The notes beneath the pieces were generated by a model, which was given only the letters and a program-made list of their open reading frames with translations, was not told the DNA's origin and made no database searches. Of a stretch of DNA of 64,000 nucleotides, positions 1 to 64,000 are shown in pieces. Position numbers and translations under genes: made by a program. How positions within the stretch are numbered: position 1 is the stretch's first letter; each line of letters begins with the position of its first letter. The DNA comes from Eutreptiella sp. 'Long Island Sound 2002' (lineage: Eukaryota; Protista; Euglenida), in contig OZ038378.1 of NCBI GenBank assembly GCA_964036045.1, forward strand, positions 10,664,001 to 10,728,000, read 5' to 3'.

Positions 1-2573
1 GCGGATGGGGGAGAGACCAATGGGGCAAGGGGCGTGGCAATGATTTGGAGGGAGGAATCCTTCGATAATGGGGTCAACCCCCCAAACATACGGCAGCCAT
101 CTGCAGGAGTCCGGCCAGCTCCAAGGCCACCTGGACCATTGGCTCCTTGCCTGGGGCCTGTACACACACCACGCCACATGGAAATACCAATGACGAGGAC
201 GTCAAAGCGACCCACAATCTACAACTACGCCGAACCGGACCCGCAATGCAATATCACAAACCATCTGCATCAACCATTCCTGCACAGGGCAACCTCACAT
301 ATGGCACCCACTTGCACAGTTGTGCCCATCCACAGCCGCCCGCCACTCACTATCGTGTGCTGATCGCCCCCACCAAATAAATGCATGCGCTATCACCCCG
401 TATGCCCTTGCCCTGTGTGTATGTGCCCCTGCCCCTTGGGTTTTGCACAGTGTGAACAAAGCACACACGTCTCCCTTGAGCCCCGAGTGAGACCAACTAT
501 TGTCCTTGTTGTCACCACAAGGACCTCTATCTTTCAAAAACAGGGGGGGGGGGAGCTCACATACAAGGATCACCCAGCCCCCCCCCCCCCGTCCCACTGG
601 GACTTGACTACGAAGCATTGCAATGCTTGTAGAGATGTTGGTGATTGTCATTGCCAACGAAGCGCGTCAGTCGCCAACCTCTTGTGCCTCCTAAATCGGC
701 ATTCTTCTGCATTTGGGGAAGACAGAGGTATCCTGCTTCCAAAGACCCTCCTGGTAGACAGCGTGTCGTGTTTGGCCTTGGTCATTCAAGATGACATGTG
801 GTCCACTTTGCTCACATCATACACTCTCTCCTTTCGCTTGTCAACTCCAACAAGCCGCCACAAGTGTGAGGAGCCGCTGTTGAGCACACAGTCACCCTTC
901 TTATTCTCGGAATGGTATCACTCCTTGTTATCACATTCACGTTGCTGTGGTTGCTGCAATTGCGGTTTTTCATTGAGAGAGCCTAATACTGCTTGCGGGC
1001 TAGCTGGATCCTTCCGCCTCCGGTGCTTGTACACCGGCAAATCGGAATGCAGCAAAGGGGGGGTGGTTGCCCTGTGTGCGCCCTGCGCGCACCCTGTGCG
1101 CTACTTTTATGATGATTTTCCTTGATTGAGTCCCAAAGTTTACCATTACCGTATGAAACCCCCAAGTAGACCAATGGCTGCCTCTTGCCTACCAAATGAA
1201 GCAACAAACCATCTGTGCATAACATTGAACAAGAAAAGCAAATCTGAATCACCTCTTTGTTCCACCAAATTTGTTCACTCAAATTGAACAAGCAAGACTA
1301 AACAGTCTTGTCCCCATAGGTGTGCGGATCAATACATTCCGCACAATAATTGGCACCACCATTGTACACCTTCTTTTGAAGGGTGCAAAGGGTGGGCCAT
1401 TTTACCACTTATTGCTAACAAATACTCGAGAATTTGTTCCTCCGTTTTCTTGTTCTCTTTCTCGCACTCCTCCTCTATGAATTCTCTTTCGGGGGCCGTG
1501 GGTTTGGGCTTAGGTTTGGGCTTTGCTTTATGCTTGGGTGTAGGTTTGGGTTGAGAAAAAAAGGCAGAATTGGAACTCGAATTGGCCTGTGTTGGCATAG
1601 GAGAATTGGAACTGGAACTGGCATCCAAATTGGAAATAGCCCAAAAAGTTGCCCTACGTACGCCCTGCATGCTAACGCTCCCTCCTAAAGTCAAGTAGAC
1701 TTCTCTTTTTATGACGCTTGGGTGACCCAGTACAACATCAACAAGAACAAGAACAAGAACAACGACACCCAGATGCCATAATGTCCCTTGGTACAAAAAG
1801 TGCTGGATGGAAATGTGTGTCAATGGAGGAATGATGCAAGCATGCCAATCACATGTTGCGAAGATGACATGATGTATTGTTTTCCCCGAGGGTACATGCA
1901 TACGGGTTTCGGTAAAATTTCGATGCGGGTTTATTGTGCATTGCAGTCCCGAATCTGCTGTGGAAAATTTCGCACCCACATGCTTTGATCCTGCCTTTGG
2001 CAAAGAGACTTGCCGTATTACAGTATCTTTGGTGTGTTTCACCTTGTTTTTATGGGAATTTTGCGACAAATTTTTTTTTCATGAATGCTATCGTTGCCTT
2101 TTTGCTATCTGGTGGTTTGTTGTAATTGCTAATGGTTGCCATTACTTCCTAGTGGCTTGCAAGGGGGGGGGGGGGGGGGGCGTTTCTGCGAAATGTGAAG
2201 TCATGGGGTTTTTGCCTAGAATTGGCCACTTCGAAAAAGGGGGGGGGGGCTTTTGCGCGCAACTCAAATTTTCCCAAACGCGCTGCGGGGGGTTACCTTG
2301 GATGTGCACAAGTGTGTATTTTTGGGGCATGTAGAAGGAAATTTGGGGGTGTCTTGCTTCAAAAGTGACGGATCTTTGCATGCTTACTTGATGCTGTTGT
2401 TTTACATATCAAGTGGCAGGGACGTGGTGGCATAAGGGGTTAGCATACGACAACGCAGGCCTCCACTCTACCTCCTCACCAATGCAATGGTGGTTGTAGC
2501 CACCCACACACCCTGCCAGGGGGGGGGGGGGGGGCATGGACGATTTCTCTTCGGCGCAGCCCAACACCGAAGA

Positions 2574-2840
2574 GGGTGCCTCACAGGGTGCCCAATCCTG
2601 CAAGGCGAACGTTTCGTCACGTTTCGTGTTTCGCATCACCGTTTCATGGGGTGCCCAGTCCCACAATGTGATCGTTTCGGATCGTTTCGCGTTTCGGACC
2701 ACCGCTTCATGGGGTGCCTAGTCCCACAATGTGGTCGTTTCGGATCGTTTCACGTTTCGGATCACCGCTTCATGGGGTGCCCAATCCCACAATGGGGTCG
2801 TTTCGGGTCGTTTCGTGTTTCACGGGGTGCCCAATCCCGG
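2574..2840. repeat. 63-bp tandem repeat (~4 copies) with internal CGTTTCG motifs
   Basis: CATGGGGTGCC recurs at 2645, 2708 and 2771, with a variant at 2582 (period 63). Each unit carries several CGTTTCG/CGTTTCA words. Confidence 0.9.
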
Positions 2841-3116
2841 AACTTCGGTTGTGCCAACAACAACAACAAGTACATCGTCTGTCACTTGAGGCATGCACTT
2901 CGCACCTAAAAAAAAAAAACACTCCCTAGGGGATAGACCCATCTACCACTTTCACTTCAATATCCATTTCCTCAAGGCACCGCTTGCACTGCGTTGGTCC
3001 CAAGCCCCCCGCCATAGCGTAACGTCTTATGCACTTGCCCGTGCACCTCACGTAATTGTCTACTTCCGCTGCCTTTTGGAGTCGCTACTCAACTTCCGTT
3101 CTGGTGCTTGTCGCTT

Positions 3117-3905
3117 CTATTCCAATGAAGCTGCCACGGCTGTCTTCCCACTTTTCGCTTGCTTGGCTTGCCCGCGGGGTTGCTTGGCGGTCTTTTTGTA
3201 AATTTTCTCGTGTCCTGTCACGACCACCACTTTGGCGCTGCTGTCCGAACTGCCACTTTTGGAACTAGACTCCGATGATGTAGAGGACCTCCCACCACTA
3301 CTAGAATTGGTCGTTGACGACCTATCCGTGTCGGACCCGTCTGACTCATCGGACTTGCGATGCTCTGGACACCAATCTTCATCGGCCTCACTTGCAGGTC
3401 GTTGTGTGCCATATTTGTCCCCTCCTTCATCACCCGGGGTTGCGGCTTGTCCCGTGCCTTCCTCTGCTTCCTTGTCCACATGAATGGTAATCCGCCGCAC
3501 CTTTTCTCCTTTCTCCGCCTTTGTCTTCCAAGCAGGCCGTGCAATCTGCCTCTACACAATCCAATCACTTACTTCAATTGTTTCGGGGTCCAAGCCGGGA
3601 TGCACGAGCTACAGGTGGCACTTGATATTCAATGTGAACGGGGATGCGGGGCACATCGGAACCAGACACTTCCTTGGGACATTGCGCTTCTTCTCCAATG
3701 CCTTCTTGTACTTGAAGCTATACCGGTAAGGGCAGTTGGTGCACACCTTCGTCCCATTCAACATGGTTTCGCAGGTCCCGGTGGAACGACAACGGTGGCG
3801 TGCATCCACCATGGCGTCACCTTTAGCAATATGCCTTGCCACGTGGCCCAACATTATGCGCAGGGGCACTGCCGCATCACAAAAGAGGCAACACCGTACA
3901 TCATC
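3117..3905 (-). pseudogene. Decayed zinc-finger ORF (C2H2, Cys-rich segment, C2H2, then Ser/acidic low-complexity tail), probably transposon-derived
   Basis: Minus frame reads CLFCDAAVPLRIMLGHVARHI...TGTCETMLNGTKVCTNCPYRYSFKYKKALEKKRNVPRKCLVPMCPASPFTLNIKCHL*LVHPGLDP, with in-frame TAG stops. It then shifts frame into the low-complexity ORF 3117-3500. Confidence 0.5.
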
Positions 3906-3911
3906 TGCAGG

Positions 3912-4036
3912 CAAGTGGGCGGAAATGCTATATGACCCCTGCGTTCTCAGGGGTCCCCAAACAAAGAGGGACAAAATCAGAATTGGCGGCTTCACCCTTG
4001 CCTTCTCGAGGGCCCACAAGTGGGCGGAAATGCTAC
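3912..4036. repeat. 19-bp direct repeat CAAGTGGGCGGAAATGCTA, two copies 105 bp apart
   Basis: Copies start at 3912 and 4017. Confidence 0.8.
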
Positions 4037-4205
4037 ATAGTGGTAGTGTGAGGTGGACTAAGCAAACCCTTCCCCCAAAAAAGGGGGGGGGGGGTTCGGT
4101 TGTATGAAACCCACTTTTACCTAAAAATTTGACCAATGAAAAAGGGGGGGGGGGTATGTAAAACCCCCCATGCTGTCGTTCTCCGCTGATGCCCCCCCCC
4201 CCCCC

Positions 4206-4372
4206 CTCTGGTGGCTTGCTGTTAGTTCTTGGGGGGTTGCTGTGAATTCCTAGTAGCTTGCCGTTGATTGCTGGTGGTTGCTGTCACTTCCTGGTGGTTG
4301 CTCTTAATTCTTGATGTGTTGTTGTGAATTCCTGGAGGGTTGCTGTTAATTCTTGGTGCCTTGGTGTTGATT
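4206..4372. repeat. Degenerate ~21-bp minisatellite (~8 copies, consensus like TCCTGGTGGTTGCTGTTAAT)
   Basis: Units such as tcttggggggttgctgtgaat, tcctggtggttgctcttaat and tcctggagggttgctgttaat are visible in tandem. Confidence 0.75.
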
Positions 4373-7300
4373 GCGGACAAATGGGCAACTATTTTCCCCA
4401 TATTTCAGTACACATTTCTTGTAACCGCCTGTCAAATACAATTTTGAAGCCCCCGACTGTTGATCGTCACCCCAATCAGCCCACATTGTTTTCAAATATG
4501 CAGGCTGATGTGTTTCACGGCGCGCTTCAGCAGTGGCTTTCAAGTGCTAGGCCATTGCAGAAATCTTCTCCTGGCGTTCATCCGTCTTGGGCTTGGGCTT
4601 CAAAAAAACAAAGCATCGAGGGGAGAAAACTGCACAGTGTATGCACAAAATGAACAACTGTGCAACAAAAGGATGAATCAATGGCGAGAGGTTTCATACC
4701 CATGGAATTCATCTGTACCCCGTCTGCAAATACGACAAGCAATTTTTTGCTAAATTTCAACACCAGCTTATTTCGCACAGCGGCCTGAAAATTGTGTGGG
4801 AAATTTCGCACGAATTTGTAATGCGGAATACCCCACAGCAAAAAATTCCTACTGCAAAGCCCCCCCGTCCGCCTGGACAAGTCTGCCACTAACCCCTAAC
4901 CCTCACCCCAACAAGAGCAAACACCGAGCTGGTGGGAGGCATGGGAAACATACATGGTTATCCCTATCAACCAAATACTATGTACTGGTGCATCATGCAA
5001 ACGAACACTTGGTCACCTCCCTTTGATGCTTTACAACAAAATACCTCATACCACGAGCAGGTGGGCACAGTAGGTTTGCAGTTACCCTTGGTAACGCGTC
5101 AGCCTCAGGGTTTGGATTAGCATTAGGGTCAAAACAAGCCCTATCCTAACCCTAAGGATGTGCCCCCTCCGCTGTCAAGCTACCTGCTCCCCCGTTTGGC
5201 CCCTTGGGACGGCCCCCTCCCCCACTCCTGGGCCGCCACTCCTCCCCCCGCCCTCCGAGCCCCCCCCGCCCCCCGGTCCCAGGCCGCCAGGGTGGTTTTT
5301 GGGGTTGAGTCCAGTTCTTTTTCGGGGAAGGGGGGGGGGGGCTCCAGCCAGAGGGCTCTATCAACCCCTCGGCCCCTGAGGGTGAAAACCCAACTCCTCC
5401 TCCAACTTTTGTCCTTACCCGTGCCCTTGCCGCTGCTATTCCCCCTGTCCCTGCCAGTGCCCTTGCCAATGTACACGAATTACTACCCCTTCAGCAGGTC
5501 AGAACCTCAGGCATTTGCTGGAAGTCAGGTGCGTGCAATGCGCTGCCATGTCCCTCGCTGAACCAGGCATAAGGCAGTACGTTTCCAGCCCGAGGGGCTG
5601 GGATGGGAGATTGGGTCACAATGTCCGCAATTTGGGGGGGGGGGGGGGCTGGCGGTCAGGAAAACAATAGTTCGACAGGGCCACTGTGCTGAGAGAAAGC
5701 CATGCAAAATGCTTTCACACCCGCTCAGCTTTGCGGATCCCCTTGAGCCCCCCCTCCCGAAAGTGTACCCCAGTGGTTTGTGTCCGAGCCTTGCGACCAG
5801 AAGCCTGGGGTGAGACGCGTCGTGCCAATTGTCAATTGCCCCGGCGTGGGGCGAGGGCTCTTTGGAACGGGGAAGGGAGGGGGGCAGGGGGGGGGGCAGG
5901 GGGGGGGGGGGGCATGTCGGCGGTCCTGGGCGCCAGCAGGGGGCATCTGCCCGCTGCCCGTGTTACCCGTGGTCAATGACTGCCAGTGCAGGGTATCCAG
6001 TCTGGCCACAGGCACAGAGCCTCCGTGTGTTTGCGTGTAGGGGACCACCACATCACCAAGTCGGCATCGACCTGCCAAGCTCCAAACAATGACATATGTG
6101 TGCGGTTGCAGGTGCCTCCATGCATACAAACCAAGCGCTAGCGGTGCTGTCATGAACATGACCACCACGTTTGGATGGTTTCCACGGCGTCACACGAGGT
6201 GATTGCATTGTTGTGTTTGTGACACGGTGAGTTTATATGCGACGCCGGTCAGGATGGTGCGGGAGAGGGGACTAGCGGGACTCGTCAGTGGCATACGGAG
6301 CAACAAAACAAAAATGGCTCTGCCATGGACTTCAAACGTTCAAACAATGTGGTAAGCATTTTTTGTCCCGCAAGAAGCATGTAAAGAGCCAGCCCCCCCA
6401 TGTCATACATTTCGAAATCTGCAATATGAATGATTCACTGTTGTTGCATTTTCTTGTCGTTCATGCTTCTTGTCGTAAAACACCATTCATGTAGAAAATC
6501 ACATCATCTCACATTAGGAGGTGCATCATATGCTTTGATGAAATGAGACGAAATTCACAAATACAAATCTTGCTATTAGAAGTAGGAACAGAAACTTTAA
6601 GACTAAAGACTTATGAGATAACTGGGATCATTAATTGAAGAGTCATGCAAACACCAACTGTGTGCAACTGATACAACCCGGCAGACGGTCGAGGGGAACA
6701 GCCGCATAGGTGGGGGAACACAACCATAGCGACGGGCATGGCGACAAGGACGATCCTGAAACATTAATTTGTTGTAACGACTGCGTGTTGCTGCGCAGCG
6801 TCCATCACCCGCACATTATAAACCGGCTGAATTGGTGGTACAACTAAATACACAAGCGACGGCTCTGCATTGTTACTGTAGGTAACAGACCCGGTCTCGT
6901 GTGCATGGCACGAAACGGTACCTTTCCCCGAGGACTTGGCAAGCCCCGTACGGCACGGGCCTCTTTGCCGCGGCATGCCCGGACCACAACAACAACGCGC
7001 AGTCATTTCTTTTTGGCGCCCGTTGTCCTGGTGGCCGCCCAGAGTGCCCGTCCGTCTGCTGCTGCTCCGCTTCGACGACCTGGCCCTTGTGCTCGCAGTT
7101 GTGGGGGGCGGTGCACCGCCTCCGAGGGCCAACAGCGGCGAAGCATCCTGCAAACCCCCCCCCCCCCCGAAAGGGCACGTCTCATGTCACGACGCGGATT
7201 CGTGCGCGGGTCAGACAGACCGTCCGTCCCCCGCACGCATTGCCCAGCAAACACCCGCAGCCTCAGCCGGCGACCTCCGGCGGCCTTTTGGACAGCCGCG

Positions 7301-7630
7301 GCCTGTGGCATGGGGGTGCACGCGGTGTCTACCCCGCCAGAGGCTGTCCCTGGAGGGGCCAAGGTCGCCGCGTGGGAGCCTGTGGTTCTGCCGGAAGACA
7401 CCAACACTTTGGCCGCAGACGACTGGCAAGTTTGGGGCCAACACGAGACTGTCGCAGGTACGCGCGCCGGGCACTGCGCAGAAGGGGGGGGTGCCCCACA
7501 TTGATGCCGTTGGTTGTGAGGCCAGCGGTGTCCGGTCCGATGTCGGGTCTGCGTTTGGGGGATCGAGGGCATTGTTTGCGAGAGCACCGGCCGGGGCTCC
7601 GCGCCAAAACCGGAACGGGTCCCCGGGCCC

Positions 7631-9882
<2,252 letters not shown>

Positions 9883-12357
9883 TCCCTCGATCGGGCGGCG
9901 CGCGGGAGAGGGCGGAACGAGGGGCACAACAAACGGACCTGAATTGTAGAGGGGATGTGATCGGGGGCGGGGCTCAGGGACCGTCGAGCAGTGCAATGGT
10001 TCTTTCGAGGCTCTCCCGATCTTGCGATCCTTTGTCATCCATTCACAAGCACAAGAGCACGTAATGGTCTGCCACAGGCGTGATGCTTCTGGGCAAGGGC
10101 CGTGAGTCCGTTCAAGTGCTGCTCCAATTGGGGGACCAGACCACATGGCCCAAGCTCTGCTGCTCCGAACAACAGGGCCCCTCCACGGTCCAGATCGGTG
10201 CAGCCAGCGCCCGACCATTGAATGCGGTGCGATTATGGCCATTGGATACCAGCGAGGGGACCATGATGACAGCCAAATGACCAGCGTGATCCTCGTGCCA
10301 GACGTGCACAGTGCTCGACTATGATTTAGGGGGCGGGGTGGAGTGAACTCATCAACTGCTCAGACTGCGGGATTCAACCTCGACGAAGCATACCACACGT
10401 CCCTGTTCAAGCCCTGCAGCAAAGACCGTACCCGGCATCATGGGACAAGAGCGTTCAGCACATCGAGGCCCTTCCGAAACCGCGCCACACATGATGTCGG
10501 CAGTCGTCTTGAAGCATTCACAAGGGCATACCTTCCCTGTCACACTGTACTTTTACACACACCAGTGCTGATCTGAATTCTCTGTTGGCAGGTCTGACCC
10601 TCGCACCCTGTGTGCACAATGAAAATTGAAGCTGCCTGACTACCCTTGCACTTGCAGAAGCACCGGCGAGGAGCGTTCAAGGGAACTGAACCATCCTCGC
10701 TGGTCATGCGGGGTTTGCATTTCCTGATGGGCTCGTTCAACATCTCCCGAGCTGCTGACACCTAACAAGGGGTTTCCCTGAGACGCCTTTGTTGGAGGTT
10801 TGCCCAGTTACCAATTTTGGTGGTGACCAAAGTGAGAGTTCCCCACCCCACATCCAAGGGACGACAAAGGAGGCAGAGGGCACCAGGGTGCCTACAATCA
10901 ATTTCCACAGCATCGAGTAAATGTGTGGGTGGTGGGCAGAACAGGGGGTTTTAGAGGGAGACGGGGCTGGAGTGGGGGGGGAGGGGGGGCTGGGGGCATG
11001 ATTATGCACGTCGCCTTTTGGGGGTCTTGCTCTACTGCATGCATCCCATCGGCTCCTCCCGCGGGGCATGCACACCATTGCCCTGAGTGGGACTGAAAAC
11101 GAGATTATGAGTTGCAGACAAAAAATGGGTGGGCTCGTGGTGGCACATGTTTGTAGGCATGTGTTGGTTGGAATGTGTGGATCCTCTGGATGCGGAGGGG
11201 TGCCACCTGCGGTCCTCAGGCGTCGCGCGTACAAGGATGATTTGCGATGCTGAGGGACCGCCACTGCCTGGCAATGTGGATGCCCATGGCCAGGGACAGC
11301 TGATGAGGAAGCCACATGTGATGAAGGTGACACGAGACTACTGCCTTGCCATGCCCTGGGGCTCATTCCCGCGAATAAAGCAGGAGGGGCACTTTTTTCC
11401 TGTTGATTTCAAGCGTGCTGATATGGGGTGCACAGTTTGAATTTAGGTACCCAATTACCCCCAATTTTTTTGGGCTGAGGGGGGCTCATCTGCACGCAAC
11501 TTGTGGTGTAATTGTTGCCAGGCATGCGCCAACGCACGCCAGATTGTGGTGATGGGTTTCTTGACCCCATCTGGTGCCAGAGGGAAAAAACCTGATGTTG
11601 CAGGCTCCCAAACTCCATGTTGTTCTTACGCATATATTGTGCCCCCCTTCCCAAGCAGCGTCTTGGTGGGGTACGGGGGTCGTCAGCAGTCTGGACGGCT
11701 GTGAGACCAGACAACCAAAGGGGGGTACCCAGTCGAGCCGGTGAGGTACGGGCACACTGGCCGTGGGTCACCACCTTTGGCGCAAGCCGAGACCCAACCC
11801 AACCCAACCCAAACAGCGTCCCCCCGTCTTCCATAACGGAGGCTTGTGGTGTCAGAGCACCACCCACGGCTGCTTCATTTGACTTGAAGGGCAGTTGGTT
11901 GCCAAATGACCGCAAATGAATTGCACGCAAAAAACAGACACTTTAAACAAACAATGCTCATGCCAGAGGAGAGAGTGCAATCAAATGGGACATGAGTGCA
12001 TTCATGTCTTTGCCGAAAAGACCTCCCAGCCTGTACCCACTTGTCAAGCATTGGCATTCCTGCAAGCCAATTGGAGGGTACAAACCCCCATTACATTTTA
12101 CTGCTGTGCAGCATCAACTAGCACATTGTTTTGGAGGATGTTTTGAGAGTTTAGGCGAAAAAATTAGTAGAATGCATGTCTTTGACCTACCGTTGGCGCT
12201 TAAAAGCTAGTTTTGGAGAGCTAGGGGTGGAGCTCTTCAAGAGCAAGCTTCTCAGTCCTGTGCGGAGGATGACACAGGGAGCAAGGGGACTGATGCAGCG
12301 CTGATCCGCCGGCTATTGTGGCTCCCAGACGCAGCCGGGACGCCCAGCACCCTACCA

Positions 12358-12940
12358 ATGCTGGTGCAGGCAGTGCTGGAGGAGTGCCCCAAGCCGCTGT
12401 GCACAAGCCGGGTGGGGCAGGCGCTGCACGCCGCCCACTGGAGGGATGGTGGAGCTAGCGGCTGCCGGGGCAGGCAGTTGTACTACTGCAGGCAGAGACT
12501 AGGCGCTGCAGGCACCACCAGCCACGTGGCGGGCTTGGGGGCGTGGTACAGCGCGAGGCCATGCGCCATGCCCTTTCGGTGGCATGCCCTGAGAGGCGAT
12601 GCTCCCGCACAGGCTACTCATGGGAGCGATGTGGACAGCCGCACAGGCGCACGAACATCGCATGGGCCCGATGCCCGCAGTGCGGCATGCCGGCGGACGT
12701 GCTGTAGGGCTGCCCGGCGTGGAAACCGGTGCAGGCTGTGTGGCACCCGTGGTGGACGCACACCAGCTGCCTTCGCTTGCGGTGCCAGCCGCCTACCCCG
12801 TGTGCCCGCGGGCCATGGGCTTACTACCGCTGGCATTGGTGCCTGACGACGGCGCACTGCAGCTGGCACGGCCACTCCTGTACCGGCTGTACAGGATGCC
12901 CCTGACCGTGCTGGCAGCGCGCATGGTGGTAGAAGAGGCC
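12358..12940 (+). mobile_element. Degenerate LINE (non-LTR retrotransposon) ORF2 3' fragment with CCHC (zf-RVT-like) motif
   Basis: With a frameshift it reads RLLMGAMWTAAQAHEHRM..ARCPQCGMPADVL*GCPAWKPVQAVWHPWW (CPQC at 12672; the TAG lies where Trp is expected). This is the pattern of LINE RT C-terminal zinc knuckles. No RT core was seen. Confidence 0.6.
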
Positions 12941-14859
12941 ACCAAGTGCAGGGGCAACGCCGCGTGCCGGGGGATGAAGGCCAGCAGAGGCACAGCAGCG
13001 AACCGCTGCGGAGACATGAGCGCAGCACGCGCGGGCGCACACTGCGGGCTGGTGGTGCACTGCAACGTTGCGTGCGGGGCGTGAGCTGGGAGGTGGGAAG
13101 GCAGTGGGTAGCCCAGCCCGCGGACAGAAACCACGGAGTACAGCTCTCAGTGGGTAACAGCGCCAGCACGTGAAGCAGCAGTACCAATCAACCCATATCA
13201 CAGAGGGCACTAGGCCGTCAAGGTCCAGAAAAATATCACAGAGGGACTTTTGGCATGGGTCAGCGGGGTCAGGTCCCAAACAGATTCACCGGTCGTTCTG
13301 TGTCTGGCAGCAAGAGCCACCACAAGTGGGAATTATCTAAGATACATCAGCCCTCTGCGGCTTCATCCACTCTGCAGCACCGCTTGGATGCGTTGTGCGT
13401 GCATGTGTGCTGATGACACTCGGCTCGACAAGCGTTCTACGCAACCTGGCGTTTTTTTCCGCGCACATGCCCATGTTGAATGTCCCGCACAGAATAAGCC
13501 GCATGCCGTGCGATCCGTTTGACAGACACCTGTTGGTCCATCCCCATACCACAAAGTGGTCTGGAGACGAGCATCCAACAGCAGACCCCCAGTACGCTTG
13601 GGCGGAGCCGCACAGACTGGAACACGTTCTTGGTCTGGTGGCAAAATTGTCAAGGGCAACCGAGGTCTACCTTCGGCAACCCCAAGCCTCCTCAGCGCTG
13701 CAGCCATAAGCTGGGTCAGTCTTGACCCGGAAACTGGCTTGGCAAAATAAAATTAAGAATCAAATTTGAAGCACCGCTCCCCCGTGGGACCCGGCCCCCC
13801 AGACCGCGGACACCCCCAGCCACTGCCAAACAACTGTTACAAGCCTCTCTGCCCAGAAAAAAACCGCCGAAATATCCAATCAGTCAGCCATTGTTTGTGG
13901 GCCGTTTCAACGGGGGGTCCGCAGGGGGACTGAAGAACGGGATGGCTGAGTGTGTAATGAAACACACAGCGAACAGCATCATGCATTTGTCGGCAGGTCA
14001 GCATGGTGTTGTGCAATGGGGTGTTGAGCTTTGGGGCAGAGTACATGGGGGTGGGCGGGCTTTCAAACGGGGGGGGGGGGGCAGGGAGGGCGGGTTTTGA
14101 TACAGCCCTCTGGCTAGCCCCGCCCTCAAAAATCAATTGACTCAATTGACGGGCCCCCCAAAATTCTACCGACGCTGACCCCTGGGCCCTGGAGGTGACC
14201 CGGATTCAGCAAAAAAAACGGTATTTTTGGAAACAGTGCGTCGAGAGGGTTCATGAAAATCATTATTTGCCATGTATTTGGTGGAAAAAAAAAAGACGAT
14301 TTTCAATGCTCAAAAAACTTTTTGGGCGCCTTTGGCGACAGAGTTCATTATAACTAATTAATGGTCCTGTCAATTGAGCCCTTTTCTCGAACCCCCCCCC
14401 AGTCTGAAAGGGGGGTCTATTGACCCCCCCCCCCCCCCCCCCCCAACGACAGTTGAAAACCCGATTTCCCCGGCGCCCAGCTATGCACCATCAGGACTAC
14501 GCAGGCAACAAGCCACATCATTTACAACTCTCTTCGAGCAGCAGGTACAACCTCTTCAAGGGGATTTTCACCATTCTCAATGGCTTCCAGCCATCTAACA
14601 TCGGCAAAGCAACAGGACCGCATGCATTTATTGCATGTGATAGCGCAAACACCAAACACAACCAACGTTGTATCCAAGGATTCACTGTGTATTTACATTC
14701 TGAAAAAAAAATGGACTAACCTTTGGAGATTCCTTCGAGCCCATCTTCTTGACTACCCGATGACTTGCAATGGAGCTCGTACCAGCATCCCCGGCCCTGC
14801 TTAAAGTCTCACTTGCCCTTGCTTTGCTCTTGTTAGAGATGATTGGTTCACCCTCTGAC

Positions 14860-17800
14860 TTACACCTGCTGACTTCCATGCGGCAGCTGCGCACCGGCTC
14901 CTTCCAGCTCTGGATGGCGGTATTGGCAGCGGTGTTTGTGCTTACACCCACTCCCGTATTTGCAGTGCGTAGCCGATTCTCTGGGCTCTGGATGCCGGTA
15001 TTTGCAGCTGCGTGTGTACTTGCAGTCATTTCCATACGGACATTCTTTTGTGTCCACATGATTTGTGACAGGGGCATGCTTTGCCACAGAAACCTTCTGT
15101 CTGCCGTTGCGATCATGTGTCACAATAGCATCAGGTGTCACCATGGGATCGTGTGTCTCCACAGGTCCACGGGTACTGAGAGGGCCATTCATGGCATGAT
15201 CCACGGCATCCGAACGTCTCGCTTCGTCGAATTTACGGGATGGTGGGGCCTTGGACTGCTGGCAAAACTGCTCATAGAAAGGCTGGAAATTGCCTTTGGG
15301 ATTGTGGAGTTGACAAGAGTTGTGGTCGTCAAAGATGGCGAACACGATGCGGCGGAAAGCCCCGGCAAAGGGCGGGGTGCTGAGGGCCTTTGCAAAAATC
15401 TCCGCAACGTGACCCGGGGGATTTCTGAAGGCGCCACAACCTGCGCACGCGTGCGGTGAGCCGGGGATTTGATTGGGACGTCGCGCGGGTTGCGTAGCGA
15501 TGGATGGTGGTGGGGCGCCGTGAGTGGCAGGGGGGCAGTGTGGAGTTGGAGCGGGTGCGTGTGGCCGAGAGAAAGTGAAACATGGACCCACAACGTACCG
15601 CAAAGGCTGGGCTGCCGTTGACGGAAAGAGCAGACGATAACGCACGCTGGAACCGGTGCACCCGAATCGAAACACGACACCCCTGGACCAACCCCCGGCA
15701 CACCGTCCTCAGCCCCGGAGAGTTGTCCTCCCGTACAGCCCCCCACGCCGTACCAATGCCTCTTCTGCGACCCCGTCCACAGAAGTGTTTGGGAAGCAAG
15801 AGCGCGCCCAAAGTTCTGCGCCGTAACAATGGCGAGGTTTGGAACTGCCTCAGCACCGCGATGGCATGTGACCGGAACGAAGGCACGCTCACTGCGCCCC
15901 CGCCCACATCATCGCTGACGACCGGTGGCTGTCATGCAACACAATCGGGAGCCGGTACAAAACGACGCAGTGGGTGCCCCACACGGAAACGGCAGAGTCA
16001 TGGCACGGAAGGAACCCGCCCAGAAGCGCCAGGGCAGAGCCCGGCCGGGTCCCCAGCGGAGCCCGGATCGCCCGGTGAAGGCAGCAGCTGTTTGGCCGTG
16101 ATCCGACGGCCGTGACCCGACGGTAGAGGCAACGGTTTTGTATGCCTTGATGGCTCTGTGGGAGTTGAGCAGCACCTACCCCTTGCCACTGATGTAGGGG
16201 TGTAGGGGTGTGCCCCGCCTCCCCCCTCCTTGACATCTCCCCCCCAATGCCGTGACGCTCCCCTCCTCAGGGGTAGGGGGACGGTCATGAAGTGACGTCA
16301 CTGTGGGGGGGTGCTACCACACAAGGGGAGCACTAAAACTGCAGCAGTTCCAGTATGACCTGAAGGAAAATTTTTCTTCGGCGCCTGGTATTTCTTATGC
16401 TTTTGGGGCCAATGGACGGTTCCCCCCGCCCAAGGGGGGGGGGGGGGTTGCAAAGGGAGGGGGGGGCAGAAGAGGCTTGGGTGTAGAATTGGTCGGGCGG
16501 TGTTCGGCCACAAGGGATGCCCACTGGGCCCTTCAAGGGTTCTTGCCAATGGGGGAGAGCCCCGCGGGCCCTCCCTCTACGCCCCAGCGGGGCCAATGCC
16601 ACATCCCATCCACCGAGGCTTGGGCGCACGTCTCGTCGTAATGTCGGGGCCTTGCCTCAGGCACGGCATCGCCCGAACCCCGCAACCACCGCAAACCGAA
16701 CGGAACGCCGGCACCGCACCACATACCTAAGGCGCTCAGCACCACGGCGTCATGCTCGTTTTGCTGCGCGGCTGACAACAAAGTGGCGATCTTATCAAAG
16801 AGGGCACTTGCGGCGGAAGAGTTCAAACGATACCCCCCTTTTGTGGGCACGAGACGGGGCCCATTCTCCGCAGCCGCCGCCACAAAACTCAGCCTGTACA
16901 CCTCCGGCAGGTATTGGTACCCGGTGGCCTGACTGCTGCGGAACACGTTGACATTGGACGTGTAAACCACCTGCAACACGACACGCCACGCATTGCTTGC
17001 ACGTGTCCATCACACCGCCCTCTCCGGCCTCGGGTGCGGGGCAATTGGAAGGGGGCGGAGACGGTCTGAATTCGCGCAAGTTCGGCGAACGACGTCGGAT
17101 TCACACACAAGAGCCCTCACGGCAGGTCACGGCGAACTCGCATCACAATAGAGGCCTCAGCGCATGTCAATCAAATGCGGCAAATTTCGGCCCTGATTTT
17201 GAATTCATCAAGTCCGGCCTGATGCCCTTATTGCCTCAGAATAGCGGCGTGCACAACTTGTATGAGCTCCACATCGTCCACATCTCAAAAATAAGCCATT
17301 GAGTCAGAATGCGGTGCAGATTATGGGCACGGTACACATTGTGTGGACACTGTGTACCGTGTGCGGACACTGTGCACATGTTTGTATATGTACAGCCCTC
17401 CCCCCTTTAGATTGGACCCCCCCCCAAGGTACAATGGCATTCACGACACGTTAGTTGTCATGGATAAGTGCACCGTTTGACATACAAATTTTTGAAAAAC
17501 TTGTTTGCTTGGCTTTTCTTGATCAAAGGACACGCGGTAAGCCCAATCTGACTGACATCGACATGCTACCCCCAAACCCATCCAGAACGGAAACATACTT
17601 TTGGAGATCATAAGTGTTGGGAGTTGGATTGAGGCGACATAAATGGTCCGCCAGGTCATAAATGGCCAATTTACCTTCCACCCAAAGGAACAAGAAGACC
17701 CCCTGCTGAGACTTCATCCCGAAATCAAACGCGCATCCCAGGCCATGGCATCACCCCACATGCCTTTTTATGTATCGGGTAGTGCTTGCTCGTTGCGCAC

Positions 17801-19582
17801 TTACTATAATCCGATCGGCGGAAGAGGTTCTCCTCCTGGGCGGCTGCCCCTGCCAGGTACCCGCCCCCAGGGCCGGTTGCACAAGCCATGTTGAGCACCA
17901 CAGGGTTGAACCCCTCATCTTGCAGCGCTTTTGCTGCCTCCAAGCAGTCAATGTTCAACACGTCCACGGGTGTTGATGTGGGGACGCTAATGCCAGAGTC
18001 GCCAGCAGGACTGCGGAGGGGAACAATAAAGCGTACATAAGGCGCTCACTCAGGGTGTACAACACAGCAGGTGGTGCGAGTAACAGGACGGATTAGATGT
18101 ACGACAACCCGCCCCCCCTCTAAACCGGGGGCAATTTTCCAACAAATTGGGGCAACAAATCAGGGGACCACTTTCAGCAGCTTTTCGGCATGGTTCTCGG
18201 CAAAACAGCTGCCCGGTGACCTGGATCTTGGTCCCAGGCCCCAAACACACCTTCCTTTTGGTTGTTGCACAGATGGAGTCACGTGGAAACCCAAAATCTC
18301 TCTCAATTTTCGAAAAACATTTTCACCCTTCGGTCTGTACATGGTCCTTGAGCAGTAGCATGTCAGGCACAGTCAGTGACCCAGTGGTCATCGCACTGGT
18401 CTTGCAGTCGAATGTTGCTGGTGCCAGTCCCACTGTGACCACTTGTATCACCTGCCTTGGAGTGGTCAACCTGATGGAAAAATTGTTTTTGCATGCACTA
18501 CAAAGGCCTACAAAGCCTGCTTCAACAAAACGAATGCATACAGGAATCCCATCTACGAGCGTTTGCAACCAAAGATAGATATCACAGGCCATGGAGGAGC
18601 CTGTCCACACAAGAAGTAAGACGCCTGGACACGAAAACTTGTCCATTATTGACAGGGCTCCAAGAATCCAACAAATCAGGGTACAAAATCGGGGCAAATT
18701 GGGGAAATCAGCCCCCGATTTTGGGGGGGGGGGTTGGGTTGAGTTGGTATGAGCTTAAAGGCTACGCAGTCTCCCTGCCATTTGCCATGTGCCCTGCAGG
18801 CCTACAAAGCAGTTGTTGGTCAGGTATGACGCACGAAAGAGAACGGACGTGCATAGCGCCGCATGGTGTGGCGTGCTGTGCAGCAGCGCAAAAGAAGGCT
18901 ATGTGGAGGCAGTATCCCTCTCAAGCCATGCCGTGCCATGATGTGCAACCACTGCACAAGAAGCATCCCTCTCAAAAGATGCCACGCCACGTTGTGCAGC
19001 GTTGCACGAGAAGTATTCTCGAGCCATGCCTGCCTTCTTGTGCAGCACAACCGAAAAAGCATCCCTGTTTCATCACCATTGGGTGTGTGTGTCGCTTCTA
19101 CTGGTCTTCCGCAACTGGATGTGAGATTTGGGACTTGCATTTGTGCGGTGCTGTGAGCTTGTTTAGTAAGTCTCTGAGTTGTAATCGCACCTAGAGAGTT
19201 TTCAAATTGTACAACTTCAACTTGGCAACCTGTGCATGACCCCAGCAAGCGCAAGCAAGTGTCAGCCTTTGTCATGGCAAGCTGACACCAAATGCACGCA
19301 GGGAGCACAAAGCCGTTCTTGGTACCTGAAAGGCTTGCACACAAAGACTTGGGTCCTACTGGGAGGATCAGTGGGCAATGCAACCACTTTGCCATCTTCT
19401 GTCATGTACAAGCCGTCCTTGCAAGTTACCAACGTCTGCTGTATGATCTCTTTCAGGCATTGCCGGGTTCTCCCTTGAATTCTTGCTTCTGCAAATTTCC
19501 TTGACCATAATGTTGCATTGTGAGGCGGTGCTTGAGCACATACTGCTGCAGATCGGCGGCGTAACGCCGGGTTCTGAGCCAT
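14860..19582 (-). CDS. TIGR02452/DUF2263-type (microbial PARG-like) macrodomain protein with two C-terminal CCCH zinc fingers; 4 exons, join(19582-19326, 18010-17764, 16970-16727, 15440-14860), ~442 aa
   Basis: Family motifs VLNMACATGPGGGYLAGAAAQEENLFRRS, YPI...VVYTSNVNVFRS, AVVLSALG|CGAFRNPPGHVAEIF and FRRIVFAIFDDHN are present. Intron phases 2/0/1 keep the frame. The second donor is ambiguous (GC at 17763 or GT at 17754). The C-terminus has CPYGNDCKYTRSCKYRHP and CKYGSGCKHKHRCQYRHP. The 3' end could extend via a GTAAGT overlapping the stop. Confidence 0.85.
18905..19066. repeat. ~51-bp degenerate tandem repeat (~3.5 copies) in intron 1 of the macrodomain gene
   Basis: AG[TC]AT[CT]C[CT] anchors at 18911, 18962, 19012 and 19058. 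Confidence 0.65.
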
Positions 19583-21091
19583 GAAGAGGTAAACCTGAAC
19601 ACCACTCTGGAGGCATGGTAGATATGAAAACTCCGAACCGTCCCATATTGACACTGATATCCCAAGCACTTGTGACACCACCACCATGATGGCAACTAGT
19701 TACAGCAGGCACCTGCTGGTTGATTCTGTTTGTGTTTGGCTTTGTTCTCATGGCCTATTCATGGCCTAATCAAAATAAAGGGGGTTCATGTAGCCATGCG
19801 CACTTGATCGGTGTTGGAAGCTTGACCAGGATATTTGGACAGCAACCCTCAAAATTTGTATGCATTTTCTGCATTCATTGCTATCAACCGTATGATATGC
19901 CCTTTATGATATACGGTGTTGTTGCTTTTTTTGCTTTCAGCAACATGGTTCGCCGGCAGCGAAGGGTGGTTCCCAGGGCTAGCAAGATCAGAATCATATG
20001 GCATCGCTAAGACAGGCCTACCCCTCGCAAGAGAGGGAACACTGTCTTCTCCTGGCGATACTACAGAGGAAGCTGCTTGGGGATCAGCCATGCCTTTACT
20101 GTGAAAGGCCAACCAAAGAAAGCAGTACATTATCTTTCAAAGAACAGTTGCAGATACCAGTGTGTGTGCAAGCTGCAAGAAGATCTGTGTGCGATTCAGT
20201 GTGTGACATTGGCGAACAGTGGGGAAGTGCGGGAGCAGGAGGCAAAGTGCAGTGGGGTTAGCCCTCATCAGTGTGCCCTTTCTGACATATGGTGTGACAC
20301 TAATGTTGGCAGTGCATTGGATGTCTGCGATTTGGATGATCCTAACTGTGCATAGCTGTGTCCTCAATCAGATGTACAAGAGTGCCCAAAAGGTAAGTTA
20401 TGGTTCTGTCATTCTTGTATGGAGCTTGACACATGCAAGGCCCATGCTTGTGTGCCCGAAGCTGTAGATGGGCAGCACTAATGTATTCCTTGGTCCTTTG
20501 GCCTTGTGAAGGAACTGTGTCTGGCGGAGTGAAAGCTTCCTTGTCTGTATGCTTTATAAAAAGAAATGGCTTCGTTTCGCTTTGCTCTTGTGACGCTGTC
20601 TTGCAGGGAGGTTGTGTGAACAATGTGTTCTACTTGGCATCAACTAACCGCATATCTTCAAGGAGGGGCTGATTTCAGGCAACGTTCAGTCTTTCTCGGT
20701 ACATGGAGGGTGCTGAAGTGTAATCCTCCTCTACTCATTCTGTATTGGAAGTGCCCACCACCCCCTCCCCATGTTATTGGCCTAGGGCCAGGATTTTTTT
20801 GAATAAGTTGGCCCATGGCTTTTTGAGGATATGTTCCCCTGGCACGTGCCCAGCGCGCCTGGCATCCAAATGAATGTTCCGGCCATCTATCACAATGCTT
20901 TACCCCCAAACATCACTCCCTCCTCTAGCCCAGGAGCCCTAAGCACAAGGACATTGTACAACTGTTGGCGATCAATTAAATTCCCATTTTTTCCCAATAA
21001 ATGGGACGATCACATGCACCCTACCCTTGAAGGCCGCATCATGGCAACCCACCTCAAAATCAAAGAATCCCCCTCTTGTGCGTGATGGACC

Positions 21092-21143
21092 ACTCAAGTG
21101 GCCACACCAAAGAGTGGGAGTCCTTAACCCCAACTTGAGGGGC
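21092..21143. repeat. Orphan monomer of the 41-bp satellite found at 48-49 kb
   Basis: actcaagtggccacaccaaagagtgggagtccttaaccccaacttgaggggc matches the satellite consensus. Confidence 0.85.
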
Positions 21144-22346
21144 ATGTCAACGGCTCCCCCACCCAAAACGAAGAATCATCCCCCCCCTCCTGTCGCCTGT
21201 CGCTGGACACACTTGAACTTGAGTCAGTCTGGCATGGGCGACATGGGCGACCATTGAGATGGGGAGGGGGTGGTACGCCTCTTCGGGTATTGCAATGGTT
21301 TTATGGCAGTAGGGGGGGCAGTGCGCATCTGGCAGCCATGTGCCGTGTGGTGTCCCGCACTGCTGTAGCATGGGTATACTGACCACAGTAATTTTCACCT
21401 CGTTCTCAATGCTGGCTTGGCAAAGCTTGGTCCCGGCCACCACCCGTCATGGGCGTTTGTGCAATGCCACCATGTGCCCACCCCCCACCCCACCCACCCA
21501 CCCACTCGTGTCCAACAAACAATTTCGTCCTAAAAAAAATACGATCCGAACAGGAGTGTTCGCCGGACACACCGTTCGGTGCGCACGACAATATTGTGAA
21601 ACGGCGGTAACACATCCCTGTGCACAAGTTCCCCAGCCCATTTAATTAGCCTTCAATTAGCTCTTTTCAGAGTAGAAGCCCCTGTTGTGGTCCCGCCTTA
21701 TTCAGAAAAGTTGAACATGTTCCCCGGGCTTGGGGCCCTTCTTGTTCTTGGCATGGGCAGAAGTGGTGGTATTGCTTGGAAAGCACCTCCCGGCCAGGTG
21801 CAAGCAGGAGAATCAGTCATGGTGGGCAATAGAGGTCCAGTAAGTTGAGGGACACCATTCCCTCACAACCTGCTTTACAAATTTGCCCACCATTACTGCA
21901 AGATACATGACAACAGCCCCTCATTTCCCCAAACCTTTAGCCTGAAACCGCAGTTCTGGAGCCCGGTTTCTAATTAAGTGCCTAATTAATTAGGTCATCA
22001 AAAAAATACGGTCCAAACGGAAGTGTTCGTTGGACACAGTGTTCATTGGACAAGGCGGGCAGGAACCATTGCAGTGCAAGCAGTGCTGAGGATTCAGGTA
22101 CTCACTTCCACCTGTTGCCAACCAAAATAAACCCCGAATAAAAAGTTGCGCATCTTCTTATTTATTTGCGTCTTCTTATTTGGTGTGTCTTCTTATTTTG
22201 ACAGTGCCAGATTTTGTCACTTGGGGACAGGGGAAAAAATAGCGTAGCACAGTAAAGACAAAACCATTGGGAAGGAGAACTGTCCTACCCCCCCCTTCCC
22301 TGTTAGGTGTATATGCCTGTGCCCCCTGCCCTGTGCCCTGTCCCTT

Positions 22347-22950
22347 GTGTACCAGTCCCATGTGACACACATCATGCAAACATTTGATGCTTTTGATGGT
22401 GATGCCAATGAAGCACGGCAACATGATGAACCGGTTGTGGATGACAGATTTTACTGCTATTCATATCTGCAACCTGAAAGTTTGAAGGTTTGGGTCAACC
22501 TGGATGAGATACCAGCATCCTTAGCTGGCATCATGGGGATCCCAGTCACTTTGCAGCATAAGAATGTACAAAATGTGAAGATGTGTGTGGATGAAAAACA
22601 TTTCAAACGCTTGGGAACGCTCATTGCTGTACTTGCTGTACAGTCCACAGAAAATGGTTTTGCACCCAGGCACATGGATCCTGCAATCATTCTGAAATCT
22701 CAGGAACGAAAAGTGGTTGCAAATCCTGGCAATTTACTTGTGGTGAGCAATGCAACAGGTGTAATCAACTCCGCATATATGTGTGACTCTTTTTTGCATT
22801 ATTTGCTGAAGCAGGTGCAGAAACTTCCAGGGGAAGCTGTCATTATCATGGATTCCGCAAGCGCCCATTTGTCAGAAGAGGTGCTAGCAGCGTTTAGGGC
22901 TGCAGGCCTACGGTTTGCAATTATTCCAGGTGGTCTGACTTGCTTCATTC
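22347..22950 (+). mobile_element. pogo/Tigger-type (DDE_1) transposase remnant, truncated before the third catalytic Asp
   Basis: WVNLDEIP (first Asp), KRLGTLIAVL, PAIILK, IIMDSASAHLS (second Asp) and AIIPGGLTCFI are present. The expected QPLD motif is replaced by unrelated sequence from ~22950. No TIRs were located. Confidence 0.85.
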
Positions 22951-23781
22951 ATGCCTATCCGATTGCTGTGGGGTCGGGGGCTGGTTCATGCCGGGGCCAG
23001 CACCCCTGAGAAAAGGCTTATGGGATGGGACGCTGCCAAGGTATAGAGGATATGTGTATAAGGTTCTCTCTGGGGCGAGTGCCCCGGAAATAAAAGTTAC
23101 AGGTAACTGTATTGGATGATCTCAGGGCAATACAGGCTCTACCGTGCATCGTATGAACGGACACAGAGCAATACCTGATCTGTGGGCAATGAATGAGCCG
23201 TGACAGATGGGTGCACAGTCAAAGGGCAAAGTCTGTGCAGTGCCAGAGCAACAAATGGTCAAACAAGTGATGCATAGTTAATGACAAATGAAAAGGAAAA
23301 GGGTGCCTACGAGCTGGCACGGGGAAGCAGCTACCGGTACCGGCCGGAGGAGACTCCCACCCAGTCCCCCGTTGCCAAGTGCCCTGAGGGCCCAGCAGTT
23401 GCACAAGCGGGGGTGGGGAACCAATAACGACTCATAAGGTGTATGGTTTTGAAGGCGAGGGGTGGGTCCTCGCCAATCTTTTCAACTCGGAGCCAAAACT
23501 TCTCGGTCCCCCTCTTAGGGGAGACCCCCCTCTTCTGGCCTTTTGGCGGTGTCCTGAGGACCAGCAGGCCCCCACACCACGACGAGGTCTCCGGTCCCAG
23601 GGTCTGAGGGGACGTGGGGGTGCGGGGGGTTGCGTGTTTGTGTGCGGTTGAGGGTTAGAGTCAGGAGAGTGTAATATGGAGGCACTGGCCTACTGTCGTC
23701 CATCGTATTTGGGAGGGAAACACATGAGGTCATCAGGGACCGTGCACACGGGTGGTTGGGGGTGGGGCCTCTGTTCCTCGT

Positions 23782-26700
23782 CTACAGACTCCTGCCCAGC
23801 ACTGCCACGGCTGCAGAGCCCACCCTCAGCCATGACCACAGTGCCGTGCCGCCGGCACCCGTCTCCACCGTCCCCGAGAACACGGCATAGCCGAGGGCCG
23901 ACAAAGACACTGCAAAGAAATACGGGGCGAACTGCTGGTACATGCGATGGGGCGCCACCACAGCCTTTGTTGTCTCCACCAGCTCCCCGGCACCCGCGGA
24001 GGCAGCAGCCTCTGTCATCACCGCTGCGCGCTCTTCTGGAGTGGCCTTGAGCAGCCAATACCTCTCCGAATGCAGTGTCTGTCGCATGTAGACATACGGG
24101 AACCGCAGCAATGCAGAGGTTGCGTCGAAGGGCACCTGCACAGCAGAGGCGGCAAGAGTCGTGTCAGAGAAACGGTGAGGACACGGGGATCGGGAGTGAG
24201 TGGGTCCAATGACATTCATCGTCGGCTGTCTTATTGGTGTACTTCCGAACTACGTACGAACAGCGCAGAGATTTTCCGGAAGTATGTGGGAAGAACGCAA
24301 CTCAGTCTGAAGAACTACACCCTGTACACCCTGTACACGGATGAGACAGCTGCTCATCGTGTTCAAGCTCAAAGGTGAACTCGGCCAGGGAGCGCTTGCA
24401 TCTGCTCTCCGTTCAACTCGTGTCAATGGCCCAACCCCCGTGACCCTGCGCTGAGAAATCACTGCCAATGCCTGTGACCCACTGACGTACTACCTGACCC
24501 CCCCCCCTGCCCCCACCGACCCCTGACCTCTCCCTCCAGGAGGCAAAGGCTTCCGCCAAACGCAGCAATGGCTTGGCTGTGGTACACCCAAATTAACCGA
24601 CTGCTCACCGACAAGTTCGTGAGTCTACGTCTGGCGGGATCAATAAAGAATGGCAGAGGAAGGCGCAGGGCAGAGGCGGAGGAAGGCTCCGGTGTGAGTG
24701 TATCCCTTCTGGTTCAGGGGGGTCCCCACGACGCCCTAGAGCTCGGATAGCCTGCCGTTTCCAGCGCTTCCTGAGCCTCGGACCCGATTGCATGACCACG
24801 GACACACACGCCCCATGCGAACACAGCAGGGCCCTATGCGACGTGCGGGGGGCGGCCGCGAACCTGCGCCATGTGGAAGGCCTTCTGGGGCTCGTATTTC
24901 TTGTACAAAGCCATGGCCTTGACGATCAGGTGCTCCCACGGGAGATCGTGCGGCACTTTGGTCAGCAGCGAGTGGACCTCCGGGAAGGAGCACTCGGTGC
25001 GCAGGACCTCCCGGCGCCGCTGCAGCACGACGGCCACGGACAGGTACATGGGCATCAGCGGGTGTGTGGCCAAGAAGAAGTCGAAGAGGCGCGCCACCAC
25101 CGCCAAGTGCTCGTCCAGGGCATGGGCGAACCACGTCAGCATCCACGACAGCGCAAAGTGGCAGCGGTCATCGAAGCCCGCGCCGCAGAGGAACTGGCCC
25201 AGGAGCGGGTCCTCAGCGGTGATGATGGGGAGCATGAGCTGCAGCACCGCCAGCACCCCGTCGATGGTGGGCGTGAGGTACTCGCGGAGGTGGCAGTGCA
25301 TGAGGCGCAGCAGCAGTGGCGCAGCAGTGACCTCCGAGACCTGCACCAGCAGGACGCTGGCAATGTCGTGCAGCCCCTGGTAGTAATTGAACCTGCGCAA
25401 TGGACCAGAGCCTCACCCAGGCTGCACACAAGGGCGCCACCCAAGCCCTACCCAAGCGAGACCCATGCCAAAGAGAAGAGGGCGGACTCAGCCAGTGGCT
25501 TTTCCCGCTCGGCCCGGACAATGGTACCTGAGATAGCATCGGAGTGCAGCCCAAGACAATTAGGGGCATGTTGTTTTGTGTGAAAAATGTACCTCGTGTA
25601 CAAAAAAAATCGCCGGGAGAGCTGCCAAAAAGGGTTGCCCTGGTCTGAGATCCTCAAAAGCCCCCACCATCTGAGATGTGCCTGATATGGGCACAGTCTT
25701 GCCCCCTTTTGCCGAGGACATCATTATCATGACATGCGGCATGTCACCAAATTGCACCACTGAGGTTGTGGGGTTTTCAATTGGGGGGGGGGGGGGGCAC
25801 GAAAAAGAGCTCAATTTAAAGGACCTTCCAAAACCATAGGACTTACTTGCTCTCCATGGTTGCAGTGCTTGTGTGCGGCACTTGGGCCCTGGTCATTTCC
25901 AGCCACAGAGTTGTGGAGCACCACAGGTGTGTAGTGCCCCACCATGACCTTCCACGATTACCACACTAGCTACGAGGAGTAACCCCTGCCATATTAGGTG
26001 GCTACAACAGGGAAGGTTTGGATAGCGCCTTGAATAATTAGGCCCCTGGCGTCTATAAGATGATGTGGGGCCACGGGTCTGGCACCATACGTTATCAGAG
26101 CAACGACCCACTTCCCTTGCAGAATGTAGTGACTTATGGCCATCCAGGGTAAGTATCTTCAGCAGGGGCACACATAGGGAACATATGCACTGTTGTGGAA
26201 AGTTGTCACACAAGGGGATTCAAGAAATTCAGGGATGTACAAACACCAGTCCAGTTTCCATTTGGCGACCAGCCACTGATATCAATGCCCGTTGCTTGGA
26301 TGGATAAAGAATGAGTGATGTGTTGTTTGCCCCAAAATACAAAACCAGGTACAACTCCAAGGTGACACAGATTCTTTGGTTTTTGAACAAGATGATGTAC
26401 TCAGGGTACACTTTGGAAAAAAGGGCTCAATTGATGAGGACCTTATTCGCAGTGGAGAGCATTGTTGCTAACGGCACACGGACTCCCGACCAGTGTGGTT
26501 AGGAGGCACAAAGAAATACTCGAGCCAGCGACGGCTTCTCCCTGCAGCAGTCTCCGTGTATGAAACTCCAATATCTCGCCGCACCAGTCTCTGCCTGCAG
26601 TAGTTCAGTAGTTCCTGCCAGCCTGGGCTCAGGACCATCCTATAGCAACAATGGGGGGCTGGAAACCCCAACCCCTTCGCCCACTTCCACCCCCCAACAC

Positions 26701-27423
26701 CCCTTCAGGACGCCCATCATGGAAACTACATTCCCCCCTTTCCAGTGGTCCAGCAATGCAAACCCCGGGAATCAAATCGTGGGCATAGCAAAGCCTGAAC
26801 AATGCATTGAATCGTCAGGGCTGTCCACCGTCCTACATAGGGGTTGGGACAATGCCTTTCAGCCTGAAGGCTGATTCGAACAGATGGTGGGTGGGGTGGG
26901 TGGGTGCTTGGTTCAGGGTTGCATGCGCGCAAACAAACAGTGGAACAATCCAAAAAAGTACCCGCAATGTGTAGGCACTGTGCCACCCCCCCCCCCCCCC
27001 CCAGCAGCCATGCATGCAATGCTGTCTGTTGGGTCGGCGGCGTTAGACAACGCAGCGGTGCAGAGGTACATACCCACTGTCCTTGTCCAGCGCCCAGTTC
27101 AGCAAGTCCGTCAGCTGCTGCCGTGCCCCTTCCAGGTCTCGCTTGGACACCAGCCGCCACAGCGACCTCACCACATCCTTCTCCACTTGGTCAGCGTCAC
27201 GGCACACTGGGAACGGCTCAAGGCCATGCTTGCACCCTTCGTAATCCCTTGTGGCCCCATGCGAAATGCCCAGCAGCATGGGCCACACGCGCTTCCGCAG
27301 CTGAGGTGTGACGAGGCCTGAGGCAGCCAACCTGCGCAGCAGCCGCGGGTCTATGGTGTCCTCGTCCAACAAGCACTTGACTACTTTGATCTTGTGCCGC
27401 TCTTTGGGGGTCGGCTTTTTCAT
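23782..27423 (-). CDS. TBC1D20: Rab GTPase-activating protein, TBC1D20/Gyp8 family, with C-terminal hydrophobic anchor; 3 exons, join(27423-27074, 25392-24864, 24135-23782), ~410 aa
   Basis: GLVTPQLRKRVWPMLL, QVEKDVVRSL (Arg finger), FNYYQGLHDIASVLL (Gln finger), FALSWMLTWFAH and RLFDFFLATHPLMPMYLS are present. GT-AG introns of phase 2 and 0 keep the frame. There is a hydrophobic FAPYFFAVSLSALGYAVFS segment and a TAG at 23782. Confidence 0.9.
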
Positions 27424-28179
27424 TATGCCGCCGTGACACCGCAGATGTCAACTACTGCATTCTGATGTGGACTGACACATGGGGACCTAAGCACAAACCG
27501 TTTGTGCAGGGGGACAAACTTTAGGGGGCAAACAACCCCCTGCTCAGCAAACACCGGCAGCAGCACTTGCGGAAACGACGCCTAGTATTCTTTAGACAAC
27601 GGACGCCACCTCTGACAGACTGGGCCAAGTGCCTTTCTTGGGCCTCTTCTTGAAAAGCGTCATGTTGACATCAACCAAATCGTGTCGCAGGTCTCACAAA
27701 CACCGCAAACAAAACATCATCTTGAACCAGCCATTCATGCTGAACCACGCCAGACATGCGGCTTACAGGTCTGTACTCTAGGCTGACTCTTCGTCGTCCT
27801 CACTGTCCTCACTGCCTCTACGACTGTTTGGACGTGTTTGGAGATATAGACACCCAGTACAACTACAAGCACATGTCCAGCTGGCAGACACACAATGTGG
27901 CCAGACACTCTGGAGACTGACAAAGGAAAAGAAAGAATAACAAAACCAGCCACAAACAAGAATGAGAAGAAGGGGACGACGCTCCGCAGACGTTAAGGCA
28001 TCCCATCACAAGAAATGGTTCCCCATCACAGCTACCCTCCCACTGCTTCACCACAAAACAAAAAGCTTCTGTGGTCAGCCACTGATTTGCTGTTTAATTA
28101 GCCGTGGTATGTCGCCACGGACAGAACTTTCTTTCCGGCTGCCCTTTAGCCAAGGCCAAGGCGCAAGCGTCGCTACTTA

Positions 28180-28682
28180 GGCGAAGATCTCGCACTGCGT
28201 GCGCACTGCGTGCATATTGCGCACCCAGAGGCTAGGATACTCACCCAAGAATACCTGTCACCTGTTTACTAGGGGGAAGACTGAAAGGTGTCAATACCAT
28301 AGGGTTGGCCAGGTGTCCATCGATACTTCTGGTTGTAGTTATAACCAACAGCATCGTCGAAAAAAAACTGTCCGGTCCTGGTGTCGACTCGCCACCATCG
28401 AGTATCGGCGATCAAGAGCCTTCGAGCGACGATGACCACGTTGACTTCTTTGCAGTTGTGGACGTGGCCATACCGATCAATGATCTTGATCATCTCGGTT
28501 CGAGAATCACCTTGAAGTCGACCAAGGTTTTGGTGCACGTACTATCTGTCGGCAAGAGTACTCTGCAGGGCGAATCGAACCGCCTCTACGGAGGCTTGTG
28601 AAAAGGGGCCAAAACTAGGATTCGAGTATTTGCCGACATCCAAAACTTCGCACTGCGTGCGCACTGCGTGCATGGCATTCCC
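28180..28682. mobile_element. 503-bp putative non-autonomous TIR element bracketed by (CGCACTGCGTG)2 arrays, TTA flanks, internal minus-strand ORF
   Basis: CGCACTGCGTGCGCACTGCGTGCAT is identical at 28191 and 28649. TTA lies at 28177-79 and 28683-85. TIRs are weak (GGCGAAGA vs GGGAATGC). The internal ORF runs 28493-28269 (74 aa from the first ATG). Confidence 0.45.
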
Positions 28683-30964
28683 TTAGGCTGACTGTGGCCA
28701 AGTGGGGGTAGTCGCGTCTGTCCTTTCTGGAGTGCTCCGCAGGATTTTCCCAGAAACCAATGCATTGCTGGGACACAAATGAAGCAATGTGTCACATTGG
28801 TTGCTTGAAGACGAACCGGCAGCGGTCGCAGAACAGCTCATGGTTTTCAACAGAGCCTTCTCTCAGCACAGGGTCCTTGTACTGGAAAGCACATGTAGTC
28901 CGGCAACAACAACAAAGGGCAACACAAGTGCACCCAACCCACCACTGAAGAGAGGCGGGGGGATGACAGAACACAAGGTTGAGCAACCAGCAGAAGGCCA
29001 TTGGCGATGCACCATCCCGTACAATATATTCAGTGCCATTGCAAAAGGGTAGTAGATGTGCATTGGAGGGTGAGGTCAGAGGACAATCTACACTTGTGTC
29101 AGGGTCAGTGCAACGGGGGAGCCTGCCGGGTGCACATGCAACATACAACAACGATGTGGGATGTGAAGAGTCGAGGGCTGCGGTAGTAACAAACTGCGTG
29201 ACAGAAATACAAATGCGCCAGTGCCGAACCTCAGCCAAAGTGAGGGAACGCAATACACTGGGAACTTGCCTCGGGGGCACCTTTGCACAGCACGCACTAC
29301 TTCTGCACCTACTTACCAAAACCACCCTCCACACACACACACACACACCCCTTCCAAACGCTGTCCTACCCCCCCCCCCCCCCCCCGCGCACACATGCTG
29401 AAACTCAAGAAAACAACAGTCAGACGGGTCCCCGTGCGTAGATAATTCAGTGCTTGCGCAAGGGGTGGGGGCAGGGGGGGTAAACCAGCCTCTGTTGCCA
29501 CCAATCTTCCCTTGAACCGAGACAACATGCAAAGGACAAAAGAGCAGGTAATTTGTGGCTACTTGTGCAAAACTGCACTTTTGAGTCCAAGAAACCCACA
29601 AAGGTTTGAAAGAATGGGCTAGGGAGCATTGGACCACTGTTGGGGAGGGCAGCAAGGGGTGTGTAATATTCCAACCCCCTTCCCCGCCCCTCTGGACCCC
29701 CAAAGTTCTTGCATGCGGTTGAGTGTGTATGTTTGATACCAAAAAATGATTTCAAGCTAGTACAAGCATCTTCGGAGCAATAGGAGTGCAAAATCAACAG
29801 TATCAATGGAATGGTGACCAAGGTTTCCATGATGTTTGACCGGCAGCCCACAAGAGGAATCATCTCATCTCCAATCATGATGTCATTGTCAAAGGGGGAC
29901 AATTACGGAACATTTTGACATACTGAACAGTGTTGACACCAAAGTGTAGCCATATCCAGATGCCCTGCACTATGCGGTCGTTCAAGCTTGGTCACCATAT
30001 GCTTGCAGCGGGCTGGCGTAGGGCCTGGCCAAGGGGCCGGCTGAGGCCAAAAGGGTTTTTGAAAAAAAAAATTGCCCCCCACCCTCTTTTTTTTTGGGGG
30101 GGGGGCAAGCAGCCAAAATGGGTTGGGCTGGGGTGAGGATGGGGGTGAAATTTTTTCATGCTTTTCATGCATATTTAAGATCACCGGATCACCGTGGGTG
30201 CCCCGCTTGTCCCACAAGAGACGCAAAATACAGGTGCTTAGTGTACCCCAGCAGCCAAAGAGTTGCACGGCGTGCACAGCGCTAAAGGCGCCCCCTTAGA
30301 CAAGGCCGTGCTTACAGGACTCGCAGGTAAGTAGATCTTGGGGTTTGGGCCCCATTGCGGCAACATTTGCCAATAATCATATCCAAACAAATAGAAGTGG
30401 GTTGTTGTGTCAAGCCAAATTATTTAATTTAAGAGCAAACACAACTATTCACAAGCATGACGATCCCACTCTGTCTCACCACCAAAGCTGGGGTTACAAA
30501 ACTGAGGTCAAACGGGTTCAGACGGGGTCGGTGCACAAGCAGAAGGAGGTCACTTGGGGGAGCTCTGGCCCAGGGCAACCCCCTCCCTCCAGTCATGTTG
30601 TTGCGTCATCTTTCAATGCCAGCTATCATGGAGCTCTCACAGCGCCTGTGTGAACCCCCAGTGGGTTCCATATGGTAACCTCAAACGACACAACAGGCAT
30701 GGCGGGAGCTGTTTAGGGACTAGATGTTGCACCACCAAAAAGGAGTGTGCGGTGAATTTCCGGTAACAACGACTTAGTGTTTTTCCACCATCGCAGGAAG
30801 GCCACTGTGACCGTCCACCGTCACAATCCACTGCCGTGGACACTTTCGGGGTCAGGTTCTGCTGCCGACTTATCCTTCCCTCAATGGCCAATCGAAAATA
30901 TCGTGCCCCGTCACGGCTCCCTAGACACCCTCCCCCTGCCCGAGTGATGAGATCCATCCTTGCA

Positions 30965-31065
30965 ACCGACGGTGCTGGTGGGCGGACCAATGGTGCTGGT
31001 GGGCGGATCGACGGCGGTTGTGGGCAGACCGACGGCGGTTGTGGGCGGACCGACGGCGGTTGGAC
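30965..31065. repeat. 21-bp minisatellite (~5 copies, CCGACGGCGGTTGTGGGCGGA-like)
   Basis: Tandem units are visible and resemble the 21-mer inside the MITE at 36531-36822. Confidence 0.8.
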
Positions 31066-32698
31066 TCGACAGTTTGGAACGAAAAGTGATTCGAAAAAAC
31101 AGACCTGTCGGCGTCCACTACAAACACACTCCTCTTCCAGGCAAGAGCCAATCGATTGACTGCGGCGGGGGGGGGGGGGGGCTGCGCCAGCGGGGCAAAG
31201 CCCTGCTATGCAGGGACATGAGCCGAGGTGCTGCGACACGAGTGGGGGTGCTGCTCGTAACAGCGCCCTGCCTCAGAGTGTGCACCCCATTTCGGTACAA
31301 AGGTGACGTGTCCCGTATGCTACTGCCAAGTTCCCGTGGTTTCGCAAGGGGCTGGCCATATCCGGTGATCGTCGCCATCCTCCCAAACACTCCACAGCGG
31401 TGATGGAGTGTGGCTGATGGAAGCGGGTTCTGGAAGGGGGTCGAGGGGGTCAAGGCTACCTCTGCATCAGGTACAGGGGCAGAGGGCAGTAGTTTGCCTA
31501 AGAAGTCTGTTTGAAGGCCAAGTGACATCGCAGTCACGGGCCCACCGAGGGAAGGGGCTAAGTGTACCGACCTATGACTAACTCCTGGAGGTCCCGAGCT
31601 CGTACGGCTGTCGGACGACGCGCAGCCCGAGTGATCTGTGGCGGAGATGTGCACACTCGTGAGACTGACGAGACTTGTTTGGCTCGGAGTTTGGCCAATT
31701 TAAACTCCTTCGGTCTAGACCATCGGTGTTTGTGACGAGTGGTGGGTCGTCCGTCGCCCTGTCATTGGAGCGCTTGTTGCGGAGGGTATTGCCCCCCGGC
31801 CGCCGCACCCCGGGACCCGTGGCGCAACTGGCCTTGGGGAGGGTGGGCGCGTTTGCGATGACGACACTTTTCTGACAGGCCCCTCTCTACTCCCCCCACA
31901 ACTTCCCTCGCTCAACAAGCGCAGGCCACACTAAAGACAAAGCACTAGATCCCGGTTGTGCCACACGGTCAGCCTTCTGTGGAGCACAGACACCCGGTGT
32001 TGGAGGGCTCCAGAGAGCCCCCTCCCCCAACCCCCCGTACATAGGAAACCCGGGATTGGGAGGATTGGGGTGAAGCGGCTTGACCTCCCACCCCTTCGGC
32101 CAACATCTCAACACCGCAATGCTGCGCCTGACGTATGCGCAACGCGTGCCACTCCCTCGGTACATGACCCACTCTGGTGTGCCTCTGCCCAGGAGGCCTG
32201 AGCACACAACACACACCTTCTGCCCTCTGGCCCGGGTACATGCCATACGACCCCACATGTCCCAGGCAAACGTTACATTCGGTTGAAAGCCACATCGCAA
32301 GTAAAGTAAAGGGGGCACACTGGAGAGGTAGATCGAGACATGGCTTCTGAGAACGGGGTAGCTTGGGTGCGTGGCTGCAGCATACAGCGCCTTAAAAGCA
32401 GCGAACCTCCTGATGGTGATTCGTGACGGTTGTCACGCCGCTCTGCCCTCCCCCCCAACCCGCCCCTTCCACGCCCCTGTGCACTTCCACTCGGGACGGA
32501 GAAATGGGGAAGCGGTACTGTGGGACTGCGACATCCATTGGCAATGAGAGGGCGATGGGGCGTGGGACTGGGCACTGTGGCACCGCCATGCGCATTGGTC
32601 AATCCGCAGCGATCTTTTCAACCCCCGCCCCCCCCCCAACCCCCTTCTCCCCTCTTTGTGCGGGCTCCCCTCTTCATGTCGGCGGAGGCGCACATGGG

Positions 32699-35414
32699 TC
32701 AGCCCATCATCAGTTCTTCCGGCTGCGACGCCTGCCGCCGTTTGATTTCTCTGGCGTCTTGACAGGTGGTGCAGCACGGGCACAGGAACACGGCAGCGCA
32801 GTCCTGGTAGGCAGCCTGCTCGAACCCGTACTTCGCCCGCAGCTGTAGAGACACACAAAGGACCACCAGGCAGCACCAGATGTCGCCCTGTGACACTCAT
32901 AATTCCATCTGCACGCTTTATCATGCAGCTCCAGCACACATGCATACAAGTTGCAGATGCGGACACATGCAATAGCACAAAGCATACGCATGCCAACATG
33001 CACGAACCCTGCAGACATACCCAGAGATGCACTCACAGATACAAAATTATCTTTCTCTTTGTTTTCTTTGGAGATGGACACTCTGGCCCACTCTCCCTCC
33101 ACCACACCCCACTACACGATTCGCACCCCACCAGCTTTACGGTGAGGATTTTTCGGGGCTCCCTCCGAGCGAGGCAAGGGGCAGCGTACCCATTTACCTC
33201 CTTGAGTTTCGAGAGGCTTGAGGGAATGTTTGCCCTGCGTGCCATGCGGAGGCGACTTACCCAGAAACGGCACCTTGAAAAGCTCCCTAGAAAAGGGGCG
33301 AGCTCTATTGGTACACATCCGTGCACGTGGCCTCACATGGTGTCAGTGCCCCTGTATGGTGAGAGGCATGTTTGGGGAACAAAATCCCATGGAGCAGACA
33401 AAGGGATCGGTCAGCAGCACGTCACCTTGGTGGGATTCAGGGGCATGGGAATCCTCACTCCCTTGTTGAAGCTCCATCACCATGGCAAGTATCCCCTGTG
33501 GTAGGTGCTTAAAAGAGAACCTCATTCTTGTTTGCTAGGCATTTGGTTCCTGAGCAGAACCAATATGAAGGGGGACCATAGCAACCCCCAGATCCGTGGC
33601 AGTCCCGAGAATACCTACTTGCCTGGAACTGAGGGGTGAAATAGGCAACGGGGGGAGAGGGAAACGCTTAACACTTAATGACAAAAGAACAACGTCATGC
33701 AAATCATGTGGTGAGGCAGGGGTTGCATGGCACATTGCCTGGTGTCAGTGGGTGGTGCGGAAAGTTTGGGGCATACCCTCTGGGATTGCAATCAACGACA
33801 GTTAACTCTTTGTGGCCACGGCCCCCCCAGGCCATCTTTGCGTCGATTTTCCTTCAGATGTCTTAAACAGCATTGTTGTAGCTGCCTAAATTGATAGGTG
33901 TATACACCAACAGCAATAGACATTCTGGTTCCGGTTTTCATGCGGCCGTGCCTAGACATGGTGCAGTGGCGAACACCAGAATGTGACCCTGTCCGGATTT
34001 CTTCATTTTGAGCCTCAAGGGGATTACACCCGAACATTACGAAATGCACTTCTTAGATGCCATGCCCACAAAAATTATCAAGAAATACTTCTGAAGCATA
34101 TTTGTGAGGGAGAGGAGGATGAAGAGGTTGGGAGGACTTTGCATGGCCGTCCATGGTTCATCTTTTTTTGACGAAGCTGCAACAGTTCTAGAACAGTGCA
34201 AGTGAATCTCCGGATCAAAGGCACACTTGTATGAAAGATAACTAGTTTGTCACCAGGACTTTAATATGAAACATGGTTGGCCACGTAAAAGCGACTGCAG
34301 CGACAACAGCGACAACAGCGAGCGTAGAATGGACTGCAGCGACGATAAGAGTCTCTTAAGGTGGAGGGGCAGGATGTGACGTCCCCGAGGGCAAACAGAA
34401 GGTACCCGTGACGCTGGGTTACGGGAGTGGTGCGCAGTGTACGGCGTGCGACCTGTGCTTGACTGTGCAGTGTTTTCAGGCGTCCAAGGCTGGATAATTG
34501 CGGGTAACGCGAGAGGGCTGGAATTGGCACAATGGAAAGTGAACCGGCTGAACAGGAATAGCTCAGATGTAAACGCTCCTTGCAGGTGTTTCCCTTAGGG
34601 GCTTGAGGGTGAACAGTTTACCCCATGGGTACTGCATAGTCCAGGATGTGCCACTGCTGTTGCTGTTCATCACGGTCCAACAGTCAGAAAGATACACCCT
34701 TACCAACGAAGGATCTTTCTGAAACAACATAACCGAAAGTGCGTCGCTGGTCAGGTCCTCGATCAGTGGGCATGTGGGGCAACACGGCAATCCCCGGAGC
34801 ACCTACATTTGCTACCAGGGCTTTTTGAGGCATGTATAGCAGTAGCAGAATTGGAACCTAATTCCGCCGAGCCGTCTACGTCCGTCCACAGCCCTTCCTG
34901 TGCAACCAGCCTCATGGGCCAGCACATGGTAGTTGGGGAAAATACAGCGACGGATGTACACATAGAATGCACGTCCACACATACGCACGCATACAACCCA
35001 GACACACACACACAAGCACGCACACACGCGCGCATTCACAGAGGGGCTCTGTCGCACAAAAATGCATGGGTGCCCATACCTGCACGTACACGCACACACA
35101 CACACACATGAATGCGCAAGAAAACGCCTGCACAAATGAAGGGGAGCTACAAAATCGCACGGACAATGATGCGGCGAATGTACACCCGAACATACAGCGA
35201 AAAACCATGCAAACCAACGGCGCACCTGCTGCCGTGTGAAGTACTCCTGCCATCCGAACACAAACAGGAGATCGACTATGCTGCAGGTCCGGTTGTCGAG
35301 GGCAGCCTTGTTGAGCGCGGCCTGCACGGGGCACGCCACCAGCGTGATCAGGGTGGTCTTCACGTCCTTCCATACCTCCCATATGTGGGTCTCGAAGTCC
35401 CCGTAGTATGCCAT
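32699..35414 (-). CDS. PLAC8/DUF614 family cysteine-rich membrane protein; 2 exons, join(35414-35226, 32842-32699), ~110 aa
   Basis: MAYYGDFETHIWEVWKDVKTTLITLVACPVQAALN...EYFTRQQ|LRAKYGFEQAAYQDCAAVFLCPCCTTCQDAREIK shows the PLAC8 R..LRAKYG and DC...CPCC..CQ..RE motifs. The intron is phase 0, CAG|gtgcgc...ctacag|CTG. Confidence 0.85.
33500..33805 (+). mobile_element. Possible LINE ORF2 3' fragment (CCHC knuckle) in the PLAC8 intron
   Basis: ...RTTSCKSCGEAGVAWHIAWCQWVVRKVWGIP resembles the C-x2-C...H...C..V.KVW pattern of LINE C-termini. The match is short and degenerate. Confidence 0.4.
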
Positions 35415-35420
35415 GATGGT

Positions 35421-35445
35421 CTGTGACAACGACACGCGCGCCCAA
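35421..35445 (-). promoter_or_regulatory. Splice acceptor 6 nt upstream of the PLAC8 ATG (candidate trans-splice acceptor)
   Basis: Minus strand reads gcgcgtgtcgttgtcacag|accatcATG. Confidence 0.45.
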
Positions 35446-36530
35446 AGGAAAGCCTGGCTGCCCTGGACCCAGTGGTCACACATGTCTGCAGTCGTGACAA
35501 TCGTTCGGGAAGGGGTATGCGGGTGATTGCTTGGAGCAGCTTCAAGTGAAATCTGCCGCATGTGCGACAGCCAAGAAAATCTTTGACCCTTCCTCCATCT
35601 GACCTGCAGAACCTGAATCTCGGTGAAGAATCATGGCACATCGCAGGGCATCCAAAAACACAGGTCTGCTGGGCTTAAGGTTTGGTACATTTCGAAGCAT
35701 GTGCGTGCAGGTTTCAGGTCCTGGCTCCTCGTGGCAGGGGCCCATGTCAGATGCAGCAGTCCTGTGTTCCTAAAACAAATTAGCCAATACATGATCATGA
35801 TTGGACAACATACCTAACCATACCTAACCCCAGTCATGATGCCAAAAACCCCTTAATATATATGGAGGGGGGGGGACCAGGCCCAACTGCTCTAATCTAC
35901 CTGTCAAAGTTTTGCAGGGGGGGATGGCATCAAATGGTTGGTCAGCTGAACTGGATGTCCCCGCCATAGATAATTCCAGCCATTGTTCTCAGCAATTTTG
36001 CATTGCGTCCGGGTTTTTGCTAGGCGACTGTCCCGGTGCTTCCGCCCTTGTTCTCGTGCTGTCCTTCCTTATGTACACTTGTCCATCACCACTATGTACG
36101 CTTTGGTGACCGTGGCTTAGACTCTACCAGGTGAGTGGCGTACATTCTGGTCAAGGGTCAGTCCCGCGGAGCACCTGCATCTTGCTGGCCCCATTCGGCC
36201 AGTACCCCAGGGGACGTCGTATGTGGTATGTGGGGGATGGTTGGGGGCAGGGGCTCGCTTGGGGGGTGGGCTGCGGGCAGCGGTGGATTTGTTTTGGTTT
36301 TGGTTTCGGGAGGCACCAGGTCCATGGCCCCTGCGCCTCCGGCAGTGCACTGAGCCTAAGACCATGGTCACTATATATGCTGTGCCTCCTCTGGGCCGCG
36401 TACCTGTTTGGGGGCGTTGTCGCACGGTGCGCGCACGGTGCGCGCACGGTGCGTGCACGGTGCGCGCACGGTTCAATGTTTTTGGGATGGTTGCCCAACT
36501 TGTACCCCGTTGAATGGCCCCCATAGAAAC

Positions 36531-36822
36531 CAGGGGTTGCCATAACAAAAAAAAAAAACTCGGAGTGTCCAATACGCCCTATGATGGCGGCCGGTGGGTA
36601 ACTGATGGCGGTTGGTGGGTAACCGATGGCGGTTGGTGTGTAACCGATGGCGGTTGGTGTGTAACCGATGGCGGTTGGTGGGTAATTGATAGCGGTTGGT
36701 GTGTAACCGATGGCGGTTGGTGGGTAACCGATGGCGGTTGGTGGGTAGCCACCAAACATCAGAGAGTGGCTGCCTTAGTGAAAAAAAAAAAAAAAGACTG
36801 AGCGTCCTTATGGCAACCCCTG
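36531..36822. mobile_element. hAT-like MITE (292 bp): 15-bp perfect TIR CAGGGGTTGCCATAA, 8-bp TSD ATAGAAAC, internal 21-bp array (8 copies)
   Basis: The TSD lies at 36523-30 and 36823-30. The paralogous copy at ~59019 has a single ATAGAAAC (empty site). The internal unit is GATGGCGGTTGGTGGGTAACC. Confidence 0.92.
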
Positions 36823-37101
36823 ATAGAAACACACCCAGGGTCCTGATTTCTGCACCTTGCAGTCCATACTAGCATACCAAGATTCTTCAATTTTTAGTCT
36901 GATGCTTGTCACAGGTTCCAGGGTCCTATTTTCTGCACCCTGCAGCCCCTATTGGCGTACCGGGAATTTTTTTTTTTGAATCTGATGCTTGTCACAGGTT
37001 CCAGGCTCCCAATTTCTGCACCTTGCACGCATCTCCGTAACAAACCATGCACAGGCGACAACACAAGCGACAACAATGGTTGGGTTACGGGAATTTCAAT
37101 T

Positions 37102-37437
37102 TCATCCGCCACAGCATTCTGGCTCATGATCATCAATTCTAGGGGCTTCAGCTTCCACTTAAGGTAATTGGGGCTCCAGCAAAGCGTCCATCGGCGCCTC
37201 ATGGTGCACAGGTTGGGGGGAATCGGGGCTCTCAGTAGTCACAATTGCAAACTCCAACCGCTCCTCGGGTGCATGCTCGTACAAGACCTCTTCACCACCC
37301 AATTCGTACCGAATAGAGACGCGGCGCCCACCTCTTGAAGAAGGGTCAACGACAGTGGCCGACACCCTATCCCCGTTGGAGCGGTGGTAGTACACAGGCA
37401 GTCCGGCGACAAGCCAAGGCAGCTCAGATTCAGGCAA
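37102..37437 (-). pseudogene. Cargo ORF of the 808-bp element, copy 1 (start mutated to TTG, internal GAA>TAA)
   Basis: LPESELPWLVAGLPVYYHRSNGDRVSATVV...LEPQLP* followed by VEAEAPRIDDHEPECCGG*. It aligns with 59299-59634. Confidence 0.6.
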
Positions 37438-38174
37438 TGTGGATCTGCCGGACACAGAATAAGCAAAAGGACGCACGGTGCGCGCACGGTGCGCGCACGA
37501 TTCAGGCAACACCCCCTTTATGCCGAAAAAGTAGACGCAGCTCCTACCTGGATTCAAACTAGTACCTTGTGTCTGCACCGCTGCTACTTGTCCTCTAGGC
37601 CGGACTCTCGGCAAACCGCATTCTTGGGCCACCCTCTCCAATGTGGCCACTGACCGCTACCTGCGAGCCTTCTGCTGGGCATGCCACATGGTGTGGGCCC
37701 TCTGCGGGCACTTACACTTGGCGCCAGCCTCCGTTGGGCACCTGTTGCCTCTGGACCGTGGTCTTACTGCCCGCTGCTTGCTCCAGTGTCTCTAGCTCCC
37801 ACGGTCTCCCCCTGTTCACTAGACTTTGGGCCGAGCCTCTCGCTGCTCGCTGCCCACTGCAGTGTGTACTGGGGCTCAAACATGGGACCCACAATGCCCA
37901 CACGGAGGCCTTTGCTTCATTCGCGTGGCCACTTGGGACCCGCAACACCCACTCGGGGGCCATTGCTACAATCGCCGCTGGGCCCCTCTCGGCGCCATAT
38001 GGACACTCACAGGGCGCTTGTTCATATACTCTGTGCACTCGGAGCGCCACGCAGGCGTTCACGGGGCGCCCATGCAGTTGTGGTGCGCCCTCAATGTGCC
38101 AACCAGGCGCTCTCTGGGCGCCTTGCAATAGCTCTTGGGGCGCTTGTTCATCTACGGTGTGCCCATGGATCCTC

Positions 38175-38315
38175 CTTCGGGCGCTCTCAGGGCGCCTAGT
38201 CATCTGTGGTGCACCCTCAAGGTGGGCGCTTTCGGGGCGCCTAGTCATCTGTGGTGCACCCTCAAGGTGGGCGCTTTCGGGGCGCCTAGTCATCTACGGT
38301 GCACTCTCCGGGCAC
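38175..38315. repeat. 45-bp tandem repeat (3 copies plus degenerate upstream relatives)
   Basis: GGCGCCTAGTCATCT occurs at 38191, 38236 and 38281. Confidence 0.9.
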
Positions 38316-38894
38316 CATATGGGTGCAGCTACCACTTCTCTTGCCGGGCCACTCCGGACCCGCAATACCCATAAAGGTGCCGTCGCCACGCTCACCCCTG
38401 GACACATAGCATGGCAATTGTGCGGGGTTGGGATCATATCCCCTTCCAAAGGCTAGTGCAGTGGGGCCTTCTACCCCTCCTGCTACCATGCCAGGTTGGC
38501 CCTCGCAGCCACCTCGCGTAGTGCGCCCCTTATTTGGACCACCTGCGGTCCCAAGAGCCAGCCGTACAAAGGGGGGGAGGGAGGACTTCGCTTGGCGGGG
38601 GGGGGGGGGCCTCATTTCAACCAACACCACAGACCGCAGCCCTACACAACCCTCCCCCCCCCCGAAACCTACCATCCGACTTGCACAAAGAAGGAGCGGG
38701 AAGCAACCCTCAACAACTTTTGATACCTGTCAGCCCTACGGCCTCAATGTTTGGGGTCAAACCAAACAGTAGCCCAAGTGAGACCAAGCAACCAGGACCG
38801 CGGCCAAACCGACCTTATTCATTGGTGGCTTGTGTCACAGGCCACCTTGCACTGGACTTCTTCTTGCTGTTCGTTCGCCCATTCCCCAACGTGC

Positions 38895-39025
38895 TTTGGG
38901 TGGCATCTAGATGGGTACTATTAATTTTTGGTGGCATCCGGATGGCTGATGTTCATTCCTAGTGGCATCTAGATGGTTGTTGTTACTTCTTGGTGGCATA
39001 TGGATGGTTGCTATTCATTCTTGGC
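38895..39025. repeat. ~31-bp degenerate tandem repeat (~4 copies)
   Basis: TGGCAT[CA]N[AG]GATGG recurs at about 38901, 38932, 38963 and 38993. Confidence 0.75.
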
Positions 39026-42000
39026 AGAAACCAAATTGCCGCCGATCCCTTTTGGTCACAAGTACACAACAACACAAAGCGAAAGCCCAATCAACTGTGA
39101 ATGAATTGTGTGTCCTTCAAAGAGTAGGGGTGCCCCTACTCCTTGCTGAAGGCCGAAGGGCCAACAACAGCACAAATGTAGTTCCGCTTCAGTTGCTTGC
39201 AACCGGAACAAGGCGTACAGACGAATCGTGTGTCCATCAAAGGGGGCAGGGGGTGTCTGAATTCAGCTTGGCCGTTGTATAGCAACTTTTTGTAACGAGA
39301 GGGAGGGTGATGCAGTAGCTCCAGCGACCGCCCCCACGTCATCCCCTCAGTGCTGCACCTGATGAGCACAGTGTTCAATTGTTCTGCCTCCTATGCCTCC
39401 TACGGGTGTGGTCAAGACCCTCCCTGCTCAGCAACTTCACAACACTAGACCAAACCAGAACCCCCAAATCACCCCAGTACTTGGTGTAGTGCTGCACAGT
39501 GTAGAGCTTACATACTACTCTAGGAAATCTTTCAGAACAAACACTCAGGTCGTGCCACTTTTACCATTTCTTCCACGCCCCGGCACGAGGTACAACATGA
39601 TTGGGTCAAGACTGAGTACTTCTGCCCCCCCCCCTTGCTATGACTACTAGGTTTGTGTAGCTTCCTTTCAGTTTCGTTACTTTCAAACTGCAATGTGTTC
39701 TCAAGGATGATTGCTGCTCTGCCTTTGTTGTATGTGCTGGACCCCATCTTGCATGTGACATGTATGGTCCCAGACAGTCCACGATTTGCACATACAACGC
39801 CCTTGTCCAAGCAACACTAGGCATTTTTTCCGTCAATTTCTGGGCCCGGCCATTGTTTGTGCAAAGGGGGGCAGTGGGGCTAAAACTATGTGGTAACGGT
39901 TCTCATACCGTGGGAGAATGTCGTGGAGACATGAGATGGATGCTCCCTGCAGAGGGGGGGTGCAGATGCAAGCCGGTGTATTTTCAATATTCGGGGGCAC
40001 ATTGGGGTGCTGCCAAGTGCTGCTTTGCCCTAGCCTTTGGTGGTGCTTCGGGTGCACGCTTCAGCTTTAGCTTGGGCTCGGGCTTCAGCACCTTCGAGTT
40101 GGGAGGGGGTGCCCCTTCATCCTGATGCTGCAGGATGAATCGGACTACCTTTGCCAACGCACTGGCACCGCAATTTACTCCCAGTTTCAATACAATGAGG
40201 GACTGATTGCGAATGTCTCTTGCAGACCAAGCAATCGTTCCAAAAGTATCCGGTCCTTGGTGCTCCTTTGCTGCCATACCCGGCTTCCACCCATGGGCCT
40301 CCCCTGAACAACCAGAGCCCTCCTTCCAACGTGTACAAACAACACGGCGCAGAAGCAACTTTGACTTTGGTGTGTCCAAACCCTGAAAGTGCACACAAGA
40401 CAGGGCGGGAAGTCTAGGCCGGCGAAGAAGTAGGGCTTTAAACTGCTTCCGCACTGCATTCAGTGCGACGCAGGTCACTCGAGATGATGTTATGCCAGTC
40501 GGGCTGGATCAGAAAGCACAAGGGCTGTGACTGTTGTTGCAAGAGAGCGCCACCCTTCCACGGATCCAATGTGTCGCCGGGCCCACGGAGCCCAGCACCT
40601 CCCACTTTTTTCCCAAGTGGATTCAGAGACACCAAGTGTTTGAAATTCGGTGGGTATCAACGAAGTGGATAGCTCGGCGAAGGGCTTGGCGAGAGGCCCC
40701 CGGGGCCAATGCTCCTGAGGGCTGCCTGAGCCCAGCTGGTGTGTCATTTTGACCGCGTTGGCGAGAGACCGAGGGGCGGGAGGGGGGCGGCTGCCGAGTT
40801 CGCCACGGACAGAGGGCGGAGAGGGTGGCCTTGGGCCTCGCTTGTGAGGGGCCCGACAAGCTGCAATCCCCCATGACATGGATGGGGCAGGCCATGAGCG
40901 GGGCTGGATGGCGCGATAGGCACGGATGTACGCGTGGGTGCGGGCCTGGTCCGCACGACCACGTGCTGCTGCGCAGGGGTACTGTTCCACATGCAACCGG
41001 CCCCTTCCTGCCTCCCTCCGTGCCAATCAGGACTGCACGCGGTCCCTCACCACAATTCCTTCGGCCACCTTTTGCAGCGGCGTGCCATTGGCCCCCGGCA
41101 GATCAGGGCATGGCCCCGTGGGCAGCCGGTGCAGCCTCGCTCCACGACGTTGGGCGGCGCGCATGTTGTCTGGGGCTTTGGGGGGGGGGGGGGTGGTCAG
41201 ATGTGCCCAACGCACCTGCCTTCATTGCCACGGCCTTCATTGCCCATTGCCTGCGGTCCAGAGCTGGCGCTGTGTCAAATCCACAAAGCTGCATGTCAGT
41301 CGTTGAGTCGTTGAGGGGTAAGGCGAGTGGGGGGTGGGGGGGGCACAAGGCCTCGGTATTAGGTTGTTTGCCTTTGGCGGCGCCTATTGGCCTCTCACCC
41401 TTGCCCATCCTGACCCTCTGTGGGCCCGAACGTGTTTTGGTTGTGTCAACGGAGCCCCTGGATGACGTGTCCTGTTTGACTACTGCGGGGTTGGCTGTCC
41501 CGGAGACGGGCTGTTGCCCGTGCCGTTGACCAGGTGCATCCAGATACACACCCCGAGTCCATGCTGGGTTTGCTGACTCCACCACTGACTTGTGCGCGCT
41601 GGGGTGTGCATCTGCAGGGGGCTTGGGGGGGCTTCGTGCCAACGGTAGGAGATGGCCACCGTGAGCGACCCCCAGACTGCTGGATTTGGGGGGGGGGGGG
41701 TCCAACCGCACAGCAGGGGCCGGGGGGGCAGAGCTCCTTTGCCCATAGATCAGCAAAGGAAGGGCGCAGCCCAAAAAGGGTCTACGTGGAACTTGCAAGA
41801 GGGGGCATCGGTTCGCGGCTCCGAATAGCTCTTTCCACGAAGACCCCGAGTGTCCACGTGCGTTTGCACACCAGCAGTTCGAAGTTCACTGACAAGCCCT
41901 GAGGTATGGTCTGGGCTCAGTGGCACCTTCCCCTGTCCTTCTCTGGGGGGGTAGGGGAGGCACACACCCACGACCCAGTCCTATCTCTGTCGTCCCAGCA

Positions 42001-43149
42001 CCGACGAGTATCGCACAGAATCTCTCAGCAAAACATGTGCGCCCCGGCCGCAGTGGAGATGACAACGTCCAAAGGTGGGTCTCCATACCATCAGGTCACC
42101 CGGCAGTTCCATGACATCGCGCTGCGACCCCCTGGGGCGCTTGGGGGGGGGGGGGGGTTGTTGGCATGTCGCCTTGATGTATTGTGCTCGTCTGCTTTGG
42201 GGGGTGATTCCGAGGGCGGCTGCCCATGGCGCAGTACCACTCGCCAACACTTTGTGCGGCACTACCACAACCCCCAAGTGGTCACAACGTGGCCGATTCT
42301 CCAGTTTCTCTGACGTTTAGTGTGAGGACAGGTACCGTTTTCGTTGTCGCTCGCCGACGTCTCTCCTGATGTAGGCATCACTACTGCATGTCCGTTCGGC
42401 ACGCCCCTCGGTCACACAGCCGCACCCCAACACGCATCTTCATGCATTTCGTCCGGGCACGCTGCCACACAATGCGCCATGCCTGCAATCCCTTCGATGT
42501 TCGAGATAGACAGACGGCGTGAACACGAAAGGCCTTTGGCATCAGTCCTGAATCAGCCTTCAGCAGCTGTGGAGCTGGGGGCAGGGCGGCGGGACGACCC
42601 GTGTACCCCTTGTCCCAATGAGCCTCACGCTAGTCTTTTGGATCAAATGACATGACCCGCTCCTCAGAACAAGAAGCAGAACACAAGAGGGGGCTTTGCT
42701 CCGATGGCCCATCAGTGTGCGGCATGAGCCAGACGTGAGGAATAACATCAACAGAACGACAGCCATGAGCCACGGGTCCCAGTAAGAACAAACACATAAA
42801 CCAAATGTTAGGGCAAACTCAGGGGCACAATAGCAATCAAACAAAACCGTAGCACACAACCCCCGGATGGGTCACCGGGACCGGGTACATTGCTGCCCGC
42901 CCAGCGCAGCAGCGTGTCCTTCTGGGGGCCAGCCCGTTAGGGGCTCGGCAGGGGCCCTGAGACAACAGCGGGGCTGTCCAAAACACTGGGAAGGGGGCCT
43001 TTGGCTGCACAGGGGGCGACCCCTCTGCACAGCCCGGAGGCAAAACAAGACCCGGAAGGGAACAACAAACACAACGCGCCTCGCAGGCAATTTGAAGGGA
43101 AGCGGGCCAGGGCCTCGTGCCAAATAACGCCAGCACGGCCGAACACGCT

Positions 43150-44505
43150 CTACTTCCACGCCGTGAAGTACGCCACAAGCCCCAGCTGCTCTTTCGCCGC
43201 CTCAAACCACTGCCGACCGGCCTCACAGCAGACGGCCCCGTGCCACTCCACCCTCGTGAACCCCACCCTCAACAACGTCTCCCGGATGGTGCCACGGGAC
43301 CACAGGACGTTGGGGAATGTCACCGTGGCGGTCTTGTGCGCATCGAACAGCGTGAGGCTCACGCAGGTGCCGTCACTCAACGCCCCACCGCCGTCCCATG
43401 AGAACTCGTACCCCACCACATCGGATCGCGTGGGGGGCGCATTGGAGGCACTGGGGGGCGCCAAATCCGTGGTGCACGCGGTGGTGATGGACACGAAGCG
43501 CCCGTTGGGGGCGAGCACGTCGTACGCGCAGCGGCAGAACGCCGTCAGCTCGTCCAGGCACGCGGCGTACGGGAGCAGGTACTGCGCGGTCACGACGTCG
43601 CAGGACGCCTGGCCGAGGGCGGGGACGTAGGCAGACGTGTCGCTGGCGGCCGCCTGCACATAGGCCAGCTGGTCCGAGGCACATCCGTAGCTCTCATCGA
43701 GGCGCCGCGCCTCTGCAATCTGTTCCTTGGACACATCGACCCCCACGACGCGCTTCGCCCCTGAGGCGACATCGAGGGGATGTGAGGGAACCCCATGCCG
43801 TGCACCTCACCCCATGACCGCCTCAGGACCCCCCCCCCCCTGAGGTTTCTGGTACCCATTGCCGGAAATACCCGAGCCGATGACACCCTATCAAGCACCA
43901 ACGGTCCCCAAGAAAATTTTGGCTCGCTGCGGCATGCTGCGGCATGCTTCAAGCTGTTGGTCAAGGGTACCATCATTTTCCATTGACCCTATCCATTTGG
44001 TTAGGGGCGGTGCGTGAGTCAGACTACCTGGGCCGCATACCCAACTGTTCGGGGGTGCCTGAACCCCCCCTCCTCTTCATGCCCCCTGGGAACCCCCCCC
44101 CCCCGGCACCTGGGGCCTGAAGGAGGCCTTGGCCATAGCATGAGGCAGCCAGGGAGTGGAGGTCACGGGACCCAGACCCCGCCCCCCGGCCCCCTATCCC
44201 CTGCAGACGCGGGGGTTGTACATTTGGCGATGAGTAGCAAACGGCAGATCCATGAGCAAGAAATCGAGGAGGGGACCTTTCAGATGCATGTTCCGTGAGT
44301 AGTGCCCAGTGCCGCAGGCCAAGTCCAGTATCACCAGCCCTTTAGGGTCGCCGAGCGCGGCCCAGAACGTCGGCTCTTCAGAGAAGCGCTTGAATTCGGA
44401 GGCATTCTTGTACGAGGCATACGTCACGGCGATGGAGTCATAGATGGCGGGGCTGTCGGAGGGCGGGGCCTGAGGCTCCACCGAACCTTCTTGCCTACTC
44501 GCCAT
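43150..44505 (-). CDS. Class I SAM-dependent methyltransferase (bacterial ToxA-like / Methyltransf_25-type); 2 exons, join(44505-44277, 43760-43150), ~279 aa
   Basis: IYDSIAVTY...EEPTFWAALGDPKGLVILDLACGTGHYSRNMHLK|GAKRVVGVDVSKEQIAEAR covers motif I and post-I. CDVVTAQYLLPYA and LAPNGRFV follow. The intron is phase 1, AAAG|gtcccc...cctcag|GG. Stop is TAG at 43150. Confidence 0.9.
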
Positions 44506-44510
44506 GCTGC

Positions 44511-44530
44511 CTGTGCAAAACAAACACAGA
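44511..44530 (-). promoter_or_regulatory. Splice acceptor 5 nt upstream of the methyltransferase ATG (candidate trans-splice acceptor)
   Basis: Minus strand reads gtgtttgttttgcacag|gcagcATG. Confidence 0.5.
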
Positions 44531-47500
44531 GCAGGCACGGTGTTGGTGGCTGTATGCCATGCAACCCGTCACCAGTCCCCAGAGGGGGGGCAATCCATTC
44601 ACGATGCGCGGAAGTACCTGCTGAAGTACAACAGCAATGTTCAACTTGCATGCCAGGCCTGCTTTCAGCAGTTCTCGCGACATGCAAACTGGGAACTGTG
44701 CAACTGCAAAGAGCCAACATGGAAAGTTAGGCCGCAATATGGGACCACCTCTTCCGGTGCTATCTGTTGCTGGTCTTGAGGGGCATACTAGCTTCACTCA
44801 AACTTGCTGGGTGCAGGAAAGCTGGCACTCACACGGCCATACCCTGTCCGTTTGTACGAGCCTAAGCCTTCATCTGGTCCTTCTAGCTCTCTGTCTCTCT
44901 CTATGTGCAAAAAAACTTTCCCATTTGCAGGACGGCTGGTATGGGGCCTTTAGAACCGCCCAAGCCATCTCCCACCTCCAGGCCGCCCTTGTCGCACCTT
45001 GAAAAACATACTGCGCATCAGTGCAAATGATAGAACCGTAGCCAAATATTCCAATGCCTGCCCCCCCCCCCCCCCCCTGGCGAGAACAACACTAGAGTCC
45101 CAAAATCTGACGGAAACAACACCTATTGTTGGTGTTGTTCTCGCAAAGGCGGGGGGGGGGGGGGTTACAGATGCGTGAAGCTCTGCCACATTCCATGTTT
45201 TGCAGCTATTGAACAAAAGATCCGAAAAGCAGGCAACGTTATGGGGCAAGCCAATATGGACGGCACAATGGACCATGAGTCCAAACGTAAAGCTATATTG
45301 TATATGGTCTGCAGCAAAGAAATGGAACGGAATACCCGTGTTTAAAATCAGAGCCTGTTTTGTTTTCCTGTTAAAATGATCGCAGACTTTGATAGGTTGA
45401 CTTGGGAGCTTTGCGTATTCAGACAAAAAGGATCAGGGCATCCAGAGTTGTGCACACAAATAAAGAAGCCGTAGTGGAATCTTTCTTAGCAACAACCAGA
45501 TTTGAGAAAAACATAAGAACATGACAAAGCAAATACAGATGGGCACACCTGCTGAATCTTACGTACCACCACAGAGGTAAGGACAGCAAAAAGGGATTGG
45601 GGACAGCAGGCACCCTGGTGAATTCCTGACTTTGGGAGAACCCGATGTTCCAGATCGAGAATAGGAGGGGGGGGGCTGGGGTTAGAGCCCTCAAATACAC
45701 AGTCAGTCAAAAACAGAGCTTGATCAAAAAGTCTATTGACTTCAGCAAGGCAGCTCAAAGAGGGGTGCAGAGCAGCTACACTCCAGGCTTTTGGGGGGCC
45801 CTAGATACATGGGTGCTCGCTACTTGGGTGCTCACAGGTGCTACACCACCCGTATTGGTACCCAATGGTGACCCAAGCCCATCCCAAAGCCCTCAGCAAG
45901 CCCATCCCAAGCCCTCGGACGGTTGTCGAAAAAGGTGATTTTCAAATTTTTTTCAAGTGCTACTGCACAACCTAAAAGCTGCAGAGCCCCCACCACCCAA
46001 ACCAAAACCACACACAATGGGGGGTCAGAAAAACTTTTGGCTCCAAATAAAAAAATTCTCAATAATTCATGGTTTTGGAGTAAAAAAGAAAAGGGGGGGG
46101 GGGTCAAATTATTGGACCTTCGAAAAAAAGTGGTACACAGCTACAAGAGGGCAGAAGGGTCAAAATCAGAAATTCATTGGGGGGACAAAATGGTGAAAAA
46201 TGTAACTCGTGTACAAACAAATCGTCTGCGCGTAATTTTTTTTGCGATAAGTTCGTGTAATACTTTTTTACTCTAAAGGCGAGTAAAAAAAAATTTCAGG
46301 GTAATACCTCTTTGGCAATAGGTACAATTGCCGCACCCCATAGCGACCTTAATAATGGGACGCCGATGCAATTTTTTTTGGGAGGGGTGTAGGTCGCGTG
46401 TGGGAAAAAAATTGTTAGAAGAAAAAAAGGGGGGGACTACTAGAAAAATCACAAGAACCACCTAACAACTGCCATTGCTGCCGGAGGAGGTGAATTCTTT
46501 CGCCACCATGGACATTTTGGGTACCTCCGGCATGGGTAAAGAAATGGAGCCGTGGCATGAAGGGTGGTTTTTATGCTCATCGCTTAAACATGGCGGAAAG
46601 AAAGAAACAATGTTGGAGCACACCCATATGAGGTGCTCATCATGATTGCACACGGAAAATGCAATCTGCCCCTCAGCCTTTGGCAAGCGGTATCAAATGA
46701 CTATATTGTTGTTGGTGCCACCAGCTGCGAAGTTGCTGATACCACTTGAGTCAGGTCACCTCAGGCCAACTACATTCTTCCCATGCGACCATAATGGCGT
46801 GGAGCCAACTACAAGAAGTTGGCGAATACACGCTTAGAGTTGTCGATCAAATCAGACTTTGTGTTTGATGATTTAGGCATTGCACGCGGATTGGTGTTTT
46901 GTGCACAAGCATCACAAATATCCTTCACAAGGTACTGGTTCGGCTTATCAATAAACCTTTGGTCGTTCACCAACCGACCCTCTACGCCCTTTGCATACGC
47001 CTTGGGGACCTCGACTTGTTTCCCACGGATGACTTGTGGTGGGGTAAGAAGAGGCAAAGGAGTGTGGGGTTGGTGGTGGGGGGGGGGGGGGGCAACATTG
47101 CGCTTCACCGACTGCTCATTTGGTGTCGTGTCCCCGGAGTTGGACGTTGTGGAGGCAAGAGAATCTCCAACTTTCCACTCCAAGGATGAAGTAGCAATAT
47201 TGTCCTCGGGTTGTGAAAGAGGATCCTCTTCATCAAAAAGGAGGAGCAAAGTAGATTGGGGGGGGGGGGGGGCGGGGGTGGCACTCGGAGTTGGAGGCTG
47301 GGCTAGGAGGAGATTCTCTAGCCTCCCCGCAAGTCAGTTCCTCATCCTGTCTATTCTCCGGGATGGTGCCGGGCACTCGGACCAAAGAATGGCATTCCAC
47401 ATCCTGAAATGACGGGCCTACCTCCCAATGAGTAGGAGAAAAATAGGAAAAATTGTCTCGCTCTATGCGACACAAGTCATTGGGGGGGGGGGGGTCGACA

Positions 47501-47990
47501 GCAAGAGGGAAAGAGATGACAACAACACAGTCTTTCGTGTTTCGTGGGTAATGGTGGCACTATGAGAAAACCTCCTTGCACGTGGGGAGAAGAGAAACAA
47601 AGCTACAACATAGACAGAAGAGATAAAAAAACCAAGCCTCGGCCCTATAATATCCCCGATGCAATGAAATGCAAAAGAAATGTCGGCCCCGAACATACAC
47701 GGTGAAATAGCATGCATCTCTCCACCTCCGGCCCCAAGTGGTGGTTACCCCCTGTCAACAACTCATGGGAATAGAGGCACAAAGAAGCAAGCAACACCAC
47801 ACTATATGTGCCTTCAACGGGGTATCACCCATGCCGACATGGCGGATTGTGGCTGATTTATTGATGCCATCCTAACAACCCTCTGCACAGCGCAACAAAA
47901 GAACAATGATGATGGAATCAAAGGAATGAAAAAGTCAAAAGTGTGTACCCCAACCCTGCCCTGTCTAGGGTCCATCACCCAAGCCGGAGG

Positions 47991-49022
47991 GGCCACACAA
48001 GAGGCTGGGTGTCCTTAAGCCCAACTCCAAGGGCCAAACCGAAGCGTGTGAGTGCGTAGTTGCTACTCCAAGGGCCACACAAAAGTGTGGGAGTCCTTAA
48101 ACCCAACTAGAGGGGCCACACCGAAGCAAGGCAGTCCTTAGCCCCAACGCAAAGAGCTACACCCAAGCATGGGAGTCCTTAACCCCAACTCAAGGGGCCA
48201 CATCGAAGCTTGAGAGTCCTTAATCCCAACTCAAGGGGCCACACCAAAACGTGGGAGTCCTTAACCCCAACTCAAGGGCACACATTGAAGAGTGGGAGTC
48301 CTTAACCAATACTAAAGAGGCCACACCCAAGGGTGGGAGTCCTTAACCCCAATTTAAGAGGCAACGACGAAGCGTGGGAGTCCTTAACCCCAACGCAAAG
48401 GGCCACACCGATGCGTGGGAGTGCTTAACCCCAAATCAAGGGCCCACACATAGCGTGGGAGCCCTTAACACACGAAAAAACTGCGAGTCTCGAACCCCAA
48501 CTCAAGGTGCCACACCAAAGAGTGGGAGTCATCAACCCCAACTACTGGGGCCACACCGAAGCGGGGGCGTCCTTAACCCCAACTTAGTGGGTCACGCAAA
48601 CAGCTGAGACTACTTAACCACAACTCAAGAGGCCACACTCAAGGGGCCACACCAAAGCGTGTGAGTCCTTAACCCCAAATTAGAGGGCCACACCAAAGTG
48701 TGGGAGTCCTTAGCCCCAACCCAAAGGGCCACACCAAAACATTGAAAGCCTAAACACCAACCGGAGAGGCCACACTGAACCATGAACCTTAACCCGAACT
48801 CAAAGGGTCACACCGAAGCGTGATAGTCCTTATCCCTAGCTCAAGAGGAAACACTGAAGCGTGGGGGTCCTTAACCTCAACGCACAGGGCCACACCGATG
48901 CGTGGGAGTGCTTAACCCCATATCAAGGGCCCCCACAAAGCGTGGGAGTCCTTAACCCCAACTCAAGGGACCGCCCCGAAGCGTGGGAATCTTTAACCCC
49001 AACTCAAGGGCCCACACCGAAG
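47991..49022. repeat. Satellite of ~41-bp monomers (~25 copies), consensus GTGGGAGTCCTTAACCCCAACTCAAGGGGCCACACCGAAGC
   Basis: Contiguous divergent monomers with no spacers, counted by hand. Confidence 0.95.
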
Positions 49023-51256
49023 TATACAGCGCTTGCACCTGTGCTTGATCTAACAACCCTCTTAAAGGTGATCACCCCCTCACAAAAGGGCCCGTAAAGA
49101 GAGTAAACGCATTGGCACGTGGGGCCCAGGTGCATAAGAAGGGCAGCACATCCGGTGCCGAATACAAATTCTGGGTCAGGTGCCACAATAGACGGATGGC
49201 TTGAGGAAGGGTTCTCCGGTTACCTCTAGGGGCCGGGCCCAATGACCTAGTGGCTACATATCCCTTTCCACATCGGGGCTGGCTTTATAGAGATGCAGAG
49301 TGGCTACATCTCCCCCATCGCCATATCGGGGCGCTGAAATGGCAGAAACATTCAACACAACACAGCACAACATAACGATTTCGCCAAATAGCCTGACGGC
49401 ACATGCACCGCATCAGGTGCCCCAATACACTCCATGGCTTGATGGATTGGGCTACACCTACCCCGGGATTGAGATGGCACAGCCTCAACACTGTTAGTGC
49501 AGTGGGGCACCACTGCAGCTGAGACAAAATTGAAGCAACAAGAGCAGCCCTTCAGCGTCTGCCTTGGCACAAAGATCTGCCTAGAGTACGGGTAAGAAGC
49601 ACAGAGACGTGCCATGGGACAGAGCTCTGATTGCGTTGTGCAACTGCCCCAGACCTGCCACAGCACAGCAAGTGAATGCAGCAAATCCCAATGCCAGCCA
49701 ATAAAGTCAAATGTGCTATGATACAGGCCGCTGGTCGACTGCTCAGGCGTGGGTATGGAGCGTCTGCAAGAAGCACTTTAGATTTCTCGATGTTGTGTTG
49801 GTATACTCTGTCTTTATTCCCAGTCCACAGTACACATCAGCTTCGTCAGACGTGATCATGTGTTTGCCGGGCATCTCAGTCTGGCTGCGTTCCTTGGAGG
49901 GGGGTGGGGTATTCATTTGAACCCCCCCCCCCCCACAAGCTTGCAACACGGACACATTGTGATATTTTATGTTTGTCATGGGTCTTGTTGCTGCTACCGC
50001 CGCCGCTGCTACTTCTGTTGTTATTGGTTGTTGTTATTTGTTGTTGCTGTTGCACCCCAAAAAAGCCGATGTCTGGCCGGCCATGGCAGACGCAAAACAG
50101 AAAGGGGCAGGCTCACGTGCCTACGACAACCAAGACAGGCCCGAAATGGCCTGAAATTGAGAGCTGGTGCTCCGTGACCACTGGCGTGCACCAACACCCC
50201 CCCACACATACTGAGGGGGGGCAGTGAGGGGGGGGTCAAGACAATCAACGCACTTACTCATCGGGTCGGTGCACACTTTCTGCGCACAAAACCCCCCACG
50301 TGCCCAGCAGGGCCTCAGCATCGAAATTGCCTCTGGGCTCCTTTGCCTCCCTACAGCACACGAACTCCTGCAGTAGAGCTTCAGGCCGGACGCCGAAGCC
50401 CCACGAGCCTGCAAAGCCGTTGCCCTGCATCGAACCAACAACAGTCCCGCCGAATTCCCGTATGCCTGAGCTCAGCAGAGCACTGACTGTCAGCTGGCCA
50501 CCAACCGCGGTCGGTAAGCACAAAGCCCACCCAAACCCTCAGGCTGTCCTACTGGCACTGATTTTGGGCGGAAGAGAGGGCTCCAGTGCTTAACCAAAAG
50601 ACAAGGGCCTCCTGGGGACCACGTCCACCTACTTCAGTCTACTGAAGGGGAAGGAGAGGAAAGGGGGGGGGGGGACCACACATTCAAATCACGGCACAGG
50701 GTACTACAGCAGCGGCTTGACTCTTGAACTGCGGGTTAGGGAGCAATGTACACGGGGTCAGGCATCCCAAGTGTTGGTAGGGGGGTCAGGGGACTTATCT
50801 GCGAATCAGTGCGGCCTGCTGACTGGTCAGGGGGAGGAAAGGAGGTCAAAATGCCTCTCCGGCACGGTCAGCCCCCTGACTTCATCTCCCCGGTGGGTGT
50901 GGGTTTGGGGGGGTCAAGGCAGGAGGATTGAAGGGCGTTGCCCATCGTGGTGGCTGTCCCCAACCCCCCTTATGCTGCATCAGCCCTACCTCATGGGCTT
51001 GGTCCTTCCTTCCCCAACACAGAAGGCCAACCCCCCCTTTGGGGAGACTGTTCATTCTACCCCAACTGCTTCTGACCGCCCTTAACGGCCCATCAGCCAT
51101 TTCACAACCGCCAACTCTTGCTTCTCAACCGCTTTTCCGACCGCTGGTAACCGCTTTGGTGACCACTTTTGAAACACGCTTGCGCCTCCTGCTCCCTCAA
51201 GCGCCCTCCCCGCCATCAAAGCATGTCAGGCACCAGAGCACAACAGTGTGCGACAG

Positions 51257-54200
51257 TCAGTCTGTTGTCCCGTCGTCAGCTTCGCGGGTCATGGCATCAG
51301 AAGAAGGCCCCACGCAGTCATCCTCAAGTACCCGCGAGTCCTCTTCCGCAGGCGGAGAGCGAAGCCGGATGCGGTAGTGCCGAGACGGCCGGACAGCAGA
51401 CGACCTCTCGGCCTGTGTTGCGTCGCCGCCATCCCGGGGTGTGCGGCCCTGCTCCTGCCGCACGCGTCGCTTGCGCTTGCGACCCACCTCCGCAACCCCG
51501 GGGGATGCCTCTGCTGGTGGCTCACCGGCCGTGGTATGGGCCGAACCGTCCCCCAACGAGGCGTCGACGGTGCCGGGGGAGCAAGCACGACCAACGCGAC
51601 CCGGAGAAGAGCTGGATGTTGCCGCGGGTGGGCCCTCGGGGGCAGCGCCTGGGGGGTCGCGCGGTGCAACGCCGGTAATGTCGGTGGGTGCGGCGCCGGG
51701 AGGGCAGCCGACAGGCCCCACCATCGCGGACTCCGGGAGCTGAAGCGAAGTCAGACTCCGCGGGGCGGGCGCTGAGGCCGGGGTGCGGGGGCGCCCAGCC
51801 TTCGGCCCCGCGCCCGGAGAGCCGGGCCCCACGGAGTCCACATCGGAGTCCGAATCACCGGCCGAAGGCAGCGGCCGCTTGGCCAGGGCCCCAGTGTCGA
51901 AGGACAGCGCCTTCGTCGGGTGGGCGCTGCGTACAAGGGCCGCGTCGGTGGCCTCATCGTCGCTGGAGCTGAAGAATTTGTGGTCCTGCGCCGGGCCCTG
52001 CGGCCCCCGCCTCCAGCGGTACTGCCCCGCCCCGTCCCCCTCCCCGTCGTCCTCGGTGTCCCACGCGTCCCAGTCCACGTCGCTGTCCTCCCTCAGCGCC
52101 TCACCCCCACGCGGCCGCAGGTCCCCGTCCTCCGACGTGTCCGTGTCGCCCTCGTCCTCCAACGCGCCGTCCGATTCCGACTCCTCCCGTTTTGTGTAGA
52201 AGTCGAACATGACCAACGTCAGCGTCTCAGTCTCTTCGTCAGTGAGGTCTTGTGGGTGGGCGTGCATGAGGCAACGCCGCAGATGTTGTACCTGAAGGGG
52301 CATGGGTAGAGGCACAGAGGGGGGGGGGGGAGGGAGGGAGGGAGGGGGGGGGGGGGGGTGGATGAGGAAAGGTGCAAAAACGGACTGTGGGGCACCCTGC
52401 GGCTGGGAGGCATCCTGTGGAGGTTTGTTTGAAGTAGTGGGTGCCCCGTTTGGTCTGGTTTGTCACTAAGATCTGGCCTGATCCCACTCGCCTGTGGACC
52501 CCACGGTCACGATATGCGGAGCCATCCTGCTGTCGGAGGGTGAGGACCAACCCCTTCAGTCTGCTGATACCCGGAGCACGCACTGGCCAGTCGGGCTTCA
52601 TCCAGTTGCCCACGTTCCATCTTAGCGTCGCCAGGCTGATAGCCGCGTTCTCGGTCGGAACGGCAGTGTTGCCATTGCTTTGTTTGTTGTCGTCGGCAGC
52701 TTGTTAGAGGGGATTCTGGCATATGTACAGAAATGATTTCGTCCCCCTCCGGGGGGTTTGATCTTGTTGTGGTCCATGATTTGTCAGATCGCGTGCTCGA
52801 TGTTGACGACGTATCTACATCCCGGGTGACGCATCTCCATGCCTGCCCCAGGAATCATCTGTGCAGCCCTCTGTCTTCCACGAGTATCCCAATTGGTTTT
52901 AGGGTGGGAAGCGCGTCTGTCTTTTTGAGAAAGGTCTGCGCACCGCGTATCTAAAACCGCACGTAGGGCCTTTCATAGAGGCGGTCCATGATTTTCTGCA
53001 CATGGCAAAGCAACACAGTCGAAAAAAAAATGAGAAATGAAAAAAAAATTGACGCGTGGAGCCTGTGTTGTTTTCCCGAATACACTTCAACCACGACCTC
53101 CGTCCCTGGGAGTTGGCCGTTCTGGACATGCAGTGGCATCAGTGAGAAATGTTCCCTTGAGGGCCATATTGACTCGAGGGCATCCAGTTGATCCCTAGAA
53201 TGTGGCGTGAACAAGATCCTACTCGGGTGGGGTGGGTCTTGGCGATACGGCCCGTTGGCCTTCCTGTATCTGGATATCTGGATGGGCTCTGTCAGCCCCT
53301 TGCTGTGGATTGGAGTGGCAAAGTGGCCCTCAGCAGACCACAGCTTCAGCACCATTTCAAAGCGGGCGCTGTGGCAGGACGTTGACCAAAGGCACCGGGG
53401 CGCGCATGTAAACGGGTTTGTGCGTGTGTGGTGTGTGTGGACTCAATCATCCACATGTGCAGGCGTCTACCCGCCCCCTTGTGACAGACACTCAGTGGCC
53501 TGGAGGTTTTTTCAACTGCATCAAGGGTCAGTGGGAATCTGCTGGTCAGGGCATCTACTTCTTCATAGAGCTTCGATTCGTTGGGAGGGAAGACAGGGAT
53601 CTTCAGGTCGCCCTGCTGGCAGTGCACTCCAACACAGGCGTGACACTGGGATTATGAAATGGTCCATTTCTCTTGACGCAAGCTGTAGGCTACACCTGAA
53701 CGGCATGGGCTGTACACTCGTGTGTTTCAGTGTGAGAATTGTGGTGCGTTATCACAGTTTGTGGATTGGGTCGTGCAAACCAGACTATTGAGTGTAGGCA
53801 CAGCGCAACCCAGCCCCTCCCAAAAAAATGAGGGAAGTTTTTCTCAAAAAATCGGGCAAAAGTGCGTGACCCAAGAAGACGCGTTGCCGCTCTGCTTTAT
53901 TGAATAGGTCCGAAACATCCAAAAGATCGGAGCACAAAGTTGTGGCCACACTGAGGGAATCGAAGCCCGATTGTGGCGGGGTTGATCTATGCTACACCCA
54001 GGGCTGGTGTAGTAGGCCTGACTGCCAGAGGGGAATTGGCAGAGGCCGCCGATGTGCCACTTCTCTCGGCGGGCCGGAGGGCGCCTGCCCCAAGGGCAGC
54101 CAAGACGCCACTGAACCCGGTCCCGTGGCTCAGCCGTCGTGTCGTAGCCCATCACTCCTGATCAGACCGTGCGGGGGTCGAGCCCCAAGCGGGGCTACGC

Positions 54201-57200
54201 TGTCCGAGGCACTAGTGTGCCTTTGGCCCCGCACACCGGCAGGAGCTCATCCCCACGGTTCACTGGTCCTGGGGGGCGGTCCAGGGGTCGTACCCCCGCC
54301 CTCCGCCTCCCTCAAGTGGGACCCCAGGGCAATGGGGAGTGGGAGGCCGGGGGGCCCGGACCTGCGCTTCAGTGATGGGCTGGCACGGCGTCCGCACGTT
54401 GGTCGGCCCGCACTCCGCTTCTGAGAACGGCCACGGGCGCCACAGGCGCACGTGCCGCTCGACACCCGCGGAGACCAGCATGGGCTCCGCGCGATTCCAG
54501 TCCACGTTGTTGACGATGGACTGGTGGCCCTTGAGCACGTGCGCCGGCGCCTCCACCACGAGCTCCGCGTCGGTGTGCACGCGGCCGCCGTGGTCCGCGC
54601 GCCCCTTGCCCTTGTCCCCGCGCAGCGGCTGCGCGAACACGCGGCGCTTGCTGTGGGACACCCGGAGCCGGTACGGCTTGTCGTCCGCCGGGCACACCGC
54701 GTCCTCCAGGCGCCAGCAGTACACGTGCCAGTTGTCACTGCCGCACACGACGTACTGGTCGTCGTCCCCGGCGAAGGCGGCCGTCTTCTGCGTGACCTAA
54801 CCGCAAGTGGCGGCGGCGGGAGTCGGGGCGGCGGCGGGAGTCGGGGCGGCGGCGGGGGTGGCAGGGGCAGGGGCAGCGCGGGCAGGAGCGAGGGGCGGGG
54901 CAGGGCCGGAGGCACGGGCACCAGCAAAGGCAAGAGTACGGGCAGAGGCAGGCACAGGGGTGGCGACACAAGGCAAGGGCATGGGCAGTGAGAGGGGCAT
55001 AGTCGGCAGGGGCAGGGGCAGAGATGGAGGCGGAGGCAAAGGCAGGGCCCGGCAGCCGAGGGATGGTCTGCAGGAGCAACGGCAGCGGCCGCGGCGGGGG
55101 CATCAATATGGCCAGGCCGCTATGTCTGCATTAGACATAATGCCCGCCGTGCCTGCTCCCCATGGCCTTCATCGCCTACGGTGCACTCATTGGCCGTCAG
55201 TCTACCAACCATCAGTGCCATCAATGCGTCCTGTGCCATGCCCTGTCCACTCCCTACACCCCTACACCAGGCACGCATTGAAGCGGAGGAGGGGGAGGGG
55301 GGGGACCTCCTCCTTAGAATTTTTCCTTCCAATGCGTCCCTGCCCTACACCCGCCCCCCTGTTGCTGCACTGTGTGTTGGCTGACAGCGTAGTGTTCAGC
55401 CTTTATGGACTCTATAGGGTCAGACGTGCTGAGCCATGGGGAGGACGGGAAGCGGGCGGCAGGGGCAGCGGCAGAGGCAAATGGAAGGGGTACCGCAGCG
55501 ATGGGGGCAGAGGTAGGACAGGGGCTGGGCCAAGGAGCAGGTTGCAGGCACCTTGTTGCTGTACCCCGCGGCGTGGAACGCCATCAGGGGGGTCTCGGAC
55601 TGCACGCGGTACAGCAGCGGCACCGCCTTGGACACGCTGCAGACGAAGTGGGTCCCGCGCTGATTGAAGGTGACGCTGTGGATCTCCGGCAGGAACATGA
55701 CCCCCGAGCGGTGCCGGCACACGGCCCCGTACTGCCGCTGCACGCGCTGCTTGCACCGCCGCGCGTTCTCCAGCGACGGCAGTGCGTCGGGCCCGAAAGA
55801 GCGCCGCAGGTCCCACAGGCACACGGCGGAGGCGTCGCACGACAGGAAACAGGTGCGGTTCGTCGGGCAGAAGGCGACGGCCGTGAAGGCATCGAGCCCC
55901 ACAAGGCAGCCCTGAACGCAGTTGGCCAGGGGAAACATCGACGGGAGGGCGTTCGATAAAGGCGGGTGGGCACCCCCCTTGTCCTAACACGGGCAGGTCC
56001 TGGTTCAGGGGGCAAAAGTGCGGTAACACGGGGTCGCCAGGTTTCAGACCTCCTAAGTAGCCGGCACCGAAGTCACCGGCCATTTCCATGGCTAAGCCAA
56101 GCTTCGTAAAAAATTTGTAAAAAAAAACGTTTAAATAAAAACTGTAAAAAACTGTAAAACACTGTAAAAAAACTGTGAAAAAAACTTGCAAAAAAACTGT
56201 TGAAAAACACTTGTAAATCACTGATACACCCTGTCATCCACTTAAAAGTGTCCTGATATTTCTCTCCGATTTTTGTCCATACGTGTAAGGTTTTTCGATT
56301 GTTGATGCACCAATTCAGCAAGAAACCACCATCCACAAACAATGCTGCAGAGGATTGGCGTAAATCAGGGCAGATGGTTGGGTTTTGTTATGTACCTGCC
56401 CAGAAAGATCTTCGCTTTGGATCAAAACCGAGGCCTGCAGCAGCCACTCCTCTGATCGTGCTTCACTTCTGCTATTGTAAATCGATGGTCACCAAAGTCA
56501 CCAAGTGTAAAAAAGCTACCAAACCACCGGTCACCGAAGGTCACCGAAATCCCGGCTACTTAGGAGGCCTGACCGTGTTTGGACAAGCCCGTGTTACCAC
56601 GTGGCAAGTACCATGGAACACATGTTGCAGGCATAAACCAACCCTACCCCTCAAAACATGACCATACAAAGGAACAGGTTAGCGTACACCCCACAACACA
56701 AGAGCACATGAATTACACCCACACCAACACTTCGACACCCATATTGACCCTTCCTGCAGCCTGCGGAAAGCTACAAACCACATTCTCTATTGGGTTGGAA
56801 CCGCAAAAACGATGGTTCCAAAAAGGCCCAAAAGTGCGGAATCACAGAGTCGCCGTGTTTGAACAAGCCCGTGTCAGGAAGGGGGGAGTTGGGGTACGTG
56901 TAGCACAACTGGTGTCTTTTGTGTGACCTGCTGGTGTTGATCAGGGCTTCTCCACCGTGCCCACAAGGAACTAGACATGTGAAATCTGGTGGAAGCACTA
57001 TTGTCATGACGGTACCTTGCCGTACCCTGCAGGCGTACCCTGCAGGCGTACCATACAGCGCTACCAGGCAAACGTGTACAGGACACGCATGAGGTATCAA
57101 GTACGTTGAACACAGGAGTGTTGGGTCTTAGAACAAGGGGGTCACCAGAACGCAGGCGCGCACACAAACACACGCGTTTGCTCCTCCTGAGAGCGGAGGG

Positions 57201-60200
57201 GGAAACGTGCAGTTTTGTGGGTGAGCTGCTCATTACTGCCCCCGTGCCCCCGTGGTGCCCATTCCCCTGCGGGCACCGGAACGTGCAGTCACGCCCAGAA
57301 TCGTTGGGTTCTGAGGGTGTTCCCCACAACATGTGATGTCGCACGTGCAACCCAGGGCCAGGGAGGCGTCGGGGGGACGGGGCGGGGCTGAACCATAAAA
57401 TGAGGTCAAAAATAATGGACCGGTCCGAACTTGCAGCAGAACGCACTTGTCCAAGGTTCGTCGACGCTGAGCCATGCAGCATATGGGCTGTCCGCAAATG
57501 GACCAGCCCTTTTGCCGCCAACCAATCGGCACCCGCCCCGCCTGCCGCACCACGTCCCTCATCACGGACAGTGTCCATGAGCACTTTGCCGTGACGAGTG
57601 ACAAAAGCAGACAATTCCAACCACGACTCACGAAATTGGTCGGGGGGTTGTTCCATACAGGCTGGCTGCCCCTGCCCCTGCCCCTACCCCTGTCCCTGCC
57701 CCTGCCCCTGCCCCTGTCCCTGCCCCTGCCCCTGCCCCTGCCTGTTTGTGCTCCTGCTATTACGCTCTGCCTGTGCCCCTGCCTCAGCTCCTGCCCATGC
57801 CTCGGCCCCAGCTCCGGTCACTGCCGCTTGCTAAGGCCAAAAGGCAACCTGAGCGCGGTCGGAGGCGCGTGCGTCCCAGAGCTTCAGCGTGAAATCGTGA
57901 CTGGCGGACACGAAGACGTCGCTGTTCTCGGGCTGCAGTGAGATCTTGTGCACCGCATCATCGTGCAGGTACCGCCCCACGGGGCTGGACCCGCCCTCAA
58001 CGTCGTACCGCAGGATCTGCCCGTCGTTGCCTGCACTGTAGAGCTGCGTGTTTCCGGTCGCCCACCGCACATCGAACACGTTGGAAGTGTGGCCCTGCGC
58101 GCGTGTGTGTGACATGGGGTACGCCAGATCCACGGGAGGCATGGGGGTGTGGAGGCGACAGTGACATGCGAGGCATGTCGAGTGAAGGGGGCATAGGACG
58201 CCTGGGCTGTGGCAACCCTCTGCAATCTGTACACCCGAAGGACTGCATTCGCAAGGGTCTGAGAAACCTTTGCACCATCACCCCCATCAGCCCCGCGTAT
58301 TGACTTGTGCCCGATGCGGTAGGTCTGGTGGTTGGAGAAGCGGTAGGTCTGGCGGTTACAAGACTGGGGTCGGGCAGTCGGTGGACAGAAGCGGGTGTTG
58401 CTTGAAGGGGTTTCTGCCCCTGAAGCGCATGCCTGGGGTTGGTGGTGTCGGGGTGCTCACAGGGCCCGGGGGGGACATGTGCGTCGCGGCGTTTCCTACT
58501 TCACGTAGTACAATGAATGCGCGAGAGATTGGACACTGAGCCTCAGGTACCCCCCCCCCTTGCGCAAACACGGGCCAGGTTCTGGTTCCAGGACCAAAAG
58601 TGCGGAAACACGGGGTCCCCGTGTTTGGACAAGCCCGTGTTAGCGCGCGGCACGTACTGCGGAACACAAGTTGCAGGCATAGCCCAACCAGTCGTTCATG
58701 ACTATGAACGACAACAGACCGGCATACACCCCAGGGTACAAGAGCACATGGAATTATAGCTGTAGCAACACTTTGTCACCCATATTGACCCTTCCTGCAT
58801 CCTGCACAAAGCTATAAACCACGTTCTCTATTGGATCAGAACCGCAAAAACGACGGTTCAAAAAAAGGACCAAAAGTGCGGAAACACAGGGTCTCCGTGT
58901 TTGGACAAGCCCGTGTGGGGGCGTTGTCGCACGGTGCGCGCACGGTGCGTGCACGGTGCGCGCACGGTTCAATGTTTTTGGGATGGTTGCCCAACTTGTA
59001 CCCCGTTGAATGGCCCCCATAGAAACACACCCAGGGTCCTGATTTCTGCACCTTGCAGTCCATACTGGCATACCAGGACTCTTCAATTTTTAGTCTGATG
59101 CTTGTCACAGGTTCCAGGGTCCTATTTTCTGCACCCTGCAGCCCCTATTGGCGTACCGGGAATTTTTTTTTTTTGAATCTGATGCTTGTCACAGGTTCCA
59201 GGCTCCCAATTTCTGCACCTTGCACGCACCTCCGTAACAAACCATGCACAGGCGACAACACAAGCGACAACACTGGTTGGGTTACGGGAATTTCAATTTC
59301 ATCCGCCACAGCATTCTGGCTCATGATCATCAATTCTAGGGGCTTCAGCTTCCACTTCAGGTAATTGGGGCTCCAGCAAAGCATCCATCGGCGCCTCATG
59401 GTGCATAGGTTGGGGGGAATCGGGGCTCTCAGCAGTCACAATTGCAAACTCCAACCGCTCCTCGGGTGCATGCTCGTACAAGACCTCTTCACCACCCAAT
59501 TCGTACCGAATAGAGACGCGACTCCCACCTCTTGGAGAAGGGTCAACGACAGTGGCCGACACCCTATCCCCGTTGGAGCGGTGGTAGTACACAGGCAGTC
59601 CGGCGACAAGCTAGGGCAGCTCAGATTCAGGCATTGTGGATCTGGTGGACACAGAATACGCAAAAGGATGCACGGTGCGCGCACGGTGCGCGCACGGTGC
59701 GCGCACGGTTCAGGCAACACCCCCTGTTAGCGCAAGGGGAGGGGGGGTACGTGGCGCCGGAGGCCGTGCCCACAACTCATCGACAGAATGCCAAGGCACG
59801 CTGAGGGATCAGCATCACAAATTGTACCAAGACAGATCCCTGAGAAATTCCAGCGGGTGACGACCAACGTCGTTCTGATGGCCAAGGGGGCCCGTTGCGA
59901 AGGGGTAGGGGGGGGGGGGGGCGGGGGGGTTGCAAAAAGTGTGCGTTCTGGCCGGTCGAGCGGGTGTTCTGAGTCAAAGCATGCCTTCGGTCACGGCCCC
60001 CTGTTTCTACCCCCACACCCCACATCCCCAGTGGAATTCTTGACCTGCCCCGCACCCGCTTTGGCACCGCCGCGTCCTCTGCCCCCTCCAGCGCGTCCCT
60101 CACCAGCCCCTTGCCGGTGATAAGATGGTAACGCCGAGGCATGCCCCATGTGGTACCACCAGCGCCATGCGTCAGTTGATCATGTGGAGCGGCATGGGGG

Positions 60201-61247
60201 ACCGGGTAAAACCACCACGGCACCATGAGTGCACTGAAACCCCGGGGGCCCTTTGCGGACCATTGCCGAAGGCAGCACGTTCAGTGCCTGGGGCCTCGCC
60301 CTCGTACGAGTGGCTTACAACGGGCCGCCGTCGCTTCGAAGCCATCCATGAGCCACACACATCCCAAGGGGTTGCTCAAAGGGGCATCATCATCATTCAC
60401 ACGGCCATGGCTTGTGGATTGGATTTCTGATGCTGGGAATACCATCGACAGAACGTAGTCACGAAGCAGATCACCGCCTCAAGGGGCATGAGAATCCAAC
60501 ACGCATTGCCGCAGCCCCACACACACAAAGCCTGCGCGGCGATCCCGTCTGGCGGTTGGTTTTATGACCCAGGCTGTTGTAGTCGAGAGTGCAAAACGAC
60601 ATGTTTCTGAGCCGATTGCAGCGGGACACAGCTCTGTGAAGAGTTTGTTCTGCTCAGAACAGCACCGGGTCTGAGAGTGCCACCCACTTCCATTTGGTCA
60701 AATGTCGTTTGCAGTGAACGTTGCGGCAGTAGGGCCCAGACCCCCAGGACCCGCTTGCGTCGTGTGGGGCGTGTGGAAGCACGGCCTTGTCTAACGAGCA
60801 CGGGATCCCGGTGTGACCGTCGTATTCCCTGAGTTCAGCCGTGCTCACGGAAGGGGGGGGGGGGGGGTCAAAACAGGAGAAGGTGCCGAGAGGCATCCAG
60901 ATCCATCGCACATCCGATCCACATGAGGAGGAGGGGGGGCGGGGGGGGGAGGCATCCACCGTGAACTCCTTCACGGGCCGCTGATGCGCACGGTGCTCGA
61001 ACGCCTCCCACAAGAGCACTCGCTGGTCATCGCTCCCCGAGGCCAACAGGCGGCAGTCGCTGTGGCTGAAGGCAACGCCGTTCACGCAGCCCTTGTGCCC
61101 GGCCAGCCAGCGCGCGTAGGGCAGCCCCCGTTCCTGCAGCACCCCGCCGACGAGCTGCCGCTTCTTGAAGGCACCGGTGATCTCACGGCCCCGGAGGCAC
61201 TGGGCCAGTCCGTACGTGGGGCCTGGGGGGAGGCCCGCATCAGACAT
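51257..61247 (-). CDS. DCAF5: DCAF5/WDR22-like WD40 protein (CUL4-DDB1 substrate receptor family) with acidic low-complexity tail; 5 exons, join(61247-60960, 58094-57849, 55911-55552, 54796-54362, 52291-51257), ~787 aa
   Basis: GHKGCVNGVAFS...LASGSDDQRVLLW, GHTSNVFDVRW...SAGNDGQIL, HDDAVHKISL, GYSNK|VTQKTAAFAGDDDQYVVCGSDNW and VLKGHQSIVNNVDWN...SAGVERHVRLW match my recollection of DCAF5. Four phase-0 GT-AG introns keep the frame. The start could be the ATG at 61259. Confidence 0.85.
55973..56894. mobile_element. MITE family A, copy 1 (~390 bp host interrupted by a hAT-like MITE), in intron 2 of the WD40 gene
   Basis: Homologous to 58550-59747. Ends are inverted: CCCCCCTTGTCCTAACACGGG and CCCGTGTCAGGAAGGGGGG. 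The right boundary is uncertain (56886-56894). Confidence 0.7.
56045..56571. mobile_element. hAT-like MITE (~527 bp), 20-bp TIR CAG[AG]CCTCCTAAGTAGCCGG, A-rich internal repeats
   Basis: TIRs lie at 56045-64 and 56552-71 (1 mismatch). Flanks CCAGGTTT and (A)CCGTGTTT form a degenerate 8-bp TSD. The empty site GGGGTCCCCGTGTTTGGAC is at ~58612. AAAAACTGTA-like repeats run 56105-56215. Confidence 0.8.
57666..57741. repeat. (CCCCTG)n hexamer array (~12 copies); reads (CAGGGG)n on the pre-mRNA strand
   Basis: Seen directly, about 100 nt downstream of the WD40 exon-2 donor. Confidence 0.9.
58917..59724. mobile_element. Non-autonomous PIF/Harbinger-like element, copy 2 (808 bp); TSD TGT
   Basis: TGT lies at 58914-16 and 59725-27. 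The empty target AAGCCCGTGTTAGCGC is at 58631. TIRs and 11-mer arrays are the same as in 36410-37516. Confidence 0.88.
59299..59634 (-). pseudogene. Cargo ORF of the 808-bp element, copy 2 (111 codons; TGG>TAG at codon 8); possible SH3/Tudor-like barrel
   Basis: MPESELP*LVAGLPVYYHRSNGDRVSATVVDPSPRGGSRVSIRYELGGEEVLYEHAPEERLEFAIVTAESPDSP...ECCGG*, preceded by ttttgcgtattctgtgtccaccag|atccacaATG. Confidence 0.6.
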
Positions 61248-64000
61248 GGAGGGCCACATGATGTGCTTCCGATGCAGTCATCACTCATCCTGGAAACACA
61301 GAGGCAGCGCACTGCACGCCAGCGTGCATGGGGGACGGGCTTGCGCGAGAGCCTGGACACGGCACAGACCAGGACCGGCGTTGAGGCCAAAAGAAAAAAA
61401 GCGCCGTATCCAGTACAGCAGTCAACTGACGGGGCCATGTCACTTGACAATGGGCAGTGGTTCGCTAATTAGTGACATGGGCAGTAGCCCGGTGGCGATG
61501 AGCAGTAGACCGACAGCAGTCGGCAGCTGCAGAACGGCGTTGGTGCTCAACCAGCACATTTTCGTTGCCAAGGGTGCATTTGTTATTTTGGTCAAGCGCC
61601 ACCCGGACCTCGCAGAGCCTGCTGCAAAGACACTGTGGCTGTGAGCTAGACCATTCAATGAGATGATGATGGTTGACCGTACATTCATCTTCATCCGGGT
61701 TGTTAGAGTCCCATGGATGACAGAGCCCATGTTTTGTCCCCGTTGTATCAGATGGCCGCACATGAGCTTTACTAAGGGGGGGGGGGGGGATGCTGGGGAG
61801 ATTCGGGTGCAACCGGGCTGACGTAACCTCAAAACCGATTTTGCTTCCGGACATGTTAAGTGTGCTGTGTACCTCATCTTGTGTATTCCACCGAGGCACC
61901 ATTTGCCACTCCTTGCAGAGAGGGTTTGGGGGGCTGAAAGGATTGATGAAAGTTGAATCTTCCAGCAAGGCCGCCATCCATGCAGAAGATTGATGAGGGT
62001 TGTTGCAGATCATGAGCTGCGTTTCAGGCCATGAGGTGTTGAGAGCTCTTGAAGGTTGCTCAACGTGCGGGTGGATGCTGCTTGAGGGCTGTTGCCCGTC
62101 GGAGCGAGGCACACAAACTTGTTGGGAGCTGTTGAGGGGTGGATGAGCGGCCGGTGCATCATTGACACTTTGTTGAGGGCAGTGGAGGGCTGAGTAACGG
62201 ATTCAGGATCACCCAGTCTTGCTGGTGAGTGTGCGACCCTTTTGGCTGGGGGTCACAACTGTGAGGCTTTGAGTCGTGACCAGCCGGGTTTGTAGCCTCT
62301 CCTCCAATGCTGTCAGCAGATCAATGTGCAAATTGCGTGCTCCGTGTATTTCTGGGCAACAATGGTGCAATAGAAAGGTTCACCATGTTGAGGCAGTCGG
62401 CGAATCATCTCGAACGAATTGTCAGATCATGCGCAGGTGCAATAAACTGCACTTGGGTACATTCGAGGGGGTAGTTTTGCAGCATTCCCCTACGGGTTGA
62501 ATTCGGGAGCTTTCTCCATTTGAAAGCATCGGTTAAGAAGCATTTCCCCGCAAAAAAAAAATTTTGGACTTCGGCCTAGCCAAGCCCCCAAAAGGCTGAG
62601 AACCAACTGTTTGGGTGCCACTGTTGTCTTGTGTTTGCTGACGTCTCCTGATGAGGGTCTGTGGGTGTGTACACACAGCCTTGTGACCCCACCCTGATCG
62701 TGGGGATTTAGACAGGGGCTCGTTCTTCATCCGTAGCCCGCAAGGATTGCAGCAATCTGCCCCCGGAGGCGGCTACTCCCCTGCCAGCACCGACAAGCTC
62801 CACATTCGTTATTCCCAGACCGTGAGGTCTGAAGGGTGCCCTGAGAATGATATGGGAAGTGTAACGCCGGGGGGTGGGGGGGGACGGATCACGGAGTGTC
62901 ACACATCAGCGGTGCACTGCATTTCCAGGCATTTTGCCCGTGGTGTTTCAAGTAGAGTGTGCTCCCTGCGTCATTAATCCGCGGCCTTTCTGTACTCAGA
63001 CTGAAGGTCTGTCGGTTCTGTGGATGGGCGACTGGGCAACAGGGAAAAGGGTGGAAAACATTTGAATCCGGCGCACATGGTCGCACCCAACATAGCCTCC
63101 CACAGTTCACCCCGTGCGCCTATGAAGCGTCTGGGCAGCAGGGCAGCAGGGCAGCAAGGGACAGGAGGAGACGCGCATCGTTCTCCTGCACCGCAACTCC
63201 ATGCGCATAACAACAGTGAAGACATCGAGACTAAGTAGAACACGAAGTGGTAAATGTGCAAAAGAAAAGTTAATGACTGAAGCTCACCGAAGTTTCGGCC
63301 GCCGAATTTGCAGCTGGCCTTCAGGGCGGCCCTCAGGTGTCCATCACGATGCGCCCCGCGTGTGGCGCGTGGGGAGACAGGACACCCCGAGCCTGCGAGG
63401 GTTTACGATGCCTGCGAGACAACACCTCATGGCTCTTGCTCTGCACCACCCCTGCCCCCCTCACTGCCCACTTGCCAAATACCATGAGTCGGACTCAGGC
63501 GGTTTTCCACTCATCGGTGTTCTGCACCAAAGCACATCTGATGGAAACCCCCCTTAGGGGCTGTTCCACAAAGGTCTGCTCCTGCTGCCCAGTTCCTGCA
63601 AGCGCCGGCAGGCTTCGCATTCAGCCAAGCCCCCGAAGTGCAAGTGGCAAAAGTCTCGAACGGTGTGGCGCCCTTCCGCCGAACTACAAACACGTGGGAT
63701 TGTGGGCGCAAAGGCACATTCTGTCATGAGGTTGGGGGGAGGGGGGCCGGAACTTTTAGTCCTCTTGCCGTGGGTTGCGGTGTGCACCCGGGCGTTGCCT
63801 AGTGACGCCCACACGGGGGGCGGGGTTTTTGGGGGGGCCCGACGGCGGGGCTTACCCCCCTCCCCCCCCCCCCAAGCACCCAGACGAACTCCTCAGACCA
63901 GGACCAGCAAAGTGAATCAGCGGGAGCCCAGTCAAGGGAAAGTGACAGCGGAGAGCCACTGCCTAAGGGAAGGGGGGGTGCCGCCCTGACCCGTCCCATC

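Follow-up and report, generated by a model that had tools for sequence, protein, structure and literature searches.

The window, that is, the whole stretch of 64,000 nucleotides analysed here, belongs to a euglenid genome of 2.28 Gb and contains two related repeats, copies A and B, that are 97.5% identical over their shared columns (Table 1). The sequence-only reading had described two copies of about 808 bp. Both copies are present and copy B has that length, but copy A measures 1,107 bp, the excess being a nested element of 292 bp. The G-rich 12-bp terminal inverted repeats (TIRs) that it reported were recovered as GGGGG-type ends conserved in all copies, although they are imperfect and match at 10 of 12 bases. 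The 3-bp target site duplications (TSDs) TTT and TGT lie at copies A and B as it had described, and neither copy encodes a transposase.

Table 1. Features of the two element copies and their surroundings, in window coordinates
Feature	Position	Strand	Details
Copy A	36410..37516	-	older composite copy, 1,107 bp
Copy A TSD	36407-36409 and 37517-37519		TTT
Nested element in copy A	36531..36822	.	292 bp; ends CAGGGGTTGCCATAA and inverse
Reading frame, copy A version	37102..37437	-	TTG for ATG (37437-37435); TAA at codon 93 (37161-37159)
Uninterrupted paralogous target site	58590..58646	+	within small palindromic repeat unit
Copy B	58917..59724	-	808-bp non-autonomous element, young TAG subfamily; strand is that of the ORF
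Copy B TSD	left 58914..58916, right 59725..59727	.	TGT
Copy B TIR, 3' end in ORF sense	58917..58928	+	GGGGGCGTTGTC; 10/12 against the other end
Copy B TIR, 5' end in ORF sense	59713..59724	-	GGGGGTGTTGCC, read on the minus strand
Copy B subterminal 11-bp tandem repeat	58928..58968	.	3.7 units
Copy B subterminal 11-bp tandem repeat	59670..59709	.	3.6 units
Copy B internal 83-bp tandem repeat	59031..59224	.	2.3 units; non-coding 3' part of element
111-codon frame and stop, copy B	59299..59634	-	predicted Tudor-like barrel (residues ~5-66) and acidic tail; TAG at codon 8 (59613-59611)
Pyrimidine-rich tract and CAG, copy B	59642..59669	-	tract 59669-59645, CAG 59644-59642; candidate spliced-leader acceptor

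Next to the TIRs, copy B carries tandem repeats of an 11-bp unit running in the same direction at both ends, an arrangement that is less odd given how little the unit differs from its reverse complement. Changes in the copy number of this unit account for the length classes of 808, 819 and 820 bp. At least 30 other genomic copies are 99-100% identical to copy B, each with its own 3-bp duplication. An empty site near 58631 had been proposed for copy B. An uninterrupted site does exist, since positions 58590-58640 are 96% identical to 58866-58916 and continue without a break as ...CCCGTGT/TAGCGC, but it is paralogous, in a repeat unit at a distance of 276 bp, and not allelic. The repeats are true transposon insertions and not a segmental duplication. 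A solo end-like match at 58391 was rejected as a chance hit with two mismatches. The nested element of copy A is flanked by an 8-bp duplication, ATAGAAAC (36523-36530 and 36823-36830). It also occurs at the same position in a copy with a different outer TSD (locus L046), and was therefore inherited and is not private to copy A.

Both copies had been credited with a 111-codon ORF. The minus-strand frame, whose first codon lies 90 bp in from the 5' end of the element, is broken in each, by the codon-8 TAG in copy B and by the TTG start and codon-93 TAA in copy A. Intact versions of the frame occur elsewhere in the genome. Exact 29-mers spanning codon 8 were counted genome-wide, with 140 occurrences for TAG, 315 for TGG and none for the controls. 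The stop is common to all 35 sampled TAG-class copies, and a complete ATG-to-stop frame was found in at least 14 of the 17 sampled TGG-class copies, a sample biased by having been picked for open frames. The 315 copies with TGG at codon 8 and the 14 or more sampled fully open ORFs leave room for a function of the fragment. The idea that TAG is a sense codon in an alternative genetic code was rejected, since TGG is used at this point in host exons as in other copies, and frames elsewhere end at TAG.

Among copies, the ORF (41 variable sites of 333) varies as much as the non-coding part of the element (47 of 396), and 16 of the 41 ORF changes are synonymous, where a share of 0.348 is expected (p = 0.62). 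The variation among copies is thus neutral, with no sign of purifying selection. Additionally, the ORF has a GC3 of 0.58, compared with 0.8-0.93 in host exons. The term mini-gene used in the sequence-only reading does not suit a frame that is broken in both window copies and whose 140-copy subfamily spread after the codon-8 stop arose.

Pairwise identity is 99.6% within the TAG class and 98.4% within the TGG class. With 140 TAG copies this much alike, the family has been mobile very recently. Perfect 3-bp TSDs were observed at 49 of 52 distinct sampled copies and comprised 26 different triplets. A TNT target preference had been suggested on the basis of the two window copies, and only 11 of the 49 duplications are TNT. 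TAA and TTA together make up 6 of the 49, so the TWA triplet typical of PIF/Harbinger does not prevail. The target logo, C-N-C/H-W-W/G-N-G, is a degenerate palindrome with a TWA-like core at its centre, and in place of TNT the family shows a weak TWA-like preference. The copies cluster strongly in certain chromosome regions and avoid the central half of chromosome 1, where none of the 26 listed TGG-class copies on C1 lies between 48 and 145 Mb. Ten long ORFs scanned in the flanks revealed only reverse transcriptase and a PARP gene.

The AlphaFold2 model of the ORF shows five strands, with a pLDDT of about 90 for residues 5-66. Its best structural matches are the Tudor domains of PHF1, PHF19 and TDRD3. 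Superposition on the PHF1 Tudor domain gave a VIA Z of 8.6 and an rmsd of 2.0 over 56 of 56 residues, and the Foldseek E-value for the Tudor match was only 0.014. The ORF is thus predicted to encode a Tudor-like, five-stranded SH3-like barrel. A Pfam search up to E = 10 and a profile search of PDB sequences returned no match, and the ESM Atlas yielded no usable match. An exhaustive protein search returned 40 matches. Of these, 39 are short ORFs, down to 39% identity and with the Met start conserved, all of those checked coming from ENA assemblies; the remaining one, a bacterial protein of 1,768 aa, was taken as a chance match. Upstream of the homologous part, several matches include an in-frame translation of the 5' subterminal repeat. 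Among the barrel relatives Y17 is invariant and Y44 nearly so, and the predicted barrel, start codon included, is conserved over many diverged element families. No relatives were found in the viral, prokaryote-genome and metagenome collections searched for related loci.

The frame had been interpreted as cargo, in the manner of Pack-type elements. Word-based and exhaustive searches found no host paralogue, the only relatives being short ORFs at the 5' ends of elements, and the position of the start beside the 5' end repeats is kept. Furthermore, longer ORFs contain a conserved three-helix module after the barrel, whose fold model is of low confidence. On C5, a 320-codon open frame contains a module match that follows the family ATG at C5:27877116 after 492 nt (164 codons, in frame). 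Another module match follows the ATG at C1:6241122 at a distance of 491 nt, and identical 320-codon matches are present on C13 and C19. A 29-mer specific to the family was located at C5:27877076-27877104 and C1:6241134-6241162. By their coordinates, these longer copies share the 5' coding start with the short ones, as expected of internal-deletion derivatives; the longer copies are known by coordinates only, and the union of barrel and module in one 320-codon frame is read from the offsets. A sister family offers a parallel. There, P0076, which is 100% identical to C6:37503614-37504363, encodes barrel, linker, basic stretch and helical module in a single ORF, and P0079 and P0062 are nested deletions of it joined to the same 3' tail. 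The fold model of the 250-aa sister-family ORF had a mean pLDDT of 55.6, too poor for a structure search. In barrel-less sister lineages the module begins right after the 5' repeats. The restriction of relatives to element families, the in-frame extension in longer copies and the nested deletion series speak against capture, and the window-copy ORF most probably derives from the transposon's own gene, of which it would be the truncated front end.

The acceptor-like context described upstream of the ATG was verified. The 25-nt tract is 72% pyrimidine and the CAG ends 7 nt before the ATG, a combination that within the window accompanies just 2.3% of all ATGs. The Euglena spliced-leader 24-mer has 3,309 exact occurrences in the genome, and the dinoflagellate leader has none. 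Genome size and the Euglena leader rule out a kinetoplastid or dinoflagellate origin; human or other vertebrate DNA, which the chromosome sizes had brought to mind, was rejected in view of the long, intron-poor, GC3-rich exons and the leader. As this organism trans-splices a leader onto its transcripts, any gene at this place would require an acceptor shortly before its ATG, and the tract and CAG are most simply explained as the parent gene's candidate acceptor, inherited passively. Read-through transcription, another element of the sequence-only reading, was found for such elements, as the sister-family transcriptome ORF P0081 runs through the element's 3' end into the flank, so sense read-through does happen. 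The element ORFs also point as host genes do, 7 of the 8 high-GC3 sense-like ORFs of the window lying on the same minus strand. Three proxies for the orientation of copies relative to genes disagree, with 38 of 51 for an uncalibrated AT-skew measure and 16 to 6 and 2 to 5 for the others.

PIF/Harbinger elements typically, though not universally, duplicate a TWA (TNA) triplet, and their autonomous members encode a DDE_Tnp_4-type (IS5-like) transposase and a second, Myb/SANT-like helper gene. In the present family, the GGGGG...CCCCC ends, the 11-bp subterminal repeats and the 3-bp TSDs point to PIF/Harbinger, the enzyme class being read from TSD length and end sequence. At least 3,193 DDE_Tnp_4 (PF13359) candidates were identified in the genome, many with intact frames and 150 scoring above the cut-off. 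With 3-bp duplications, GGG-type ends and this abundance of candidates, the earlier Harbinger-like assignment is reasonable. We consider it quite unlikely that the family belongs instead to a different superfamily with 3-bp duplications (CACTA/EnSpm-like, Zator, Academ or undescribed). Such an origin would fit the paucity of TWA among the TSDs (TAA/TTA 6 of 49) and the finding that none of the best 150 of the at least 3,193 DDE_Tnp_4 places lies, rightly placed, within 10 kb of any barrel or module match. It would also fit the search result that no HTH_Tnp_4 was found in the genome, and the open frames of 670 and 950 codons that follow or contain barrel or module matches and exceed typical Harbinger enzymes. 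The PF13613 profile gave no match and PF04827 a single one, and neither was informative. However, the element ends do not start with CACTA, the palindromic target logo has a TWA-like core, and among the DNA-transposase signals found in the genome DDE_Tnp_4 predominates by a wide margin. Harbinger subgroups with other target triplets, such as ANT, have also been published (PMC12477816).

Taken together, we favour, with a probability of roughly 70%, the explanation that both repeats are non-autonomous internal-deletion copies of Harbinger type, moved in trans, and that their ORF stems from the beginning of the element's own gene. The parent would be a cut-and-paste DNA transposon of a Euglena-type alga, from a clan with GGGGG...CCCCC ends. 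Its gene would begin with a small Tudor-like beta-barrel and an acidic linker, followed in frame by the conserved helical module. The internal deletion that yielded the 808-bp form would have cut this frame at about codon 111, and the short copies may since have been mobilised by an enzyme made elsewhere, with no need of their own ORF. The youngest subfamily, copy B included, would have spread to about 140 copies after gaining the codon-8 stop. A Harbinger-type partner enzyme, splicing of the barrel exon to that enzyme and use of the acceptor are inferred parts of this scheme.

The alternatives concern mainly what the ORF is for. In one, the repeat is a Pack-type Harbinger-like element in which a captured host gene fragment serves as a promoter-less mini-gene with its own acceptor, expressed from host read-through transcripts. 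We regard this as very unlikely, despite the trans-splicing indicated by the 3,309 leader 24-mers, the rarity of the tract and CAG context (2.3% of ATGs), the sister-family read-through in P0081, the host-like orientation of both window copies and the AT-skew proxy (38 of 51), which suggests non-random orientation. The lack of a host paralogue, with all relatives at the 5' ends of related elements, argues against it, as do the deletion series and the longer copies that continue in frame. The ORF is, moreover, defective in the two window copies as well as in the subfamily of 140, varies neutrally among copies and has a codon usage unlike that of host genes, and the other orientation proxies (16 to 6 and 2 to 5) disagree with the first. 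It is unlikely, in our judgement, that the truncated barrel protein encoded by intact short copies has an independent function, for instance as a trans-acting regulator or helper of transposition, comparable to the truncated repressors of internally deleted P elements; such a protein might compete for the binding partner of the barrel. The 315 copies that keep TGG at codon 8, with at least 14 of 17 sampled carrying a complete frame, agree with such a role, as do the conservation of the barrel over many families and the sense transcripts of the sister family. Against it stand the lack of purifying selection among copies, the fact that the most recent burst is that of the stop-codon subfamily, and the selection of the intact-copy sample for open frames. 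A more specific version, in which about 300 intact short copies are expressed by leader addition at the CAG on read-through transcripts and supply a free barrel that modulates the insertion site or frequency of the transposase, is highly improbable. If true, the element would be disseminating its own regulator, in the form of a mobile gene without a promoter.

Among known systems, rice mPing is a deletion derivative of PIF/Harbinger that was amplified in a burst, is moved in trans by Ping/Pong and is enriched in gene-rich regions. The euglenid repeats resemble mPing and Ping/Pong in having 3-bp TSDs and in being, most likely, short internal-deletion copies that share their ends with longer elements, with a recent burst to hundreds of near-identical copies, probable mobilisation in trans and a gene-rich setting as further points of likeness. 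They differ in lacking a fixed TWA duplication, in having GGGGG-type ends with 11-bp subterminal tandem repeats, and in retaining about 111 codons from the first ORF of the parent. Pack-MULE and other Pack-type elements are likewise non-autonomous TIR elements with an ORF-bearing interior, but the interior of the euglenid repeats shows homology solely to 5' coding sequence of related elements and does not derive from the host. In Drosophila, KP and other internally deleted P elements keep an N-terminal fragment of their own protein as a short ORF and encode truncated repressors. The euglenid copies are alike in that an internal deletion would leave the frame for such a fragment in many copies; they differ in that their latest burst carries the codon-8 stop.

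Small barrels of the Royal-family type also occur as chromatin-reader additions to the enzymes of mobile elements, in chromoviruses and in Gypsy-10_Ec32, a retrotransposon with a C-terminal Tudor domain that a 2025 paper called the first mobile element known to carry one (PMC12477816). The regional enrichment of the euglenid copies is a further similarity. In contrast, the euglenid element is a DNA transposon whose barrel is N-terminal and has no Pfam match. A MITE-like origin has been proposed for the nonconventional introns of Euglena (PMC12501133), which resemble this euglenid element in having inverted ends flanked by short direct repeats; the CAG(+3)/CTG(-8) motifs of those introns (PMC12501133) are not present at the ends of this element.

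The two window copies can be viewed as ordinary products of transposon decay, and the parent lineage is of more interest. In that lineage a small Tudor-like barrel appears to be the first thing encoded by a DNA-transposon gene and to be conserved over many diverged families. Copies keep away from the central half of chromosome 1, and should the barrel steer insertion towards particular chromatin, these elements would provide a simple system for studying target choice in a host with unusual transcription and splicing.

The sequence-only reading took the two short transposon copies, A and B, for Harbinger-like elements carrying a captured mini-gene with its own splice acceptor and a TNT target preference. 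The window corresponds to C1:10664001-10728000 of the genome. The repeat observation itself was largely right, with two related copies, near-inverse ends and 3-bp duplications identified. The copies align with 97.5% identity across their entire shared length; both start with GGGGGCGTTGTC and read GGGGGTGTTGCC at the other end when reverse-complemented, with 10 of 12 bases matching.

Coordinates of the elements and neighbouring features in the window
Feature	Position	Length	Strand	Details
Copy B	58917-59724	808 bp		3-bp flanking direct repeat TGT
Copy A	36410-37516	1,107 bp		3-bp flanking direct repeat TTT
Nested element in copy A	36531-36822	292 bp		ends CAGGGGTTGCCATAA, 8-bp duplication ATAGAAAC; explains why copy A is 300 bp longer than copy B
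111-codon frame of copy B	ATG 59634-59632		minus	start 90 bp inward from the 5' terminus of the element (ORF sense)
Palindromic repeat unit, twice, 276 bp apart	58559-58646; 58866-58916 + 59725-59751			arms GCGCAAACACGGGC / GCCCGTGTTAGCGC
Poly-C/poly-G inverted pair	~58547 and ~59750			flanks the whole palindromic-repeat block around copy B
RCC1-repeat gene exon	7631-8812		minus	frame opens with a run of ~100 leucine codons; coding strand (CTG)n

The nested element, hAT-like as judged by the length of its duplication, contains 15-bp inverted ends beginning with CAG and internal tandem repeats of ~24 bp. In L046, another genomic locus with an element copy, it occupies the identical position under a different outer duplication; therefore, the composite of a type A copy and its insert has itself transposed. 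The target of copy B is a small palindromic repeat unit, and another such unit lies uninterrupted 276 bp upstream (58590-58640, 96% identical); in it, ...CCCGTGT runs directly into TAGCGC, making it a paralogous empty site. The palindromic-repeat block may be another small inverted-repeat element.

Word and exhaustive protein searches recovered relatives of the 111-codon ORF only as short ORFs, with identities from 99% to 39%, and all those checked derived from ENA assemblies. P0064, a long bacterial protein with 28% identity, was regarded as a chance match. The Met start is conserved among the relatives, and several carry the translated 5' subterminal repeat upstream and in frame, so the ORF, which encodes a Tudor-like barrel, is a hallmark of the whole element clan and always lies beside the 5' end. 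In a sister family, the single ORF P0076 (100% identity to C6:37503614-37504363) combines the barrel with a Pro/Glu-rich linker, a basic stretch and a conserved helical module. Two versions of this ORF, P0079 and P0062, are cut past residue ~165 or ~80 and both joined to one identical 3' tail; the three form a nested deletion series. In barrel-less sister lineages, the module begins immediately after the 5' repeats. A genome search with the module-only ORF P0097 yielded only 326 candidates. Among them, a match on chromosome C5 follows the window family's ATG at C5:27877116 at a distance of 492 nt (in frame, 164 codons), within a 320-codon open frame; a second follows the ATG of this family at C1:6241122 at 491 nt, and identical 320-codon matches are present on C13 and C19.

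Based on the clan-wide barrel ORF, the deletion series and the module downstream of the family's ATG, we conclude that the 808-bp elements are most probably internal deletions of longer elements, whose long copies are known by coordinates only. The 111-codon frame would then be what is left of the first ORF that the element itself encoded. Captured cargo is not supported: the relatives recovered are confined to short ORFs of related elements, and the longer in-frame copies and the same series also speak against it. Two further loci were observed. At C1:66843895-66844905 (-), barrel, linker and module are followed by a 670-codon open frame on the same strand, so the sister family may have an autonomous copy here. 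At C8:7382974-7383321 (+), a full-length barrel match (47% to P0062) lies in a 950-codon stop-free open frame, which makes this locus a candidate for a complete clan gene without introns.

The frame is interrupted by TAG at codon 8 in copy B, while in copy A TTG replaces the ATG and TAA occurs at codon 93. The codon 8 stop is common to all 35 sampled relatives of copy B, and a genome-wide count of the exact 29-mer across this codon gave 140 copies with TAG and 315 with TGG. At least 14 sampled TGG copies retain a complete frame, in a sample chosen for long open frames. The ORF was not less variable than the non-coding part (41/333 versus 47/396 variable sites), and 16 of its 41 variants are synonymous, against an expected share of 0.348 if mutations are transitions (p = 0.62). 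The copies thus decay neutrally, and the most recent burst followed the loss of the frame; in cis, the ORF is dispensable. With the frame lost in both window copies and throughout the TAG class, and with neutral variation, the mini-gene interpretation is not supported.

A 72%-pyrimidine tract plus CAG ends 7 nt upstream of the ATG, a context shared by 2.3% of ATGs in the window. In a trans-splicing organism, the parent gene would require such a candidate acceptor, and the short copies would inherit it. The 24-nt spliced leader of Euglena gracilis had 3,309 exact matches in the 2.28-Gb assembly; the reversed control had 0, and the dinoflagellate leader also gave 0 matches in the genome. The first 100 places listed, on C1, lie on both strands with irregular spacing and not solely in tandem arrays; these scattered 24-mers may represent leader genes in dispersed positions or leader-bearing cDNAs that were retroposed. 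P0081, a complete 154-aa ORF of the sister family from a transcriptome collection, runs through the 3' subterminal repeats and terminal repeat into the flank, so short copies do give rise to sense read-through transcripts.

Host exons exhibit GC3 values of 0.8-0.93, and 7 of the 8 sense-like exons in the window are on the minus strand. Flank AT skew, an uncalibrated proxy, favours the ORF-sense strand in 38/51 copies (p = 0.0006). For orientation relative to genes, a codon model of the flanks gave 16 to 6, with 29 flanks without a call; a strict GC3 rule gave 2 to 5, in disagreement with both. Near individual copies, we observed a reverse-transcriptase ORF (L041:8165-10000 (-), RVT_1, E 6e-21) and a PARP catalytic-domain exon (L044:6996-7985 (+), E 4e-20) 1.7 kb downstream of the element, on the strand of its ORF. 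At L052, the element sits within a long tandem array. In several frames, the translated array repeats a Cys-rich motif of ~20 residues; it is a satellite-like repeat, not a gene.

A DNA search for the family returned at least 1,510 candidates, and identity to copy B is 99-100% in the best 40. Pairwise identity is 99.6% among TAG copies and 98.4% among TGG copies. The copies fall into classes of 808, 819 and 820 bp, set apart by a single 11-bp subterminal repeat unit. This unit is nearly identical to its own reverse complement, so the same direction of the repeats at both ends is less odd. In a sample of 52 distinct copies, 49 had perfect 3-bp duplications, comprising 26 different triplets, and the aligned targets form a degenerate palindrome (C-N-C, H-W-W, G/A-N-G/C). 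Since TNT accounts for 11/49 duplications and TAA or TTA for 6/49, the proposed TNT rule does not hold, and adherence to the classic TWA rule is weak. On C1 (201 Mb), all 26 listed TGG-class copies are confined to the first 48 Mb and the part beyond 145 Mb, and the TAG class is distributed similarly; the leader 24-mer is spread along the part covered by the places listed (to 126 Mb), middle included. Gene richness of the distal regions or insertion guided by chromatin may account for the distal bias. In the published E. gracilis assembly, none of the 46 chromosomes exceeds 121 Mb (PMC11252322); the present genome, with its longer C1, is therefore described as that of a Euglena-type euglenid.

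The putative assignment to Harbinger rests on duplication length, end sequence and the abundance of DDE_Tnp_4, with at least 3,193 candidates in the genome. Among the best 150 of these places scored, none adjoins a barrel or module match. Profile searches of the genome gave 0 matches for PF13613 and 1 for PF04827.

The 111-codon ORF had no match in Pfam, PDB sequence profile or Atlas. With 21 relatives as input, AlphaFold2 gave a model that is confident at residues 5-66 (pLDDT ~90) and has five strands, after which comes an acidic, disordered tail. The best structural matches of the model were the Tudor domains of PHF1, PHF19, MTF2 and TDRD3, ahead of PWWP, KOW and chromo-barrel domains; the top match (VIA Z 8.6, rmsd 2.0 over 56/56 residues; Foldseek E 0.014) suggests a fold-level resemblance of the predicted barrel to Tudor domains at the edge of significance. 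A Gypsy element has been described as the first Tudor-bearing mobile element (PMC12477816). No published case appears to exist of a DNA-transposon gene that starts with a Tudor-like barrel. Copies A and B themselves are ordinary: both are broken, non-autonomous members of a transposon family that is unusual and very young.
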